Shown here: positions 1 through 64,000 of the stretch, piece after piece
How the letters are laid out: each line of letters opens with the position of its first letter
Numbering within the stretch: the first letter of the stretch is position 1
NCBI GenBank assembly: GCA_965215185.1
Contig: OZ244034.1
Location: 2,720,001-2,784,000 of the forward strand
Reading direction: 5' to 3'
Length of the DNA stretch: 64,000 nt
Source: Acidimicrobiia bacterium
Lineage (GTDB): Bacteria > Actinomycetota > Acidimicrobiia > Spongiisociales > ZC4RG35
Notes under the pieces: model-generated
Seen by the model: only the letters and a program-made list of their open reading frames with translations
What the model was told of the DNA's origin: nothing
Databases searched by the model: none
Program-made: the position numbers and the translations under genes

Positions 1-894
1 TAGTTCTCCGATGGCTGCCACGCTGCCCAGGACGCCGCTGGTGTCCAGGGGCAGGAAGATCTTGGTGGCCTGGCCATTGGCGATCCCCTGCAGGGCCTCG
101 AGATAGCGGATGGCGATCAGGTCGGGAGTGGGGTCTCCGTTGTGGATGGCTGCGAACACTTTCTCGATCGCCTGGGCTTCGCCTTCTGCCACGGTGAGCA
201 ATTGGAACCGCTCGGCGGCGGCCACGGTCTGGATGGCTTGCGCCTCACCTTCGGCTTCCAGGATCCGGCTTGCTCTTACCCCTTCGGCCTTGAGGATTCG
301 GGAGCGCTTGTCGCCTTCGGCCTCGGTCACCACCGCTCTTCTCTCTCGTTCAGCTTTCATCTGGCGGTGCATGGACTGAGTCACATCGGCGGGAGGCTCG
401 ATCCGTTGGATCTCGACTCGTACCACCCGGGTTCCCCACTTGTCGGTGGCGTCATCGAGGATCTGACGCAGCTTGGTGTTGATCACCTCCCGGGAGGTGA
501 GAGCGGAATCGAGGTCCAAGTCGCCGACCACGTTCCTCAGGTTGGTTTGGGCCAGCTTGGTGACCGCCACGATGAAGCGGCCTACGTTGTATTTCAGCTT
601 GACAGGATCGGTGGGCTCGTAGTAGATCACCGCGTCCACGGTCACCGCTACGTTGTCCTTGGTGATTACTTCTTGGGGAGGTACGTCCACCACTTGTTCG
701 CGCATGTCGACCTTGGTTAGCCGCTTGACAAAAGGCATCACCCACCGGAGCCCGGAGTCGACCGTGTGCTGGTAGCGGCCGAAAAGTTCGATCAGGCCCT
801 TTTCGAATGGCCTGATCACCTTCAGTCCTGCCGCGGCGAACAAGATCAATGCCAAAGCCACTGCGGCGAATAGTCCGATAACCGCTATATCCAT
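1..894 (-). CDS. SPFH/band-7 (stomatin/paraslipin, QmcA-like) membrane protein, 3' end outside the window
   Basis: Not in the ORF track. Translated manually from ATG at 894 (RBS GAAAGGAAG): MDIAVIGLF...[31 protein letters not shown]...QMKAEREKRA, typical SPFH motifs. Downstream of nfeD. Confidence 0.92.
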
Positions 895-948
895 CAAGTC
901 ACTTCCTTTCCAATTCCTTGCTGTGCACGTATTGCATGTGCAAATGCT

Positions 949-1395
949 TCAAGACGTGGGAACTACTACCAGCTTGGTTCCTTCCACCCTGATCACCTCT
1001 ATGGTGTTGCCAGGGAGGATGTTCTCCTTGCCGAGTTCGACGGTGGCCCTCCACTCTTCGCCGGAGATTCGGACCATCCCGCGTCCGTTGATCTGATCGA
1101 TTTCTTCCAGGACCAGTCCGTTGGCGCCCTTCCATCGGTTGGCGCCCACCTGTGGCTGTCCGTTGTTGGAGTCCTGTTTCTTGATAAACCTGTGCAGGAA
1201 GGCCCAGGCCAGCAGAGAGACCCCGAAAAACACCAGCCATTGAGCCAGAGGGGATACGTTTAGCCAGGCTAAGATTGCGGCCGCGCCCGCGCCGATGACA
1301 AAGGGCAGCAGAAAGAACCCGGCGGTAACTACCTCGCCGATCCCCAGCAGGACGGCCATCCCCAACCAAAGCCATCGTATTAGCTCGTTGTCCAT
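949..1395 (-). CDS. NfeD family membrane protein
   Basis: Three TM segments followed by an OB-fold C-terminus (GMVRISGEEWRA...VEGTKLVV). Classic pairing with SPFH. Confidence 0.9.
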   Translation of the reverse strand: MDNELIRWLWLGMAVLLGIGEVVTAGFFLLPFVIGAGAAAILAWLNVSPLAQWLVFFGVSLLAWAFLHRFIKKQDSNNGQPQVGANRWKGANGLVLEEIDQINGRGMVRISGEEWRATVELGKENILPGNTIEVIRVEGTKLVVVPTS

Positions 1396-1575
1396 GTTCT
1401 CACTCCTTGTCCGTTCCCGGAGGGCGATCTTGACTCAGTTCCGGACTCATCCGGTTTGTTAACTCGGATGCCTAGTGACTTCAATACTAGGCTCGGTTTC
1501 CCGACTACATTCAGGTGGTTGGGGCATGGAAAGTATTACAACGGCGGAAAACTCGAAGGTGTGGTTGACTGCATA

Positions 1576-4221
1576 ATGACCAAGGGCGAGTACGTATTCA
1601 GCTTTGATGAGGCCGACCCCAGGGACAATGATCTGCTGGGAGGGAAGGGCGCTGGGTTGGCCCGGATGGTGGAGATGGGCTTGGCGGTCCCCCCGGGGTT
1701 TGTCATCACTACCGCCGCCTGTCGTTACTTCCTGGAAAAGGGCAAGGTCCCTGCTCACCTTTGGGCCCAAGTGGAAGAGGCTTTGGCCAGGGTCGAAGAA
1801 CAGACGGGGCGCCACTTGGGAGGGGTGGGAGGGCCCCCGCTTCTCCTGTCAGCCCGTTCGGGCGCCAAGATCTCCATGCCCGGAATGATGGACACGGTGC
1901 TCAACCTGGGCGCCAATCATGCGGTGGTATCAGAGTTGGCCCGATGGTCTGGCGACGCCCGCTTCGCTTGGGACGCGTACCGACGGTTGATTCAGACCTA
2001 CGGGGGGGTAGTGCTGGGCGCGGATCGCGATGATTTCGAAGAGGTGATGACCAGTCTCAGGGAACATAGGAATGTAGTCGAGGACTCCCGGCTTCCCACT
2101 TCCGATTTGGTGGAGGCAGTCCGCAGGTTTCGGATGCTGCTCGCCTCCCAGGATTGCGAGGTTCCGGTGGATCCCATGGAACAGGTCCGGACCTCCATTC
2201 TGGCGGTATTCGAGTCCTGGAATTCCCCGAGAGCACACAGCTATCGGCGCCTCAATGATATTCCGCATGATCTTGGAACGGCCTGCAACATCCAGATGAT
2301 GGTCTTCGGAAACCTGGGTGCCGACTCTGGCACGGGGGTGTATTTCACCCGCGACCCCGCGACCGGAAACAAGGAGATGTTCGGGGACTATCTGGCCAAC
2401 GCTCAGGGCGAGGATGTGGTGGCGGGCATTCGCCAGACATCTCCTATCGCTCACCTTGCCGAGGTCCAACCCGAATTGCATGCCGAATTGAGTGCCGTGG
2501 GCGAATCCCTGGAATCGGCCTATTCGGACATGTGTGACATCGAGTTCACCATCGAAAAGGGGAAACTGTGGATATTGCAGACCCGGGTTGGGAAACGGTC
2601 GGCGGCGGCCGCGGTCAGAGCGGCGGTGGAAATGGTCGAGGAGGGGCTGATCGACCGCGAAACCGCCTTGATGCGAGTGGAGCCCAGCCAATTGGAGCAA
2701 CTGCTCGTACCGGGCATCAACGAAGAGAAGTCTCCTCCGCCGGCTTTTTTCGGGCTGGAGGCTTCTCCGGGCGCCGCGGTGGGTCGCGCGGTGTTCAATG
2801 TCCCCCGGGCAGTGGAGATGGCGGGTCAGGAAATACCGGTGATACTGGTGCGCTGGGAGACCACCCCCGACGACATAGACGGGCTGTTCGCCTCCGAAGG
2901 CATTCTGACCAGCCACGGCGGCAAGACCAGTCATGCGGCAGTGGTGGCCCGCGCCATGGGGACTCCGGCCGTTACCGGCGCCTCCGAGATGTGGATCAAC
3001 GCCGAGGAAGGATTCTTCACCGCGCCGGGAGGTCAACGGGTGCAAGAGGGGGATATGATCGCCATCGACGGCACCACCGGGCGGGTGTTTATCGGCGAAG
3101 TCGAGTTGGTGGCGCCTTCTTCCCCCGATGAGTTGACGACTTTGCTGGAATGGGCCGATGAGACGCGCCGTTTGGGTATCTGGGCCAACGCCGATACCGG
3201 CAAGGATGCAGCCCGGGCCGCGGAGTTGGGCGCCGAAGGCATCGGCCTGGCGCGCACCGAGCACATGTTCATGGGTGACCGGTTGCCGGTGGTGCGCCGC
3301 ATCATCATGGAGGAAGATCGCATAGAGGCTCTGGAACAACTGGAGGAGTTGCAGGCCGATGACTTCACCGCCCTATTGGAGGCGATGGACGGCAAGCCGG
3401 TGGTGGTTCGCCTACTCGATCCCCCTCTTCATGAGTTTCTGCCTGACCGTTGGGATCTTCGCGATCAATACGATGAACTGAAGAAGGAGGGAAAGCCCAC
3501 GGCCGAGGTGGAGCGGATGATTGATGTGGTCCGCAGTTGGGAGGAGACCAACCCGATGCTGGGATTGCGGGGAGTTCGCCTGGGACTGATTCGTCCTTCG
3601 CTCTACCGCGTGCAAATCCGAGCGGCCCTGCGGGCCATCCGTCGTCGTTTGGAGGCAGGAGGAGACCCGCATCTGGAGATAATGGTCCCCTTGGTGGTGG
3701 ATCCGGAGGAGATGGTACGCGTGGCGGTGATGCTTGCCGAAGAGCAGGCCGCCTATGGTGTGGATCGGAAGGTCAAGTTGGGCAACATGGTGGAGATTCC
3801 CCGCGCCGCCCTGCTGGCCGGTGAACTGGCCCGTATTTCCGAGTTCTTCTCCTTCGGCACCAACGATCTCACGCAAACCACTTTCGGTTTGAGCCGGGAC
3901 GATGCCGAGGTACGTTTCCTCAACACTTACCTGGCTGACGGTGTCCTGTCCCACAATCCTTTCCAGTCGCTGGACGAAAAAGGCGTGGGGCAATTGGTGA
4001 AATGGGCCACCGAACGGGGCAAAGCTGTCCGGCCGGACCTGTCGGTGGGATTGTGCGGGGAACACGGGGGCGACCCGGCCAGCATCGACTTTTGCCATCG
4101 AGTGGGTCTCGATTACGTGTCGATGAGTCCTCCCCGGATCCCTGGCGCGCGACTCGCGGCTGCTCAAGCAGCCATTCGCAACGGCGACGGCTTGAGTATC
4201 GGGGTCACGACAGATGGCTGA
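1576..4221 (+). CDS. ppdK: Pyruvate, phosphate dikinase
   Basis: LGGKGAGL, SMPGMMDTVLNLG, GGKTSHAAVVAR phospho-His motif, RTEHMF, FGTNDLTQ, CGEHGGDP. Start taken at ATG 1576. Confidence 0.97.
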   Translation: MTKGEYVFSFDEADPRDNDLLGGKGAGLARMVEMGLAVPPGFVITTAACRYFLEKGKVPAHLWAQVEEALARVEEQTGRHLGGVGGPPLLLSARSGAKISMPGMMDTVLNLGANHAVVSELARWSGDARFAWDAYRRLIQTYGGVVLGADRDDFEEVMTSLREHRNVVEDSRLPTSDLVEAVRRFRMLLASQDCEVPVDPMEQVRTSILAVFESWNSPRAHSYRRLNDIPHDLGTACNIQMMVFGNLGADSGTGVYFTRDPATGNKEMFGDYLANAQGEDVVAGIRQTSPIAHLAEVQPELHAELSAVGESLESAYSDMCDIEFTIEKGKLWILQTRVGKRSAAAAVRAAVEMVEEGLIDRETALMRVEPSQLEQLLVPGINEEKSPPPAFFGLEASPGAAVGRAVFNVPRAVEMAGQEIPVILVRWETTPDDIDGLFASEGILTSHGGKTSHAAVVARAMGTPAVTGASEMWINAEEGFFTAPGGQRVQEGDMIAIDGTTGRVFIGEVELVAPSSPDELTTLLEWADETRRLGIWANADTGKDAARAAELGAEGIGLARTEHMFMGDRLPVVRRIIMEEDRIEALEQLEELQADDFTALLEAMDGKPVVVRLLDPPLHEFLPDRWDLRDQYDELKKEGKPTAEVERMIDVVRSWEETNPMLGLRGVRLGLIRPSLYRVQIRAALRAIRRRLEAGGDPHLEIMVPLVVDPEEMVRVAVMLAEEQAAYGVDRKVKLGNMVEIPRAALLAGELARISEFFSFGTNDLTQTTFGLSRDDAEVRFLNTYLADGVLSHNPFQSLDEKGVGQLVKWATERGKAVRPDLSVGLCGEHGGDPASIDFCHRVGLDYVSMSPPRIPGARLAAAQAAIRNGDGLSIGVTTDG

Positions 4222-4654
4222 AGTCCGACTCACGCCCGGAGGCGCGCCCCAGACGGTGTTGCCACCGCTGCCATCAGAAGTGGTGGCAACCTTAGATACT
4301 GCCGGTGGCAACCGAGAAACATTGGTCGAAGTTGCGGCTGCTCATCCCGAACTGCCTGACGTATGGGCCGCTTTGGGGAAGCTTTGCGAATTGCAGGCAA
4401 GTTCCCTGACCGGTTACGTGGAGTCTTACGCCTATTACAGGATCGGCTACCACCGCGGCTTGGACGCCCTTCGACAGAACGGGTGGCGTGGATCGGGATA
4501 CGTGCGTTGGTCCCACACTTCCAACCGTGGGTTCTTGGCCAGTCTGGACGGGTTGAGACGAATGGCCGAAGCGATCGGGGAGGTCTCCGAGGCCGAACGT
4601 TGCGCGGAGTTTCTGAGGATGCTCGACCCTTCTTATCGCCCGGAGTCTGAGTAG
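4214..4654 (+). CDS. DUF3151 family protein
   Basis: YAYYRIGYHRGLDALRQNGWRGSGYVRWSH..NRGFL signature. Confidence 0.88.
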   Translation: MAEVRLTPGGAPQTVLPPLPSEVVATLDTAGGNRETLVEVAAAHPELPDVWAALGKLCELQASSLTGYVESYAYYRIGYHRGLDALRQNGWRGSGYVRWSHTSNRGFLASLDGLRRMAEAIGEVSEAERCAEFLRMLDPSYRPESE

Positions 4655-4669
4655 TCATCAGGTAAATTG

Positions 4670-5002
4670 TTAGGGGTTTGCTTCTCCCACTAAACGGGCT
4701 CTTCGGAAACGAGCTCCGGCGATGATCCGGGCGTTGTCGTAAGAGATCTCTCCTCTTCGCAAACCCTCCGAGGCGTGTGGCAATTCCTTGACTTCCACTG
4801 CGGTGTCCACTTCCGATCGAGCCCGCCGCCGCGACAGCAGACCATCTTCTCGCAACACCGTTTCCACCAACTCGGTTCCTCCCCTACGGCGCAACTCCAT
4901 TAGGGCTTCCGCCAGGACCGCCGCGGCCTGATTCTCCGCATGAATGGTGGATTGCACCCGCTCCCGCAGCTGTCCCGCACTGGCTTCTGACAACGGCAAC
5001 AT
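4670..5002 (-). pseudogene. N-terminal fragment of a DUF222/HNH endonuclease (13E12-repeat-like) protein
   Basis: LSRRRARSEVDTA..LP...EGLRRGEISYDNARIIA resembles the DUF222 N-terminus. The ORF ends after about 110 aa with no HNH domain. Confidence 0.65.
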
Positions 5003-5147
5003 GGAAGCCAACAACCGCGCCTCGTTGACCGCCTGTCCGTTAATGGCACGTTCCTTGCATGTCCCCCAAGATGTCAAAGGGGCGTGACCAATACTGTCAA
5101 CCATCCCTAAGTTGTGAAAATACTCCCTAAAGAGGCGCCACGGTAGA

Positions 5148-5642
5148 TCAGGACAGATCGAACCAACCGGGCGCTGCCATCCGGTCGAGGTCGGCTAGGC
5201 CGATGGGGAACACCGTGGTCGGTGTGCCTGCCGCCGCCCACACGAGATCATGGCGACGGAGGGCTCGGTCGGCGAAGACCCGCAGCGGTTGGGCGTGACC
5301 GAAGGGCGGCGTTCCCCCGGCGGCGAACCCCGTTGCTTCCTTAACCCGGTCGAGCGAGGCCCGGAGGGCTCTCTGCCCTCCCGCCGCCTCGGCCAGCTTC
5401 ACCGGCTGTAGTCGTCGATCACCGGGCAGCAGCGCCAACACGGTTTCGCCATCCACCTCGAACACCAAGGACTTGACAATCTCGCTCGGTTGGCATCCCA
5501 CCGCCCGGGCGGCGCTGACCGCGGTTTTGGTTCCGGCGGGAAAGATCCGGATATCGGCCGAAACGTCCACACCTTCACACTTTGCCAGCCATCGCCTGGT
5601 GGCAGCGGGAAGGCCGGTTGGGTCGGGCATCCTTTCATACAT
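5148..5642 (-). CDS. YbaK/EbsC aminoacyl-tRNA deacylase family protein
   Basis: IVKSLVF, TGFAAGGTPPFGH, VWAAAGTP. Start may be ATG 5630. Confidence 0.92.
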   Translation of the reverse strand: MYERMPDPTGLPAATRRWLAKCEGVDVSADIRIFPAGTKTAVSAARAVGCQPSEIVKSLVFEVDGETVLALLPGDRRLQPVKLAEAAGGQRALRASLDRVKEATGFAAGGTPPFGHAQPLRVFADRALRRHDLVWAAAGTPTTVFPIGLADLDRMAAPGWFDLS

Positions 5643-5707
5643 TATCGGGTCGGGGAGCAGGGGTATTCTCGGCGTGGTTCATAGGCTCGGCGTCGAAAGG
5701 AGCACCG

Positions 5708-6163
5708 GTGAGACGAACTATTGAGCATGTCAGGGAATTTGCCGCGGCCGACCAAGGACTGGCTATTGTCTCCTTTGCCCGAGGAAACGGGACGGTGCAC
5801 TCCACCCTGATCAACGCCGGAGTGATGGCTCATCCCGTCACTGGTGAGGAGGTGGTGGCGTTGGTGGTACGGGGCGGCACCGTGAAACTGGCGCATTGGC
5901 GACGTTCCCCACTGGCCACCATCGTGTTCAGGGCGGGATGGTCATGGATTGGTGTGGAAGGCACAGTAACCCAGGTGGGCCCCGACGATCCAATGGAGGG
6001 TTTCGATCTGACCCATTTGCCCGAAGCGCTGCGGGCGGTGTTCACCGCGGCCGGCGGTACTCATTCCGACTGGGAGGAATATGATCGGGTGATGGCCGCT
6101 GAGCGTCGAGCCGCCGTGTTTATTCATCCCGTCAAGATAAGAGGAACGAACCTGTGGAGATAG
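5708..6163 (+). CDS. PPOX-class F420-dependent oxidoreductase
   Basis: RGNGTVHSTLINAG...FTAAGGTHSDWEEYDRVMAAERRAAV. GTG 5708 follows AAAGGAG. Confidence 0.85.
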   Translation: MRRTIEHVREFAAADQGLAIVSFARGNGTVHSTLINAGVMAHPVTGEEVVALVVRGGTVKLAHWRRSPLATIVFRAGWSWIGVEGTVTQVGPDDPMEGFDLTHLPEALRAVFTAAGGTHSDWEEYDRVMAAERRAAVFIHPVKIRGTNLWR

Positions 6164-6232
6164 GCCGACGGGTGAACTGATTCTCCGCAATGGAGCGGGG
6201 GCTGCCTAGCGGGGCCGCTACGTTGAGGGTTG

Positions 6233-6808
6233 ATGTCAAGGTTTGTATCCGGTCGGGAGCGTCGCCTGTGGCTGTGGACATTGGCCGTTGTGGTGGCGAT
6301 CTACTCGACGCTCGGCCTTGCGGGAATGGTGGCCGGGGCGCTGGGCGACGACGACCTGGCAGCGGTCTTCTTTGTGCTCGGCATGCTTCTGGTCGGGGCG
6401 ACCGTCGTGACGCAGGGGCTAAAGGCACGACCGGGCGGGGCCGAGATAGGTGTCGCCTTGGGCGTGGCGGTCGTTTATCTCATGGTGCTCTTTCGGATGA
6501 CCATCCCAGAACGCAGCCACCTCATCGAGTATGGAGTGGTGGCCGTCTTCATCTATGAAGCGCTTGCGGAACGAGCGGCCCAGGGGCGCCGTGTTCCCGT
6601 CCCTGCTGTGCTGGCGGTCTTGGCGACTTCCCTGGTGGGAATGCTCGATGAATGCATCCAATTGTTTCTGCCCAACCGCGTTTTCGACCCCCTCGATATG
6701 GTTTTCAATTTTCTGGCCGCAGCAATGGTGATCACTGCGCGGTGGACTCTGGAATGGGTGCGGCGTCGAAGTCGCTCCATCCCGCCCAAGTCAAGGCCCA
6801 AAACATAG
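6233..6808 (+). CDS. VanZ family membrane protein
   Basis: ERSHLIEYG and DECIQLFLPNRVFDPLDMVFN motifs. Confidence 0.85.
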   Translation: MSRFVSGRERRLWLWTLAVVVAIYSTLGLAGMVAGALGDDDLAAVFFVLGMLLVGATVVTQGLKARPGGAEIGVALGVAVVYLMVLFRMTIPERSHLIEYGVVAVFIYEALAERAAQGRRVPVPAVLAVLATSLVGMLDECIQLFLPNRVFDPLDMVFNFLAAAMVITARWTLEWVRRRSRSIPPKSRPKT

Positions 6809-6863
6809 CTCTAGCCCCGATGCAGGGGATGTGTGGTCTCCACAGTTGATACCCTGGCAGGCT

Positions 6864-7640
6864 ATGGGGACCCGTCTGGACTCTCAACGAGCGGCAGTAA
6901 CCGCGGGCGCCGGCGGGTTGGGACTGGTGGTGGCCACGGCTTTGGCCGAAGCGGGGGCCAAGACATTCGTATGTGACATCGACCAAGCTGCCTTGGAGGC
7001 GCTCCCCAGCCACATCGAGGGGACCAGGGTGGATGTGGCCGATCCCGACGCGGTTGCCCTCTGGCTCGACCCCATTGCGGCGGAGGGAATCGACATCCTG
7101 GTCAACAATGCCGGTTCGGCGGGACCCACCGCTGCGGTGGAGGACATCGATCCCGGGGAGTGGCGAAGGTGTGTGGAGGTATGTCTGTCGGGGCAGTTCT
7201 ACTGCACCCGGCGGGTTGTCCCCGCCATGAAAGCGCGGGGTGGTGGAGTGATTATCAACATAACCTCCACTGCCGGGTTGATGGGCATGCCAAATCGCGC
7301 CCCATACGTGGCCGCCAAGTTCGGGGTTGTCGGGTTGACCAAGACGCTGGCGATGGAGTTGGGTCGGGACAACATCCGAGTAAACGCTATCTCTCCCGGA
7401 TCGATCACCGGTGAGCGGATGGAGCGGGTTATTTCAGCCCACTCCGCTGCCGAAGGGATACCTGTCGAGACGGCCAGGTCCCTGTACGTGGAGGGCACAT
7501 CGATGGCCACCTTCGTCTCCCCGCAAGAGGTTGCCGACCTGGTGCTTTACCTGGCCAGCCCTTCCGGTCGCCACATCAGCGGCCAGGTGATTTCCGTGGA
7601 CGGTCACACTGAGACTCTCCATCCCCGACCACTTGGCTGA
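6864..7640 (+). CDS. Short-chain dehydrogenase/reductase
   Basis: TAGAGGLG, NNAG, YVAAK, NAISPG. Confidence 0.93.
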   Translation: MGTRLDSQRAAVTAGAGGLGLVVATALAEAGAKTFVCDIDQAALEALPSHIEGTRVDVADPDAVALWLDPIAAEGIDILVNNAGSAGPTAAVEDIDPGEWRRCVEVCLSGQFYCTRRVVPAMKARGGGVIINITSTAGLMGMPNRAPYVAAKFGVVGLTKTLAMELGRDNIRVNAISPGSITGERMERVISAHSAAEGIPVETARSLYVEGTSMATFVSPQEVADLVLYLASPSGRHISGQVISVDGHTETLHPRPLG

Positions 7641-7661
7641 GGGACGTACCTAATCGTGCTT

Positions 7662-9440
7662 TCACGTCGGGAGTTCTGAGTTCTCCCACGTGCGGACGAG
7701 TTCGGCGAACGGTCCTTTCCCATCGGCTAACTCTTGGTACGTCCCGTCTTCCACCACCCGGCCGTCTTCCATCACCAAGACCCGGTCGGCCCGCCGCGCG
7801 GTCCGCAGCCGATGAGCCACCACGATGGAGGTGCGTTTCGCCAGCAGAGTCTCCAGCGCGGTTTCGATTTGGCTTTCCGTGCCGGGATCGAGGTTGGAGG
7901 TCGCCTCGTCCAAGATGACTATCGCCGGGTCGACCGCCAGGGCCCGCGTCAAGGCCACTAGTTGACGCTCTCCCGAGGAGAGACGGTTCCCTCGTTCGCG
8001 CATAAGAGTGTCCATCCCTTCCGGCAGGCTCTCTACCCACTCGGTGATTCCTACCGCCCGGCATGCTTCCCACAGTTCTTGGTCGCTCATCCCCTCCCGC
8101 CCGAAAGAGAGGTTGAAGCGCAGGGAGTCTTCGAACAGAAATCCCTCTTGGGGGACCAGCGCCACCGCCCGGCGCAGATCTGCGAAGCTGAGGTTTCGTA
8201 GATCGATCCCGTCCAATGTCACAGTGCCGGCTTGCGGATCATAGAAGCGAGCGATAAGCCTCACCAGGGTGCTCTTCCCCGACCCGGTTGAGCCCACCAC
8301 CGCCACCCGCTGGCCGGCGGGGATCGACAGGTTCATATCAGAGAGCACCGGAGTGTCGTTGTCATATCCGAAGGTCAGCCCGATTACCGAAATCTCCCCA
8401 TCCACCTTGGGAGCAAGCGGAGTCGTCTCTTGGGCTTCTCGAATGGCCGGTTCCTCGTCTATCAGCCCATACAGCTTGTATAGAGCAGCCAAAGCGCCCT
8501 GCAAGAGGTTGTAGACGTTGGCGAGTTGCACGATAGGCTCGAAGAACCAGTTGAGATAGAGCAGAAAGGCGATCATCGACCCGAGGCTCATCTCCCCGTC
8601 CAGTACTCGGCTCCCCCCCACGTACAGAACCAGCGCCAGCCCAGCGGCGCGGAGCAAGTCGACTCCGGGAAAGTAGGTTACGACGGTCTTGGCCGCAGCC
8701 ATCCCTCTCTTGTAGAACTCTTCGTCAACCTCGGAGAAGCGTTCTTCTTGGCGCTGCTCCTGAGCGTTGGCTTGGACTTCTCTCACGCCGGAGATGTTTT
8801 CGGATAAAGCGGCCAGGACCTTCCCCACTTGGCCTCGCCATTTACGGTAGGCCCGGCCGGAATCGCGGCCGAAACGATAGGAAAGGCCTAGCAGGAAGGG
8901 CATGAGCAGCATTACCAGAGTGGCCAGGGAAGGGTCGACCACGAACAGGGCTATCGACACCCCCATCACCATCATGCTGCTTCCCACCACCTGGATGGCG
9001 CCCTCGGCGGCGAAGACCTGCAGGGACTCGATATCGGAAGTGAGCCTCGCCACCAAAACCCCCGTTTTGGTCCTTCCGAAGAAGGCCATGTCCATCCCCA
9101 GTACATGGGTGAAGACCCGGTTCCGCAGATCCATCATGAAACGCTCGCCCATCCAGGCAACGGTGTAGAGGGTGACTCTCGTCGCCGCGTATTGCGCCAC
9201 CACGATGGCAACGAAAACCAGGGCCGCGTTGGCGATAACCGAGGTGTTCTGGGGAACGATGCCCCGGTCAACTGCTTCCCGGATCACCATGGGACCCGCC
9301 ACCTTGGACATGGTGGAAACCAGGGCCGCCACTGCAGCGCCCAAGGCCGGTAGAGCCATATACCTAACCGAGCCTGCCGCGCGGCGCATCAGGTTCAACC
9401 GGTCAGGGATCGGATCGTCGGTTCCGTAGCGGGCGTACAT
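7662..9440 (-). CDS. ABC exporter, fused permease/ATPase (heterodimer partner 2)
   Basis: TM domain, GSTGSGKS, LSSGERQ, ILDEAT. ATG 9440 overlaps the upstream TAA (TAATG coupling). Confidence 0.93.
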   Translation of the reverse strand: MYARYGTDDPIPDRLNLMRRAAGSVRYMALPALGAAVAALVSTMSKVAGPMVIREAVDRGIVPQNTSVIANAALVFVAIVVAQYAATRVTLYTVAWMGERFMMDLRNRVFTHVLGMDMAFFGRTKTGVLVARLTSDIESLQVFAAEGAIQVVGSSMMVMGVSIALFVVDPSLATLVMLLMPFLLGLSYRFGRDSGRAYRKWRGQVGKVLAALSENISGVREVQANAQEQRQEERFSEVDEEFYKRGMAAAKTVVTYFPGVDLLRAAGLALVLYVGGSRVLDGEMSLGSMIAFLLYLNWFFEPIVQLANVYNLLQGALAALYKLYGLIDEEPAIREAQETTPLAPKVDGEISVIGLTFGYDNDTPVLSDMNLSIPAGQRVAVVGSTGSGKSTLVRLIARFYDPQAGTVTLDGIDLRNLSFADLRRAVALVPQEGFLFEDSLRFNLSFGREGMSDQELWEACRAVGITEWVESLPEGMDTLMRERGNRLSSGERQLVALTRALAVDPAIVILDEATSNLDPGTESQIETALETLLAKRTSIVVAHRLRTARRADRVLVMEDGRVVEDGTYQELADGKGPFAELVRTWENSELPT

Positions 9441-11188
9441 TATTTCACCGGGCTCGCTTCGGCGAGGAGTTGGCGATAGCGGGGTACGTTGTCCCACAAC
9501 TGCTGGTGTTCGCCCATCGCCAGCACCTTTCCTCCCTCCACAATGATGATCCGGTCGGCCAGCAGGAGGGTCGAGGTGCGATGAGCGATCACGATGGTGG
9601 TTCGTCCCTTCATGTTCTCCACCAGTTCGGCATGGATGCGCGCCTCGGTGATGGCGTCCACCGCCGAGGTGGCGTCATCCAGAATGAGTACGCGCGGATT
9701 TCCCACGATCGCCCTGGCCAGGGCCAAACGCTGGCGTTGGCCTCCCGACAGGCTCATCCCTCTTTCTCCTACTACCGTCTCATATCCGTAGGGGAGTTCT
9801 TGGATGAACTCGTGGGCGTCGGCAATCCGGGCGGCCGCCACAATCTGGGAGAGTTCGGCGTCGGGCGCCCCGAATCCGATGTTCTCAGCGACGGTGGCCG
9901 AAAACAGAAACGGTTCTTCAAAGGCCACTGCCACCTCCCGACGCAAGTCGGTTAGATCCAGTTGGCGGACATCCGTTCCGTCGATGGAGATGGTCCCGGC
10001 TTGCGGATCATAGAATCGCGGAATCAGCTGTGTCAGAGTGGTCTTGCCACAGCCTGTGGCGCCGAACAGGGCCACACTGCTCCCCGCCGGGATATGCAAG
10101 TCCAAGCCTTGAAGCACATCTGTGTCTTCGTAGGCGAAGGTGACGCCTTGGAACCGGACCTCTCCTCCCCCCGGTTGCAACCGACGAGGGTTCTCGGGAG
10201 CGGCAACTGAAACCGGGGCTCTCAGCAACTCCACCACCCGGGCCGCCGCCGCCGAAGAGCGAGGGAGTTCGGCGAAGAACCACCCGGTCATGCGGATGGG
10301 GAAGGACAGCACCACCAGGTACTGGGTGAACGCCACCAGATCTCCGATGGTCATCTCGCCCCTCGCCACCCTGGTACCCCCCAACCACAACGCGCACAGA
10401 GTGATAAGGGTGGGGATCAGTTCGAACCAGGGCAGATAGACCGAGCGAAACCGGGCTAGGCCCAGCGACTTGGTGAAGATGTCCGTCGCCACCCCTCTTG
10501 CCCTCCGAGCCTCCCTGGCCTCTTGTCCAAACGCTTTGGTCACCGCAATGCCCGATATCCCCTCCTGTGCCATTCTGCTCATCTCGGCCAGGTTCTGTTG
10601 CACCTGAAAAGAGATGCCGGTGGTCCGCTGTGCGTACAACACCGCGAAACCCACCATCACCGGGAGAGTGAAAGCCGCCAGCAATCCCATCACCGGGTCG
10701 AGCACGAAAGCCATTATTCCCACCATGGTGACGGTGATGATGTTTGCCAAAGTGATGGGCAGCATCATGTACACCAACCGCACTTGGGTGAGGTCGGTCG
10801 AGGCCCGAGCCATCAACTCTCCTGCCGAGGCATGGTCGTGGTAGTCGAAACCGAGCTTTTGGATGGCCGAAAAGATCTGGGCCCGCAGGTCGACTTCGAA
10901 ACGGTAGGCCAGCCCGAATGCGTTCCAACGCCGCCACGCGATGCTGGCGGCCCTCATCACTCCGGCGAGCAACACAGCCAGCACCAAGGGCAAGAGCAAA
11001 TTGGGCTGATTGCCCTCTATGGCGTTGTCCACCACCAGTTTCTGCAGGTAGGGGGTGAGCACGGTGACCGCCATCCAACAGAGCGCTCCCAATATGGAGA
11101 TCACCATCAGCCGCGGGTAACGCAGCATCCCGGTGGAGATCAATCGCAGCCCCACCCAAAGATCTGACCAATCTTTCTGTGAACTCAT
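9440..11188 (-). CDS. ABC exporter, fused permease/ATPase (heterodimer partner 1, degenerate Walker B)
   Basis: [21 protein letters not shown]. Confidence 0.93.
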   Translation of the reverse strand: MSSQKDWSDLWVGLRLISTGMLRYPRLMVISILGALCWMAVTVLTPYLQKLVVDNAIEGNQPNLLLPLVLAVLLAGVMRAASIAWRRWNAFGLAYRFEVDLRAQIFSAIQKLGFDYHDHASAGELMARASTDLTQVRLVYMMLPITLANIITVTMVGIMAFVLDPVMGLLAAFTLPVMVGFAVLYAQRTTGISFQVQQNLAEMSRMAQEGISGIAVTKAFGQEAREARRARGVATDIFTKSLGLARFRSVYLPWFELIPTLITLCALWLGGTRVARGEMTIGDLVAFTQYLVVLSFPIRMTGWFFAELPRSSAAAARVVELLRAPVSVAAPENPRRLQPGGGEVRFQGVTFAYEDTDVLQGLDLHIPAGSSVALFGATGCGKTTLTQLIPRFYDPQAGTISIDGTDVRQLDLTDLRREVAVAFEEPFLFSATVAENIGFGAPDAELSQIVAAARIADAHEFIQELPYGYETVVGERGMSLSGGQRQRLALARAIVGNPRVLILDDATSAVDAITEARIHAELVENMKGRTTIVIAHRTSTLLLADRIIIVEGGKVLAMGEHQQLWDNVPRYRQLLAEASPVK

Positions 11189-11264
11189 CAGCTTGGAGGG
11201 TAATGGGCGGCGCCGCGGTTTGGTTAAGCGGTGGGCAGCGCCGCCTGTTGATGGGTGTTGTTTT

Positions 11265-13847
11265 TCAGGAGGCCAGGCGGAAAGTCACCTCGTTGTCTTT
11301 GGCGTATGCCTCTATCACCGAGTCCGGCGGCCATTCGGACTCCAACAACCTGATAGCCAGTGGATCGGAAAGACGCCGCTGGATCACTCGCTTGAGCGGA
11401 CGGGCGCCGTACGCGGGGTCGTAACCCTCCTCGGTCAGGAGGTCTTTGACCTCGTCGGAGACCTGGAGTCCGAGGCGGCGCACTGCCAGCCGTCGCCGGA
11501 GGTGATCCAACTGCAGTTCGACAATCTTGGTCAGATCCGTTCGGCTGAGGTGCCCAAACACCACTATGTCGTCCACTCGATTGAGGAACTCAGGGCGAAA
11601 GTGCCTGCGCACTGCCTGCATTATTCGACTTTCGATGATTTCTCGTCCCAGGCCGGGGTCGATCAACTCCGATCCAAGGTTGGAGGTCATGATCAGGACC
11701 GAGTTGGTGAAGTCGACTGTGCGGCCCTGGCCGTCGGTGAGCCGACCGTCGTCTAATAGCTGGAGCAGGGTGTTGAAAATCTCAGGATGGGCCTTTTCCA
11801 CCTCATCCAGCAGAATCACCGTGTAGGGGCGCCTGCGCACCAACTCGGTGAGCTGTCCACCCTGGTCGTATCCGACGTACCCGGGCGGAGCTCCGATCAA
11901 ACGACTGACGGAATGCTTCTCGGAATACTCGGACATGTCGATCCGCACCATGGCCCGCTCGTCGTCGAAGAGAAAGTCCGCCAGGGTCCGGGCCAGTTCG
12001 GTCTTGCCGACGCCGGTGGGACCCAGAAACAAAAAGGAACCGATCGGACGGTTGGGGTCGGAGAGACCGGAACGGCTGCGGCGGAGGGCATTGGAGATGG
12101 CCTGCACTGCCTGGTGCTGACCGACCACCCTGGTATGGAGGTGAGTCTCCAGGTTGAGGAGCTTGGTTACCTCGCCTTCCAGCATCCGCGCCACCGGCAC
12201 CCCCGTCCAGTGTGAGACCACCTCGGCGATGTCCTCTCCCGTCACCTCTTCCGAGAGCATCCTCCCGGTCGCCGCCAGCTTTTCGAGATCTTTCTCTTTG
12301 TCCTTCAGGTCTTTCTCCAGGCCCACCAGTATCCCGTAGCGCAGTTCGGCCGCCCGATGAAGATCGCCCCGACGTTCGGCCATCTCCGCTTCGGCCCTTG
12401 CCTCTTCAATCTGTTCCCGGATGCTGTGGACGGAAGCGATCGCCTCCTTCTCCTGCTGCCAGCGGGCGGTCAGGCCGCTCAGGGTCTCCCGGATGTCGGC
12501 CAGCTTCCGTTCAAGTTCGGTGAGCCGAGTGAGGGCCGTCTTGTCCGACTCCATCCGGAGGGCCTCCCGCTCGATCTCCAGTCGAGTGACCACCCGGGTG
12601 AGCTTGTCGATCTCCTCGGGCATCGAGTCGATTTCGATCCGAAGCCGGGAGGCGGCCTCGTCGATGAGGTCGATGGCTTTGTCGGGAAGATGACGCCCGG
12701 TTATGTAGCGGTCCGAGAGAGTGGCCGCCGCCACCAGTGCCGAATCGGTGATGCGCACCCCGTGGTGCACCTCATAGCGTTCCTTCAGTCCACGCAGGAT
12801 GGCCACCGCGTCGGTGACCGAGGGAGCGGATACCCAGATCGGTTGAAACCGCCGTTCCAGGGCGGCGTCCTTTTCGATGTGTTGGCGGTGCTCGTCGGTG
12901 GTGGTGGCGCCGATCATGTGGAGTTCGCCTCGCGCCAGCATCGGCTTGAGGAGATTGGAGGCGTTCATGGCCCCTTCGGCGGCGCCAGCGCCAACGATGG
13001 TATGCATCTCGTCGATGAAGGTGATGATCTCCCCGTTGGAGGCGCTGATCTCCGTCAGCACCGCTTTCAGACGCTCTTCGAACTCTCCCCGGTACTTGGC
13101 GCCTGCCACCATCGCCCCCATGTCCAAGGCAATGATGCGTTTGGTCCTGAGACCTTCGGGAACGTCACCGTCGGCTATCCGTCGGGCCAATCCTTCCACG
13201 ATGGCAGTCTTGCCCACTCCCGGGTCTCCGATCAGAACCGGGTTGTTCTTGGTTCGGCGAGACAGAACTTGGATCACCCGCCGGATTTCATCGTCTCGGC
13301 CGATCACCGGGTCGAGCTTTTGCCGGTTTGCCAAGGCAGTGAGGTCACGTCCGAAACGCTCCAGAGCTCCGAATGTGGCATCCGGGTCGGGGCTGGTTAT
13401 ACGGTGGGCTCCCCGCAGTTTGGCCAGGGCCTCGAGAACCTTCTGCCGATTGATACCGTGACTGCGCAGCAGGTCTCCCACTGCACTCTTTTCCTCCATC
13501 ATGGCCAGCAGCAGGTGCTCCACTGACAAATAGTCATCTTTGAACTCGGCTCGAACGTGGTCGGCCTTCTTCAAGGTCTTGGAGAGTTCCCTGCTCGGAG
13601 TAGGGCCGGTTCCGCCATAAGCACTGGGAAGCGCGTCCAGTAACTGTTCTGCGTCGGCTTTGAGCATGGCGGGCTGTGCCCCGACCGCATCCACCAAAGG
13701 CAGCATCAAACCCTCGGCCTGGTTCAACAAGGCGGCCAGCAAATGTGACGGAGTGATCTCGGGATGCCGCCGTTGGCGGGCAACCGACTCCGCGTCGGCT
13801 ATCGCTTGGCGGCTCTTGGCGGTGAGACGGTCGAACATCTCAGACAT
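11265..13847 (-). CDS. clpB: ATP-dependent chaperone ClpB
   Basis: Two AAA+ modules ([16 protein letters not shown]), long M-domain coiled coil, GAPPGYVGY. Start at 13847 or 13838. Confidence 0.97.
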
Positions 13848-13878
13848 CTGGCATTTATCCCTTTCGCTATAAGAAAAT

Positions 13879-13899
13879 CTTAGTGTATTAATATCAACT
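13879..13899 (-). promoter_or_regulatory. Degenerate HAIR-like (HspR) operator or promoter upstream of clpB
   Basis: AT-rich AGTTGATATTAATACACTAAG partly matches TTGAGY-N7-ACTCAA. clpB is an HspR target in actinobacteria. The match is weak. Confidence 0.3.
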
Positions 13900-14036
13900 A
13901 TGGAAAGGAGTGGAGTTATTCCCGTGGCTGTGGTTGGCGGCCAATAGGAGATCGGACACCAAACCGCCAAACGCAACGGCAGTTGGATGACTCAACCATT
14001 AGGAAGGACTCAGGGCAGCCCTCTCGTCTATGAGCT

Positions 14037-14792
14037 TCAGATACCTCGCACCGGAGGACGGGCGGCCCTCGACAAGAACTCGGCCATCCAGTCTCGTAGG
14101 AGGGGGGAGTCGGGAGTGTTTTCCAGGGAAATCAAACCGGAATCTGCGGTCTCTTCGGGGATGCGACCCCCCCGACGTGATTCGATTAAGGCTCTTATGT
14201 AGAGGAGGGGGATTTCGGGGTGGCCGCCTATGCCCAGGAAGTGGTCGCCGGTGGTGAACATAGAAACGGGGCAGTGATCGGTTGACGCCAACACCTGAGA
14301 GTCGGGTGGCAGCTTGGTGATCTGGTCCTGATAGCTGACCACCGTGTAGTAGGAGTCTCGGCGGGGGACCATCCACTCCGCTTGCTCGGTGACTTCGGTA
14401 TCCGCCACTCCCACATCCCAGCCTGCAGCCTGGACGGTCACCTCCCCCTCCAAGGCGTGGGCGATCATCTGGGATCCGAAACACACTCCCACGTGCGGGG
14501 ACCTCTGCTCATACAGGCGGCGCACAAACCCGGCCAGCCACCGGATCCACGGTTCTTCATCCGATACCGACCATTTGGAGCCGGTGGAGATCCAGCCGTC
14601 GCATTCGGCCGGATCGTCAGGGTATTCACCGCTGAGCAGGTCGTAGGGTTGTAACTCGATTTCCGGCCGCCCTGCGAAAAGAGCGATGAACATGTCCTGA
14701 TAGCTTCCGGCTATCGGGAGTAGTTCGGGCAGGACGCAGTCGCACACCAACAATCCGATCCGCAACGGTGAGGGCCGGTGCTCGGAGGGCAT
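14037..14792 (-). CDS. Class I glutamine amidotransferase-like protein
   Basis: GVCFGSQ nucleophile elbow and GHPE triad motif. Confidence 0.9.
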   Translation of the reverse strand: MPSEHRPSPLRIGLLVCDCVLPELLPIAGSYQDMFIALFAGRPEIELQPYDLLSGEYPDDPAECDGWISTGSKWSVSDEEPWIRWLAGFVRRLYEQRSPHVGVCFGSQMIAHALEGEVTVQAAGWDVGVADTEVTEQAEWMVPRRDSYYTVVSYQDQITKLPPDSQVLASTDHCPVSMFTTGDHFLGIGGHPEIPLLYIRALIESRRGGRIPEETADSGLISLENTPDSPLLRDWMAEFLSRAARPPVRGI

Positions 14793-14801
14793 GTTTGGCG
14801 T

Positions 14802-15674
14802 TCAGCTCGGCGGAGGATCGGGTTGGTGGAAGCGGTCTCCCAAACTCTCGGGAAACCACAGCACCCGTTGTGGGAAGGGAATCTCGATACCGGCTGCGTC
14901 CAAGGCTTTCTTCATGGCTCGTCCCGCCCTGTCTCTTACCGCCCACAGGGATTTGCGATCGGCCGGATGCCAGTACCGCACGTGGAAGTCGATGGAGGAA
15001 TTGTTGAACTCCACGAACTCCACAGTCGGAGGGGGATCCAACACCCCGGGAACCTGGCTGATCGCCTCCTTTAACACCCGTTGCGCCTCGTCCAAGTCGG
15101 TGCGGTACGCCACTCCCACTACCAGAGTCGTTCGACGGTGGGGGGTCTCGGTGAAGTTGACCAATGGACTCTTCCACACCATGGCATTGGGTATGTAGAC
15201 GCGGTCACCGTCGAAGGTGTCCAAAGCGACGGCGCGCAGGCTCATGTCGTCCACTATTCCCTGATGTCCGTTGGACAACATCTCGTCACCCACCTTGATC
15301 GGCCGGCGCATCAGCATCAGCACCCCGGCGATGAAGTTCTCCAAGATGTCCTGGAAAGCGAAGGCAATGGCCAACCCGGCTAGACCCAGGGCGCCGATCA
15401 GCGGGCCGACTTGCAAGTGAAGGATGGTCAGGGAGAAGTACAACCCCAGGACCACCGCCAGATAGACGACCGTTTTGCCCAGAACGATGATGGCGAATGG
15501 GGTCACGGGGGTGCGCTTCAACCCTCTGACCAGCGCCCGTCGCACCAGCCGCCCGATGATGAGCGCCGCCACTATCACCAATACCGCCTGGCCCCATTCG
15601 AGCCATCCGATTTGGTCCAGCAGTTCGGTTACGTCCTCAGGCTGCTCTTCTTGAGCCAGAATCGTGAGGTTCAT
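14802..15674 (-). CDS. mscS: Small-conductance mechanosensitive channel
   Basis: GLAIAFAFQDILENFIAG...RPIKVGD, IPN, IEIPFPQR. Confidence 0.93.
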   Translation of the reverse strand: MNLTILAQEEQPEDVTELLDQIGWLEWGQAVLVIVAALIIGRLVRRALVRGLKRTPVTPFAIIVLGKTVVYLAVVLGLYFSLTILHLQVGPLIGALGLAGLAIAFAFQDILENFIAGVLMLMRRPIKVGDEMLSNGHQGIVDDMSLRAVALDTFDGDRVYIPNAMVWKSPLVNFTETPHRRTTLVVGVAYRTDLDEAQRVLKEAISQVPGVLDPPPTVEFVEFNNSSIDFHVRYWHPADRKSLWAVRDRAGRAMKKALDAAGIEIPFPQRVLWFPESLGDRFHQPDPPPS

Positions 15675-15741
15675 GATTGTTTAGGTTAAGGCAATACAGA
15701 GAACATATGAGGTCAACCTGGGATTCGCAGCTTGCCCACGT

Positions 15742-16206
15742 CTATTCGGACTGGCAAGCGCTGAGGGCGGTGGGATCCTTGAAGACGCCATTGGCGTACT
15801 GGATTTCTCGCACAAAGCAGACAATCTTGTCCACATCCTCCTCCGACACTCCGCTGACCGGGTCCATGTCGCCGAATCCCCAATGGTGCTGTTTAACTCC
15901 CTGTCGCACCGCCAAGTGGAAACTGAAGTCACCGTGATGTCCCGGTTCGTAGATCCTGTCTAACCCCAGGGGTGGACCTTGCGAGGACCCCGCCGCGTAG
16001 GCACCATGGCATTCTGAACAATTGGCGTTGAACAGAGTTTCCCCCAGGCGACCTGTGTCGGACAACACCGGGACATTCACTGAGGCAGGTTCAGAACCGT
16101 TCGATTCGGTGGCTGAATACTCTCCTCCGTCTTCCTGCCCACATCCGATTGCCAGGAGTAGGGTGAAGGCCAGGCTGGCGACTAGGCGCGGTCTGCATCT
16201 ACTCAC
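15742..16206 (-). CDS. Monoheme cytochrome c lipoprotein
   Basis: Lipobox LAIGC, CSECH, IYEPGHHGD..F..AV..GVKQHHWGFGDM. GTG start at 16206. Confidence 0.85.
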   Translation of the reverse strand: MSRCRPRLVASLAFTLLLAIGCGQEDGGEYSATESNGSEPASVNVPVLSDTGRLGETLFNANCSECHGAYAAGSSQGPPLGLDRIYEPGHHGDFSFHLAVRQGVKQHHWGFGDMDPVSGVSEEDVDKIVCFVREIQYANGVFKDPTALSACQSE

Positions 16207-16339
16207 CACCGATTGCCTGTTGTTGACGTCGGAGTCGAATCTGCTCAGCTCGCTGCTTGAAGTATTTGACCAGACCGAAAACGACCAACACAATCCCGAT
16301 CCCTATGGAAATGATACTTAATTGGCTGGCCAGATCCAT
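16199..16339 (-). CDS. Small single-TM protein (46 aa)
   Basis: MDLASQLSIISIGIGIVLVVFGLVKYFKQRAEQIRLRRQQQAIGGE. AAAAGGA upstream; stop overlaps the cytochrome c start. Confidence 0.65.
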   Translation of the reverse strand: MDLASQLSIISIGIGIVLVVFGLVKYFKQRAEQIRLRRQQQAIGGE

Positions 16340-16399
16340 CCCGGGAGTCCTTTTGCGGTGGGCAGTTTGGATCAAGTCTATGCAGATCTGTCGGACTGG

Positions 16400-17431
16400 T
16401 CACTGGAGGTCTGCCACAACCTCCGAGAACCCCGGCCCCGACGGACTTTCCAACTGATCCATAGTGCAGTCCCGGGCCGGCTTGTCGGGCCGCCATCTAT
16501 GAAAGCGGGTGGCGTGACGGAATCGGTCGTTTTGCAGTTGGTCGTAACTGATCTCCACCACCACCCCCGGTAGGACCGGTGTCCACTGAGCGCTCTCGGC
16601 GGTCGACCAGCGGCTCATGCTGCCCGGAGCCCTGGCTTTTTGATCGAAAGACTCAGGCGTGCGGAGGCTTTCGAACATGGTGAGCATCTGCGCCCGGTCA
16701 GCATCGGGGAAACCTGAGCAGTGTCCTATGAAGTGCAGCGCCCCTTCGCAGTTGTATAGCCCCAATAGCAGCGACCCGATCTTGTCGCCGTCCTTGTGGA
16801 CCCGGTATCCCCCCACCACGCAATCCACATGGCGACGGTGCTTGATTTTGATCATCCTTCTTTTGCCGCTGATGTATCCCTCATCGAGCCGTTTGGCCAC
16901 CACGCCGTCGCATCCCGCCGCCTCGTACTCATGGAACCAGCGTTGGGCGACCAATAGGTCGGTGGTGGTGGGGGTCAGGTTCCATGGCGCTGACAGTTGG
17001 TTCGCCACCTGCACCAAGCGTTTCCGGCGGGTGGAGAAGGGCTGATCTCTCAGGTCTTCCCCTTGAGCGGCAAGAAGGTCAAAGGCGACCAGTTGGGCCG
17101 GGACCTCCTCAGAAAGACGGGTGATACGGCTCTTGGCGGGATGGATTCTCATCTGGAGAGCGTCGAAATGGGTCAGGTTGTCGTAGACGACCACCACTTC
17201 CCCATCCACCACCGTTCCCGGTGGAAGTTGCTGCAAGGCCGGGTGGAGTTCGGGAAAATAGCGCAGCAGGGGGCGTTGGTTGCGGGAGTCGAGCCGTGGT
17301 TCGGGGCCGCTCCAAGCCAGGACCCGGAACCCGTCCCATTTGGGCTCGTAAGCAAATGCTCCCCTCGGCCATCGCTCCGACACGCGCGCCTCCATGGTGG
17401 CCAGCGGAGGGGGAAAAGGCCATGATTTCAT
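16400..17431 (-). CDS. ligC: ATP-dependent DNA ligase, LigC-type
   Basis: EPKWDGFR motif I, DGEVV, AFDLL, DGVVAK, KIKHRR, RFRH...RWRPDK. Confidence 0.9.
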   Translation of the reverse strand: MKSWPFPPPLATMEARVSERWPRGAFAYEPKWDGFRVLAWSGPEPRLDSRNQRPLLRYFPELHPALQQLPPGTVVDGEVVVVYDNLTHFDALQMRIHPAKSRITRLSEEVPAQLVAFDLLAAQGEDLRDQPFSTRRKRLVQVANQLSAPWNLTPTTTDLLVAQRWFHEYEAAGCDGVVAKRLDEGYISGKRRMIKIKHRRHVDCVVGGYRVHKDGDKIGSLLLGLYNCEGALHFIGHCSGFPDADRAQMLTMFESLRTPESFDQKARAPGSMSRWSTAESAQWTPVLPGVVVEISYDQLQNDRFRHATRFHRWRPDKPARDCTMDQLESPSGPGFSEVVADLQ

Positions 17432-17491
17432 CCCGGGGAGGTTATACCCGAGACCGGCGCCTGCTCAAAGAGCGGGTGCGGATCATCCCAC

Positions 17492-17713
17492 CTAGGAAAA
17501 CAGGGAGGCGACACTCCAGATGATCATCAACATTCCCGCCATGATCAGAAACACCGCCCGCCGGGGTCGAAAGTCGCCGCGCTGGCCGGGAGAAGGCCGA
17601 CCCCTCATATTCCGGAGGGCTGCCCAACCGTTGCCAGCCACCAAAGCCAACCCGATGGCTAGGATCATCTGTGTAACCAGGACATCCAATCCAAGGATTT
17701 CCGCCATGATCAT
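17492..17713 (-). CDS. Small two-TM membrane protein
   Basis: Two hydrophobic helices; GGAGA upstream. Confidence 0.7.
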   Translation of the reverse strand: MIMAEILGLDVLVTQMILAIGLALVAGNGWAALRNMRGRPSPGQRGDFRPRRAVFLIMAGMLMIIWSVASLFS

Positions 17714-17768
17714 TCTCCATCAACTCGGTTTCCCCCAATGATGGCAGGCCTACAGGAGGTTTAGTGAA

Positions 17769-18548
17769 ATGGCCCGTCCGGCACAGATTTTGAGGGTGTT
17801 CACCGACGGTGAACAGGGTGGCAACCATTTGGGGGTGGTGGCCGACACCGTCAGCCTGGATGATGATCGCATGCAGGCTATTGCTACGAAACTTGGGTTC
17901 AGCGAGACGGTGTTCATCGACTGGCAGATGGGAGGGATGCCCAATGTCCGCATTTTCACTCCCGTATCGGAATTGCCTTTCGCCGGGCATCCTCTGGTGG
18001 GCGCGGCCTGGCTTTTGCTGCGCCTCGGTCCGGGAGGCGTAAGAAAAGTGAGATGCGGAGTGGGAGAGGTCAAGATCGGCGCCGAAGGGGACCTGGTGTG
18101 GATCGAGCCTCCCTTTCAGCAGCCGGTCCGAACTCAAGAAGACCTACCACCGCTCGATTGGTGTTCTCCGGCCCGGGCATGGGAGGTGGAAATGCCACTC
18201 TCCTATTTGGTGTGGCAGATGGAAACTCCCGAACAAATCGGCAGACTCGGATCGCCACCTGCCGATTTGGGGATGACATTGGTGTGGGCGTGGGAATCCC
18301 CACCGGACCGTGTGAAGGCTCGCTTCTTCGCTCCGGGCATGGGGGTGGTGGAAGATCCGGCTACCGGCAGCGCTGCGGTGGCCTTGGCCGCGGTTCTCCG
18401 CTCTGAGGGCATGACGTCGGGGAGAGTGCAGATTTCCCAGGGCAGGGAGCTTGGTTGGCCGTCGCTGATCAATTTGACCTGGGAGGGTGACCGATGTCGG
18501 GTGGGTGGAACGGTTGTCAGGGATGAGATTCGCGAGATGGTTTGGTGA
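17769..18548 (+). CDS. PhzF family isomerase
   Basis: GGNHLGVV, FSETVF, ELPFAGHP, EDPATGSA. Confidence 0.92.
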   Translation: MARPAQILRVFTDGEQGGNHLGVVADTVSLDDDRMQAIATKLGFSETVFIDWQMGGMPNVRIFTPVSELPFAGHPLVGAAWLLLRLGPGGVRKVRCGVGEVKIGAEGDLVWIEPPFQQPVRTQEDLPPLDWCSPARAWEVEMPLSYLVWQMETPEQIGRLGSPPADLGMTLVWAWESPPDRVKARFFAPGMGVVEDPATGSAAVALAAVLRSEGMTSGRVQISQGRELGWPSLINLTWEGDRCRVGGTVVRDEIREMVW

Positions 18549-18609
18549 GGCACTCTTCGAAAGTGGCCGCCTATGGCGTTATTCCCTAAGCGACGTAAAC
18601 TTTCCGTCT

Positions 18610-19524
18610 ATGGCTAGCGGAGGATCACGGCTGGCGGTTATCGCCGCGTTGGTGGCGAATTTCACCATCGCGGTTGGCAAACTCGTTGCCTTTCTTGTGA
18701 CCGGCTCGGCCGCCATGCTGGCCGAGAGCATTCACTCAGTGGCAGACTCCTCCAATCAGGGCATGCTTTTGTACGGATCGCGAGCGGCCCGACAGCCCGC
18801 TGACATGAGCCATCCCTTCGGCCGGGGGAAAGAGATCTATTTCTGGAGCTTCCTGGTGGCGGTGATGTTGTTCTTCGGTGGAGGCGTCTGGGCCTTCCTA
18901 CACGGGTGGGAGGCCATGAGCCATCCGGAGCAGCTTGGTGACCTTACGCTCAGCTTCGTCGTTTTGGGAGTGGCTTTGGTGTTGGAAAGCCTCAGCTTAG
19001 GGGTGGCGTTCCGAGAGTTCAATCGCCACCGGGGCAATGCTTCGATGTACCGGGCAGTGCGGGATTCGAAGGATTCCACTTTGATCGTGATTCTGTTGGA
19101 AGACACAGCCGCCATGTTGGGACTCATCATTGCCCTGGCCGGAACCACAATGGCATGGGTAACCGGAGATTCTCGCTGGGACGGGGCAGCTTCGCTTCTC
19201 ATTGGTGTCATGCTGGCTGTGGTGGCGGTGCTGTTGGCGGCGGAGATCAAGGCGTTGCTGATTGGTGAAGCGGCCAGTCGACAGGAACGATCCACTATTC
19301 GGGCGACCCTTTTGGGGATGGACCAGGTGACAGGAGTAGCGCGGCTTCTCACCATGCATCTGGGGCCGGATGACCTGCTGGTGAATGTGGAGGTCGATTT
19401 TGTCGATTCGCTGTCCGCCACCGAGATTTCTGATGCCATCCGCCGAGCGGAGCATGCCATCAGAGAGAAAATCCCCGCCGCTGCAAACATATTCATAGAA
19501 CCTTATGAGCCCGATCATGGCTGA
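18610..19524 (+). CDS. Cation diffusion facilitator transporter
   Basis: GSAAMLAESIHSVAD, HPFGRGKE, LLEDTAA, MHLGP. Confidence 0.92.
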   Translation: MASGGSRLAVIAALVANFTIAVGKLVAFLVTGSAAMLAESIHSVADSSNQGMLLYGSRAARQPADMSHPFGRGKEIYFWSFLVAVMLFFGGGVWAFLHGWEAMSHPEQLGDLTLSFVVLGVALVLESLSLGVAFREFNRHRGNASMYRAVRDSKDSTLIVILLEDTAAMLGLIIALAGTTMAWVTGDSRWDGAASLLIGVMLAVVAVLLAAEIKALLIGEAASRQERSTIRATLLGMDQVTGVARLLTMHLGPDDLLVNVEVDFVDSLSATEISDAIRRAEHAIREKIPAAANIFIEPYEPDHG

Positions 19525-20368
19525 GGCGTCGGCGCCCGCTTCCTCGGCCAACCTGGGCCCGGGATTCGATTGTCTGGCGGTGGCGCTGGAAATCAGGTGT
19601 CGGGTGACGGCCAGGCGCAGCGACCGATGGAAGGTAGGGCATGTGGGCCGGCACCAACCACCGGCGGGATCCCCGGATGCGGTACTGGCTGGCGCCCGAG
19701 TTGCGGTGGGTCCGGAACATCCGCTCAACTTGGAGGTGGACAACCAAGTCCCAATAGGCAGCGGCCTGGGTTCATCCGCCGCTGCATATACCGCAGGAGC
19801 GGCGGCTGCCCTTCGATGTGTGGGCAGAGATGTCAATCTGCGTCATGTGTTCGAGATGGTGGCTGATTTTGAAGGGCACCCCGACAACGCCGCCGCGGCA
19901 GTTTTTGGTGGGTTGGTGCTGGTGGGAGCCGACAGTCGGGTACTCAAGCTGACTTTGAGCGATGCCCACGGTCTGCTGGTGTTGGTTCCCGCCATTCGGC
20001 TTTGGACAAAGGAATCGCGAAGCGTGGTTGGGGAGAGCTTTGCACGGGCCACGGTGATCAGAAGCCTGGCCAGGGTTTCTGCTCTGATGAGCGGTCTGAC
20101 GTCGGGAGATCCGAACCTGCTCAGATCTGCGTTGGGAGACGAGTTACATGAAAAAAGCCGAAGCCGGCTGCGGCCGCAAGTGGGGGAGTTCATCGAAGAG
20201 GCGCTGAGGGTGGGTGCGGTATACGCTGCCTGGTCGGGAAGCGGCCCTTCCGTTCTGGTATTAACCAAGTCGTCGCAGACCGGGCAGGTGGCGGCCGCTC
20301 TCGGGTCCTCTCTGGGAGATCGAGTCGACATAATCCGTCCCCAGGTGGCGGAGCGGGGCATAGTTTGA
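19517..20368 (+). CDS. thrB: Homoserine kinase
   Basis: PASSANLGPGFD, PIGSGLGSSAA, EGHPDN, SGSGPS. Confidence 0.93.
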   Translation: MAEASAPASSANLGPGFDCLAVALEIRCRVTARRSDRWKVGHVGRHQPPAGSPDAVLAGARVAVGPEHPLNLEVDNQVPIGSGLGSSAAAYTAGAAAALRCVGRDVNLRHVFEMVADFEGHPDNAAAAVFGGLVLVGADSRVLKLTLSDAHGLLVLVPAIRLWTKESRSVVGESFARATVIRSLARVSALMSGLTSGDPNLLRSALGDELHEKSRSRLRPQVGEFIEEALRVGAVYAAWSGSGPSVLVLTKSSQTGQVAAALGSSLGDRVDIIRPQVAERGIV

Positions 20369-20530
20369 TATGAACCACTCTCCTTCGGGCGGCGGTCTCC
20401 CGGCCGGATGTCGCTCAGGAAGACCCTTCTCCTGGTTTTCAGATGTGCGTGGAGGGTGCTATCCTTAAAGTGCTTTGTCGGCCAGGGTGGGTCGACAAAA
20501 CGTTCTATCGGTCAACGGGAAAGCCTATTT

Positions 20531-20623
20531 ATGGGTTCGCTTGTCAAAAAACGTCGCAGAAAAATGTCTAAGCACAAATATCGGAAGCGGCGCAAGGCTA
20601 ATCGTCATAAGAACAAGAAGTAA
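20531..20623 (+). CDS. 30S ribosomal protein bS22 (AURKAIP1/COX24 family)
   Basis: MGSLVKKRRRKMSKHKYRKRRKANRHKNKK. Confidence 0.92.
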   Translation: MGSLVKKRRRKMSKHKYRKRRKANRHKNKK

Positions 20624-20692
20624 TCGGCTTCGACCGAAAGGGCGACGTGACGATTCTTGAACTTGACGCTGTTGGTGGGTGGCATAGGGGCT

Positions 20693-21880
20693 ATGGCGCC
20701 TGACCCTCACGACTTTTTGGACACGGCCGGGTTGCTCACCGACTCCGAGCGCCTGGTCGCAAACACCGTTCGAGAATTCGTTACCAAAAGGGTGCTGGAT
20801 GAGGTCGGAGGGTGGTGGGAGGCGGGCGAGTTCCCGGCTCATCTGATTCCTGAAATGGCCCAGATGGGTATGTTGGGCATGCATTTGGAGGGCTATGGCT
20901 GCGCCGGGTTGGGCCCCGTCGAGTACGGGGTGGCTGCAATGGAGTTGGAGGCGGGCGATTCGGGGCTTCGCAGTTTCATCTCGGTGCAAGGGTCCTTGTG
21001 CATGTTTCCCATCTGGAAATACGGGTCCGAAGAGCAGAAATCTGAATGGCTTCCCCGCATGGCCAGGGGTGAGGTGATCGGATGCTTTGGCCTCACCGAG
21101 CCCGACGCAGGGAGCGACCCGAGCGCCATGAGCACCTCCGCGAGGCGGGTGGGAGGCGATTGGGTTATAGACGGCTCCAAAGCTTGGATCACCAATGGGG
21201 AAGTCGCCGATCTGGCGGTGATCTGGGCCAGGACTTCCGAAGGCGTGCGAGGGTTTTTGGTGCCTACTGACGCGCCGGGATTCTCGGCGCATTCCGTTTA
21301 TCGCAAGGCCAGTATGCGAGCCTCGGTCACTTCCGCTTTGGTTTTGGATGGAGTTCGGGTTCCCGAAGAGATGATGCTCCCAGGTGTGGCTTCGATGAGA
21401 GGACCGCTTTCCTGTCTGACCGAGGCGAGGTTGGGAATCGTGTTCGGTGTTATGGGAGCGGCTCGTTCCTGCTATGAGACTGCCTTGCGTTATGCCTCAG
21501 AGCGGGTCCAATTCGGCGTTCCGATCTCGTCTTTCCAGTTGACCCAGTCAAAACTGGTGGAGATGATGGTGGCCATTCAAAGGGGCACGCTCCTGGCGAT
21601 CCGGATCGGGCGTCTCCGCGAGGAGGGAAAGCTAGCGCCCGAGCATGTCTCGGTCGGCAAATACAACAATGTGAAAGATGCCCTGGCGGTGGCTCGGACG
21701 GCTCGCAGCATCCTTGGCGCCAACGGGATCACTCTCGAGTATCCGATTATGAGGCATATGGCCAACCTGGAGACGGTCTATACCTATGAGGGAACCCATG
21801 AGATACACACTCTCATCGTGGGCCAGGCCCTCACTGGAGTGCCTGCTTTCCACGCAGCCCGTTCTGTGGGAAGGAGTTGA
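20693..21880 (+). CDS. Glutaryl-CoA dehydrogenase-like acyl-CoA dehydrogenase
   Basis: DSGLRSFISVQGSL, FGLTEPDAGSDP, TYEGTHEIH. Confidence 0.9.
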   Translation: MAPDPHDFLDTAGLLTDSERLVANTVREFVTKRVLDEVGGWWEAGEFPAHLIPEMAQMGMLGMHLEGYGCAGLGPVEYGVAAMELEAGDSGLRSFISVQGSLCMFPIWKYGSEEQKSEWLPRMARGEVIGCFGLTEPDAGSDPSAMSTSARRVGGDWVIDGSKAWITNGEVADLAVIWARTSEGVRGFLVPTDAPGFSAHSVYRKASMRASVTSALVLDGVRVPEEMMLPGVASMRGPLSCLTEARLGIVFGVMGAARSCYETALRYASERVQFGVPISSFQLTQSKLVEMMVAIQRGTLLAIRIGRLREEGKLAPEHVSVGKYNNVKDALAVARTARSILGANGITLEYPIMRHMANLETVYTYEGTHEIHTLIVGQALTGVPAFHAARSVGRS

Positions 21881-21886
21881 CCAAAG

Positions 21887-22351
21887 ATGACCGACGAGTC
21901 CATCACCGTAGCGGAACTAATAGAGCGGATCGGAAGCGAAGTGGGAGTGTCGGACTGGTTTACGGTTACCCAGGAGCGGATCAACGCCTTCGCCGACGCC
22001 ACCTTGGACCACCAGTTCATCCACGTGGATCCCCAGCGCGCCGCCGCCGAGTCGCCATTCGGAGTGACCATTGCCCACGGGTTCTTCACACTGTCGGTCC
22101 TGCCTTACCTCGGCTCGCAGGTGAGGTTCGTGCCGGAGGGAGCCAAAGTGCTGATCAACTACGGAACAGAAAAGGTACGTTTTCTTACTCCCGTTCTGGT
22201 GGACAGCGAGATTCGCGCTCGGATGGAATTGGCTGACGTAACCGAGCGGAGCCCGGGTCAGTATCTGATCAAGCAAAAGGTGACAGTAGATATCAAAGGG
22301 GCGGACCGCCCCGCGCTGGTAGCAGAGACCCTCACGCTAGTTATCACCTGA
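21887..22351 (+). CDS. MaoC family (R)-specific enoyl-CoA hydratase
   Basis: FADATLDHQFIHVD...IAHGF. Confidence 0.92.
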   Translation: MTDESITVAELIERIGSEVGVSDWFTVTQERINAFADATLDHQFIHVDPQRAAAESPFGVTIAHGFFTLSVLPYLGSQVRFVPEGAKVLINYGTEKVRFLTPVLVDSEIRARMELADVTERSPGQYLIKQKVTVDIKGADRPALVAETLTLVIT

Positions 22352-22735
22352 TAGAATCACCTGATAGATCATCACAACAACTCGGAGGGGTTTTACAAAG
22401 AGGGGCGGCTCGGGTCTCGTGAAGTTGTGAAAACTCTGGCAACAATTCGGCCCCGATGAATTGACTTTGTCGCACCCCGATCGCATAGTGGGTAATACAA
22501 ACATCGCCTGCGGTCCGGACCGCACGATCATCATCAGGCCCGTGGGTCGGAGCGCTTTACAGCCCAATCCTAAAGACGGCAATTAGCCGAACCCTCGTCT
22601 CGGTTCGGATGGAGTGTGTCCACCCGAAGAAAATTGGCTGGGAAGGGGGCGGCGGGTCGGGAGGGAATCCCAAGAATTAACGACATGCCGGGGCGGCGGT
22701 GCCCTGACCTGTTGGCGGGGGAGGGCTTCCGGGCC

Positions 22736-23962
22736 CTACTGGCGGGTGGCGGCTAGGACGGACAGGACATGGTTGATGTCGGCGGTGGTGTGGTCGGCGT
22801 TGACTTGGAGGCGGATTTCTTCGTGGCCTCTGGGTACTACTGGATAGGTGAGGCCGGTTGCTAGGACGCCACTGTTAAAGAGGGCCGTGACCATTCGGCG
22901 GGTCTGGTTGGTGTCGCGTAGCATGAGGGGGACGATGGGGTGCTCCCCGGGTATGATCTGGTATCCCAGCGCTACCAGGTTGGACTCGAGCCGGCGAGTG
23001 AGGTGTCTCAGCTGGCCTAGGAGCGTCTGCCCTTCGGGACTGTCCAGTATTCGTAGGGCGGTAAGGGCGGCGCTTGCTTCGGCGGCGGTGATCGGGTTGG
23101 AGTAGATGTAGAAGGGGGAGGTCTCCCGCAGGAAACGGATGACCGTGCTTGCAGAGACCACGTATCCTCCGTTGACTGCCAGGGCCTTTCCCAGGGTGCC
23201 GATGAGTATGTCGGCGGGCGGGCTGCCCGTGTGTTCTTCGGTGCCCCGGCCGGTGGGGCCGAAGGCGCCCACTCCGTGCGAGTCGTCTACGACCACCACC
23301 ACGTTTTCGGGGAAGCTGTGATCGTGGCGACGGGCGATGTCCATGATCTGGTCCAGTGGAGCGTGGTCTCCGCGCATGGAGAAGATGCCGTCGGTCACGA
23401 CTATCGCCCGTTTTGCCCGCCCGGCCGCCTCGGCAAGTTGATGATCAAGAGCCGCCATGTCCAGATGCGGGTAGACGGACTTGCTTAGAGGCCGGGCGAG
23501 GCGGATGGCGTTGATTATGGAGTTGTGGTTGAGTTCGTCGGAGATCACTGTGGTGGTCGGGTCGATGAGGGAAACCAGGGTTCCTAGCACGGCGGCGTAG
23601 GCGGAGGAGAAGATCATCCCTTCCTCTCGCCCGTGGAAGGCGGCCAAGCCATGCTCCAGTTTCACATGGGGAGTGTGGGTCCCCACGATGAACCGCACCC
23701 CTCCGGGTCCGGTTCCCATCGCCCGGGCGGTGACCTGTTCAGCCCGGATCACTTCGGGATGCAACGCCAACCCCAGGTAGGAGTTGGAGTTCATCCGGAT
23801 GAAAGCACGGTTCCCGTGGCCCTCAAGCAAGTATCTGGGGCCTCGCTCCCTCTCGGGACCGACGACCTGTCTTACCACCAGTTCCCCGCCCTTGGCCATC
23901 CCCTGTTCATCAAGGCGGGTCACATGGCGGTCAAGTTCATCGATCAATCGGTCCAGCGGCAT
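22736..23962 (-). CDS. kbl: 2-amino-3-ketobutyrate CoA ligase-like (AONS family PLP enzyme)
   Basis: NSYLGL, SDELNHNS, TDGIFSMRG, DDSHG, GTLGKA. Confidence 0.8.
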   Translation of the reverse strand: MPLDRLIDELDRHVTRLDEQGMAKGGELVVRQVVGPERERGPRYLLEGHGNRAFIRMNSNSYLGLALHPEVIRAEQVTARAMGTGPGGVRFIVGTHTPHVKLEHGLAAFHGREEGMIFSSAYAAVLGTLVSLIDPTTTVISDELNHNSIINAIRLARPLSKSVYPHLDMAALDHQLAEAAGRAKRAIVVTDGIFSMRGDHAPLDQIMDIARRHDHSFPENVVVVVDDSHGVGAFGPTGRGTEEHTGSPPADILIGTLGKALAVNGGYVVSASTVIRFLRETSPFYIYSNPITAAEASAALTALRILDSPEGQTLLGQLRHLTRRLESNLVALGYQIIPGEHPIVPLMLRDTNQTRRMVTALFNSGVLATGLTYPVVPRGHEEIRLQVNADHTTADINHVLSVLAATRQ

Positions 23963-24251
23963 TCAAAGCCTCGTGGTAGCGCCCATTCAAGAATATCGCC
24001 GTCTCCCCCCGGATGCTTCCGTGCCTACGGAAACGTGTATCGCGGCTGCAGCTTGGCTTCCGTGCCTACCTGGCCGTTGGATAAGGACATGTGGGTCGGG
24101 CACTACCACATCGTTGGGCCACGGTGGCTCGGCACGGCTCCATCCTCTCCGGAAACAAACCATCCGGGAAACTCAGCGGGTTCACATCACCACCCCCCAC
24201 AACCTCCCCGAAGAGGGCACCTAACGTTCACATCCGGTGGGGGATACCTGA

Positions 24252-26177
24252 CTACGACAGAGGCTCTGGTCCAAGATGGCGATCGTGCCAGGCGAGAATG
24301 TGCTCGAAACGCTCTACGCGGTGGCGGGGCGCTCCGCTGCGGCTCAGTTCGTGGCCCTCCTCGGGGAAGCGAATCATCTCAACCTCGATCCCTTTGCGGA
24401 GCAGAGCCGTGAAGAACTGCTCTGCTTGACCGATCGGGCAGCGTAAATCGTCCTCGGAGTGGATGATGAGGGTGGGTGTGGTGATCCGGTCGGCCGCGGC
24501 GAGGGGGCTGGCCTTCCATAACGCCTGATGGTCCCCGGCGGTGGCTGGGTACAGGTACAGCCCCGAAAAGTCACGATTGATGTCCGAGGTCCCCCCAAAC
24601 GATTCCCAATCGATCAGGGCCCGTTCAACCACCGCCGAGTGGTAGCGATCATCGCGGGCGATTGCCCAAGTCGTGAGAAACCCTCCATAGGAGCCCCCCA
24701 TGATTCCGGCGCGGGACGGATCGAGGCGAGCGTCTCGCCGGAGAGCCTCCTCGATGACGGCGGTGATGTCCTCCATGTCGACCACCCCCCACCCGGCGCC
24801 GGTAACCGCTTGAAGCCACTCCCGGCCTCGTCCCTCCGAGCCGCGGGGGTTGGCCGCCACCACCGCGTAACCTGCCGACACGTAGACCTGGAACTCGTCG
24901 AAGAAGTAGAACCCGTACTCCGAGGCCGGTCCTCCGTGGATGTTGAGCAGCACCGGGAAGGGTCCTTCACCATCGGGCACGTATACCCACGCATCCACCT
25001 TCACTCCGGAAGCGCTCTCCGCCTGGAAGAACCCGGGACGCACCAATCCGCCGCCGCAGCGAATCTGGCGGTTGAAGGCGGTGAGGACTAGCTCCTCTCC
25101 ATCGGGGGTGAGCTCGTACAGTTCACCCGGACAGGTGGGATCGGTGGCGGTGAAGGCCAACCTTCCAGAAGATGCCCTTGTTACCCCGGTGATGTACCGG
25201 TCGCCGCCCAACACGGTGGTGGTGTTCCCCTCATTGTCGAAGGCGACTATGAGAGCGCGGCCCCGGTCCGCCACGCCGCAGAGGAAGCCCTGATCCAGCC
25301 AAATGGGTCTTTCCATCGCGGCCCCGACCGCCAAATCGTTGATACTCCGGTCCATGTGACCGGTAAGGTCCACCGGCGGCTCACCGAGACGCCACAACGA
25401 GACGAGGTACGGGTAGTCGGGGGTGGGGTTACCTATCCCGTAGAGGGCGCCGGAAGGGTCGTAAGCAGTCAGGTGGTAGCCGGAACCCTGCGCCCGCAGT
25501 GTCTCGGCGCCGCTCTCCAGATCCACTTCCACCACCTCGAGGCCGGGCTTGAGAAACCGCGGGTTGTCCCGGCTGGTAACCATGGCCACTCTGGCGCCGT
25601 CCGGCGACCAGGCCAGACCCGACTCGTCCTCATCGCAGCTTCCCACCCGGCGGGGCGCGGTCTGGCCAAGCGGTTCGACCAGGTAGGCGTGGGTCCTTCG
25701 GTCATGCAGCCAGCCCCGGTTGTCCAGTCGGGCATCGAAGCCGGTGATGCGCCGGGGGCGCCGGGCCCGTTCATCGGGGTCGAGGCCCGCCCATTCTCCG
25801 AACCACTCCGTCGCCAACACCACTAGGTGCGAGCCGTCCGGCGACCACAACGGCGCCTGTACCTCGAGCTCGAAGGAGGTGACGGTCCGGGCCTCCCCAC
25901 CGTCGGAGGGCATGATCGCCAACTGGACAGGGTCGGCGCGTTCTGTTCCTTTTCGCAAAAAGGCCAGGAACCTACCGTCCGGTGACCAGCGCGGCTGCGA
26001 ATCGCCATGTCCGAAAGTTATCTGCCGCACCTCACCATTCCAGAGCCACAGCGACGACCGGTACCGATCCTCGTCAAGGTCGATGGTGGTCACGACGAAG
26101 ACGATCCGCCGGCCGTCCGGATGTATCTGAGGATCTGAAACCGAAGTGATGAGGGAAAGATCGGCCGGTCGCATCAC
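24252..26177 (-). CDS. S9 family (acylaminoacyl/dipeptidyl) peptidase
   Basis: Beta-propeller repeats, IHGGP, GGSYGG, HSEDDLRC, EGH. Confidence 0.93.
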   Translation of the reverse strand: MMRPADLSLITSVSDPQIHPDGRRIVFVVTTIDLDEDRYRSSLWLWNGEVRQITFGHGDSQPRWSPDGRFLAFLRKGTERADPVQLAIMPSDGGEARTVTSFELEVQAPLWSPDGSHLVVLATEWFGEWAGLDPDERARRPRRITGFDARLDNRGWLHDRRTHAYLVEPLGQTAPRRVGSCDEDESGLAWSPDGARVAMVTSRDNPRFLKPGLEVVEVDLESGAETLRAQGSGYHLTAYDPSGALYGIGNPTPDYPYLVSLWRLGEPPVDLTGHMDRSINDLAVGAAMERPIWLDQGFLCGVADRGRALIVAFDNEGNTTTVLGGDRYITGVTRASSGRLAFTATDPTCPGELYELTPDGEELVLTAFNRQIRCGGGLVRPGFFQAESASGVKVDAWVYVPDGEGPFPVLLNIHGGPASEYGFYFFDEFQVYVSAGYAVVAANPRGSEGRGREWLQAVTGAGWGVVDMEDITAVIEEALRRDARLDPSRAGIMGGSYGGFLTTWAIARDDRYHSAVVERALIDWESFGGTSDINRDFSGLYLYPATAGDHQALWKASPLAAADRITTPTLIIHSEDDLRCPIGQAEQFFTALLRKGIEVEMIRFPEEGHELSRSGAPRHRVERFEHILAWHDRHLGPEPLS

Positions 26178-26282
26178 ATCCGAGCGTAGCGGCTGTCGCA
26201 GGGAACGATTCCTACTGCTGATACATCGTCGGCAGGGGGTGACTGCGTCCTACGAGTGGGGGAGGCAGTCAGCCACCTCTCG

Positions 26283-27782
26283 TCACCCGGATTTGGGAAA
26301 GCCCAGATCCACCCCGCGGTGGATGGGGTCCGGCCAGCGGGATATGACCACCTTTTGGCGGGTGTAGAAGTTAATGCCTTCGGGACCGTAGACGGCGTGG
26401 GCGCCGAACAGTGAGTCCTTCCAACCTCCGAAGGAATAGAAGCTCAGCGGAACAGGGATAGGCAGGTTGATCCCCACCATTCCCACTGTGATCTCCCTTT
26501 GGAACTTGCGCGCCGCTCCGCCGTCGTTGGTGAACACCGCCGTACCGTTTCCGTAGGGGTTAGCGTTGATCAGATCAATCGCTTCGGTGTAGCTGTCCGC
26601 CCGTACCACCGACAGCACCGGACCGAAGATCTCGTCCCGGTAGATGGACATCTGCGGCTGGACCCGGTCGAACAGGCAGGGCCCCAGAAAGAAGCCGTCC
26701 TCGTATCCCTTCACGGTCAGGTTTCGTCCGTCGGCCACCAACTCGGCTCCCTCCGAGATCCCTTGCTCCACATAGCCGGCCACCCGCTCGAGATGCGCAG
26801 CCGTAACCAGCGGGCCCATTTCGCTTTGGTCGTTGGCGCCCGGACCCACCCGCAGCCCATCTATCCGCGCGGTGATACGTGGGACAAGCCGATCAGCGGC
26901 GTCCCCTACGGCCACCACCACCGAGATTGCCATGCAACGCTCTCCGGCCGATCCGTAGCCGGCGGAGACGGCCGCGTCGGCCGCTAGGTCCATATCGGCA
27001 TCGGGCAGTACCACCATGTGATTCTTGGCGCCTCCCAGGGCCTGAACCCGTTTTCCAGTCTGCGCCGCACTCTCGTATATGTATCGGGCGATGGGGGTGG
27101 AGCCCACGAAGCTGACCGCCGCCACCTCCGGGTGCTGCAACAAGCCATCCACCGCCACCTTGTCTCCATGCAGGACATTGAAGACCCCGTCGGGTAGCCC
27201 GGCCTCCGAAAACAACTCAGCGGCCAAAAGAGATGGGGACGGGTCCTTTTCGGATGGCTTGAGGACAAAGGTGTTGCCACAGGCGATGGCCACCGGGAAC
27301 ATCCACATCGGGACCATCACCGGGAAGTTGAAGGGGGTGATGCCCGCCACCACTCCCAGCGGTTGCCGGAAGGAATAGGTGTCCACTCCGGTGGAGACCT
27401 GCTCGGAGATTTCGCCCTTCAATAGTTGAGGGATGCCGCACACGTACTCGACGACCTCCAGTCCTCGTTGGACTTCGCCCAAGGCGTCATCCATGGTCTT
27501 TCCGTGCTCAGCGGTGATCAGTTTGGCAAGGTCGTGCCGATGGTCGTTCACCAACTGCCGGAAGGTGAAGAGAATTCGCTGGCGACGCACCACCGAGGTG
27601 TCTCGCCATCCCGGGAAAGCCTCTGCTGCGACCTTAACCGCCAGATTCACCTCGTCTGTACCGGCCATGGCGACCGCCGCGGTCTCATGGCCCCGCGCCG
27701 GATCGAATATCGGGCCGGTCCGTTCCGGAGGATCCTCGTGCAATTGCCCACCGATCCAGTGCCTGACTACAAACATAGACAA
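26283..27782 (-). CDS. mmsA: CoA-acylating methylmalonate-semialdehyde dehydrogenase
   Basis: TPFNFP, KPSEKDP, GGAKNH, AGERCMA, EIFGP. Confidence 0.95.
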   Translation of the reverse strand: MSMFVVRHWIGGQLHEDPPERTGPIFDPARGHETAAVAMAGTDEVNLAVKVAAEAFPGWRDTSVVRRQRILFTFRQLVNDHRHDLAKLITAEHGKTMDDALGEVQRGLEVVEYVCGIPQLLKGEISEQVSTGVDTYSFRQPLGVVAGITPFNFPVMVPMWMFPVAIACGNTFVLKPSEKDPSPSLLAAELFSEAGLPDGVFNVLHGDKVAVDGLLQHPEVAAVSFVGSTPIARYIYESAAQTGKRVQALGGAKNHMVVLPDADMDLAADAAVSAGYGSAGERCMAISVVVAVGDAADRLVPRITARIDGLRVGPGANDQSEMGPLVTAAHLERVAGYVEQGISEGAELVADGRNLTVKGYEDGFFLGPCLFDRVQPQMSIYRDEIFGPVLSVVRADSYTEAIDLINANPYGNGTAVFTNDGGAARKFQREITVGMVGINLPIPVPLSFYSFGGWKDSLFGAHAVYGPEGINFYTRQKVVISRWPDPIHRGVDLGFPKSG

Positions 27783-27853
27783 ATCCCTTCTTACGTCTTC
27801 TGCCTACCCCTGGGTCTTATGATATTCCTTGGAAAGGCGGGGAGTTTCGAAAG

Positions 27854-28279
27854 ATTGACGAGCAGGAACGACTAGAAGCCATAGCAAACGGGCTTTCCAT
27901 CGGGGGTGTAAGGCGGCACATCTTTCTGTGCGCAGGCCAGTCGAACCCTCGATGCGCGACGAGGGAGGAATCGGATCGGGTGTGGCGACACCTAAAGCGA
28001 CGTTGCAAAGAGGAAGGACTTGCCACCGCTCCTCCCCTTTGGTCGCGCAATTTCCGCTTGGAGGCCCAGCCCGAACCACCTGGGGATAGCTCGGTTTTGA
28101 GAAGCAAGGTGGATTGTCTGCGGGTTTGCGAACAAGGGCCGATAGCGGTGGTCTACCCCGAGGGGGTCTGGTATCGGGGAGTAACGGCAGAGGTGTTGGA
28201 TTTGATCATCGACGGTCATCTGATTGGAGGCGAGATAGTGGAGGAGTACGCCTTTGCCAGAGCGCCGTTGAGAGGATAA
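27854..28279 (+). CDS. Thioredoxin-like [2Fe-2S] ferredoxin, probable ATT start
   Basis: RHIFLCAGQSNPRC...DCLRVCEQGPIAVVYPEGVWY. The first two Cys lie upstream of the first canonical start (27980). Confidence 0.8.
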   Translation: MDEQERLEAIANGLSIGGVRRHIFLCAGQSNPRCATREESDRVWRHLKRRCKEEGLATAPPLWSRNFRLEAQPEPPGDSSVLRSKVDCLRVCEQGPIAVVYPEGVWYRGVTAEVLDLIIDGHLIGGEIVEEYAFARAPLRG

Positions 28280-28283
28280 GGGT

Positions 28284-28610
28284 CTATTGTCGCTTCCAGC
28301 GAGTGTTTTTGTATTCCTCGACCCACTGGCGCGAACTGCGCCACTGGCCATCCGGCCCGCGTGTCGCTTGAAGCCGGCCCCGTGCGGCCGCCGCCCGCAA
28401 GGCGGTGACGCCCAGTTCCCGCGTAGCGAGGGTGCCGAGCGGAACGAGACGCGCCGGCCCGGCGACTGCGGGCACGATAAAACGGTAAAGGCTTTGTAGG
28501 ATCCCCCGGGCGATCATCTCCCCGAGTTGCCCCGGATCGCCGAGGTCGGCCCTCCGCAGTGCCTTTAGGTACTTTGTTCGTTCGCGTTTGTAGATAACGA
28601 CGGGTGAATA
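28284..28610 (-). pseudogene. C-terminal remnant of a Fic family protein (helical plus HTH-like tail)
   Basis: YSPVVIYKRERTKYLKALRRADLGD...LRAAAARGRLQATRGPDGQWRSS matches actinobacterial Fic C-termini. The HPFxDGNGR motif is absent. Confidence 0.7.
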
Positions 28611-28635
28611 TATTACACAAAATATTTGTGTAATA
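28611..28635. promoter_or_regulatory. Perfect AT-rich palindrome (operator-like)
   Basis: TATTACACAAA-ATA-TTTGTGTAATA, with a second half-site TATTACACAAAAT at 28706-28718. Confidence 0.7.
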
Positions 28636-28730
28636 GGGGGGCCTTGCCGCCGGGGTCGGCTTTTCAATGGAAAATGTGGTGAATTTGTTGAGTTGCAGCC
28701 ATTTTTATTACACAAAATTGTTTCGTTGTC

Positions 28731-28875
28731 CTTCTGGAGGGACTAGAACTCTGGCCACCACCTTTGTGAGGGTGCCTTCCGGTCGTCTTTTTTGAGCGCG
28801 GTGCTGTCTGTTGCCATGCCAGTGGCCACTTTGCTCCCATTTTGGCGTTCTCACCTCGGAACTCATTCTTTGGAT
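28731..28875 (+). pseudogene. Degenerate 5' relic of an MFS transporter paralog
   Basis: Aligns by eye with the start of the MFS gene at 30745 (GAGGGTGC..CGTCTTTT..CGGTGCTG..TGTTGCCATG..TTTGCTCCCAT..GTTCTC.CCTCGGAACT), with indels. Confidence 0.75.
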
Positions 28876-28977
28876 ATGGATCATTGAGGACATGAGGGCT
28901 CATATCGCTGGTACCGGTGGGTTCAGCGCCACTCGGTCCGCTAGGTGTCCCTCTTTCAACCAGCCCTAGGTCAGCTC

Positions 28978-30498
28978 CTAGCCGTCTGGACCGGGACCAT
29001 CAGGCAGTCGGACCGTCCACTCGTCCCCACGGGGATCGAGCAGGCACTCCGCGTCGCTCGGACCCCACGAACCGGCCGGGTAGGAAACGGGGCTGATCCC
29101 GGCCTGGAGTATCGGCGTGTAGAGCCGCCAGGCCTGTTCCACCTCGTCGGAGCGAACGAACAGCGTCCGGTCGCCGGTCATGACGTCGTAGAGCAGTGTC
29201 TGGTAGGCGTCGGGAAGACTCCCGAAGGCTTCCTCATAGGCAAAGGCCAGAGACTTCGTACCCAACTGGGGATGATCGGAAGGCACCTGTACATCGAATA
29301 AGAGATCGAACCCCTCGTCGGGCTGGAGTCTGAAATACAGGACGTTGCCTTGGTGCCGACGCCGCTTGAAGGACTTGAACAGCGGTACCGGGGGCTCACG
29401 GAAGGTCACCGCTATCTGGGTGAGGCGGTTGGAAAGCCGCTTGCCGGTGCGCAGGTAGAAGGGGACCCCCTGCCAGCGCCAGCTGTCGATGAACACCCGT
29501 AGGGCGGCGTAGGTTGCGGTGATCGTGTCGTCGCTCACTCCCTGCTCCTCCTGATAGCCTTGCACCGGATTTCCGCTGGCTCGGCCCGCGGTGTATTGAC
29601 CCAGTACCACGTCATCGGGACCCAAAGGCCGGATGGATTGGAGCACCTTCACCTTCTCGTCCCGGATAGCCTCGGCATCAAAAGAGACCGGGGGTTCCAT
29701 CGCCACCAAGCTGAGCAACTGGGTCAGGTGGTTCTGGACCATGTCCCTCAACGCTCCCGAACGGTCGTAGTAGCTGGCCCGATCGCCGATTCCGACTTCT
29801 TCGGCCACCGTGATCTGAACATTCTCGATACGATCCCGGTTCCAGACCGACTCAAAAAGCGGGTTAGCGAATCGGAACACCAGAAGGTTCTGCACTGTCG
29901 CCTTCCCGAGGTAGTGATCAATCCGGTAGATCTGGCTCTCTTCGAAACTCTCGTGGAGGACCGCGTTCAGCGCCACAGCAGAGTCGAGGTCGGTACCGAA
30001 GGGTTTTTCGACCACGAGGCGGGTCCATCCCGCGCTATGGGCGAGACCGGATGCCCCCAAGCCCCTTACCGTCCGGGAAAACGCCGCAGGTGGCAGGGCC
30101 AGGTAGAAGATCCGGTTGCCGGAGAGATTGTATGCCGCCTCGATTTGCTCGATCCGCCGGTGCAGCGTTTTGTACGCGGCTGCCCCGCCACCGGCGAGCG
30201 TCTGGTAGTGCACCACCTTGTCGCACCACTCACCAGCATCGGCATACGTCTGGTCCAGTTGTGCCTGTCCCAGGGAGATACCTTCGACAGCGGCCCGCGA
30301 CAGCTCCCGGAAGTCCTCGTCGTCCAACTGTGACCGACCTACTCCCAGCATCACGAAGCGGTCGGCTAGGTCGTATTGTCGGACCAGGCGATAGAGGGCT
30401 GGGGCCAGCTTCTTACGATAGAGATCACCGGTGGCGCCAAACACGACCAGCAAGTGACGGTCTACCGCCCCGGCCCCGGCGACCGGTGGGGATTCCAC
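28978..30498 (-). CDS. zwf: Glucose-6-phosphate dehydrogenase
   Basis: FGATGDL, VEKPFG, RIDHYLGK, RDMVQNHL. Confidence 0.97.
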   Translation of the reverse strand: MESPPVAGAGAVDRHLLVVFGATGDLYRKKLAPALYRLVRQYDLADRFVMLGVGRSQLDDEDFRELSRAAVEGISLGQAQLDQTYADAGEWCDKVVHYQTLAGGGAAAYKTLHRRIEQIEAAYNLSGNRIFYLALPPAAFSRTVRGLGASGLAHSAGWTRLVVEKPFGTDLDSAVALNAVLHESFEESQIYRIDHYLGKATVQNLLVFRFANPLFESVWNRDRIENVQITVAEEVGIGDRASYYDRSGALRDMVQNHLTQLLSLVAMEPPVSFDAEAIRDEKVKVLQSIRPLGPDDVVLGQYTAGRASGNPVQGYQEEQGVSDDTITATYAALRVFIDSWRWQGVPFYLRTGKRLSNRLTQIAVTFREPPVPLFKSFKRRRHQGNVLYFRLQPDEGFDLLFDVQVPSDHPQLGTKSLAFAYEEAFGSLPDAYQTLLYDVMTGDRTLFVRSDEVEQAWRLYTPILQAGISPVSYPAGSWGPSDAECLLDPRGDEWTVRLPDGPGPDG

Positions 30499-30744
30499 TA
30501 TTTGTACTTCCTACTGAAGGTTTGTTTTCGCTTAATTTCGGGCCTACCTGGTTGAATCGTGGATGGAAAAAACTTCACAACTCGAAAAGAAACGCCCTTG
30601 TGGCACATGGTAGAGCCCGGTAACCGCCGTTCGCTAGTCGCGTGTTGTTGGGAAGGGATTTGCGGTGAAAGAGAGGCCGGTCCCGGCCCGTTGCCCTGGG
30701 TTGACTCTTCTGGAGGAAGGGACGGTGGTCGCTACCTTAGGAGG

Positions 30745-31896
30745 GTGCGTTCCCGACGTCTTTTCTTGGGCACGGTGCTGGTTGTTGCCATGGCGGCTGC
30801 CACCTTTGCTCCCATAGTATTTGGGGTTCTCGCCTCGGAACTTATCTCTTCCTTGGGTATTGAACGTTGGCAGGTGGGGATGCTGGTAACCGCTTCCACT
30901 TTGGGGGGAGCGTTTCTTTCTTTATGGCTGGGCAGAGGGGCTGACATGGTCGGTGGGAGACGGGCAATCATTGCCACTCTGATGGTTGCGGGTCTCTCCT
31001 TGCTTTGGATCGGAATAGCTCCGGGGTTCGTCTTTATGTCCATCGCGGCATTTTTCGCCGGGATAGCATCGGCTTCCTCCAATCCGGCCACCAACAAGCT
31101 CATTTCTACAGAATTCGCCTCGGGGAGTCAGGGGCTGATTGTCGGAGTAAAGCAATCAGGCGTACAGATAGGGGTATTCCTAGGGGGTTGGCTGCTGCCG
31201 GTGTTCACCATTTGGTGGGGATGGCGATGGGCGGTTATACCTTTCGCGGTGGCGCCGCTGGTTATGGCGGGACTCTATTCAATGGTGACGACACACGTTG
31301 AAACTGTTGAGAGCGATACGGCCGATACACCATCGGGTCACCTGCCCAAGTTGATCTACCGCCTGGCGGTATATGGGTTCATGATGGGGACAGGCATGTC
31401 TGTGATTCTCACCTATCTGCCACTTTACGCGGAAGAGGTCTTGGGGATGAGTCGAGAGGCCGGTGGTTTGGCGGTGGCGGTTACGGGTCTAACAGGGATT
31501 GTTGCCCGGCTCGGTTGGGCGAATCTGGCTGAAGGTCGCCTTGGGTCGATGCGGAGCCTGAGGATCATTGCCTTGCTGGCGGTGATCACGGGAGTCGTCC
31601 TGACCTTGGCGGACCAGTTGGGCGCCTGGTCCATCTGGGTGGCGTCGGCGCTGACCGGTCTCAGCGGCAGCGCCTGGAATGCGGTGGGAATGCTGGCCAT
31701 CATCCGGACACTCCCGACATCTCTGGCGGGTAGAGGTTCAGGAGTGGTGCTGTTTGGTTTCTTGGGCGGTCTGAGTATGGGTGCTCCCCTGGTGGGATGG
31801 TCGGTGGATGTCTTGGGGACGTACACGCCGGGTTGGCTGGCTATCACCGCTTTATTCGCGGTCAGTTTCTTTGTTATAGACATGGACCGCAGGTAA
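30745..31896 (+). CDS. MFS transporter (tandem paralog 1)
   Basis: About 12 TM; GRGADMVGGRR motif A, NPATNKLIS, GVKQSG. Confidence 0.9.
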   Translation: MRSRRLFLGTVLVVAMAAATFAPIVFGVLASELISSLGIERWQVGMLVTASTLGGAFLSLWLGRGADMVGGRRAIIATLMVAGLSLLWIGIAPGFVFMSIAAFFAGIASASSNPATNKLISTEFASGSQGLIVGVKQSGVQIGVFLGGWLLPVFTIWWGWRWAVIPFAVAPLVMAGLYSMVTTHVETVESDTADTPSGHLPKLIYRLAVYGFMMGTGMSVILTYLPLYAEEVLGMSREAGGLAVAVTGLTGIVARLGWANLAEGRLGSMRSLRIIALLAVITGVVLTLADQLGAWSIWVASALTGLSGSAWNAVGMLAIIRTLPTSLAGRGSGVVLFGFLGGLSMGAPLVGWSVDVLGTYTPGWLAITALFAVSFFVIDMDRR

Positions 31897-32009
31897 CTGT
31901 CCCGGCGGCTCGGCATGGCCCTCGCCGATGTCCGTTTGGTCGAGGCGGGGGTTTTATTGCGAACGCAGACGGGCTTTCAAACAGTGTCGGCCGTGTTAGG
32001 TTTGAGTGT

Positions 32010-33230
32010 TTGAAATCCTCCCGTCATCTGCGTTTGGTCCCGGTCTTGGTCATAACCATGGCGGCCGTCACTCTGTCCATCACAACTTTCGGCGTTCTCG
32101 CCTCGGAGTTGATTTCTGCCATGAACATTGAACGGTGGCAGTTGGGGGCCCTGGCCACGTCTGGTACTTTGAGCGGAGCCCTATTCTCCGCACGGCTGGG
32201 GAAGTGGGTTGATCTGGTGGGTGGCCGGCGGGCCACCGTCACCACACTTATTCTGGCCGGAGTAGCCCTGTTCTGTGTGGGAGTGGCACCCGACTTCTCA
32301 CTGATGGTGGGAGCGGCTTTTCTGAGCGGAATTGCATCGGCCATCTCCAATCCTGCCACCAACAAGCTGATTTCGGTGGAGATCGAGCCCGGACGGCGGG
32401 GCGTAATCATGGGGATCAAACAATCGGGTGTGCAGGTCACCATTTTTCTGGGAGGTTGGCTGTTACCGGTCTTCACCGGTTGGTGGGGTTGGCGAGGGGC
32501 AGTCTTGACATTTGCGGCGGCGCCGCTGGTGGTGGGGATTCTCACTATGGCGAAAGGACCCGTGCCGGAGAATGTTCGATCTGCGCCGGATGAGGAAGAT
32601 CCCGCCCGGGAAGCTGAAGACCGGAAGAAAATAGAGCGACTTCCCCGTGTGGTTCGCCGTTTGACGATCTACGGGTTCCTGTTGGGGATAGGGGTGGTCG
32701 TAGTGGTCGTCTATTTGCCGCTTTATGCCGAAGAGGTACTCGGGATGAGCCGGAGGCAGGCCGGACTGCTGTTGGCGGTCACCGGACCGGTCGGGATTGT
32801 CGCCCGGATAGGGTGGGGGCGTTTGGCTGAGGGCCGGATGGGAATGGTCCGCAGCTTGATGATCATTGCTCTGCTGGGGGTGGTGTCGGGCGTTGCTTTG
32901 ACGTTCGGGGACCGGTTGGATATTTGGGTGATCTGGGTCACCGCAGGGGTGATCGGTCTTAGCGTTTTCGCCTGGACTTCGGTGGGAATGCTCGCCGTTA
33001 TCGAAGTCCTTCCGGCGTCGCTGGCTGGGAGAGGCTCGGGGGCGGTGTACTTCGGCTTCATAAGTGGTTTCGGAGTGGGCGCCCCCTTGTTCGGATGGTC
33101 GGTGGATGTGCTGGGCGTCTACGCTCCGGGCTGGTTGGCGATCACCGTTCTCTTCGCGGTCGGATTCTGGATCATGTTCGCGGTTAGAGGTGATGGAGCG
33201 CTCTCCAGACCGATCAGCACAGCCACATAG
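32010..33230 (+). CDS. MFS transporter (tandem paralog 2)
   Basis: GKWVDLVGGRR, NPATNKLIS, GIKQSG. TTG start chosen by alignment with the paralogs. Confidence 0.9.
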   Translation: MKSSRHLRLVPVLVITMAAVTLSITTFGVLASELISAMNIERWQLGALATSGTLSGALFSARLGKWVDLVGGRRATVTTLILAGVALFCVGVAPDFSLMVGAAFLSGIASAISNPATNKLISVEIEPGRRGVIMGIKQSGVQVTIFLGGWLLPVFTGWWGWRGAVLTFAAAPLVVGILTMAKGPVPENVRSAPDEEDPAREAEDRKKIERLPRVVRRLTIYGFLLGIGVVVVVVYLPLYAEEVLGMSRRQAGLLLAVTGPVGIVARIGWGRLAEGRMGMVRSLMIIALLGVVSGVALTFGDRLDIWVIWVTAGVIGLSVFAWTSVGMLAVIEVLPASLAGRGSGAVYFGFISGFGVGAPLFGWSVDVLGVYAPGWLAITVLFAVGFWIMFAVRGDGALSRPISTAT

Positions 33231-33425
33231 CCGACCTTGCCAGCACAATCGGGCGAGATTCTCTTTGGTTCCTCGCTTTAAGAAGGTTCCTGTTGCGCAA
33301 CAATTTTCTGGTTTCCCGGTAACTGCGAACCAACAATGCCTTGAGGAAGAGTTTGTAAAAGGCCTTGACTGCCCCGGCCCTTCCAGAGAGGAGCTTGCCG
33401 GACGGTAGGGAGTACCGTTTTCCTT

Positions 33426-34634
33426 GTGTATCCCCGTCGTCTGGCTCTGGGCGCGATGCTGGTCTTTACCATGTCATCGGCTACTTTTGCCATTCCTGTA
33501 TTTGGAGTGTTGGCATCCGAGTTGATCTCTTCTATGGGAATCAAGCGGTGGCAAATAGGATTGCTGGTGACCGCGGCCACCTTGGGGGGAGCGATGCTCT
33601 CGCCGATGCTTGGCAGGTGGGTGGATGTGGTCGGTGGGCATCGCGCCATCAATACGACCTTGGTGATCTCCGCGGTGGTCCTGTTCTGTGTGGGAATCGC
33701 GCAGGAGTTCTCCTTGGTTATCGGTGCAGCGTTTCTTGCGGGCTTGGCGATGGCCATTTCCAATCCGGCAACCAATAAGCGGATCTCGATGGAAACCGTG
33801 CCCGGCCAGCAAGGATTCCTCGTCGGGTTGAAACAGTCGGGGTCGTTGATCAGCGCGGCGATCGGGGGAATGCTGCTGCCAGTCTTCACCGGCTGGTGGG
33901 GGTGGCGATGGGCAGTGATCGTGTTTGCGGTGGCGCCCCTGGCAGTGGCGGTTCGTTACATGGCGCAGAAGCCACGATTGGACCCGGGCGGCGGCCGGTC
34001 AGATGGCGAGACTCAAACCAGGATCAGCGCGTCGCCCACCGGCCGACTTCCGGGGTGGATGCAACGTTTGACGGTCTACGCCTTCTTGATGGGGGCGGGC
34101 ATCACTTCCGTGCTCACCTATTTGCCGCTCTACGCCCAGGAAGTGTTGGGGATGAGCCAGGGCCAAGCCGGCTTGGCCCTGTCGGTTGCCGGATGGGCCG
34201 GAATGTTCAGCCTGGTGGGGTGGACTCGTTTGGCCGATGGACGGTTCGGGTCGCAGCGATGCCTGATAGTCATTGGCTGCCTGGGAATGGCATTGGGATT
34301 GGTTCTGGCATATGGGCCCACCTTGGGATGGTGGTCGATCTGGTTGGCCGCATTGCTTACCGGGCTTAGCGGCAGTTCCTGGAACGCGGTGTGCATGCTG
34401 GTCGTCATCCAGGGATTGTCGGAGTCATTGACCGGCAAGGGCTCGGGAGTGATGGCCGCCGGCGCGCTGGGCGGCGCGGGGGTTGGCGCACCTCTGCTTG
34501 GATGGTCGGTGGATCACCTGGGTGTCTACACACCGGGCTGGCTGGGGGTTGCCGCACTGTTTGCCGCCGGTACTGGAGTCATGGTGACAGTAAGGGGCGC
34601 TAGGAGCCTCCCGCAGTCGGCCAGAGGCGCATAG
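33426..34634 (+). CDS. MFS transporter (tandem paralog 3)
   Basis: GRWVDVVGGHR, NPATNKRIS, GLKQSG. Confidence 0.9.
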   Translation: MYPRRLALGAMLVFTMSSATFAIPVFGVLASELISSMGIKRWQIGLLVTAATLGGAMLSPMLGRWVDVVGGHRAINTTLVISAVVLFCVGIAQEFSLVIGAAFLAGLAMAISNPATNKRISMETVPGQQGFLVGLKQSGSLISAAIGGMLLPVFTGWWGWRWAVIVFAVAPLAVAVRYMAQKPRLDPGGGRSDGETQTRISASPTGRLPGWMQRLTVYAFLMGAGITSVLTYLPLYAQEVLGMSQGQAGLALSVAGWAGMFSLVGWTRLADGRFGSQRCLIVIGCLGMALGLVLAYGPTLGWWSIWLAALLTGLSGSSWNAVCMLVVIQGLSESLTGKGSGVMAAGALGGAGVGAPLLGWSVDHLGVYTPGWLGVAALFAAGTGVMVTVRGARSLPQSARGA

Positions 34635-34732
34635 CTTTCTCTTCGCCGGCAGACAGCCTTATGACAAGACCGCTTGCCACCGGATCCGGTGTTTGTCCAA
34701 AGCAATCGGTCGTGAAAGACGGGACGCAGCGG

Positions 34733-35383
34733 TTAGCGCCGCCGTATGACGGTCACACCGTCCGCAAAAGGTAGCAGAACCGCCTCAAGATCCGGAGAAG
34801 CGGCGACCGCATCGTTGAAGCGGCGAATGCCAGTGGTCTCAGGGGTCTGATCGGCGGCGTCGATCACCCGACCCGACCAGAGGGTGTTGTCGGCCACAAT
34901 CACCCCACCGGAGGTGACCAGTTGTGTCAAACTTTCAAGGTACAGGGGGTAGTTTGGCTTGTCAGCGTCGAGAAAAGCCATGTCAAAAGGGCCTTCCAAT
35001 CGGGATAGCGTGTCCCGGGCTGGGCCTATTAGAAGGGTTATGCGATCAGCCACACCGGCCTCTTCCCAAGCACGCCTGGCGTGGGCCGTGTACTCCTCCG
35101 AGAGGTCGCAGCACACTAGATGGCCACCTTCGGGAAGGGCTTCCGCCATCCATAGGGAAGACAGCCCAGTGAATGTTCCGATTTCAAGCACCTTCTTTGC
35201 GCCGATCAGCTTCATCAGCAATGCCAAGAAAGGACCCTGGAGGGGATGGATCTGCATTCTGGACAGTTCCGGATAGTGTCGAGCCGTTTCCTCGATCACC
35301 TTTCGACCCACAGAGTTGCCTTCCATGGACCTTGCAAGGGCGTATTCAGCGAGGTCAGCCTCCGTGGCTACATTCTTGCTCAC
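34733..35383 (-). CDS. CCoAOMT-like SAM-dependent O-methyltransferase
   Basis: VLEIGTFTG, FLDADK, DNTLWSG. Confidence 0.93.
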   Translation of the reverse strand: MSKNVATEADLAEYALARSMEGNSVGRKVIEETARHYPELSRMQIHPLQGPFLALLMKLIGAKKVLEIGTFTGLSSLWMAEALPEGGHLVCCDLSEEYTAHARRAWEEAGVADRITLLIGPARDTLSRLEGPFDMAFLDADKPNYPLYLESLTQLVTSGGVIVADNTLWSGRVIDAADQTPETTGIRRFNDAVAASPDLEAVLLPFADGVTVIRRR

Positions 35384-35543
35384 AAAGATCAGATTAGGGG
35401 AAGGGAAGCCAGGACAGAAAGAGGATGGCGTAAATAGGGGGAGCGAACCGCCTTTTTCAGCAGGGAAGTGGGTCGGTTGGCGCCGGCTTCGAGGCGGTCG
35501 GATCAGAGGACTGCCGTAGCGGTACCGTTAAAAACTGGTTCTC

Positions 35544-36164
35544 ATGTTGGTAGGCGCTCTTCGCACGAAAAGCAGGAAAAGGCGGGCAGGAGCCTGGTGG
35601 AACCTGCTGTTGTTGATCACGGTGTCCTGTGCAACCGGGGAGAACGTCGGTACTTCGGACGCATCCCAAGCGGTACAGGCTGCTGCGGATGCTTCCATGA
35701 CTACCGCGGCGGCAACCACCGTTACCACCCGGGTCTCCAACACGGTCGCTCCTATCACGACCGCCCCCGCGGTCAGCCCCACCGCCGCTACCGCTGCGAC
35801 GCCCACGCAGACCTCTACGACTTCGCCTACCACCCAACCAACCGCTGTTACTACCGCTGTGCCTACCACAGTTGCAGCCACCACCACTACCTTGCCTGAT
35901 GACCTAACTATTGTGGAGGTGGTTATCAGGCAAGGGAAAGCTATTTCTGAGGGAAGAGTCGAGGTTCCCCTTGGTAATCGGATCTCGATGCGATTCGATG
36001 CGGATGCCCGACTTGTAGTGCACATTCATGGCTATGACGAAGAAATCTCCGTGGAAGCCGGCGTTCAAACTGTGCATGAGTTCGAAGCGAACCTGCCCGG
36101 GATCTTCGAAGTGGAGGATCATGTGACCCATCGCCTGCTGATCGAGCTGAAGGTTTCGCCCTGA
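35544..36164 (+). CDS. Lipoprotein with Thr/Ala/Pro linker and C-terminal cupredoxin-like domain
   Basis: Lipobox TVSC, low-complexity linker, VHIHGYD...PGIFEVEDH. Confidence 0.7.
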   Translation: MLVGALRTKSRKRRAGAWWNLLLLITVSCATGENVGTSDASQAVQAAADASMTTAAATTVTTRVSNTVAPITTAPAVSPTAATAATPTQTSTTSPTTQPTAVTTAVPTTVAATTTTLPDDLTIVEVVIRQGKAISEGRVEVPLGNRISMRFDADARLVVHIHGYDEEISVEAGVQTVHEFEANLPGIFEVEDHVTHRLLIELKVSP

Positions 36165-36173
36165 GGTGAGAGG

Positions 36174-37505
36174 ATGACGCTGGCTCACGGTATCGGTGGT
36201 CGTCTCGATCTGCCCATCCCGCTCTTCTACTTCGTCTTGGCCGCCATTACGGTGCTGGTGCTGACCTTTGTGATGCTGTCGGCTCGGTGGCACGATCCTC
36301 GGATGCAGGGGGTGGTGGGCACAGAAGTGACGGCGACTCTGTGGCCGCGGTTGTTGGGAGTGATCTTTTCGGTCGTGACGCTCGCCTTGTTGGTGTTGCT
36401 GATGATCTCCGGCTTCTGGGGGTCAGAGGATCCAGTGGAGAACCCGGCGCCGGTCATGGTCTATGTGGGACTGTGGTTGGTCCTTCCGTTCCTGTCGGCG
36501 TTGGTGGGCGACTTTTACCGGGTGGTGGCGCCGTGGCGGGCGCTGGCCCGTTGGCTAGGAGTGGGGAGGACGGAGAAGCCGAAAACAGCCGACCGGCTTG
36601 GATACTGGCCGGCGGCGGCGGTGCTCTTGATCTTCACCTGGTGGGAGTTGGTGTCTCCCGTCGGAAGCGTTCCCGCTCTGCTGGCTTTGGCGGCAGTGGT
36701 CTATACCGCTTACATGCTGATCACCATGCAATGGTGTGGGCGTGCTACCCAACTGACCACCTGGGACGGGTTCGGGGCCTATAACCATCTAATGGGGGCC
36801 ATCGGTCCTTTTGGGAAAAACCGGCAGGGTGTATTGGTGCGGCGAGGATGGCTGCGGGGCCTGCCCATGGTGGCGGAGCGACCGGGACTCGAAGCTTTGG
36901 CGGTGGTACTGATCGGTGGCGTTACCTACGATGGTCTAATCGGGATCCCGTTCTGGCGCAATCAGTTGGCCGGTCCATTGGAGGACACCTTGGGGGCCAT
37001 CGGGTTGGAATGGCAATGGGCGGAGATGGTGGTGGGCACTATCGGGTTGGTAGCTGTGGTCTTGTTGATAGGGTGGGCGTTTCACTTGGCCTGCGCGGTA
37101 TCCCTGCATTTGTCCGATGTCCAAATGAGCGCCTCCCGGGTGCGGTTGCGATTCGCCCACACTTTGGCGCCCATCGCTTTCGCCTACGCCTTCGCTCACT
37201 ATTTCACCCTGGTCCTCTACGAAGGGCAGTTTTTCTGGAGCGCTATCAGTGATCCTTTGGGACGCGGCTGGGATCTGTTCGGGGTGGGGGAGCAGTCAGT
37301 TAACTACGCATTGGTATCTCCAACCGCGGTCTGGTACATCCAGTTGGTTGCGGTCATAGCCGGCCACGTGGGTGGGGTGATCCTGGCTCATGACCGGGCG
37401 CTGGTCGACTTCCCCGGTCCTAAGGCGGTTCGTTCCCAGTACGCCATGTTGGCGTTGATGGTGGCATTGACAATGGTGGCCCTCTTTATACTGACTACGG
37501 GATAA
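36174..37505 (+). CDS. Polytopic membrane protein (family often labelled 'fenitrothion hydrolase/FedB-like')
   Basis: AHGIGGRLDLPIP N-terminus, FAHTLAPIA, FAHYF, SDPLGRGWDLFG, GHVGGVILAHDRAL. Confidence 0.75.
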   Translation: MTLAHGIGGRLDLPIPLFYFVLAAITVLVLTFVMLSARWHDPRMQGVVGTEVTATLWPRLLGVIFSVVTLALLVLLMISGFWGSEDPVENPAPVMVYVGLWLVLPFLSALVGDFYRVVAPWRALARWLGVGRTEKPKTADRLGYWPAAAVLLIFTWWELVSPVGSVPALLALAAVVYTAYMLITMQWCGRATQLTTWDGFGAYNHLMGAIGPFGKNRQGVLVRRGWLRGLPMVAERPGLEALAVVLIGGVTYDGLIGIPFWRNQLAGPLEDTLGAIGLEWQWAEMVVGTIGLVAVVLLIGWAFHLACAVSLHLSDVQMSASRVRLRFAHTLAPIAFAYAFAHYFTLVLYEGQFFWSAISDPLGRGWDLFGVGEQSVNYALVSPTAVWYIQLVAVIAGHVGGVILAHDRALVDFPGPKAVRSQYAMLALMVALTMVALFILTTG

Positions 37506-37507
37506 AG

Positions 37508-37666
37508 ATGATTCTTACTCATATTCTGGGAGAGGGTTCAGCCGACGAATTCATCTTTTCTGCGTTGGTGTTGACCGGGCTGGTTTTGTTGTTGCGGCGA
37601 ACGGAGCGCCGGGCGCGCCAGCGTCGTCAAGACATGGAAGAGAAGGCTTCTGCCCACGAGCAGTAG
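37508..37666 (+). CDS. Small single-TM protein (52 aa)
   Basis: MILTHILGEGSADEFIFSALVLTGLVLLLRRTERRAR...; starts 2 nt after the previous stop. Confidence 0.65.
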   Translation: MILTHILGEGSADEFIFSALVLTGLVLLLRRTERRARQRRQDMEEKASAHEQ

Positions 37667-37729
37667 ATACCGTGAGCGGTGCGTCGTGGACCGCGAAGAT
37701 GGAGGAGCCTTTAAGATTGTGTATCCTCA

Positions 37730-38914
37730 GTGACGCATATGAGTGAGTTCTTAGCGGCGGCGGCGGCGGTTCTCAACGCTCCTGAAGAACTGGTGCTGCG
37801 GTCGGCCGAAGCGAAGGCCAGCGCCTTGGGAGGAACCCCCGATGATTACTTGGCGGCATGGGGGGGCGGCAAGTCCGCTCCCGCTCCTGCAACGCCTGCT
37901 CCCGCTCCTGCTGCACCTCCGCCTCCGGTAGAGAAGGCTCCCGAGCTCCCCGTTCCGGAAGTGATGCCTGCTCCGGCGGCGGCCGTGGCCGTGCAGCCAG
38001 GTCCTGTGGCAGTGGTGGTGGAAGAACCGCCTCCTCCCACCGTGGAGCCTGCGCCACTTCGGGTTCGCCGACGCCTGGGTGGAAGGCTGGGAGCGGTCAC
38101 CGGTGCGGCGATGGGGCTGGTGACCCTGGTGGCTCTAATCCCTCGACTGGCTACTCGCGTCGACACCCAGGGTGAAGAAGGTGTCTTCTCTCCCTCTCTG
38201 ATCTTGACGCCGAGTTCGGCCATCACCTGGCTGGTTGTCCTATTCGGTTTCTACGGAATAGTTTTGGCCTTGTTCACCACCGCGGCGGTGGGCTGGCACG
38301 GGCCCGGCATGCGTTTGGAGGAGGGTGGGATGCCCATCGTGGTGGGAGGCGCCCTGACGGGGTTTTTGGTCGGCGCGGCGGCCGCGGGGGTTGGGGTCGG
38401 GATGTTCGGGACGCAGATACCGGGCGCCGAGGAGGTGGAGACATCGGTGGCGGCCGCGTTGGTGGTGATTGTGCTGGCCGGGACTGTTCTGGGCTGGGCG
38501 GTGGGCCAAATCTCGCAGGTGCTGGGTATTCCCGAGGGTATGGCGGGGGCCGAAGGTGAGGAAGCGGGGACAGTGCGGTTCCGACTGGGTTCCGCTATTG
38601 CTCTTCCGGTAGTAGGGCTGCTGACAATCGCCAGCCTGGTGTTGCCCGCCGCCTATCTGTTTTTGAGCTTTCCAGGCTGGGCGCCAATCATGGGATCGGT
38701 GGTGGCTGTCAGCATTCTGACGTTTGCCGGGCTTTCCGCCTCCCGCCCTGGGATGCGGATCACCCGGGGGGAGTTTCTATTGGCCGCCGCGGGCATCGGG
38801 GTGGTGGTGTTCATCCTGGTGGCGGTACTGAACACCCAAGGGGCGGGACACAGCGAATCGGAGGAAGACCACGGGGTGGAAGCCGAGGCGATTGAGCTGG
38901 TCGTCTCTAACTGA
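37730..38914 (+). CDS. Hypothetical multi-TM protein with helical N-domain and Pro/Ala linker
   Basis: Long ORF with about 7 hydrophobic segments and a His/Glu-rich tail. Start GTG 37730 or ATG 37739. Confidence 0.75.
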   Translation: MTHMSEFLAAAAAVLNAPEELVLRSAEAKASALGGTPDDYLAAWGGGKSAPAPATPAPAPAAPPPPVEKAPELPVPEVMPAPAAAVAVQPGPVAVVVEEPPPPTVEPAPLRVRRRLGGRLGAVTGAAMGLVTLVALIPRLATRVDTQGEEGVFSPSLILTPSSAITWLVVLFGFYGIVLALFTTAAVGWHGPGMRLEEGGMPIVVGGALTGFLVGAAAAGVGVGMFGTQIPGAEEVETSVAAALVVIVLAGTVLGWAVGQISQVLGIPEGMAGAEGEEAGTVRFRLGSAIALPVVGLLTIASLVLPAAYLFLSFPGWAPIMGSVVAVSILTFAGLSASRPGMRITRGEFLLAAAGIGVVVFILVAVLNTQGAGHSESEEDHGVEAEAIELVVSN

Positions 38915-39719
38915 TCGGCGGGCGGGGCAGTTCCCGCTCTAACGAGTCCCAAGTCCGCTCAGCCCCGATCCATTTGAACCAGATCACCAGAATCGTTCCC
39001 CACAGGATCAAACCGCCCCCCAGTTTCATTATCAGTCCCGACACCTGCTGGTCGGTTATGGTGGAAATCCCAAAGTGGGCCGCCGAATCTATGTAGGACG
39101 GATATAGAGGGGTCCGACCGAAGGTCAAAAAGGAGGCGGGAACGGTGGGAATGATGGAATGTAAGAACAGGAGCAGCATCCGCAGGGGCGGATTGAGCCT
39201 GGGAATGAGTGGGGTGGGACTCACCACTGGTAGCCACACCAGGATGGCTACCGAGAACAGCCAGAAGTGGGCGACGAAATGGAAGAGACTTGAAGCCACC
39301 ATCGCCTCCAACACGGGCGGCCAGTGCAGTCCCGCCAAACTCAGGTGGAACAGGAAAAAGGTGGGAAGCGGCCTGCATAGTCGGCGTAGCACCGCTAAGA
39401 CCGACGGAGAACTGAGCAGATAGTCCGCCATCCAGCGAGGGGTTCCCATCAGCATCAGGGGAGGTATAACCAAAGCGACCAAAATGTGTTCGACCATGTG
39501 CAGACTGAAGAACACCTGCTCCGCCAAGTCGTGGAAGGGCCAACTGGAACTGGCGGCCAGGATCGCCAACGATCCAAACCACAGTGCCCGCTGGCGAGAA
39601 TTGGCCGAGGGTACGGTGGGCGCCACTAAGGGACGGACGCGAAGATCGGCATGGAGGTAGATCGCTCCCAGCGCCACCACCACCGCCAGGACATCCCAAT
39701 GAGGATGCCAGGGTGGCAA
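38907..39719 (-). CDS. ctaG: Cytochrome c oxidase assembly factor (Caa3_CtaG)
   Basis: FSLHMVEH, DQQVSGLIMK; last gene of the oxidase operon. Confidence 0.9.
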   Translation of the reverse strand: MPPWHPHWDVLAVVVALGAIYLHADLRVRPLVAPTVPSANSRQRALWFGSLAILAASSSWPFHDLAEQVFFSLHMVEHILVALVIPPLMLMGTPRWMADYLLSSPSVLAVLRRLCRPLPTFFLFHLSLAGLHWPPVLEAMVASSLFHFVAHFWLFSVAILVWLPVVSPTPLIPRLNPPLRMLLLFLHSIIPTVPASFLTFGRTPLYPSYIDSAAHFGISTITDQQVSGLIMKLGGGLILWGTILVIWFKWIGAERTWDSLERELPRPPIS

Positions 39720-39724
39720 AGTGT

Positions 39725-40039
39725 TCAGCTTCCCAGAGCGATCACGCCGAAACTCAGAAGCAATATCGCATAGAGAATCAGCGCCAGCACCAACCCCGAA
39801 GTGAAAAACTTCGAAAGGGTGGAGCTTTCAAAACGCAGATGCATGTACCAGCCCACCACGATCACGAACTTGAAAAAGGCCAGAATGATCAGAAGCGGAG
39901 CATCCCACCCCCCCATGTCGGCGCTTTCATTTACGTAAAAGAGCGCCACCTCGATGATGGTGAGCACCGCCAGCAGGACGGCGATCTTCACATATTGGAC
40001 GGGTGTTGGGTGGTGATGCTCACCAGGATGGGCGGCCAT
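39725..40039 (-). CDS. Cytochrome c oxidase subunit IV
   Basis: LAVLTIIEV...KFVIVVGWYMHLRFE. Confidence 0.9.
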   Translation of the reverse strand: MAAHPGEHHHPTPVQYVKIAVLLAVLTIIEVALFYVNESADMGGWDAPLLIILAFFKFVIVVGWYMHLRFESSTLSKFFTSGLVLALILYAILLLSFGVIALGS

Positions 40040-40041
40040 CG

Positions 40042-40665
40042 TCAACCACCCGGTACCGGCGCGTCGGCCAAGAGATAGACCACGGTGAAGATGACAATCC
40101 AGATGATGTCGACAAAGTGCCAATACAGACCCACCAACTCAAGGTTCAAACCTGAGCCCTCGGAGAGCCCTCCCTGCTTTCGGGAAATCCCATAGAGGGT
40201 GACCAGCATCAATACTCCCAGCAGAACATGGAACCCGTGGAACCCGGTTAGAAGAAAGAAGGCGGAAGCAGCCGGGTTGGTGGTCAGCTTCATCCCGCTC
40301 ACGGTTACGAATTCCGTGAACTCGAAGACCTGTCCTCCCAGGAACACCGAGCCCAGCATGGCGGTGGCCAAGAGCCAGGTGCGGGTGGCGTGCTGATCGT
40401 TGCGGGCCAAGCTATTGTGAGCCAGGACCATGGTCAGTGAACTCATCAACAGGGCAAAGGAGGAAAACGACGTGAAGGGAATGTCGTATATCTCGGCCGG
40501 GTAGGGCCGGGCAAAACCGGACTTTCCCTGATAGAGGAGGTAGTTGGTGATGAGGGCACCGAAAAACAGGAACTCGGAGCTGAGGAACACCCACATTCCC
40601 AGCTTTCGGCTATCGATGCCGGTCGACTCGTGCAGGTCATGATGATCCACGGTCGTTGCTTCCAT
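40042..40665 (-). CDS. ctaE: Cytochrome c oxidase subunit III
   Basis: WVFLSSEFLFFG, TGFHGFHV, YWHFVD. Confidence 0.95.
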   Translation of the reverse strand: MEATTVDHHDLHESTGIDSRKLGMWVFLSSEFLFFGALITNYLLYQGKSGFARPYPAEIYDIPFTSFSSFALLMSSLTMVLAHNSLARNDQHATRTWLLATAMLGSVFLGGQVFEFTEFVTVSGMKLTTNPAASAFFLLTGFHGFHVLLGVLMLVTLYGISRKQGGLSEGSGLNLELVGLYWHFVDIIWIVIFTVVYLLADAPVPGG

Positions 40666-42692
40666 CAGTAACCCATCTCCGGAGAGGAGTAGCCGGCATC
40701 CGACGTCTCGCCGGAGTGATCGGAGTCGTCATGGGGCTCTTCGAGGGGTTCCATGCTCCAGCCGAATGCGGCCGCGGTCATCACCAAAACTCCCACCAGG
40801 ATCAATAACTTCCCCACCACAGAGGTGTGGAAGATGATTCCCCAGCCCACCAGGGGGATCCCGGATGCAAACAGCACCGGGTAATAGGAGGGAGCTGGAA
40901 GGTGAATGGGGTGGGGAGGGTTGATCCCGGTTTCCAACAGTTCGTTGAGTGTCTCCTCGGCGTCCGCTCTCCGCACCGGGCGGCCTTCGGAATCGTTCTC
41001 GTACTTTTTGTGCCAGAAGTCGTCGAGAGAAGTGATCGTGGGCGACACCCCATAGTTGTATTCGGGAGTTGGGTTGGGGATCGTCCACTCTACGGTCCGG
41101 GCGTCCCAAGGGTCGATTCCCGACGGTTCGCCATGGCGCTTTGAACGCCACCAGTTAAACATGAAGATCAGAACCCCGGCCGTTATCACAAAGGCCCCCA
41201 CCGTGGCAACCAGGTTCCAGAAATCAAACCCGGCCTCCGGCGGGTAGTAGGCGGTGCGTCTCACCATGCCCTGCAGGCCTAGCCAATGCATGGGAGCAAA
41301 GGTGAGATTGAAGCCGGTGAAGAAGGTCCAAAAGTGCAGCTTCCCCAGCCGCTCGTTGAGCAGTCGGCCGGTGATCTTGGGGAACCAGTAGTAGAGGCCG
41401 GAAAAAATACCGAACACCGCTCCCCCGAATAGCACATAGTGAAAGTGGGCCACGATGTAGTAGGTGTCGGTTTGCTGCCAGTCGGAGGGAACGATGGCGT
41501 GGGTCACCCCCGACAGCCCTCCGATGACGAACATTGCCACGAACCCGATCGCGAACAGCATGGAGCTGGTGAAACGTAATCGACCCCCCCACATGGTGCC
41601 CATCCAGTTGAATATCTTCACGCCGGTGGGCACCGCGATGGTCATGGTGGAAAGGGCGAATGCGGCCTGGGCCACCGGGCTGATTCCCGACGCGAACATG
41701 TGATGCGCCCAGACTCCGAATCCCATGAAGGCGATGGCCGATCCGGCAAAAACCACCGCCGCATAGCCAAACAGGGGCTTGCGGCTGTACACGGGCAAAA
41801 CTTCGGAGACGATTCCCATGGCGGGAAGGACCAGGATGTAGACCTCGGGGTGACCGAATAACCAGAACAGATGCTGCCACAAAATGGGGTCGCCTCCCGC
41901 CTCCGCCACGAAGAACAGGCTGCCGAACTGCCGGTCGAAGGTGACCATGAACAGGGCGATGGCGATGATGGGAAGTGAAAAGAGCAACAGGAGAGCAACC
42001 ACCAAGGTCATCCACACGAACACCGGCATCCGCAAAAGCCGCATGCCGACCGCCCGCATGTTGAAGATGGTGACGATGAAATTGACTGCTGAAATGAGTG
42101 AGGCCACTCCCAGGAATTGGACGCCCAGCGCCCAAAAGTCCATGGCCCTGCCGGGGGAGTAGAACGGTCCGGCATTGGGCTGATACCCGAACCACCCTCC
42201 GTCGGGCATTCCACCCAAGATGGTGTTGTCACCCGGATCCAGGTTCCCCGCCACGCCCTCCACTCCTAACGGCGCGGTGGGATCGCTGAACAGGAGCACC
42301 GAATAGAGGAAGATTCCTCCGAACAGGAATATCCACCATGACAATGCGTTCATACGGGGGAAAGCAACGTCCCGGGCGCCGATCATCAGCGGAAGGAGAT
42401 AATTCATGAAGGCGGCCGAGATTGGCATCACGAACAGGAACACCATGGTGGTGCCATGCATAGTGAAGGCCGCGTTGTACTCGGCGGCGGTCAGGAAGGT
42501 GTTGTCAGCCGCCGACAGCTGGATGCGCAACAAGAGGGCCTCGGTTCCGCCCACCAGGAAAAAAATGAAGGCGGCGTATCCGTACATGATCCCGATCTTT
42601 TTGTGATCGGCGGTGGTGACCCACGCCCAGAACCCGCTGCTGGAACGGGGCCTGCGGAATATGGTGGTGGGTCGGCGTTCGGCGGCGGTCAT
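40665..42692 (-). CDS. ctaD: Cytochrome c oxidase subunit I (A1-type)
   Basis: DHKKIG, TMHGTTM, GHPEVY, WAHHM, AHFHY. Confidence 0.97.
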   Translation of the reverse strand: MTAAERRPTTIFRRPRSSSGFWAWVTTADHKKIGIMYGYAAFIFFLVGGTEALLLRIQLSAADNTFLTAAEYNAAFTMHGTTMVFLFVMPISAAFMNYLLPLMIGARDVAFPRMNALSWWIFLFGGIFLYSVLLFSDPTAPLGVEGVAGNLDPGDNTILGGMPDGGWFGYQPNAGPFYSPGRAMDFWALGVQFLGVASLISAVNFIVTIFNMRAVGMRLLRMPVFVWMTLVVALLLLFSLPIIAIALFMVTFDRQFGSLFFVAEAGGDPILWQHLFWLFGHPEVYILVLPAMGIVSEVLPVYSRKPLFGYAAVVFAGSAIAFMGFGVWAHHMFASGISPVAQAAFALSTMTIAVPTGVKIFNWMGTMWGGRLRFTSSMLFAIGFVAMFVIGGLSGVTHAIVPSDWQQTDTYYIVAHFHYVLFGGAVFGIFSGLYYWFPKITGRLLNERLGKLHFWTFFTGFNLTFAPMHWLGLQGMVRRTAYYPPEAGFDFWNLVATVGAFVITAGVLIFMFNWWRSKRHGEPSGIDPWDARTVEWTIPNPTPEYNYGVSPTITSLDDFWHKKYENDSEGRPVRRADAEETLNELLETGINPPHPIHLPAPSYYPVLFASGIPLVGWGIIFHTSVVGKLLILVGVLVMTAAAFGWSMEPLEEPHDDSDHSGETSDAGYSSPEMGY

Positions 42693-42766
42693 GTGAGACA
42701 ATCCGGCCTAGGGACCATGGAGGGAATCTCCTTCCGGACGGGCTGGGCAACAAGCAAGTCTACGAC

Positions 42767-43846
42767 TCACTGCAGAGTGTCCAGCCAGACGATCAGATCT
42801 TCGATCTCTTGGTGGGTGAGATCCAGGTTGGGCATAAAGGACCCCGATTTGACTCCCGGTGGGTTGGCCAACCATTCCCGCAATCCGTCAGACCGCGATT
42901 GCCCCTCGCGCGGCAGGGCGGCGCCGGCGAACACCCCTCGAGAGGCGAAGTGGGTCAAGTTGGGGCCGTTGTAGAGGTCGTCAGCCACCAGGTTGGTCCC
43001 CGGATTGTCCGACCCGTAGTCAACGGTGTGACACTGGGTGCATCCCTGCTCTTGGAAAACCCTGAGGCCAGCGGCAGCCGGGGTGTCGGGCTCGGGTGGT
43101 ATGGCCTGCTGCTGTTGGGCGGCCGCCCAGGAATCGAAATCGGCCTGGGTCATAGAGATCACCCGGGCCCGCATCAGCGAGTGGGAGAGTCCACAGAACT
43201 CGGCGCAGTGTCCCCAGAACTCGGCGGGCTCGTCCGCCTGCAGCTTCAGGGTGGTCTCCTGCCCGGGGACCAGATAGCGCTTGCCCATCAGGTGGGGGAC
43301 CCAATAGTTGTGGAGCACATCGGCTGAGGTCATGTAAGCACACACCTCCCGATCGATCGGGATCGCCAAGACGCTCGCTGATTCGATACCCAACTCGGGA
43401 TAGCGATACTCGAACCACCACTGGTGCCCGATGATCTCCACCGGCATGGCATCGTCGCCGCATTCGGTCAACTCGAACACGCCCCGGACCGTCGGCACCG
43501 CAATGACGGTGAGAATCAGCGCGGGAATGATCGTCCAAGTGATCTCCAGTTTGTTGTTGCCGTGGACCTGGCGAGGTTCTTTGCGGCCCGCCCGATCCCG
43601 GAACAGCAGAACGATCAGCAGGATTCCACCCTCCACCACCACGAATATCACAACCGCTATCCAAAACACCTGCCAGAAAATCGCGTCGATTCTCTCGGCG
43701 AAGGGACCGGCCGGCTCGAAGGTGGTGAGTGGGGCATCCTCGATCTTCACCAGGCTGCAGGCAGCCAAGCTGAAAGCCGTCAGGGCAGCCAAAGACCCCC
43801 ACTTGACAATTGGTCGTATGAGGCGTGTCACGTGCCGCCGGATCAT
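42767..43846 (-). CDS. ctaC: Cytochrome c oxidase subunit II with fused cytochrome c (caa3-type)
   Basis: Lipobox LAAC, QWWFEY, CuA motif CAEFCGLSHSLM, heme motif CTQCH. Confidence 0.96.
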   Translation of the reverse strand: MIRRHVTRLIRPIVKWGSLAALTAFSLAACSLVKIEDAPLTTFEPAGPFAERIDAIFWQVFWIAVVIFVVVEGGILLIVLLFRDRAGRKEPRQVHGNNKLEITWTIIPALILTVIAVPTVRGVFELTECGDDAMPVEIIGHQWWFEYRYPELGIESASVLAIPIDREVCAYMTSADVLHNYWVPHLMGKRYLVPGQETTLKLQADEPAEFWGHCAEFCGLSHSLMRARVISMTQADFDSWAAAQQQQAIPPEPDTPAAAGLRVFQEQGCTQCHTVDYGSDNPGTNLVADDLYNGPNLTHFASRGVFAGAALPREGQSRSDGLREWLANPPGVKSGSFMPNLDLTHQEIEDLIVWLDTLQ

Positions 43847-43955
43847 ATACGACAGATGATACGATTCTGTGCGCCTCTTCCCAATCTGGCCCGCCTGATG
43901 GAGAACTCAGAGGCTGCCCAGAGAGGGCGGTTGACAGCGACGGCGCTACGCTGAA

Positions 43956-44740
43956 ATGGGGATGTTGAATGGCAACGCCGACGCTTTAGTAAGGCTGGAG
44001 GATGTGGTCATGCACTATCCGGTCAGGATGGAGGGAGTAACCGGTCGCCGCCGGAATCTGAGGGCGGTGGATGGAGTGAGTTTCTCGATTGCAGAAGGTG
44101 AAGCCCTGGGGTTGGTGGGGGAGTCAGGATGCGGGAAGTCCACGGTCGCCAAGCTGATGATGCGCCTACTGACGCCCACCAGTGGTCGGGTGGCTTTCAT
44201 GGGACGAGACATCACCGAACTGGGCAGACGGGAGATGCGTCCTTTGCGTCGCAACATGCAGATCGTCTTTCAGGATCCCTTCGCCTCTCTCAATGCCGGG
44301 ATGAAAGCGGGGGATATCGTAGCCGAACCGCTGTTAGTCCACGAAGGTCGCCGTCCCGAGGCCGGTAGGGTGTTGGAACTCTTTGAGTTGGTGGGTTTGC
44401 ATCCCGGCGACGTCCAGAAGTACCCCCACGAGTTCTCCGGGGCCCAGCGCCAGTGGATCAGCATCGCTCGGGCCTTGGCGCTTCGACCCAAGCTGTTGGT
44501 GTTGGACGAGCCGGTGTCGGCGCTTGATGTCTCAATCCAGGCTCAGATCATCAACCTGCTGATCGAATTGAAGCAAAGCTTGGGGCTGGCATATCTGTTC
44601 ATTGCCCATGACCTGTCGGTGGTGCGTCATGTATGCGAACAAGTGGCGGTGATGTACCTGGGAAAGATCGTTGAGTGGGGAGATCGGGAGCAGGTGTTCT
44701 CCCGGCCGTGCCATCCATATACCCAAGCCCTGGTGTCGGC
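43956..44740 (+). pseudogene. Peptide ABC ATPase (OppF/DppF-like), truncated and fused to an inverted oppB fragment
   Basis: GESGCGKS, altered signature FSGAQRQW, DEPVSALD. Homology stops at HPYTQALVSA. Confidence 0.8.
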
Positions 44741-45049
44741 CACCAGGATCAAAGTGGAGGGAATCTGGGCTCCGATCAGGTCGAGTACGGAGCGGCCGGA
44801 CACCGAACGACCCAGGTCGCCTTGCACCAGTCCGAGCAGATACTCGCCCAATTGGACCAACAGAGGTCGGTTGAGGCCCAATGCCTCTCGTATCTGCTCC
44901 TGCTGTTCGGGAGAGAACTTGGCGCCTCCGGTCATCATCGCCGACACGGCGTCACCGGGCACCAGTTGCATGATAAAGAAGATCAGAATGGCGGCCCCAA
45001 CCAGCACAGGGATGGTCAAGGCCAGACGGCCGAAGATGTATTTCAGCAC
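44741..45049 (-). pseudogene. Peptide ABC permease (OppB/DppB) 5' fragment
   Basis: LVPGDAV...LGLNRPL..Q...GDLGRS...PSTLIL, then runs into the antisense of oppF. Confidence 0.85.
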
Positions 45050-45092
45050 TGCTTGCTCATCCGCCCATAGCCTGTCGGTTCTCGATTAGTTC

Positions 45093-46997
45093 CTACTGGC
45101 TAATGGATGCTCCCGCGAAGTACTTGTAGAACCCGGTTCCGTCCACCGAGAACCCGCTCAACGCGTTCGGGAACGCAGCGAAGAGGCGCAACTCGATGAT
45201 CGGCACAATGTAGGCCTGGTCCATGATGTATCTCTGTATGTCGGAGAGGATTTCAGCGCGGCGCGCAGTGTTGATTTCCTCGGAGGCGGCAACCAACAGG
45301 GCGTCCAGATGGTCGTCTCGGATGTGGCCGACATTAATGTTGCCGGGGCCGACCGAGGACGAGTGGAAGTCCCGTTGCAAAGTGACGGGGGATGCGAACA
45401 CGTCTCCCATCGAGGCGAGTTCATAGGGAGTTTCGCCCGTTTCTTGGAGGTAGCCGCCAGCCTCAAAGGTGATCACTTCGGCGTCGAACCCGACGTCTCT
45501 CAGTTGCGCCTGCAGGAGCGTTACCCACGGGTTCCAACTGCGGTTCTCAATGATTCGGGCAATGAGGGTCTCATCACCCTTGCGCCGGATTCCGTCTTCA
45601 CCCAGTGTCCACCCTGCCTCGTCCAGCAACTCCGCGGAACGGGCTGGGTCGTATGGGTAGTAGGTTTCCACGATCGAGTCGTACTCGGCAAAGTTGCTGG
45701 AAAGCGGACCGTAGGCGCGGGGCACCCTGCCGCAGAACACGGCTTGGACGATGGAATCCTGATCAACAGCATGCAAGATAGCCTGACGCACCCGGATGTC
45801 CGAGGTGGGCGAGATGCTGGGGTTGATGTAGTTGACCTGGGGCAGGCCGGGGAGGGAGAACCCTTCCACCGTTATGCCGTCCAACGCCTCCAAGGGTGAG
45901 ATGTTCTGGGAGGGGACCAGATCGAGGAAGTGGATTTCCCCGGTGGAAAGCGTCGCGGTGCGGGCCTGCTCGTCGGGGATGTACCGGAAGACCAAGCGTT
46001 CCGCGCGGGCCGGGCCGGTGGTTCCGTAGAAGGAGAAGGCGCCCCATGTCCAGTCTGGATTGCGGACCAGGGAAATATGGCTTCCTTCCACCCATTCCTC
46101 GAAGATGAACGGACCGGTGCCGATGGGCTGTTTACCGGCGTCATCCCCGAGTGCTTCCACGGCCGTCGCGTTTGTTATACCGGCACCCGGGGTGGCCAAG
46201 TCGATGAGGATGTCCGGTACCGGCTTGGAGAAGACCAGTTCAACCGTGTAGTCATCGATCACCTCAGTGTCTTGGTAGTTTTTGGCAATCGACGAGGTAA
46301 CCGCTCCGGCGACGTCACCCTTCATGCGGTCGAAGTGAGCTTTGACCGCATGGGCGCTCAGAGGATCACCGTTATGGAATGTAACCCCCTGCCGCAGGGT
46401 GAATCGTACCCGAGTGGCGTCGGCGCTCTGGGACCAGTCAGTAGCCAGGCCGGGATGCAGCTGTATTCCAGGGCTCAGAATCACCAGTGTCTCATAGATC
46501 TGGGCCACAACCGCCTGGTCATTGACGGTGGTGGAGTTGAAGGCATCGAGTTGGGACGGCTCCTGGTTGGTGCCGAACACAATCGTGCCTCCGCCCATCA
46601 GCTCCTCGATTTCCATCTGGGTTTCCTCGACTTGCATCTGGGTTTCCTCAGCCTCCATCTGGGCTTCCTCGGCAGCCTTCGCCGCTTCGGCAGCGGCCAT
46701 TTCGGCTTCCTCGGCGGCCTTCATGGCTGCTTCCAGCGCAGCTTGGGCTTCTTCGCCAACTGCTGCCTCTGCCGCCTCCAGCGCCGCTTCGGCGTCGGCC
46801 TGGGCTTTATCCAGCGCCGCCTGGGTTGCCGCAGCCTCCGTTTGGGCCTGAGCCGTTTGGGCCTGAGCCGTTTGGGCCTGAGCCGCCGCGGCGGCGGCTG
46901 CCGCCTCTTCTGCCGCACCGTCGTCGCCGCAGGCGGTTGCGATCAGTGTCAAGGCAACGAAAATGCCGAGCAAGGCTCGAACGGATAGTTTTCCCAT
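45093..46997 (-). CDS. Family 5 ABC substrate-binding lipoprotein (OppA/DppA-like) with N-terminal coiled-coil extension
   Basis: Lipobox ATAC, Ala/Glu/Gln-rich segment, FTLRQGVTFHNG, GTGPF, RVRQAI. Confidence 0.92.
   Translation of the reverse strand: MGKLSVRALLGIFVALTLIATACGDDGAAEEAAAAAAAAQAQTAQAQTAQAQTEAAATQAALDKAQADAEAALEAAEAAVGEEAQAALEAAMKAAEEAEMAAAEAAKAAEEAQMEAEETQMQVEETQMEIEELMGGGTIVFGTNQEPSQLDAFNSTTVNDQAVVAQIYETLVILSPGIQLHPGLATDWSQSADATRVRFTLRQGVTFHNGDPLSAHAVKAHFDRMKGDVAGAVTSSIAKNYQDTEVIDDYTVELVFSKPVPDILIDLATPGAGITNATAVEALGDDAGKQPIGTGPFIFEEWVEGSHISLVRNPDWTWGAFSFYGTTGPARAERLVFRYIPDEQARTATLSTGEIHFLDLVPSQNISPLEALDGITVEGFSLPGLPQVNYINPSISPTSDIRVRQAILHAVDQDSIVQAVFCGRVPRAYGPLSSNFAEYDSIVETYYPYDPARSAELLDEAGWTLGEDGIRRKGDETLIARIIENRSWNPWVTLLQAQLRDVGFDAEVITFEAGGYLQETGETPYELASMGDVFASPVTLQRDFHSSSVGPGNINVGHIRDDHLDALLVAASEEINTARRAEILSDIQRYIMDQAYIVPIIELRLFAAFPNALSGFSVDGTGFYKYFAGASISQ
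46838..46882. repeat. 3 x 15-bp perfect tandem repeat within oppA
   Basis: CCGTTTGGGCCTGAG x3 (encodes AQAQT repeats). Imperfect 21-bp repeats at about 46611-46670. Confidence 0.9.
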
Positions 46998-47071
46998 ATT
47001 CTGCTCTTAGCTGTTGGTGGGGCTAGCCAGACCTCATGAATCTCAATCCCAAGATAGCCCGACGGGCTTTG

Positions 47072-47685
47072 GCAGATAGTGCAGATAGTGACGTCAAGGC
47101 AGTGGTGGGTTCGTCGGCGATCACCACCGATGGCTATTTGGCGATGGCGATTACCACCCGCTGGCGCATGCCGCCTGACATCTCGTGGGGAAACTGGCGG
47201 TAACGCTGGCGAGGGTTGGGAATGCCCACCAGGTCCAATAGATCAAGCGCCTTCTGTCGAGCGGCGGCGCGGGAGACACCATGGATGCGGAGCGCTTCGG
47301 CGATCTGGCTCCCCACCCGCATCACTGGGTTGAGCGAGGTCATGGGATCTTGGAAGACCATGGCGATCTCTTTGCCTCGGATGTTTTTCAACTCACCATC
47401 CGCAAGCCCAAGCAACTCCTTTCCCTTATAGAGGATCTCGCCTCCGTTCACCAGAGCGTTGTCGGGCAGCAGCCCCACCAAAGAGGAGACCGTGACAGTC
47501 TTCCCGGACCCAGACTCGCCCACCAACCCCAGTATGTCACCTGGATACAAAGAGAAGCTGACGTCCTCTACGGCGGGAAGCACCCCGGCGTGTGTGTCGA
47601 AAGAAATCGAAAGGTCGCGTACCTCCAAGAGAGGCGCCGTGTCGTCGGGTTGGGGATAGGGAAGTTGAAGTTTTTCACTAGGCAT
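47072..47685 (-). pseudogene. Peptide ABC ATPase (OppD/DppD-like) pseudogene
   Basis: GESGSGKT, SGGMRQR, TAG at 47134-47136, then [12 protein letters not shown], a frameshifted (L)DVTI, and truncation. Confidence 0.85.
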
Positions 47686-47687
47686 GA

Positions 47688-49100
47688 CTATACGCGGTCG
47701 CCACCAGTGTCGTTCAGATCGGTGAGCAGTATGGCTGCCTCTCTCTCCAGAACCGACGCCGCCTCGGCCGTGTAGGCCGTTGCCCATTGCGGTTCATAGC
47801 CGCCCCTTTCGAATTCTTCGGCGGTGGGCACGTAACCGGTGACCCCGTTGGAATAGCCTGCCATGTGAGTGAACTGGAATGGAGAGTTTTCTCGCACCCG
47901 TACCCCGATCTCCGCGAACGGCTCGCCCGGGAACCCCACCAGCGCTACGGGACCCATCCTGATTCCGTGCAGGGTGGTGGAAAGGCGAGTCTTGCCCCCA
48001 CACAACTTCGCCCAAGCGGCGCTGATCAAAGCCCTCCGAGCCCGAAAGCGAGCGTCCAGCACCTCCTCCTACGATGCTCCCGACTTCTCCAATTCCAGGA
48101 ACCGGCTGGAAAGACTCTGGGCATGAGCTTCAGCTTGATGGGGATCGTCAGTGGACCGTACCGGCATTTCAATGGCTCTCTCGATGACCTTTATGGTGGG
48201 CTCCTGGTCGGGGAGAGGATCTTCCGCCCAGATTCCCAACGGCGCTCCCGATTCCACTATCCCCGCGAACCTTCTCTTGGTGGGTCGGGTCCGGATGCCA
48301 GTGAAGACCTTGGCGGCCTCGGCTCCCAGCATGGTCCCCATCCGCTCGGCCGCCCCCAGATCGCCGGTCAGGGCCTCAATGGTCATGATGTTGCCGGCAC
48401 AGCCCTGTAGATAGAGACAGGCGGCGCCGGTCAACTCCTCCACGACACGTTTGGCGACTCCGGGAAAATCGGGGCTGAGCAAGCGGTTCTGATAGGCGAG
48501 GATGATGGGATGGGCGGCATAGCAGAGCAAAGCGGCTAAGGGGTTTTCGTCGAGATCGTCGAATCGCACCACCATTACCTGGTGGTCGGCGAATCCTTCG
48601 AAATTCTGTCCCACCACTACTTCTCCGTTGGGCGCCCGAAGCCTTCGATTGACGGCGATGGAACTTTCTCCCCATCCAGCCGCCAGGCGGGCGGGACGGA
48701 GGGCGGCCTTGGCTTGATGGGTGGCGCCCAGCGTCTGCGACCAGACGGTCTCCCGATAACCAGGCACCAGTTCATGGCCTTCCCGGCCCGACCGGGATCC
48801 CAAGAGGCCCGACCACACCGGCCCGGCGTGGGTGTGCGTGAAAGAAACCCGGACATTGCGCGGGTCGATCCCCAGTACCCCGGCCACGTCTTTTCGGATG
48901 CGGTCGGAGTCTTCCACTGAGACCACCATCAGGTCGTAGTCCAAAATGGCGAAGGTTTCGGTCTCGCCTTCCACAACCAGCACGGTTACCCACAGGTCCA
49001 AGTGGACTCCCTCTGCCCGATGGTGGGTCTGCACTCCCCACCTGGCGTGCTCTATTCCGATTGGCGGGGTGATGACTCCCCGGCCCACTCCTACTCTCAT
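47688..49100 (-). pseudogene. Neutral/alkaline ceramidase-like hydrolase interrupted by an in-frame TAG (48069-48071)
   Basis: THTHAGP, YAAHP, SPDFPG, QGCAGN in the first part; PGEPF..GY.P...GGYE in the in-frame second part. Confidence 0.8.
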
Positions 49101-49190
49101 GGTGCCTCTTTCAAACGGTTGGGGTCCCCATCTGGGGTTGGCGGCGAGACTGGCGGATGGGTGTGGGAAAGCATACCGGGCCAGCCGCGT

Positions 49191-49970
49191 TCACTTCGGG
49201 GGAAAGTCGAGTTTTTTGGCCGACAGCCCCCCGTCCACTTTGAGCGTCTCGCCGGTGATGAAACTCGCCCGCTCAGAAAGCAGAAACACAATCGCGTCGG
49301 CCACTTCCGAAGTGTCGGCAAACCGTTGCTGGGCGTGGAGGGCGTCAGCTTCGGGTTTGGACATGCGGCCGCTTTCTATCGCTTCCCGAGCCAGGGGGGT
49401 ATTGATGTAGCCGGGCGCCACTGCGTTGACCCGGATACCCAAGTGGGCCCATTCAGTGGCCAGAGTTCTGGTCAGGGCGCTGACCGCCGCCTTGGTGGCC
49501 GCGTACGGGGCTCTAAGCGGCCATCCGAAGAACTCGGCCACCGAGGAGAGGTTGACGATGGCCCCTCCCTGGTGGGTCATCATGTGCCTACCGGCTGTCT
49601 GGCACCAGTAGAAGGTGCCCGACAGGTTGATATTCAGTACCTTCTGCCAGCCTTCGGGGGGAAAGTCCACGCTGGGTCCGGCCAACTGGATACCGGCGCA
49701 GTTCACCAGGCCTCGAACCGGGGTGTTCCAGTTCTCGATCCTCTCCATGGCCCGGTGGACAGCTTCAGGGCTGGAGACATCGCAGAGCACCTCCACCACC
49801 CGGTGGGGACCGTGCTTTTCCATCAGTGATGAGGCGTGTCCCGGCTTGAGGTCGACTGCGGCGCACCGGGCCTGCGGGTCTTCTGCCAGTAGGGAAGAGG
49901 CGACCGCCGAACCTATCCCCCCCCCTGACCCGGTGACGATTGTCACTCCCGAAGAGGAATCGTGTTTCAC
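49191..49970 (-). CDS. Short-chain dehydrogenase/reductase
   Basis: TGSGGGIG, NCAG, YAATK, NAVAPG, VDGG. Confidence 0.92.
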   Translation of the reverse strand: MKHDSSSGVTIVTGSGGGIGSAVASSLLAEDPQARCAAVDLKPGHASSLMEKHGPHRVVEVLCDVSSPEAVHRAMERIENWNTPVRGLVNCAGIQLAGPSVDFPPEGWQKVLNINLSGTFYWCQTAGRHMMTHQGGAIVNLSSVAEFFGWPLRAPYAATKAAVSALTRTLATEWAHLGIRVNAVAPGYINTPLAREAIESGRMSKPEADALHAQQRFADTSEVADAIVFLLSERASFITGETLKVDGGLSAKKLDFPPK

Positions 49971-50425
49971 GACTGGGAGTCATCCCCCTGGGCATCGGAT
50001 GCCAACCAGCGGACTTCCGAGCCGGGAGGAGCGTAGAACCAGAGCGCGGTCATACCCTCGGGTCCCGAGTGAGTCTGGTGGGGGCTGTTGGACGGCGTGA
50101 AGAGGACAGTCCCCTCCTTCATGGGGTGTGACTTCCCGTCGATATCCACCCAACCTGAGCCGGAAAGCACCAACGCCACTTCCTCCGCCTCGTGAGAGTG
50201 AGGCACTGTCGCGAAGTGAGGAGGCAGGGCGGAGGTGCCCATCACGATCTTGGCCGAGTTGCCCAGTTCCGGAGAGGCCTGGACCGCCATCGCCCGTCCT
50301 TCTATCAACCGGCCGTCCCCCCCGCTGTTTCCGGCCAGGGTCTTTTCTATCCGCTCGGTTAGGCCCGAGAGGGTCCACTTGGGGATTTCGGTCATGTGAT
50401 CCTCACCTTCTGGGGGTGTTTCCAT
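49967..50425 (-). CDS. Cupin domain protein
   Basis: PHSHEAEE...G...PSNSPH cupin metal motifs. Start may be the second ATG (MTEIPK). Confidence 0.88.
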   Translation of the reverse strand: METPPEGEDHMTEIPKWTLSGLTERIEKTLAGNSGGDGRLIEGRAMAVQASPELGNSAKIVMGTSALPPHFATVPHSHEAEEVALVLSGSGWVDIDGKSHPMKEGTVLFTPSNSPHQTHSGPEGMTALWFYAPPGSEVRWLASDAQGDDSQS

Positions 50426-50628
50426 CTGGTAGCGAGGCTAGTTACAAACTCCGCAAAAGGGGGTGGCATCAGGGTCCATTTCCCGCCTGGGGATAGCGGA
50501 GGGGTCTGGCTACGACCGGGGCGAATCAGAGACAAAATGGGATCACTACCTTGAATCTTGGGTGACCACCGGCGGGTTCCGGTTGGGTGAATGGCGTTGG
50601 CGCTTGGTTCTGTAGTCTTATGGGGGTC

Positions 50629-51555
50629 ATGGCGACCATCGCCTATCCCCCCATCCCGATTTGGGAAGTCGGACCCTTGCGGTTCTCGTTGCACGGCCTT
50701 TTTGCCGCCGTGGGTTTCTTCGTGGGCTTTTGGGCGGTGGCCCGTATGTTGGAGAAGAGGGGTTTTGACCCGGCTGGCTTCCACTCTTTGGCGGTTTGGG
50801 TATTGCTGGGCGGCCTCTTGGGTGCCCGACTTCTAACTGCTCCTGCCGCTTTGCTGGATGGCGCTGGCTGGGCGGCCCTCAACCCAGTAGTCGGCAACTA
50901 TTCGATAATGGGTGGATTCCTGGGCGGAATTGTGGTGGGAGTGTGGCGGATGCGGCGATTGGAATTGCCGACCCTTCCCATTTTGGATCTGGCTTCATTC
51001 GGATTGGCATGGGGAACGGTGGTGGGAAGGATCGGTGACTTGGCCATAGTCGAGCACCTGGGTCGGGCCACCGAGGTGGCGTGGGGATACGAGGTGCGGC
51101 CCGGCTACGACTTGGCCCCCCAGCACAACGGGTTGGAATGCACCCTCCTTGAGGCCGGACCGGATGGGATCTGCGGGGTTTACCACCATGTAGCCCTATA
51201 CGGCATGCTGGCCGCCGGGGCGTTGCTGGTTGTGTTATGGCTGATCCAACGGCGGGCGCCACTGCGATATGGACAACTCTTTTCGATCTGGGTGGTGTGG
51301 TATGGCCTGCAGAGGTTTGCGTTGGACTCTCTTCGGTTCGGGATGGGAGACGCCACCCTGGGGGGATTCACGTGGAATCAGGTGAGCGCCCTGGGTGGAT
51401 CGGTGTTGGGGGTGACGCTCCTGTGGTGGTTTGGAAGACACCGGCCAATGGTTTCATCCGAAGCTGATGAGAGCTTAGGAGCAACTTGGGCGATGGCCTC
51501 CGGCGAGGATGCATCAGCAGGCGGCCATTTGCAAGAGCCGCCCACTGGACAGTAA
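50629..51555 (+). CDS. lgt: Prolipoprotein diacylglyceryl transferase
   Basis: HGLF, LGARL, SIMGG, GRIGD...EHLG, YGLQRFALDSLR, NQ. Confidence 0.85.
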   Translation: MATIAYPPIPIWEVGPLRFSLHGLFAAVGFFVGFWAVARMLEKRGFDPAGFHSLAVWVLLGGLLGARLLTAPAALLDGAGWAALNPVVGNYSIMGGFLGGIVVGVWRMRRLELPTLPILDLASFGLAWGTVVGRIGDLAIVEHLGRATEVAWGYEVRPGYDLAPQHNGLECTLLEAGPDGICGVYHHVALYGMLAAGALLVVLWLIQRRAPLRYGQLFSIWVVWYGLQRFALDSLRFGMGDATLGGFTWNQVSALGGSVLGVTLLWWFGRHRPMVSSEADESLGATWAMASGEDASAGGHLQEPPTGQ

Positions 51556-51558
51556 TAT
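51529..51558 (+). promoter_or_regulatory. Housekeeping-sigma promoter for the leader transcript
   Basis: TTGCAA-N18-TAATAT, with ATG 7 nt downstream (leaderless geometry). Confidence 0.6.
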
Positions 51559-51565
51559 TGCTCCG

Positions 51566-51628
51566 ATGTTGGTAGAAGAGTTCGATCGCTATTTCGTCTT
51601 TACCGGGCCCCGGCTCCGGGAGGCATAG
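51566..51628 (+). CDS. Phe/Tyr-rich attenuator leader peptide (20 aa)
   Basis: MLVEEFDRYFVFTGPRLREA: three Phe and one Tyr within codons 6-12, upstream of a chorismate mutase fusion gene. Confidence 0.75.
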   Translation: MLVEEFDRYFVFTGPRLREA

Positions 51629-51656
51629 CGCGGACCAACAACCGACGACTGACCTG

Positions 51657-51685
51657 ACCCGGAGCCCGGCTCCGGGTTTTCTTTT
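51657..51685 (+). terminator. Intrinsic terminator of the attenuator
   Basis: ACCCGGAGC-CCG-GCTCCGGGT followed by TTTCTTTT. The 5' arm can alternatively pair with GGCTCCGGG at 51612-51620. Confidence 0.85.
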
Positions 51686-51722
51686 GCCCGCAGCCGCCGG
51701 TTCCCAACAACACTAAAGAGGT

Positions 51723-52790
51723 GTGGAAGTGGAGAGACAAGCAACCAAGAAAAGCAGGTCACAGCGCACTGTGGTGCGGGTGGGGGACACCAGATTCGGA
51801 CGGGACCCGTTTCCGGTCATCGCCGGTCCCTGCGCGGTGGAGAGCGAAGAGCAGATCAACACCGTGGCAGAGGCAGTGGCCGAGAATGGAGGTTCCATTC
51901 TGCGAGCCGCGGCCTACCGCTCGGGTAACTCTCCCTATAACTTCAAGGGCTTAAAGCTGGAGGGAGCAAAACTGCTGGCGGCTGCTGGAAAACGGGTGGA
52001 TTTGCCGGTGGCAATGCCCATCATGGAGGAGCGCGACCTGGAAGAGTCAGGCGATTTGGTGGATATTCTGGAGATCCACCATGGGTCTATGCAGAATTTC
52101 GAGTTGTTGCGCGTCGCTGGTCGTTCCCAAAAGCCTGTGATGCTTAGACGCGGCCCATCGGCGACCATTGACGAGTTTCTGTGGTCGGTGGAATACCTGA
52201 TGGCTGAGGGAAACGATCAGATCATCCTGGTCGAGCGGGGCATCCGTACCTTTGGAACCGGCCATCGCGACACCTTGGACATCACCGCGGTCCCCCATCT
52301 GAAAGAGGTGTCACATCTCCCGGTGCTGATTGATCCCAGTCACGCCTCTGGTGGGGCGGCGCGGGTGCCGCCTTTGGCCCTGGCTGCCCAAGGGGTGGGC
52401 TCGGATGGGCTGATCGTGGAGGTCCACCCTCAGCCGGAAGCCGCCAAAACCGAAGGACCCCGCCAATTGTCTCTCACCGAGTTCGCCGAATTGATGGTAC
52501 AATTGGGCATTAGTCGGCTTCGTTCCGGCATCGATCTGGTGGATCGGGAAATCGTCAGGCTTTTGGCCCGCAGGCGACAGCTATCCCAGGAGATCGGCCG
52601 CGCCAAGGCCGACCGTGGCTGGCCTGTGAAGAGTCACCACCGGGAGGTGGAATTGTTGGAGGCGGTGCGGGAAGAGGCCATTGTTAACCAACTCGACCCG
52701 GATCTGATAGAGAGATTGTTCAACCTGGTGCTGGAGGGTTCCCGCCGGGCTCAAAGAGATATGCGCATTGATCCGGAGGAAGGAAGGTAA
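51723..52790 (+). CDS. Type I-beta DAHP synthase-like domain (degenerate active site) fused to a C-terminal AroQ chorismate mutase
   Basis: IAGPC.VES, ERGIRTF, DPSH, IVEVHP; C-terminal LRSGIDLVDREIVRLLARR...IGRAK...RE...SRRAQ. Confidence 0.9.
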   Translation: MEVERQATKKSRSQRTVVRVGDTRFGRDPFPVIAGPCAVESEEQINTVAEAVAENGGSILRAAAYRSGNSPYNFKGLKLEGAKLLAAAGKRVDLPVAMPIMEERDLEESGDLVDILEIHHGSMQNFELLRVAGRSQKPVMLRRGPSATIDEFLWSVEYLMAEGNDQIILVERGIRTFGTGHRDTLDITAVPHLKEVSHLPVLIDPSHASGGAARVPPLALAAQGVGSDGLIVEVHPQPEAAKTEGPRQLSLTEFAELMVQLGISRLRSGIDLVDREIVRLLARRRQLSQEIGRAKADRGWPVKSHHREVELLEAVREEAIVNQLDPDLIERLFNLVLEGSRRAQRDMRIDPEEGR

Positions 52791-52860
52791 GGCTCTTTTA
52801 CTGACCGCCCCGCTCGGCTAGCATCTTTGCGAAGTAGGCTTCGGATGCCGCCGAAGACCG

Positions 52861-52933
52861 GGCCCCGTCGTCCAGCGGCCTAGGACGTCGGCCTTTCAAG
52901 CCGGTAACGCGGGTTCGAATCCCGTCGGGGCTA
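52861..52933 (+). tRNA. tRNA-Glu (TTC)
   Basis: Cloverleaf with acceptor GGCCCCG/CGGGGCT, anticodon loop CTTTCAA, T-loop GGTTCGAATCC. No encoded CCA. Confidence 0.96.
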
Positions 52934-52954
52934 CTCTCTACGCAGTTGAGATAC

Positions 52955-53494
52955 ATGTCGGTACAGCTATACAACCGCTTTTTGTCGTTGCTGGTCCTTA
53001 TGGCCCTGGCGGCTGTGGTGGCCTTGGCGTTTCGTCCGGTGAGGCGTGCCGCAGTTGGTATGGGTCTGGGCGGGTCTTGGAAGTGGCCAGCGTTTGCGGT
53101 GGCTGCCCTGGCCACGGCGGGCAGCCTTATCTTCTCGGAAGTGATCGGCTATGAACCCTGTGAATTGTGTTGGTACCAGCGTATCGCCATGTATCCCATG
53201 GTGGTGATCTTCGGCGTGGATGTGCTGGGTGGGCAGTCCCGAACCCGCCGGTACGCTCTGCCGCTGGCAGTGGTGGGGTTTGGCATCAGCGTTTATCACT
53301 ATCTGGTCCAGGCTTTTCCCGCCGCCGGCGGAGGGGTGTGCGGCGCCGGGGTCTCATGCTCGGCCCGCTATGTGGAGGAATTCGGTTTTGTCTCCGTTCC
53401 CTTTATGGCCGGGGCGGCATTTGCCCTGATCATCGCTATCCTCCTGGCTTTCGGGCGACCGGTGATGACAGGAGTGCAGGCTGATGACGGCTAG
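52955..53494 (+). CDS. dsbB: Disulfide bond formation protein B (BdbC-like)
   Basis: PCELCWYQR, YH, second Cys pair, FGFVSVP. Confidence 0.92.
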   Translation: MSVQLYNRFLSLLVLMALAAVVALAFRPVRRAAVGMGLGGSWKWPAFAVAALATAGSLIFSEVIGYEPCELCWYQRIAMYPMVVIFGVDVLGGQSRTRRYALPLAVVGFGISVYHYLVQAFPAAGGGVCGAGVSCSARYVEEFGFVSVPFMAGAAFALIIAILLAFGRPVMTGVQADDG

Positions 53495-54155
53495 GAGCCA
53501 AAAGGCCAAGAGTCAAAGAAAGTGGGTTGTCATTGGGGGCGTGGCGGGGGCGGTGCTCATCGCCGGACTGGTAGCGGTGACCACCGTGAACAGCACCGCA
53601 CCGGACCCGGTACAGGTCACCGTGACCGGGGAACCTATCCCGATTCTTTCCAGCAATGTTCCGTTGGGCCAGGACATTGCCTTTGGCTGGGATTCTCCCA
53701 CTCTCAGTGGGTCGGACTGGAATGGCAATCCTGTGACCATCGATCCGAGCGACGGGCGTGCCAAATTGATCGTGTTCCTGGCGCATTGGTGTTCCCACTG
53801 TCAGGCAGAGGTACCCGAGGTACAGGCGTGGCTCAACCAGACCGGCGGGAACCCCGCCGTGGATATCTACGGAGTAGCCACTTCCATAGACCGCTCCCGT
53901 CCCAACTGGCCGCCCGGGGACTGGCTGGAAAGGGAGGGATGGACGTCGCCCACCGTGGTTGACAAGAACAACAAAGCAGCGACGACTTTTGGTTTGTCGG
54001 CCTTTCCCTATTGGGTGGTGGTGAACCCCGAAGGCAAGGTGGTGTACCGAATAGCAGCGGGTATCGGCATGGAGGGGATGCTTAACCTGCAGCAGTTGGC
54101 CACCCAGAGCATGGAAGATTTGGAAGCTTTCATCTCTCAGAGCCAGCAGAGCTGA
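53484..54155 (+). CDS. Membrane-anchored TlpA/thioredoxin-like disulfide oxidoreductase
   Basis: N-terminal TM, AHWCSHC, cis-Pro motif AFP. Confidence 0.88.
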   Translation: MTARSQKAKSQRKWVVIGGVAGAVLIAGLVAVTTVNSTAPDPVQVTVTGEPIPILSSNVPLGQDIAFGWDSPTLSGSDWNGNPVTIDPSDGRAKLIVFLAHWCSHCQAEVPEVQAWLNQTGGNPAVDIYGVATSIDRSRPNWPPGDWLEREGWTSPTVVDKNNKAATTFGLSAFPYWVVVNPEGKVVYRIAAGIGMEGMLNLQQLATQSMEDLEAFISQSQQS

Positions 54156-54183
54156 TTCCGAGTTCTCGATCCGGCCGCGCTCC

Positions 54184-54630
54184 TTAGCGTTGGTCGTCGA
54201 GGCTCTTGATCTTGGCCAGCCGCCGAAGGTATGAGTTCTTCCGAATCAGGTGGGCGTCCAGATAGGTCTTGACCAGTTCTTCGGCCAAGGCGGGGCCGAT
54301 CACCCTGCTGCCCAGGCACAGCAGGTTCATGTCGTCATGTTCAACCCCTTGTCGGGCCGAATAGGTGTCGTGGGCGATCGAAGCCCGTATTCCTTTCACC
54401 TTGTTTGCTGTCATGGACGCGCCCACCCCCGAGCCGCAGATCATGATCCCCCGATCGGCCCTTCCGTCCACCACCGCGTGTGCCACCGCCACCGTGTAGT
54501 CGGGGTAGTCAACCGACTCGGTGTTATGGGTTCCCAGATCGAAGACGGTGTGCCCCTGGCTGGTTAGGAAGCCAGTGAGTTGTTGCTTCAGGGGAAAACC
54601 TGCATGATCTGCGCCGATGGCCACTCTCAT
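54184..54630 (-). CDS. rpiB: Ribose-5-phosphate isomerase B
   Basis: GADHAG, DYPD, CGSGVG, ANKVKGIRA. Confidence 0.95.
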   Translation of the reverse strand: MRVAIGADHAGFPLKQQLTGFLTSQGHTVFDLGTHNTESVDYPDYTVAVAHAVVDGRADRGIMICGSGVGASMTANKVKGIRASIAHDTYSARQGVEHDDMNLLCLGSRVIGPALAEELVKTYLDAHLIRKNSYLRRLAKIKSLDDQR

Positions 54631-54751
54631 TTATCTCTCCTGTCGAGGACCCTGAAGCGAAAGGCTAACGGCCGAAAGAGCTATTTCATCGGAATGCTGC
54701 GGTGTCTGAAGGTTATTCCGTTTCCAGGGCACGGTTCGTACAATCAGGAAG

Positions 54752-56041
54752 GTGGGAAGCGAGATAGTAATAGAGGGCGGAGTTGCCCTGCGGGGAACGG
54801 TGGGGATGGTGGGGGCCAAGAACTCAGTATTGCAGCAGATGATCAGCACGCTGCTTTGTTCGGGGTGGCACCGGCTCTCCAATGTCCCCGATATCGCCGA
54901 TGTGCGGGCCCTGATGATGGTCCTGGAGCACTTGGGTGTGAAGTGCGATCTGACCGGAAAAGAACTGGCCATGGTGGTTCCCGAGCGGATAAGTGTGGAA
55001 GCACCCTTGGAGTTGGTCCGTACCATGCGGGCTTCCATCTTGCTGCTCGGTCCCCTGTTGACCCGATTTGGTGAGGCGCAAATCCCTCTGCCGGGAGGGG
55101 ACGACTTGGGCGCCCGACCGGTCGATATCCATCTGAATGGTCTGCGGAAAATGGGCGCTGAGTTGGAGTTGGTACACGGGGTACTGGTAGGAAAGGCGCC
55201 GCGGGGTCTTACCGGAACCGAGTTGAAGTTGCCTTTCCCGAGTGTCGGCGCCACTCAGAACCTATTGATGGCGGCGGTGATGGCGAAAGGGGAGTCGGCC
55301 ATTTTGAATGCGGCCCGTGAACCGGAGATCATCGACTTGGGCCGCCAGTTGGAAAAAATGGGCGCTCGACTTAGGGGAGTGGGAAGTCCGATAATCCGGA
55401 TCGAGGGCACGAGGGGATTGCGCCCGGCGGCCCATCGGGTACTGTCCGATCGGATTGCAGCCGGTACCTACGCCATGGCGGCGGCTATCACCGGCGGTGA
55501 GGTGACCATCACCGGATGCGAGCCCGCCCATCTTCGCATGGAACTCGCCAAGCTGGAAGCAGCCGGCTGCGAGGTCGAAAAAGGTGAGGGTTGGCTGAGG
55601 CTGGGCGGACCGGATCGTCCCCGGGCAGTGGATTTCGCCACCCTTCCCTATCCGGGTTTTCACACCGATCTTCACCCCCAGATGGTGGCTGTTCTGTCGG
55701 TTGCCGAGGGCACCTCGGTGATCACCGAGAACCTATACGACGGAAGGTTTCGGTATGTGGGGGAGTTGGCTCGTATGGGCGCAGACATCTATACCGAGTG
55801 GGGGCACGCGGTGGTGCGAGGGGTGCCGCGGCTGTCGGGCTGTCCGGTGATGGCCACCGACATCCGGGCCGGGGCGGCGCTGGTCATCGCGGGACTGGCA
55901 GCCGACGGGGTAACTTCCATAAGTGGCGTAGGGCACATTGATCGGGGGTATGCCGATATGGTGGGCGTTATGTCGGGTTTGGGGGCCCGGATCGAGAGAA
56001 GAGACTCCGACGGTGGCGGCCAGCGGGTATTTGCATGGTGA
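54752..56041 (+). CDS. murA: UDP-N-acetylglucosamine 1-carboxyvinyltransferase
   Basis: GAKNS, MRASI, PGGDDLGARP, SVGAT, AREPE, PGFHTD, DIRAG. Confidence 0.96.
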   Translation: MGSEIVIEGGVALRGTVGMVGAKNSVLQQMISTLLCSGWHRLSNVPDIADVRALMMVLEHLGVKCDLTGKELAMVVPERISVEAPLELVRTMRASILLLGPLLTRFGEAQIPLPGGDDLGARPVDIHLNGLRKMGAELELVHGVLVGKAPRGLTGTELKLPFPSVGATQNLLMAAVMAKGESAILNAAREPEIIDLGRQLEKMGARLRGVGSPIIRIEGTRGLRPAAHRVLSDRIAAGTYAMAAAITGGEVTITGCEPAHLRMELAKLEAAGCEVEKGEGWLRLGGPDRPRAVDFATLPYPGFHTDLHPQMVAVLSVAEGTSVITENLYDGRFRYVGELARMGADIYTEWGHAVVRGVPRLSGCPVMATDIRAGAALVIAGLAADGVTSISGVGHIDRGYADMVGVMSGLGARIERRDSDGGGQRVFAW

Positions 56042-56092
56042 CTTGCGGAATGATCCGCCTACGATTCGGGTTACCTTAATGAAGAGGCACAG

Positions 56093-56383
56093 ATGACCGA
56101 GACACTTTTAGAACTCCCCAAACGCTCCACCAATCCGGGAAAGGGGTCACTCCCCGAGGTGGATTTGAATGTGCTTCAAGCAGCACTTGACTACATTCGC
56201 CCGGCGGTGCAGATGGACGGTGGCGATCTGATCTTGCTGGGAGTTGAAGAGGGAGCGGTGAGAATCCAGATGGTGGGGGCATGCGGGGGATGCCCGTTGT
56301 CGATGATGACCCTCAAGGCGGGGATTGAGCGGATCCTCAAGGCCAAGGTGCCGGGAGTGGTCTCGGTCGAAGCTGAGGGATAG
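56093..56383 (+). CDS. NifU/Nfu-like Fe-S carrier
   Basis: IRPAVQMDGGD...GACGGCP...TLKAGIE. Confidence 0.92.
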   Translation: MTETLLELPKRSTNPGKGSLPEVDLNVLQAALDYIRPAVQMDGGDLILLGVEEGAVRIQMVGACGGCPLSMMTLKAGIERILKAKVPGVVSVEAEG

Positions 56384-56400
56384 GCGGCGATCGGGTTTTA

Positions 56401-57180
56401 GTGGGCAGTCATCGCCCGGAACTTGCCCGTCTGCTGGACGATCTTCGCGGCGGAGACCGTCGCGCCTTGGCCAGGTCAATAACCCTGGTGGAAAACAACC
56501 TCCCAGCCGACCCCCGGTTAGGCGAAATGTGGGCGTCGGACCTAACCGGCGGCCGGACTGCGCGGCTGGTGGGAGTTACCGGCCCTCCGGGCGCGGGGAA
56601 GAGCACCTTGGTTTCAGCCCTGGTTGACTGCATTCGTGACGCCGGCTTGACGGTGGGGGTGGTGGCTGTCGATCCGGCCAGCCCGCTCACCGGAGGCGCC
56701 ATGTTGGGGGATCGCATCCGCATGCAGACGCACTTCACCGATCCTGGCGTATTCATCCGGTCCATGTCCACCCGCGGTCATCTGGGAGGAGTGGCCAAAG
56801 CCACCCAAGCGGTCACCGATTTGCTGTGCCTGGCCGGATTCGATGTGGTGCTGGTGGAGACGGTGGGAGTGGGACAGTCGGAAGTGGAGGTAATGAGAGT
56901 CACTCCAACTGTGGTGGTGGTGGTCAATCCCGGCATGGGGGACTCAGTGCAGGCCGACAAGGCCGGTTTGTTCGAGATCGGAGGAGTGTTTTGCGTCAAC
57001 AAGGCCGATCAGGAGGGAGCCGACCGGGCGGTACGGGTGCTCCGCCAGATGATCTCGCTCGGTTACCGGCCTGGTCCCGCTCCCCAAGTGCTCACCACTG
57101 TCGCCACCGAAGGTAAGGGGATCCCTCAACTATGGGAAGCCATCCTCAACCACGGCGACAGCGTCCTGGCCAGGGAGTGA
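56401..57180 (+). CDS. meaB: Methylmalonyl-CoA mutase-associated GTPase
   Basis: GPPGAGKST, DP.SP..GGA.LGDRIRM, ETVGVGQSE, NKAD. Confidence 0.92.
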   Translation: MGSHRPELARLLDDLRGGDRRALARSITLVENNLPADPRLGEMWASDLTGGRTARLVGVTGPPGAGKSTLVSALVDCIRDAGLTVGVVAVDPASPLTGGAMLGDRIRMQTHFTDPGVFIRSMSTRGHLGGVAKATQAVTDLLCLAGFDVVLVETVGVGQSEVEVMRVTPTVVVVVNPGMGDSVQADKAGLFEIGGVFCVNKADQEGADRAVRVLRQMISLGYRPGPAPQVLTTVATEGKGIPQLWEAILNHGDSVLARE

Positions 57181-57242
57181 CACCCAAGACGCTAGCTCAG
57201 CGGACTCGGTGAGCCAGTGGCGTGTCCGGCCGTGCCCCAGGC

Positions 57243-58199
57243 TCATCGCCACACTGCGATGGTGACAGCCAGGATCAGCGCCACTCCCATCTGCAGCCGA
57301 GAGGTGGATTTGAGAACCTTGATCAAGTCGGGTCCCTCGGCGCCGCTCAGCACTAGGCGTACCGGGCCTGCGGCGAATGGCGCCAAACCCAATGTAGCCA
57401 GAGTGGCGGGTGGCGTGATCCCCGCCACCGCGGAGACCACCACCACTACCAGTGACACCCCCATCAGGATGACGTAAAACAGTCTGGAACGGGCCGCGCC
57501 CATTATCACGGCCAAGGTCCGTTTCCCGACCGCTCCATCCGTTTGTATGTCTCTTAGGTTGTTGGCCACCAGGATCGCGGAAGCCAGGGTCCCCATCGGG
57601 ATGGCCAACGCCCAGGCGCTGACGGGAGCGGTCATGTCGTGGACGAATCGAGTTCCTACCGTGGCGACCAGCCCGAAGAAAATGAAAACGAATAGCTCGC
57701 CGATGCCCCGATATCCGTATGGCCAGGGTCCCCCCACGTAGGTGAGCATGGCTACCACCGATAGGACGCCCACCCAGACCAAGACCCACCCGGCGATGAA
57801 GACCAGATACAACCCTGCCGCCAGCGCCACCGATACCGCCACCCAGGCCGCCGTCCACATCTGACGAGGGGAAATCACCCCTTTGGCCACCATCCGGGGC
57901 GGCCCGATCCTATCTGGAGTGTCGGCGGCGCGGGCCGCGTCGGAGACGTCGTTGGCGAAATTGGCCGCCACCTGAATGGCAAGTCCAACGATGAGCGTCA
58001 TCCAGAAGGCATCCCATCGGAACACTCCTTCTCCGATGGCCAGTCCGGTTCCCACCGTGACCGGGGCCACCGAGGCCCACAGTGTGTGTGGCCGGGCGGC
58101 GATCTTCCAGGCCTGGAAACGGGTGATTCTGGGAGAGGAGTTACTAATAGTGCCAGGGAAAATTATCGAACCGGGGACGGCGCTTTTCCAAGAAGGCAT
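57243..58199 (-). CDS. menA: 1,4-dihydroxy-2-naphthoate polyprenyltransferase
   Basis: AARPHTL, NFANDVSD, NNLRDIQTD..VGKRTLAV. Start uncertain (ATG 58199 inside menB, or non-canonical). Confidence 0.9.
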   Translation of the reverse strand: MPSWKSAVPGSIIFPGTISNSSPRITRFQAWKIAARPHTLWASVAPVTVGTGLAIGEGVFRWDAFWMTLIVGLAIQVAANFANDVSDAARAADTPDRIGPPRMVAKGVISPRQMWTAAWVAVSVALAAGLYLVFIAGWVLVWVGVLSVVAMLTYVGGPWPYGYRGIGELFVFIFFGLVATVGTRFVHDMTAPVSAWALAIPMGTLASAILVANNLRDIQTDGAVGKRTLAVIMGAARSRLFYVILMGVSLVVVVVSAVAGITPPATLATLGLAPFAAGPVRLVLSGAEGPDLIKVLKSTSRLQMGVALILAVTIAVWR

Positions 58200-59043
58200 C
58201 GCGGCCCTCGGCGGCCTCATCGGTGCCGTAGGCCAATCGGGTGGCTTCCCCGGCGAAGATCTGCTGTCCCACCAGGCCGTCATCCACCAGATTGAAGGCG
58301 AATTTGAGCATCCGCTGGGCGGTGGGACTTTTGGAGGTGATAATCTGCGCCCATTCCAGCGCCACATTTTCCAACTGGTCATGAGGGACCACCTCGTTCA
58401 CCATCCCCATCTGCTTGGCTTCTTCGGCCCGGTAGTCCAAGCCCAGAAAGAAGAGTTCGCGGGCTCGCTTCTGGCCGATCATTCTCGCCAGATAAGCTGA
58501 CCCGTAACCGGCGTCGAAGCTGGCCACATCGGGATCGGTTTGTTTGAAGATGGCGTGCTCTCCACAGGCCAAAGTAAGGTCGCACACCACATGAAGGCTG
58601 TGACCACCGCCCACTGCCCACCCGGGGACTACCGCCATTACCACCTTGGGCATGAACCGGATGATGCGCTGCGCCTCCAGGATGTGAAGTCTCCCCAGAC
58701 GAGCCGGATCAACGGATGGTCCATCGACGCCGTCGGCGTATTTGTATCCGTCCCTGCCCCGGATCCGCTGGTCACCGCCCGAGCAGAACGCCCATCCTCC
58801 GTCGCGGGGAGAGGGTCCGTTCCCGGTGAGAATCACACACCCGATCCGGCTCCACTGCCGGGCATGTTCCAAGGCGGTGATCAACTCGTCGACCGTATGG
58901 GGCCGGAAGGCGTTCCGTACCCGGGGACGATCAAAGGCGATCCGAACCGCCCCCACCCCCACAGCCCGATGGTAAGTAATGTCGGTAAAGGAAAAGTCCG
59001 GTACCATTTCCCAGGCAGAGGGGTCAAAGTGCTCCGAAACCAC
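58144..59043 (-). CDS. menB: 1,4-dihydroxy-2-naphthoyl-CoA synthase
   Basis: RNAFRP, AFCSGGDQ, GWAVGGGHSL, SFDAGYG. Start GTG 59043 or ATG 59088. Confidence 0.96.
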   Translation of the reverse strand: MVSEHFDPSAWEMVPDFSFTDITYHRAVGVGAVRIAFDRPRVRNAFRPHTVDELITALEHARQWSRIGCVILTGNGPSPRDGGWAFCSGGDQRIRGRDGYKYADGVDGPSVDPARLGRLHILEAQRIIRFMPKVVMAVVPGWAVGGGHSLHVVCDLTLACGEHAIFKQTDPDVASFDAGYGSAYLARMIGQKRARELFFLGLDYRAEEAKQMGMVNEVVPHDQLENVALEWAQIITSKSPTAQRMLKFAFNLVDDGLVGQQIFAGEATRLAYGTDEAAEGRDAFLEKRRPRFDNFPWHY

Positions 59044-59108
59044 GTCAAGAACGAGATTACTTCGCAAACAGGCCTGCGATAAACTCATAGCAACCCAGGA
59101 GAGCCACC

Positions 59109-60320
59109 ATGCAAGTGCTAATCGCAGATAGATTTCCCGAAAAGTTCCTGCTGGAGATAGAGAAGCTCGGGTACAAATACCAGCTTCGCCCCGATCTCAT
59201 GGGTTCATCCCTTCGGGAAGCCCTTTCTGGTGTGCAGGTGCTATTGGTGCGATCCACCGAGATATCGGCTCGGACCATTGAAGCAGCCCCCGATCTGGGG
59301 TGGATTATCCGGGCAGGCGCCGGCTACAACACCATCGACTGTGAGGCTGCCGCCCGGCGGGCCATTTGGGTGTCCAATGTTCCCGGCCGCAACTCCATCG
59401 CAGTTGCGGAGTTGACGATGGGGTTAATTCTGGCTTTGGACCGACGCATACCCGACAACGTGATCGCTATTCGCCAAAAGCGGTGGATGAAAAAGGAGTT
59501 CTCCCAAGCCCAGGGGTTATATGGGAAAACCCTGGGCGTAGTGGGGATGGGTCGCGTCGGCATCGAGGTGGCCAGACGCGCTCTTGGGTTTGGTTTGAAG
59601 ATCTTAGCCCTTGAGAAGTCCCGCTCGCTAAAGACGAGACTTCAGAAGGAGGAGTTGGGGGTGATTTTTGTGTCCCGGCTGGAGGATCTCTTCGAGAAGT
59701 CGGACATCGTGAGCCTTCACATTCCGGCCACACGGCACACCAGAGGGATGGTCTCGACAGATTTGTTGTCTCTGATGAAGCCCGGCTCTTTCCTGATCAA
59801 TACCTCTCGCCCGGCAGTGGTGGACGAGCCCGCCTTGGTTGCGGCGCTCGATCGACAGGACCTATGGGTCGGAATTGATGTTTTCTCCGACGAGCCGGCC
59901 TCGGTTTCCGGGAATTGGGATTCGGCGCTGGTGAGCCATCCCCGTGTATACACGACCCACCACATCGGCGCCTCCACCCAGCAGGCCCAGGAGTCCATAG
60001 CCGCCGAGGTGGTGAGGATGCTGGAGAACTATGCGTTGGGGCAGATTAGTAACGTAGTGAACCTGGGCGTGTTGCCGCCGACCGGGACTTTTCTAACCAT
60101 TCGTCACAGAGACAAGGTGGGGGTGCTGTCCGGAGTCTTGATCGCCATGAGATCGTTGGGGCTCAATGTGCAACATATGACGAACCAGGTGTTCAGTGGC
60201 GCGGGAACCGCGGCGGCGGTCATACAGGTGAAAGGAGAGACACCGGAAAACATGGTGGCTGTGCTGGAGAATCTGCCCCACATCTTGGGTGTTACCACCC
60301 AACGCAGCGAGCAAATGTGA
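59109..60320 (+). CDS. serA: D-3-phosphoglycerate dehydrogenase-like with ACT domain
   Basis: RAGAGYNTID, GMGRVG, NTSR, HIGAST, C-terminal HRDKVGVL ACT domain. Confidence 0.8.
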   Translation: MQVLIADRFPEKFLLEIEKLGYKYQLRPDLMGSSLREALSGVQVLLVRSTEISARTIEAAPDLGWIIRAGAGYNTIDCEAAARRAIWVSNVPGRNSIAVAELTMGLILALDRRIPDNVIAIRQKRWMKKEFSQAQGLYGKTLGVVGMGRVGIEVARRALGFGLKILALEKSRSLKTRLQKEELGVIFVSRLEDLFEKSDIVSLHIPATRHTRGMVSTDLLSLMKPGSFLINTSRPAVVDEPALVAALDRQDLWVGIDVFSDEPASVSGNWDSALVSHPRVYTTHHIGASTQQAQESIAAEVVRMLENYALGQISNVVNLGVLPPTGTFLTIRHRDKVGVLSGVLIAMRSLGLNVQHMTNQVFSGAGTAAAVIQVKGETPENMVAVLENLPHILGVTTQRSEQM

Positions 60321-61501
60321 TGGAAGGCTGGCTGCAGCCGGCCCAAGTCCGGCTAGTCTCACCCAAATTCGCATGGCGGGTGGTTTCTCCCGACTATGAC
60401 TCTATGACTCGCTATGAGATCTACCGGTGGGCCTCGGAGAACCCTGATTCGTTTTGCAACGCCTTCGCCCCCTCGGCGAGTTGGCCCAACCGTTCCTTCC
60501 AGGAGTTGATGAACCAGGCCGCCGACTATGTGGAACGTCAACTCCGCAAGGGAGCGTTCGGTCCGTTGTTGGAGGGGCTGTTTGTGTATCGGATCACCGA
60601 AGACGGTCACCGCCAGACCGGCGTGGTGGGAGATGCGCCGGTGGCGGCCGTCCCGAAAAGGCTTGTTCCGCATGAAGCCACCCGCACCGATCGGGAGGAG
60701 GAACTCTACAACTACATGGGGGAAGTGGGTTACAGCTCCAGTCCGATGGGGCTGGGCTACCCTCCCCAGGCGCAGATCCACCAGATGGTGGAAGAGACCT
60801 GTGAGCACACTCCTAACGTGTCAGTGACCCTTGAAAACGGGTCCCTGCATCAAATCTGGGTAATCCCCCCGGACATGACTGCCCGCCTGCTGGGGGAGTT
60901 TGCCAAGATTCCCAAGGCGTATATCGTCGACGGACACCATCGGGCCGCCGCCTCCGTTCGTCATGCCACCCGGTGGGGCGCAGATCGCACTCACCCGGCC
61001 GGGAGGATGCTGGTGGCGGCCTTTCCAACAGATCAGCTTTGTATAAAGCCTTATCACAGATGGGTGGCGGAAGAAATAACTGGGGAACGGTTGCAGCGAA
61101 AGGTGGGGGCGGTAAGGACCGCGGTGCGTCCCGCCACCATGGGAGAAGCGGTGGCTGTTACCGGTGAGGGCTGTTGGTCGATCAAGTTGTCTCCCGGCCC
61201 AGGAGAAATGGATGCGGCGGCCCTCTACCGCAACGTCCTATATCCCGGGTTGGATGTGATCGACGAGCGCACGGATTCCCGGATGGGTTTCATTTCCGAT
61301 CGGGAAGGTCTGAAGGGAGTGGTAAACCAGGTGGCCGAACATGGAGGCATCGGCTTCATGCTGGCCCCCGCCACCATGGAACAGGTGATTCACGCCGCCG
61401 ACCAAAGGCTGCCCGTACCCCCTAAGGCAACCTTTTTCGTACCCAAGCCGCGCTCGGGGTTTTTCCTGGCTCCCCGGCACGGAGATCATTTTCCCGCCTA
61501 G
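60317..61501 (+). CDS. DUF1015 family protein
   Basis: SPDYD, PHEAT, IVDGHHR, PPKATFF.PK.RSG. Confidence 0.88.
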   Translation: MMEGWLQPAQVRLVSPKFAWRVVSPDYDSMTRYEIYRWASENPDSFCNAFAPSASWPNRSFQELMNQAADYVERQLRKGAFGPLLEGLFVYRITEDGHRQTGVVGDAPVAAVPKRLVPHEATRTDREEELYNYMGEVGYSSSPMGLGYPPQAQIHQMVEETCEHTPNVSVTLENGSLHQIWVIPPDMTARLLGEFAKIPKAYIVDGHHRAAASVRHATRWGADRTHPAGRMLVAAFPTDQLCIKPYHRWVAEEITGERLQRKVGAVRTAVRPATMGEAVAVTGEGCWSIKLSPGPGEMDAAALYRNVLYPGLDVIDERTDSRMGFISDREGLKGVVNQVAEHGGIGFMLAPATMEQVIHAADQRLPVPPKATFFVPKPRSGFFLAPRHGDHFPA

Positions 61502-61523
61502 TTGGCTTGGGGGAAGTTTTCTT

Positions 61524-62684
61524 TCAAAGCTGGTCCCACAGGTTGCCGGCAGCCAGGTCGATAGCGGTCCAAGCCATAGCCACGGCGCCGTCAAAAATCG
61601 CCTGGTGGCCGTCCGGAGTGATGGTTTGGCGGGTGAAGTCGGGTTGGTGGTTGCCGATAGGAGCGCAATGGAGGGAAAGCATGGGGTGGATGGAGGGAAC
61701 CACCAGGGAAACGTTGCCCATGTCGGTTGAACCGGCTTCCGATGGTGACAGGTCGGAACCCTTTCTAAGCGGCCGACCCAAAGCGGCGGAATTGGCGGCG
61801 TAAAGTTTGGTTAGGAGGGGATTGCTGACCAGCTCGGTGTAACCGTGCCCGAGGGTCTCGATCTCCACCTGACATCCGGTAGCCATCGCGGCCGCTTCGA
61901 AACAAGCCATAACGCGCTCTTTCAAGACATCGAGCCGCTCGAGGTCCAGAGATCTGACGTACCACTTGGAGCGGGTCAACGCCGGGATAATGTTGGGCGC
62001 CTGACCGCCTTCGGTGATAATCCCGTGGATCTTGTCGGTGGGCAAGATGTGCTGGCGGAGAGTAGAGAGGTTGACATAGGCCTGCACAAAGGCGTCGAGG
62101 GCATTGAGACCCTGGTGGGGATATGCGGAGGCGTGGGCTTCCTTGCCGTGGAAGACAACGTCCAGTTGAGTGATGGCCAGAAAGGGGGCGTCCACCACAT
62201 CCCGGGGAGCGGGGTGAATCATCATGGCGGCGGAGGCTCCTGCGAAAGCCTGGGCGTTGATCAAGTCCACCTTTCCGCCGAATGCTTCTTCGGCCGGCGT
62301 CCCCAGCACGGTGAGTCGGAATCCCAGTTGCTCTACCACGGGGAGTAGCGCCAATCCGGCTCCCACCGCCGCCGAGGCGATGATGTTGTGCCCGCATGCG
62401 TGCCCCACGTCGGGAAGTGCGTCGTATTCGCAGCAGATAATCAGTTCGGGTCCGTCACTGCCGGCGCGGGCGGCAAAGGCGGTTTCCAGACCGTAGGCGG
62501 GATACTCCACCGTGAATCCGTATCCCCCCAGGACTTGGACGAGTCTCTCGGAGGAGAGGTGCTCCTGGTAGGCCAGTTCCGGATGGTCATAGAGCCAGCG
62601 ATTCAGTTCCTCCAAATTAGGTTGCTGGTCGACAATTCGTTCTTTGGTCTCTTCTTTGAGAGCAACATTTGCCGGGTCGGACAT
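61524..62684 (-). CDS. M20 family amidohydrolase
   Basis: HPELAYQE, EYDALP..GHACGHN, PAEE, GSTDMGNVS. Confidence 0.93.
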   Translation of the reverse strand: MSDPANVALKEETKERIVDQQPNLEELNRWLYDHPELAYQEHLSSERLVQVLGGYGFTVEYPAYGLETAFAARAGSDGPELIICCEYDALPDVGHACGHNIIASAAVGAGLALLPVVEQLGFRLTVLGTPAEEAFGGKVDLINAQAFAGASAAMMIHPAPRDVVDAPFLAITQLDVVFHGKEAHASAYPHQGLNALDAFVQAYVNLSTLRQHILPTDKIHGIITEGGQAPNIIPALTRSKWYVRSLDLERLDVLKERVMACFEAAAMATGCQVEIETLGHGYTELVSNPLLTKLYAANSAALGRPLRKGSDLSPSEAGSTDMGNVSLVVPSIHPMLSLHCAPIGNHQPDFTRQTITPDGHQAIFDGAVAMAWTAIDLAAGNLWDQL

Positions 62685-62822
62685 GGGTGGAGGTTTCCTC
62701 TCTGAAATTGGACCACGGGCCGATGGCCTGCGGCTTGTCAAGGCCAGATTACCAAAGCGCCGGTTTCACCTCTGCGACAGAAAAGGGGGGTGGCTAACCT
62801 CCGCGAAGTGGCGGTGAAGTAG

Positions 62823-63290
62823 ATGGATCTGTCGGAAATGGGGCTTTCCGGATTGAAACCGTCTGTGGAATTCGCCTTCCTGGCTGACGCTATTCAAGTA
62901 GTGGGAGGAAAGCTGTTCGCCCTGGGAGGGGGTTGGGATCAGTTGCTGGTGAGCCAACTCCCCACCCGGCACTCATCAATGGGCATCGGTATGCGAATCA
63001 CCTTTCCCTGGGGATGGGACAAATCTCCGGTGAGTATGGGTGTGGATCTCCAGGACCAGGATGGCAGGAGCATCCTGGGTTCCCGAATGCCCCAGCGAAA
63101 ACTGCCAGTCAAGTCGCCTTCAGGTTTTGCCCCTGGATCGGTCTTCGGATATCCAATGGCTTTTACATTCAACTCACTTCCTTTTGAGGCGGAGGGAGAC
63201 CATTCCTTCGTGATCTATCTGGAAGGCGAGCCGGTTCATCGACTGCGATTTACCGTGCGCGAACGCAAGAGGCGCCTTCCGAGGGTCTAG
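62823..63290 (+). CDS. DUF6941-like hypothetical protein
   Basis: FAFLADA...GGKLFALGGGWD...F...G.H.F pattern. Confidence 0.65.
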   Translation: MDLSEMGLSGLKPSVEFAFLADAIQVVGGKLFALGGGWDQLLVSQLPTRHSSMGIGMRITFPWGWDKSPVSMGVDLQDQDGRSILGSRMPQRKLPVKSPSGFAPGSVFGYPMAFTFNSLPFEAEGDHSFVIYLEGEPVHRLRFTVRERKRRLPRV

Positions 63291-63306
63291 GAATAACGGT
63301 TTGAAT

Positions 63307-63924
63307 ATGACCAAGATAAAGGCGGTTCTATTCGACTTGGGAGGGGTGATCTTAGAATCACCGCTTCACACCCTTTTCTCTTTTGAGGCTGAACAGGGGC
63401 TTCCCCCGGGGTCAGTAGGGCGAATCGTTTCGAACGGAGGCGGAACGGGTGCTTGGGCCCGTCACGAACGGGGAGAGATCAGCGCCGAGTGCTTCTATCG
63501 CTGCTTCGGCGAAGAAGCCCGACAAATGGGGTTGGATTTGGACGTTGCGCAGATGATGAGGAGAATCGAATCCGGCGTAGGTGTGCGGCCCCTGATGGTG
63601 GCGGCGGTGCGCCGACTGCGGAGAGAGGGTTTCCTGGTCGGGGCTGTCACCAACAACTGGAAAGGGCTGGATATGACTTCGGCGACGGAGAATTTCGAGA
63701 TGGTTGTGGAGTCCTGGGTGGAGGGGGTCCGCAAGCCCGAACCCGAGATCTATCGCCTGGCGCTTTCCCGGTTGGGAGTGGAGGCTGCCGAAGCGGTGAT
63801 GCTGGACGACATCGGGGCCAACCTTAAGACGGCCCGCCAGATGGGCATGGCCACCATCAAAGTAACCGATCCCACCGCTGCCTTGGAGGAGTTGGGCGCG
63901 CTGGTGGGAGTTGCACTCCCGTAA
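63307..63924 (+). CDS. HAD-superfamily phosphatase
   Basis: FDLGGV, TNN, RKPEP.IY, LDD. Confidence 0.92.
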   Translation: MTKIKAVLFDLGGVILESPLHTLFSFEAEQGLPPGSVGRIVSNGGGTGAWARHERGEISAECFYRCFGEEARQMGLDLDVAQMMRRIESGVGVRPLMVAAVRRLRREGFLVGAVTNNWKGLDMTSATENFEMVVESWVEGVRKPEPEIYRLALSRLGVEAAEAVMLDDIGANLKTARQMGMATIKVTDPTAALEELGALVGVALP

Positions 63925-63942
63925 AGAAGGAGCCGTTATCAA

Positions 63943-64000
63943 ATGATTCTTCCATCGCTGCCGTCTGCCTACCGGGAACAGTTTTGTGAGCCCTTGGGGT
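63943..64000 (+). CDS. Start of the next gene (partial)
   Basis: AGGAG RBS followed by ATG; MILPSLPSAYREQFCEPLG is open to the window end. Confidence 0.5.
   Translation, partial: MILPSLPSAYREQFCEPLG

Follow-up and report, generated by a model that had tools for sequence, protein, structure and literature searches.

A predicted ribosome-mediated transcription attenuator rich in Phe and Tyr codons before a DAHP synthase-chorismate mutase fusion gene in Acidimicrobiia

The leaders pheL and pheM of E. coli place Phe codons in a short reading frame with competing hairpins, and control a chorismate mutase (CM) fusion, pheA, and pheST (PMC11802643 and PMC3082878, in the sections available); the latter source describes pheL as mostly gammaproteobacterial (PMC3082878). 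In actinobacteria, the nearest described system is aroR (cg4017) of Corynebacterium glutamicum, a Phe-Tyr-Phe leader before aroF (PMC4046766, Mentz 2013). The start of aroR determined by sequencing is the start of its ORF and is marked LL, and a supplementary table of the same paper records it in a few corynebacteria (PMC4046766); aroR is also mentioned in PMC7356990. According to a summary of Neshat 2014, read-through into aroF responds to limitation for Phe, not Tyr (PMC11802643). The leaderless Phe-Tyr-Phe leader of aroF contradicts the novelty premise of the original prediction for the DNA studied here, that the known actinobacterial leaders sense Trp, branched-chain amino acids or Cys (PMC4046766, PMC11802643). 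Other described actinobacterial leaders include trp attenuators, which share a gGCC-rGCy-GGCC core (PMC1262725), and the leaderless trpL, leuL, ilvL and thrL of Streptomyces lividans, in a genus where leaderless attenuators are said to be common (PMC8079986).

The window analysed here is a stretch of 64,000 nucleotides from an Acidimicrobiia bacterium (GCA_965215185.1, contig OZ244034.1, positions 2,720,001 to 2,784,000, forward strand), a group for which no description of a leader-peptide attenuator was found in the literature searched, with subscription journals mostly outside its coverage. Before a DAHP synthase-CM (DAHPS-CM) fusion gene, we found a leader that is very probably a classical four-segment ribosome-mediated transcription attenuator responding to Phe, or to Phe and Tyr. 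Our confidence rests on its anatomy, conservation, covariation, gene association and codon content, and on the loss of barrel residues in the downstream enzyme; from these we infer the transcription start, leader translation, stalling, termination and enzyme activities. The features discussed below are as follows.

50587-51555, + strand: upstream lgt-family gene, whose tail carries the promoter and which ends 10 nt before the leader ATG
51529-51534, + strand: putative -35 box TTGCAA inside the lgt 3' tail
51553-51558, + strand: putative -10 box TAATAT, 18-nt spacer from the -35 box, 7 nt to the ATG
51566-51628, + strand: leader ORF of 20 aa, MLVEEFDRYFVFTGPRLREA (ATG 51566, TAG 51626-51628), read from the sequence, with no Shine-Dalgarno (SD) site (best anti-SD duplex -3.0 kcal/mol)
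51581, 51590, 51593 and 51599, + strand: aromatic codons F6, Y9, F10 and F12 of the leader, respectively, with the putative sensing codons Y9, F10 and F12 spanning 51590-51601
51587-51630, + strand: protector (1:2) hairpin, in which segment 1 is 51587-51608 and the top stem is CCGGGC; -18.4 kcal/mol, the minimum-energy fold of nascent RNA ending at 51632-51656
51612-51623, + strand: segment 2, the antiterminator 5' strand, pairing with 51653-51666
51656-51685, + strand: predicted intrinsic terminator (3:4), with a 10-bp stem at 51656-51678, a CCG loop and the U tract TTTTCTTTT; -17.8 kcal/mol
51723-52790, + strand: regulated gene, a DAHPS-CM fusion with DAHP_synth_1 and C-terminal CM_2 domains, starting at GTG 51723 or GTG 51729

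Like aroR, the leader is actinobacterial, has Phe/Tyr codons, precedes a DAHP synthase gene and would be leaderless, with the start predicted here and mapped there. It differs in the length of the ORF (63 nt against 78 nt), in codon order (Y-F-x-F against Phe-Tyr-Phe) and in its target, a fusion of a type I-beta barrel with CM; the likeness rests on the description of aroR, not on its sequence. With pheL-pheA and pheM-pheST it shares the Phe codons, short leader, competing hairpins and predicted control of a CM fusion, and related leaders described below also precede pheS in 16 loci, as pheM does pheST. Unlike pheL and pheM, these leaders have no SD, mix Phe with Tyr and carry dispersed codons with no long Phe runs. 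As in actinobacterial trp attenuators, a self-complementary tetramer is reused in every stem (CCGG here, GGCC there; PMC1262725), whereas the amino acids and targets differ from those of the trp, leu, ilv and thr leaders, with no Phe/Tyr leader among those described in the available parts of PMC1262725 and PMC8079986.

The promoter that had been proposed, TTGCAA-N18-TAATAT at 7 nt before the ATG, was found in full, as was the 20-aa ORF with F6, Y9, F10 and F12. The first three bases of the -10 box (TAA) are also the lgt stop codon. A consensus promoter scan returned nothing; TTGCAA/TAATAT scores 8/12 and falls under the threshold. The promoter is backed by conservation. Most relatives' leaders have a TTG/TTT hexamer 16-19 nt 5' of the -10 box, and in 79/82 leaders the start codon is preceded at 6-11 nt by a TAnnnT box, compared with 2.4% of random ATG/GTG codons, a figure somewhat inflated because leader starts were picked with a preference for such a box. 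With the box at this distance, the implied 5' leader is 0-4 nt. Only one of 82 leaders forms an SD-like duplex, and the transcript is likely leaderless, judging from the spacing of promoter and ORF. We identified 93 promoter-plus-short-ORF candidates in the genome, and the leader at 51566 is the only one with at least three Phe/Tyr in seven codons and a terminator. In most same-genus loci (L001-L017), too, the lgt stop codon coincides with the -10 box or falls only a few bases from it, ~10 nt ahead of the leader's start codon. Ribosomes finishing lgt could also reinitiate on the leader ORF, and transcripts from lgt would meet the attenuator terminator too.

The leader holds the full classical set of mutually exclusive 1:2, 2:3 and 3:4 helices. 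The perfect terminator with a CCG loop that had been proposed before the gene was recovered at 51656-51678 together with its U tract, and the proposed antiterminator pairing with the terminator 5' arm is a perfect 9-bp duplex (51612-51620 with 51658-51666; the fold of 51609-51667 is -29.7 kcal/mol). The 12-mer copy described earlier is exact (51609-51620 equals 51665-51676), although it copies the loop plus the 3' arm and not the arm alone. All the parts named in the original prediction were found; what it overlooked is the protector hairpin at 51587-51630, in which codons R8-Y9 and V11, along with CCGGGC, base-pair with segment 2 and the stop codon. Folding of the nascent RNA at increasing lengths indicated that the protector forms before the terminator 5' arm is made. 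The whole leader folds with z = -3.3, and none of 200 shuffles was as good. The tetramer CCGG is present in all four strands, and among the first 44 leaders these four cores hardly vary. At the gathering score, Rfam matched only a tRNA in the whole window, with no riboswitch, T-box or Phe leader match.

To follow the element across genomes, we used the downstream protein, a strict sequence pattern and covariance models. The protein search covered 41 genomes and gave 30 orthologue loci, all of which carry the element. A contig search for related loci gave 15 same-genus loci already in the set and one distant DAHP synthase. The pattern search, which is independent of the gene, was run on 401 class genomes and gave 35 matches. 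Among the 30 loci that came with these, 25 precede the same gene, one precedes pheS, and four (three outside the order, one inside) were rejected as chance. Covariance model R1 matched 102 of 151 genomes of the order (E up to 0.01). With the wider model R2, 21 of 151 class genomes gave a match; 19 belong to the order and two lie outside it, and of these two, the one match that was looked at is a plain terminator and was rejected as chance. Over the phylum, R2 matched 19 of 151 genomes, with 20 new loci made up of six aromatic leaders and 14 plain terminators or coding sequences. Two of 40 weak matches fetched (L137, L147) were also considered chance. The window's own genome showed no second copy of the element and none before its pheS. 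One locus (L025, G030:C10) has a leader frame without a stop that reads on through the terminator, whereas its close relatives L084 and L086 differ; this may be a real loss or an assembly error.

Among 44 distinct leaders, 39 have Phe and five have Tyr as the last sensing codon (44/44 Phe or Tyr), and the -2 codon is Phe in 38, Tyr in five and Gly in one (43/44 Phe or Tyr). The codons switch between TTY and TAY and still remain Phe/Tyr. The first 44 leaders alone hold little true covariation. In the model alignment of 90 rows, 97.6% of cells pair and 11/15 pairs show two-sided change, exceeding all 500 shuffles and all slid controls, counts that are qualified by the alignment having been fitted to the structure and taking in three antisense echoes. 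In the same 90 rows, the protector helix is 95% paired with two-sided change in 6/6 pairs, and the terminator helix is 99% paired with such changes in 5/9. The antiterminator duplex beats shuffles (z below -1.64) in 72/87 loci and fails in 15/87, several of which are pheS copies. The alignment of orthologs proposed in the original prediction came out in its favor, with F/Y codons conserved and stems showing two-sided changes.

These comparisons bear on whether the hairpin is just a constitutive lgt terminator with an incidental short ORF. The gene arrangement in the window would suit this reading, with lgt ending 10 nt before the ATG and a promoter that is weak by consensus, and lgt is also upstream in 22 of the 49 CM loci with enough flank. 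In the other 27, however, there is no lgt upstream and the element remains with the downstream gene, so that the element belongs to the latter. It also recurs before pheS and type I-alpha DAHP synthase genes, with the Phe/Tyr codons and three alternative helices conserved. We therefore regard the lgt-terminator reading as largely refuted and scarcely credible, and retain the attenuator.

To classify gene contexts, 88 loci were run against the model, leaving out 12 near-identical same-genus loci, duplicates and chance loci. This gave 90 matches, or 87 classified matches once the three antisense echoes were dropped, with six or seven frames corrected by hand. The downstream gene is aromatic in 87/87: a DAHPS-CM fusion in 66, pheS in 16 and a type I-alpha DAHP synthase in five. 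Codons were counted in the nine positions ending at the last sensing codon. Before DAHPS-CM fusions we counted 188 Phe, 102 Tyr and no Trp among 594 codons; Phe and Tyr together make up 290/594, against a background of 5.3% (Phe 3.1%, Tyr 2.2%, with Trp at 1.5%). Before pheS there were 34 Phe, 4 Tyr and 1 Trp among 144 codons, and before type I-alpha DAHP synthase 14 Phe, 6 Tyr and 3 Trp among 45, with Trp in 3/5 leaders. Tyr is present in 63/66 CM leaders vs 4/16 pheS leaders; the Fisher value of 8e-9 overstates the contrast, because related genomes are not independent samples and a single origin, possibly one duplication, may underlie the pheS copies. In the 11 genomes with both CM and pheS copies, Tyr is higher in the CM leader in eight, equal in three and lower in none. 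Codon content thus follows pathway position, as would be expected of codons that serve to sense amino acids.

The pheS-associated loci (L068, L108, L110, L112, L114, L116, L118, L120, L122, L124, L126, L127, L130, L131, L141 and L142) have Phe-rich, Tyr-poor peptides. The element lies before a type I-alpha (AroF/G/H-like) DAHP synthase, the class of C. glutamicum AroF, in family f12 (L128, L132, L134, L135, L138 and L139), and in this I-alpha group segments 2, 3 and 4 are altered in concert, with antiterminators that stay at 10-14 bp. Weak matches (E 6e-5 to 2e-3 per genome) were found in one family of another class in the phylum (L149, L150, L151, L154, L155 and L161). These six precede an intact ACT-DAHP synthase with KHRT for KPRT, and all contain Trp, Tyr and Phe; they may be either homologous or convergent. 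Two further loci were noted on their own account. The G440 bin has two near-identical leader-plus-fusion copies (L094, L125) on different contigs as well as a pheS copy, which could reflect duplication or a mixed bin. Outside the window, at ~2830555 of G000:C1, minus strand, a near-leaderless ORF, VRYIGLLLVLE, and a terminator precede an acetolactate synthase-like gene (read as ilvB) and together are likely an Ile/Leu/Val attenuator.

To explore how a ribosome on the leader could control the switch, we used a position model with the RNA cut just before segment 3 and footprints of +6, +9 and +12, in which 10/87 rows were left out for frame or alignment problems, leaving 77. Segment 2 is inside the protector in 73/77 ribosome-free nascent leaders cut at this point. 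It is free only at A-site offsets of -1 to +2 (+9), -2 to +1 (+12) or 0 to +3 (+6) from the last Phe, and past this permissive window the ribosome covers it. With the ribosome optimally placed, 76/77 leaders have segment 2 free, compared with at most 6/77 when it stands two or more codons short of the permissive window or one codon beyond. In the window leader, an A site from ~F10/V11 to G14, depending on footprint, is predicted to free segment 2. F12 is within the permissive window under 3/3 footprints and F10 only under the longest. F6 and Y9 are outside under every footprint, so that not all four Phe/Tyr codons can act as the original prediction states; in the model, a ribosome at F6 does not disrupt the protector hairpin. 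At F12 with the +9 footprint, segment 2 of the window leader is free with a probability of only ~0.5.

The choice of cut matters, as only the cut before segment 3 gave a clean three-state switch, and neither the cut after segment 3 nor the full-length fold did so. In ribosome-free RNA cut just after segment 3, the antiterminator is preferred at equilibrium in 28/30 loci. For the full window leader, the best fold depends on where the RNA ends: it is terminated with a cut at 51685 (-49.9) and antiterminated with one at 51690 (-53.3). In its full-length equilibrium fold with a ribosome at F12 it still terminates with a probability of 0.83. Since equilibrium folds favor the antiterminator without a ribosome, an off-default state needs kinetic trapping. 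The switch would thus be kinetic, as is established for classical attenuators. The folding check proposed with the original prediction is therefore borne out by the footprint model cut before segment 3 and not by the full-length and later-cut equilibrium folds. Its mechanism, in which a stall frees 51612-51620 and full translation covers it, agrees with conservation, covariation and footprint folding, except that not all four codons can act. We also searched assembled contigs of three metatranscriptomes (X1-X3), where 6-13% of words were present in short scattered contigs, none of them over the leader, which is too sparse for inference.

The attenuator would then work as follows. A promoter in the lgt tail would begin transcription at the leader AUG or slightly (a few bases) upstream of it. 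When charged tRNA-Phe (and tRNA-Tyr) is abundant, the ribosome would pass G14 and cover segment 2, and the terminator would form. With no ribosome, segment 2 would first be caught in the protector hairpin, which would favor termination too. A stall at F12 or F10 (possibly Y9) would melt segment 1 and leave GGCUCCGGG free to pair with CCCGGAGCC, and RNA polymerase would read into the DAHPS-CM gene. Phe12 and Phe10 are the predicted main sensors under the footprint model. Tyr sensing is less certain, and what speaks for it is comparative.

A sub-case of this attenuator is that it is effectively Phe-only in the window, with Y9 and F6 kept for the protector stem or as spares, which we consider possible though short of probable. 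Y9 (offset -3) lies outside the permissive window under all three footprints, in the range where segment 2 is free in at most 6/77 leaders, and in the protector its TAT codon is base-paired to the region around the stop codon; in the summary available for C. glutamicum, Tyr availability had no effect on the aroF operon (PMC11802643). The comparative data point the other way, since Tyr is in 63/66 CM vs 4/16 pheS leaders and never fewer in the CM copy of the 11 same-genome pairs, and the last sensing codon is itself Tyr in 5/44 leaders. Equilibrium folds with a ribosome at either Y9 or F10 also give the antiterminator.

A different possibility is that the leader is translated and the RNA switches, yet the signal is not simple tRNA shortage. 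One form of this would be nascent-peptide stalling on F-T-G together with a free amino acid or metabolite; another would be an RNA that is bound by a protein or small molecule. The F-T-G motif is strongly conserved (T in 37/44, G in 41/44). In actinobacterial ilv/leu leaders, changing codons had little effect, and in the S. coelicolor ilvB leader, mutations of regulatory codons are described as having no effect (PMC1262725, in the part available). However, these T and G codons make up the CCGG of segment 1, and this accounts for their conservation; in members whose fold is retained they are replaced by A, S, W, I, E or P codons. Codon content also tracks the downstream gene, all four classical segments are present, and the window had no Rfam riboswitch or T-box match. 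A signal other than tRNA shortage is thus improbable, and ribosome-mediated attenuation through charged tRNA is the reading we carry forward.

The regulated gene, which the original prediction left unnamed, encodes a degenerate type I-beta DAHP synthase-like barrel (residues 22-260) followed by an AroQ CM (residues 266-344). Compared with solved type I-beta enzymes, the barrel has RSGN for KPRT, HHGS for GARN, LRRG for LKRG and TEG for SDA/SDS. It is therefore without the K, R and T of KPRT, the R of GxR, the K of LKRG and the D of xDG, while the C, H and E metal ligands are kept. The KPRT, GxR, LKRG and xDG residues are described as ligands of PEP, E4P and metal in the available text of PMC6362186, and P-R-T as E4P-binding in that of PMC12202928. 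Across 61 fusions, 12/12 ligand sites are intact in only 11, and 50 have lost at least one. Seven CM catalytic positions (R11, R28, K39, R51, E52, S84 and Q88 equivalents, in what we take to be the E. coli CM numbering) are kept in 60-61 of the 61. The DAHP synthase half thus looks dead and the CM half intact, as judged from residues. A tree of the barrels, with the trait columns left in, gave two to three changes to the degenerate state, of which firmly supported branches force only one; repeated loss is for both reasons not established. Downstream of the fusion there is a tRNA gene (52861-52933), followed by DsbB-family and thioredoxin-like genes (52946-54155).

A CM_2 search of the genome, which is 95% complete, matched the fusion alone, and a CM_1 search returned no match. 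An intact ACT-DAHP synthase paralogue is present elsewhere, followed by a dehydrogenase-like ORF that we read as a putative tyrA. With the fusion as the only CM match and its barrel without substrate-binding residues, what the attenuator rations is most likely the CM activity. CM opens the Phe/Tyr branch, which fits Phe and Tyr codons without Trp. The same domain order is described for the C-terminal DAH7PS-CM fusions of Prevotella nigrescens and Porphyromonas gingivalis, a fusion that one paper calls specific to periodontal pathogens (PMC8408635, PMC12202928). In those enzymes the barrel supports CM, the isolated CM has a Km ~tenfold higher, and PEP, Mn and E4P activate CM (PMC8408635, PMC12202928, as far as available). 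Their barrels are catalytically active, in contrast to those here, where 50/61 lack at least one of 12 ligand sites by sequence. The support and activation of CM by the barrel in those enzymes suggest a scaffold or allosteric role for the barrel here, and no description of a pseudoenzyme role for this barrel fold was found in the literature searched, whose coverage mostly left out subscription journals.

Tentatively, we propose that one attenuator chassis was copied within this order of Acidimicrobiia and retuned by its codons, to Phe and Tyr before CM, to Phe before pheST, and to Trp, Tyr and Phe before DAHP synthase. Its main target would be a CM whose dead barrel was retained in many families, where it would serve as a scaffold or sense PEP, metal or pathway intermediates allosterically. 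The mechanism is a textbook one with actinobacterial precedent; the element family and its half-dead target enzyme appear to be uncatalogued. The fusion genes pass the cut-offs of two DAHP synthase models even though most lack the catalytic loop, and correcting the annotation of genes labelled DAHP synthase on this basis matters for metabolic models. The covariance model supplied here covers a family without an Rfam entry, and the three gene contexts form a natural experiment in how codon content sets attenuator specificity. With this element, the range of leader-peptide attenuation in the aromatic pathway comes to include a largely uncultured order of actinobacteria, and the fusions point to a possible pseudoenzyme-regulated chorismate mutase.

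Follow-up and report, generated by a model that had tools for sequence, protein, structure and literature searches.

The window analysed here is a stretch of 64,000 nucleotides from the genome of an Acidimicrobiia bacterium (contig OZ244034.1). On its forward strand, an open reading frame at positions 51,723 to 52,790 encodes a protein of 355 amino acids, with GTG as the start codon. The protein joins a degenerate type I-beta DAHP-synthase (beta/alpha)8 barrel to an AroQ chorismate mutase (CM) domain. The barrel extends over residues 22 to 260 (positions 51,786 to 52,502 of the forward strand; PF00793 DAHP_synth_1, 187.7 bits) and the CM domain over residues 266 to 344 (positions 52,518 to 52,754 of the forward strand; PF01817 CM_2, 68.2 bits). 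This arrangement of barrel, linker and AroQ domain corresponds to the domain order of the C-terminal CM-linked DAH7PS enzymes. Across orthologs, the conserved start codon is an in-frame GTG at 51,729, two codons downstream of the listed start, which would give a protein of 353 amino acids, and an AGAGG Shine-Dalgarno sequence is located 7 nt before it. The shared start codon and the spacing of the Shine-Dalgarno sequence suggest that this shorter form is probably the true protein. The gene is monocistronic, with lgt (50,587 to 51,555) and a tRNA-Glu gene (52,861 to 52,934) as its neighbours, and it is preceded by a leader ORF and an intrinsic terminator that are described below.

Metatranscriptome contigs from three RNA runs of one study cover parts of the gene (51,704 to 51,924, 51,844 to 52,030, 52,245 to 52,410 and 52,677 to 52,900) with 95 to 99% similarity; these contigs are short, of low depth and possibly affected by DNA carry-over, they carry no information on transcript starts or levels, and we do not count them in favour of expression or attenuation.

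An AF2 model of the fusion protein had a mean pLDDT of 89.3. In a Foldseek comparison, the model matched 1vs1 with a target-normalised TM-score of 0.95 and 1zco with an rmsd of 1.2 Å, and the fold of the DAHP-synthase barrel is predicted to be intact. The CM domain is modelled as three helices (residues 263 to 298, 305 to 321 and 326 to 349) that are connected by short loops. A docking prediction of the barrel (residues 1 to 258) against a dimer of the CM domain (residues 262 to 355), run without controls, returned a score of 0.00, which speaks neither for nor against such docking.

Active-site residues of the barrel and the mutase domain

The barrel was aligned residue by residue to the solved I-beta DAH7PS structures 1vs1, 5j6f and 1zco. 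All motif replacements that had been listed in the initial annotation of the locus are present in these alignments: GGAFKPRTSPY is changed to AAAYRSGNSPY, QIGARN to EIHHGS, LKRG to LRRG and S-D to T-E. Retained are the motifs GPC (Cys37), ERGIRTF, DPSH (His207) and VEVH (Glu233), and the accompanying statement that the metal ligands are kept while the final Asp has become Glu agrees with the same alignments.

For a characterised I-beta enzyme, in which each residue number is lower by one than in the fusion protein, C36, H206, E232 and D243 are described as metal ligands, R60, K65, S119, R120, K141 and R171 as PEP-binding residues and R67, T68 and D243 as E4P-binding residues (PMC6362186). Transferred to the fusion protein, Cys37, His207 and Glu233 are kept as metal ligands and Asp244 is Glu. 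Among the PEP contacts, R61 and R172 are kept, K66 is replaced by R, R121 of the GAR motif by G and K142 of the LKRG motif by R. All three E4P contacts are altered (R68 to G, T69 to N, D244 to E). At each changed position the canonical residue occurs in at least 95% of 147 canonical I-beta barrels; the GAR Arg, the KPR Arg, the LKRG Lys and the metal/E4P Asp are each at least 97% invariant in this set, and the position of the KPRT threonine is occupied by Thr or Ser. Judged from this set, the pattern of motif losses is far from chance.

For the E. coli mutase, we take the active-site residues to be Arg11', Arg28, Lys39, Asp48, Arg51, Glu52, Ser84 and Gln88. The CM domain of the fusion aligns without gaps to the E. 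coli enzyme (1ecm) and keeps seven of these eight residues (Arg11, Arg28, Lys39, Arg51, Glu52, Ser84 and Gln88), Asp48 being Ser. The catalytic AroQ pattern (Arg, Arg, Lys, Arg-Glu and Ser..Gln), which had been described as kept from the sequence of the window, corresponds to these seven residues.

Automated classification treats the protein as an enzyme with two activities. It exceeds the curated NCBIfam cut-offs of TIGR01361 (DAHP synthase, 283.2 against 267.75) and of NF009239 (bifunctional enzyme, 300.4 against 279), and relatives carry the name '3-deoxy-7-phosphoheptulonate synthase' in their sources, which would speak for a still working, albeit unusual, DAHP synthase and hence for a true bifunctional enzyme. 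However, the GAR Arg, both the Arg and the Thr of the KPRT motif, the LKRG Lys and the metal/E4P Asp are all replaced, and sister lineages proceed to the loss of metal ligands (see below), so that we consider this reading extremely unlikely.

Chorismate mutases and DAHP synthases in the host and its relatives

The host genome (G000) is a single contig of 3.12 Mb with a completeness of 95.4% by marker genes. It encodes a second I-beta DAHP synthase with an N-terminal FL/ACT-like domain, which possesses every canonical motif and adjoins tyrA, so that the second canonical DAHP synthase for which the initial annotation had proposed a search does exist. A type II DAHP synthase was not found in the host genome. 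The same genome contains exactly one CM_2 domain, namely that of the fusion, and no AroH-type (CM_1) chorismate mutase. The fusion hence looks like the only CM of the bacterium, and since no other AroQ- or AroH-type CM was found in the genome, its CM domain would be needed for the synthesis of Phe and Tyr. The genes pheA and tyrA are both present. A role of the barrel as the supplier of a missing prephenate dehydratase (PDT) step was considered and rejected, because a PDT gene is present.

A similar gene content was detected in related genomes. The canonical paralog, again with every motif, is encoded in all 17 genomes of the genus. Among the 34 fusion-bearing relatives, the fusion is the sole CM_2 match in every genome (34/34), except for a second copy in G009 that is located on a 3-kb contig, is nearly identical to the gene of G033 and is probably a binning artefact. 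In G036, the degenerate fusion is the only I-beta match and a type II DAHP synthase is present. One genome of the order (G027) encodes a stand-alone CM and no fusion, which suggests, on the basis of this single genome, that the barrel may be dispensable in some lineages. Among public proteins, no close CM without a barrel was found; the single match was a fragment that still comprises both domains.

The co-occurrence of the two proteins raises the question of an action in trans, in which the barrel would be incorporated into the oligomer of the true DAHP synthase with the FL domain and the CM domain would act as a regulatory subunit that senses chorismate or prephenate. All 30 carriers of an apparently dead fusion among the 41 relatives also have a separate DAHP-synthase match, for which canonical motifs were confirmed only in the 17 paralogs of the genus, and the CM of Mycobacterium tuberculosis is reported to require a complex with DAHP synthase for high activity (PMC7762937). 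Nevertheless, the isolated barrel of the C-terminal fusion of P. gingivalis is described as monomeric in size exclusion chromatography (PMC12202928), and G036 combines its degenerate fusion with a type II enzyme, which belongs to a different fold family. We regard an action in trans as highly improbable.

Distribution and descent of the fusion

The fusion was detected in 34 of 41 related genomes. Based on its motifs, the barrel is canonical in three of these (G029, G031 and G040), partly degenerate in one (G034) and degenerate in 30. When 151 genomes of the class were sampled, the fusion was found in 18, all of which belong to the same order of Acidimicrobiia, and it was found in none of the 114 sampled genomes of other orders. 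Of ten newly sampled genomes with the fusion, G061, G109 and G120 carry the core-type barrel, G162 a canonical one and G128, G132, G139, G147 and G155 otherwise degenerate forms, while G173 was left out of the motif reading. The canonical fusion consequently persists in four genomes of the order (G029, G031, G040 and G162).

Several deeper degenerate lineages have gone further and have lost their metal ligands. In G025, the Cys is replaced by Thr, DPSH by DPAP and the Glu by Gly; taken together with G155, the replacements are Cys to Thr or Val, DPSH to DPAP and Glu to Gly or Arg. The corresponding changes are Cys to Gly, NPAP and Glu to Ala in G036, Cys to His and Glu to Gln in G023, Cys to Arg and APSA in G033, and GPSS and DPSG in G030. 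All of these lineages retain the CM domain.

A phylogenetic tree of 84 barrels was inferred with a quick IQ-TREE run. The canonical fusions of the Acidimicrobiia (G031, G029, G040 and P0122) formed one clade together with all degenerate forms (SH-aLRT 96), and the degenerate forms were nested within this clade with a support of 86. The Acidimicrobiia fusions were separate from the nine other C-terminal fusions in this tree, in which the deep branches are weakly supported. The simplest history compatible with these data would start from an active DAHP-synthase-CM ancestor and would involve an early loss of the GAR Arg together with Q117E, followed by lineage-specific decay.

Conservation and selection

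The best 120 homologs of the protein are 57 to 98% identical to it, comprise both domains and share the altered motifs without exception; several are labelled as Acidimicrobiia. As a reference for the conservation of the barrel, we used 52 positions at which at least 95% of the 147 canonical I-beta barrels share one residue; the degenerate representatives P0124, P0216, P0202, P0210 and P0249 were excluded from this set of barrels. In a core clade of 142 sequences, 35 of the 52 positions are kept, nine are partly kept and eight are lost outright (P67, R68, E99, Q117, R121, K142, C170 and Q247). The Lys of LKRG is replaced by Arg and the Gln of QIGAR by Glu in 142 of 142 sequences, and the GAR Arg is present in none of them. 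The 50%-cluster representatives P0124 and P0216 of this clade were excluded from the counts, as their C-termini are frameshifted and rich in Arg and Pro.

The two halves of the former active site differ in their variability. The PEP/metal side is altered yet frozen: Glu117 and Arg142 occur in all 142 sequences and Gly121 in 136, R61 and R172 are invariant, and Cys37, His207 and Glu233 are each present in 140 to 141 sequences. The E4P-side positions 67, 68, 69, 182, 244 and 247 have a mean entropy of 2.24 bits in the core clade compared to 0.23 bits in canonical enzymes, and they rank at the 79th to 92nd percentile of barrel variability in the core clade. At the positions of R68, T69 and D244 the entropy is 1.9 to 2.6 bits; residue 244, for instance, is Glu in 63, Ser in 32, Asp in 17 and Asn in 14 of the 142 sequences.

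Selection was estimated as pairwise dN/dS (Nei-Gojobori) between the 17 genomes of the genus, with 123 of 136 pairs being usable (dS of 0.05 to 1.5 in both genes). The median dN/dS was 0.078 for the barrel of the fusion and likewise 0.078 for the barrel of the true DAHP synthase from the same genomes, compared to 0.169 for the CM domain of the fusion and 0.127 for the FL domain of the true DAHP synthase. The barrel is hence under the same purifying selection as the working DAHP synthase of these 17 genomes. It had been proposed from the window to examine whether orthologs share the substitutions under purifying selection, and this is what the Arg and Glu replacements in every core sequence, the uniform lack of the GAR Arg and the dN/dS values indicate. 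Strain-specific decay or a pseudogene was rejected in view of the clade-wide pattern in combination with the dN/dS values.

The strict conservation of the PEP/metal half-site (E117, G121, R142 and the three metal ligands) seems to exceed what a pure scaffold would need. It may be speculated that the barrel is a non-catalytic allosteric domain that senses a ligand or a metal, and that its remodelled half-site tunes the CM by binding a metal or a small anion such as PEP, prephenate or a similar metabolite. Such a half-site would be composed of Arg61, Lys/Arg66, Glu117, Gly121, Arg142, Arg172, Cys37, His207 and Glu233. The invariance of R61, E117, R142 and R172 in the 142 core sequences and the near invariance of the three metal ligands are in line with this proposal, as is the report that occupancy and turnover at the barrel site of the P. 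nigrescens enzyme raise the CM rate more than twofold (PMC8408635). However, the deeper lineages retain both barrel and CM without these residues, and sensing cannot explain the retention of the barrel across the whole clade. We consider a sensory barrel, which is the main alternative to the reading proposed in the Discussion, unlikely. Restricted to the genus and family, a barrel that couples a metabolite of central carbon metabolism or of the pathway, or a metal, to the only CM of the cell is still rather doubtful. If a sensor does exist, it would represent an evolutionary inversion of the Bacillus-type enzyme, in which the CM domain senses for an active barrel, and the order would preserve living intermediates on the way from an active enzyme via a sensor to a mere scaffold.

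A further reading of the conservation pattern is that the barrel has gained a new catalytic function on a substrate that lacks the phosphate groups of PEP and E4P. In favour of this reading are the strong purifying selection and the conservation, within the core clade, of the metal triad and some of the basic pocket. On the other hand, the pocket residues vary by lineage and the E4P half is among the most variable parts of the barrel, whereas under a new activity one would expect a different set of residues to have become fixed, and the pathway to Phe and Tyr has no missing step, with pheA and tyrA being present. A newly acquired catalytic function thus appears very unlikely.

A leader-peptide attenuator upstream of the fusion gene

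The fusion gene is preceded by a leader ORF of 20 codons on the forward strand (51,566 to 51,628; MLVEEFDRYFVFTGPRLREA, stop codon TAG). Four of the 20 codons encode Phe or Tyr (at 51,581, 51,590, 51,593 and 51,599). An intrinsic terminator follows at 51,658 to 51,685 of the same strand, with the stem CCCGGAG / CUCCGGG and, downstream of it, UUUUCUUUU. In an alternative antiterminator pairing (51,612 to 51,666, forward strand), GGCUCCGGGAGG at the 3' end of the leader ORF (51,612 to 51,623) pairs with CCU..CCCGGAGCC (51,653 to 51,666). The latter is the left arm of the terminator, so that the two pairings compete. The antiterminator pairing is part of the minimum-free-energy fold of positions 51,560 to 51,722 (-62.6 kcal/mol, z = -2.12).

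These elements are conserved. A homologous peptide rich in Phe and Tyr is encoded at all 17 loci of the genus (16 with an ATG start and one, L019, with a GTG start, which was read from the alignment), and a similar Phe/Tyr-rich peptide was found ahead of the gene at 20 of the 27 other distinct loci from the order. The sequence blocks of the antiterminator are near-invariant across the 17 genus loci, and the terminator is kept at all of them, with single-base changes in the loop or the U-run in L014, L016, L017 and L020. The leader was also found ahead of all four canonical and presumably active fusions examined (L031, L033, L037 and L065), and the attenuator hence arose before the active site was lost. 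A search against Rfam revealed no known leader or riboswitch between positions 50,500 and 53,500 at E-values up to 1; it returned the tRNA-Glu and two chance-level matches.

Leader-peptide attenuators of genes for aromatic amino acids include the E. coli pheA leader and the aroR-aroF system of Corynebacterium glutamicum. The leader described here appears to resemble both of them, in that its short ORF is rich in regulatory codons and its terminator competes with an antiterminator pairing; it has no match to an Rfam family. Judged by its sequence features, it is a classic leader-peptide attenuator that was inherited from the active ancestor. The initial annotation had proposed that the Phe/Tyr leader and the fusion together form an undescribed control system for the Phe/Tyr branch point. 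The leader proved to be real and conserved, but it is not a new control system around a dead barrel, since it predates the latter.

Discussion

We propose, with a probability of roughly 0.7, that the barrel is non-catalytic and is kept as a partner that gives the sole CM structural support or activates it. According to this proposal, the fusion protein would serve as the chorismate mutase of the cell, with the CM domain as the working enzyme. AroQ mutases presumably act as dimers. The N-terminal barrel would have lost the binding of E4P and of the PEP phosphate and would produce no DAHP, and it would act as a folded, non-catalytic support of the AroQ domain that contributes to substrate affinity, to stability or to the conformation of the CM dimer. 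The protein would have originated from an active DAHP-synthase-CM enzyme, a form that is still extant in the same order of Acidimicrobiia. DAHP synthesis would then have been handed over to the separate I-beta enzyme with the FL domain or, in one lineage, to a type II enzyme. After this hand-over, the contacts to E4P and to the PEP phosphate could decay, while a loss of the barrel would have been impossible, because the CM would need it. Expression of the gene would be set by the Phe/Tyr-codon leader-peptide attenuator that stems from the active ancestor. The reversal of roles proposed in the initial annotation, with a dead or repurposed barrel, is supported by the shared substitutions, the dN/dS values, the canonical second DAHP synthase and the single CM_2 domain of the genome.

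Both the lack of DAHP-synthase activity and the dependence of the CM on the barrel are what we infer from these data, and the same applies to a role of the barrel as scaffold, activator or sensor. Related fusions provide a precedent for a CM that retains its need for a barrel. For the DAH7PS-CM enzyme of P. gingivalis, the isolated CM domain is reported to have a Km for chorismate of 207 µM compared to 19 µM for the full-length protein, which is approximately tenfold worse (PMC12202928), and for the enzyme of P. nigrescens, separation of the domains is described to attenuate both activities (PMC8408635). The domain cross-talk in P. nigrescens is reported to depend on an extended loop (PMC8408635), and given the short loops of the CM domain in our model, the coupling may differ in the Acidimicrobiia protein. 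Against a non-catalytic barrel it has to be considered that the replacements of K by R and of D by E are conservative and that R61, R172, Cys37, His207 and Glu233 are retained; residual or altered catalysis may occur in this genus.

The closest architectural counterparts are PniDAH7PS and PgiDAH7PS-CM, in which a short linker likewise connects an N-terminal I-beta barrel to an AroQ domain at the C-terminus, with a total length of approximately 350 to 366 amino acids, and in which the CM is described to perform more poorly without the barrel (PMC12202928, PMC8408635). Unlike the Acidimicrobiia protein, whose barrel appears to be devoid of substrate-binding residues, these proteins have active barrels that are inhibited by prephenate. 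A 2025 abstract states that the C-terminal DAH7PS-CM fusion is specific to periodontal pathogens, which suggests that the Acidimicrobiia fusion clade has so far been unrecognised. Our literature searches brought up no report on the Acidimicrobiia fusion, nor on a pseudo-DAHP-synthase that has a CM as its only fusion partner.

A degenerate I-beta barrel joined to a CM-bearing protein has been described for Shewanella oneidensis, in which an aroQ-pheA and aroA(I-beta) 'pseudogene' was termed 'bizarre' (Song et al. 2005, BMC Biol 3:13; PMC1173090). In contrast to the Acidimicrobiia protein, that barrel is located C-terminally on the P-protein and belongs to another lineage and another fusion event, and the passages of that report on the pseudogene give neither a selection analysis nor a function. 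Similar CM-PDT-ACT-barrel proteins of approximately 680 amino acids with degenerate motifs are represented by P0202, P0210 and P0249. The MtCM-MtDS system of Mycobacterium tuberculosis also involves an actinobacterial AroQ CM whose efficiency is reported to depend on a partner with a DAHP-synthase fold (PMC7762937); there, however, a CM of another AroQ subclass associates non-covalently with an active type II enzyme, whereas the partner is fused and appears dead here. Finally, the N-terminal CM-linked DAH7PS enzymes of Bacillus, Listeria and Geobacillus (5j6f, 3nvt) combine an I-beta barrel and an AroQ domain as well, with one domain serving the other (PMC8408635). While the CM is the regulatory module of an active barrel in those enzymes, here the CM would be the working domain and the barrel the accessory one.

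The names under which these proteins are stored are probably wrong. Since the fusion passes the NCBIfam cut-offs and its relatives are named as DAHP synthases in their sources, automated metabolic reconstructions of Acidimicrobiia probably include a non-existent DAHP-synthase isozyme.

As a partner of the CM without catalytic activity of its own, the barrel would be a clear natural case of an enzyme domain of a central pathway that became a pseudoenzyme and was retained. Since active barrels are found alongside partly and fully decayed ones within a single bacterial order, the course of their inactivation is amenable to direct tests. The fusion is also relevant to the question of why CMs of Actinomycetota and Bacteroidota rely on a DAHP-synthase partner. 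Should the barrel be kept solely for the CM, this dependence is sufficient to preserve approximately 260 residues under a constraint as strong as that on an enzyme.

Start codon and immediate downstream neighbours of the fusion gene

The start codon common to the orthologs of the gene for the degenerate barrel–chorismate mutase (CM) fusion corresponds to the in-frame GTG at window position 51729. The annotated alternative, the GTG at 51723, is no more than 1–2 nt downstream of the Shine-Dalgarno sequence, and in two related genomes (G008 and G010) the reading frame is closed directly upstream of the GTG equivalent to 51729. In two runs, RNA-library contigs have their left end at 51704/51705, about 20 nt past the U-run of the leader terminator; these are contigs of low depth from one study and are too little for interpretation. 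Downstream of the fusion gene and 3' of a tRNA-Glu gene, a DsbB-family membrane protein is encoded (52946–53494), and its gene overlaps that of a secreted redoxin/AhpC-TSA-like protein (53484–54155). Together, they look like a disulfide-formation pair.

The locus of the true DAHP synthase

The canonical FL-type DAHP synthase of the source genome is encoded on the minus strand at positions 1456–2469 of locus L001, which is situated at approximately 1.875 Mb of contig C1. In this enzyme and its 16 genus paralogs, the third metal ligand is Asp (I/VDVH), a position that is occupied by Glu in 97% of the canonical barrels. Near the aroA(FL)-tyrA pair, the minus strand also carries a 257-aa open reading frame with Cys-rich, zinc-ribbon-like motifs (L001, 2945–3718), which may represent a transposon-associated, TnpB-like fragment.

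Distribution of the fusion and related architectures

Genome G009 contains a second, differently degenerate fusion gene on a contig of 3018 bases (L040). As the tree shows this gene to be nearly identical to that of G033 (L030), it is probably a binning contaminant rather than a paralog. The barrel-CM fusion was absent from other genera of the source organism's family, f1 (G024, G041, G047, G070, G078, G082, G086, G116, G124, G166 and G181). These genomes instead have an open reading frame of approximately 700 aa, at L042, L069–L076, L078, L080 and L082. The whole frame was read for L042 alone and encodes CM, prephenate dehydratase (PDT), ACT and a canonical DAHP-synthase barrel; at the remaining loci, the check covered the barrel motifs only. 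Three protein representatives of about 680 aa (P0202, P0210 and P0249) are CM-PDT-ACT proteins with a C-terminal I-beta barrel, the motifs of which are degenerate (for example GPDT/NPCD and GPSV/DPSD). These are apparently dead barrels of the Shewanella type, and they seem to be independent of the barrel-CM clade of the Acidimicrobiia.
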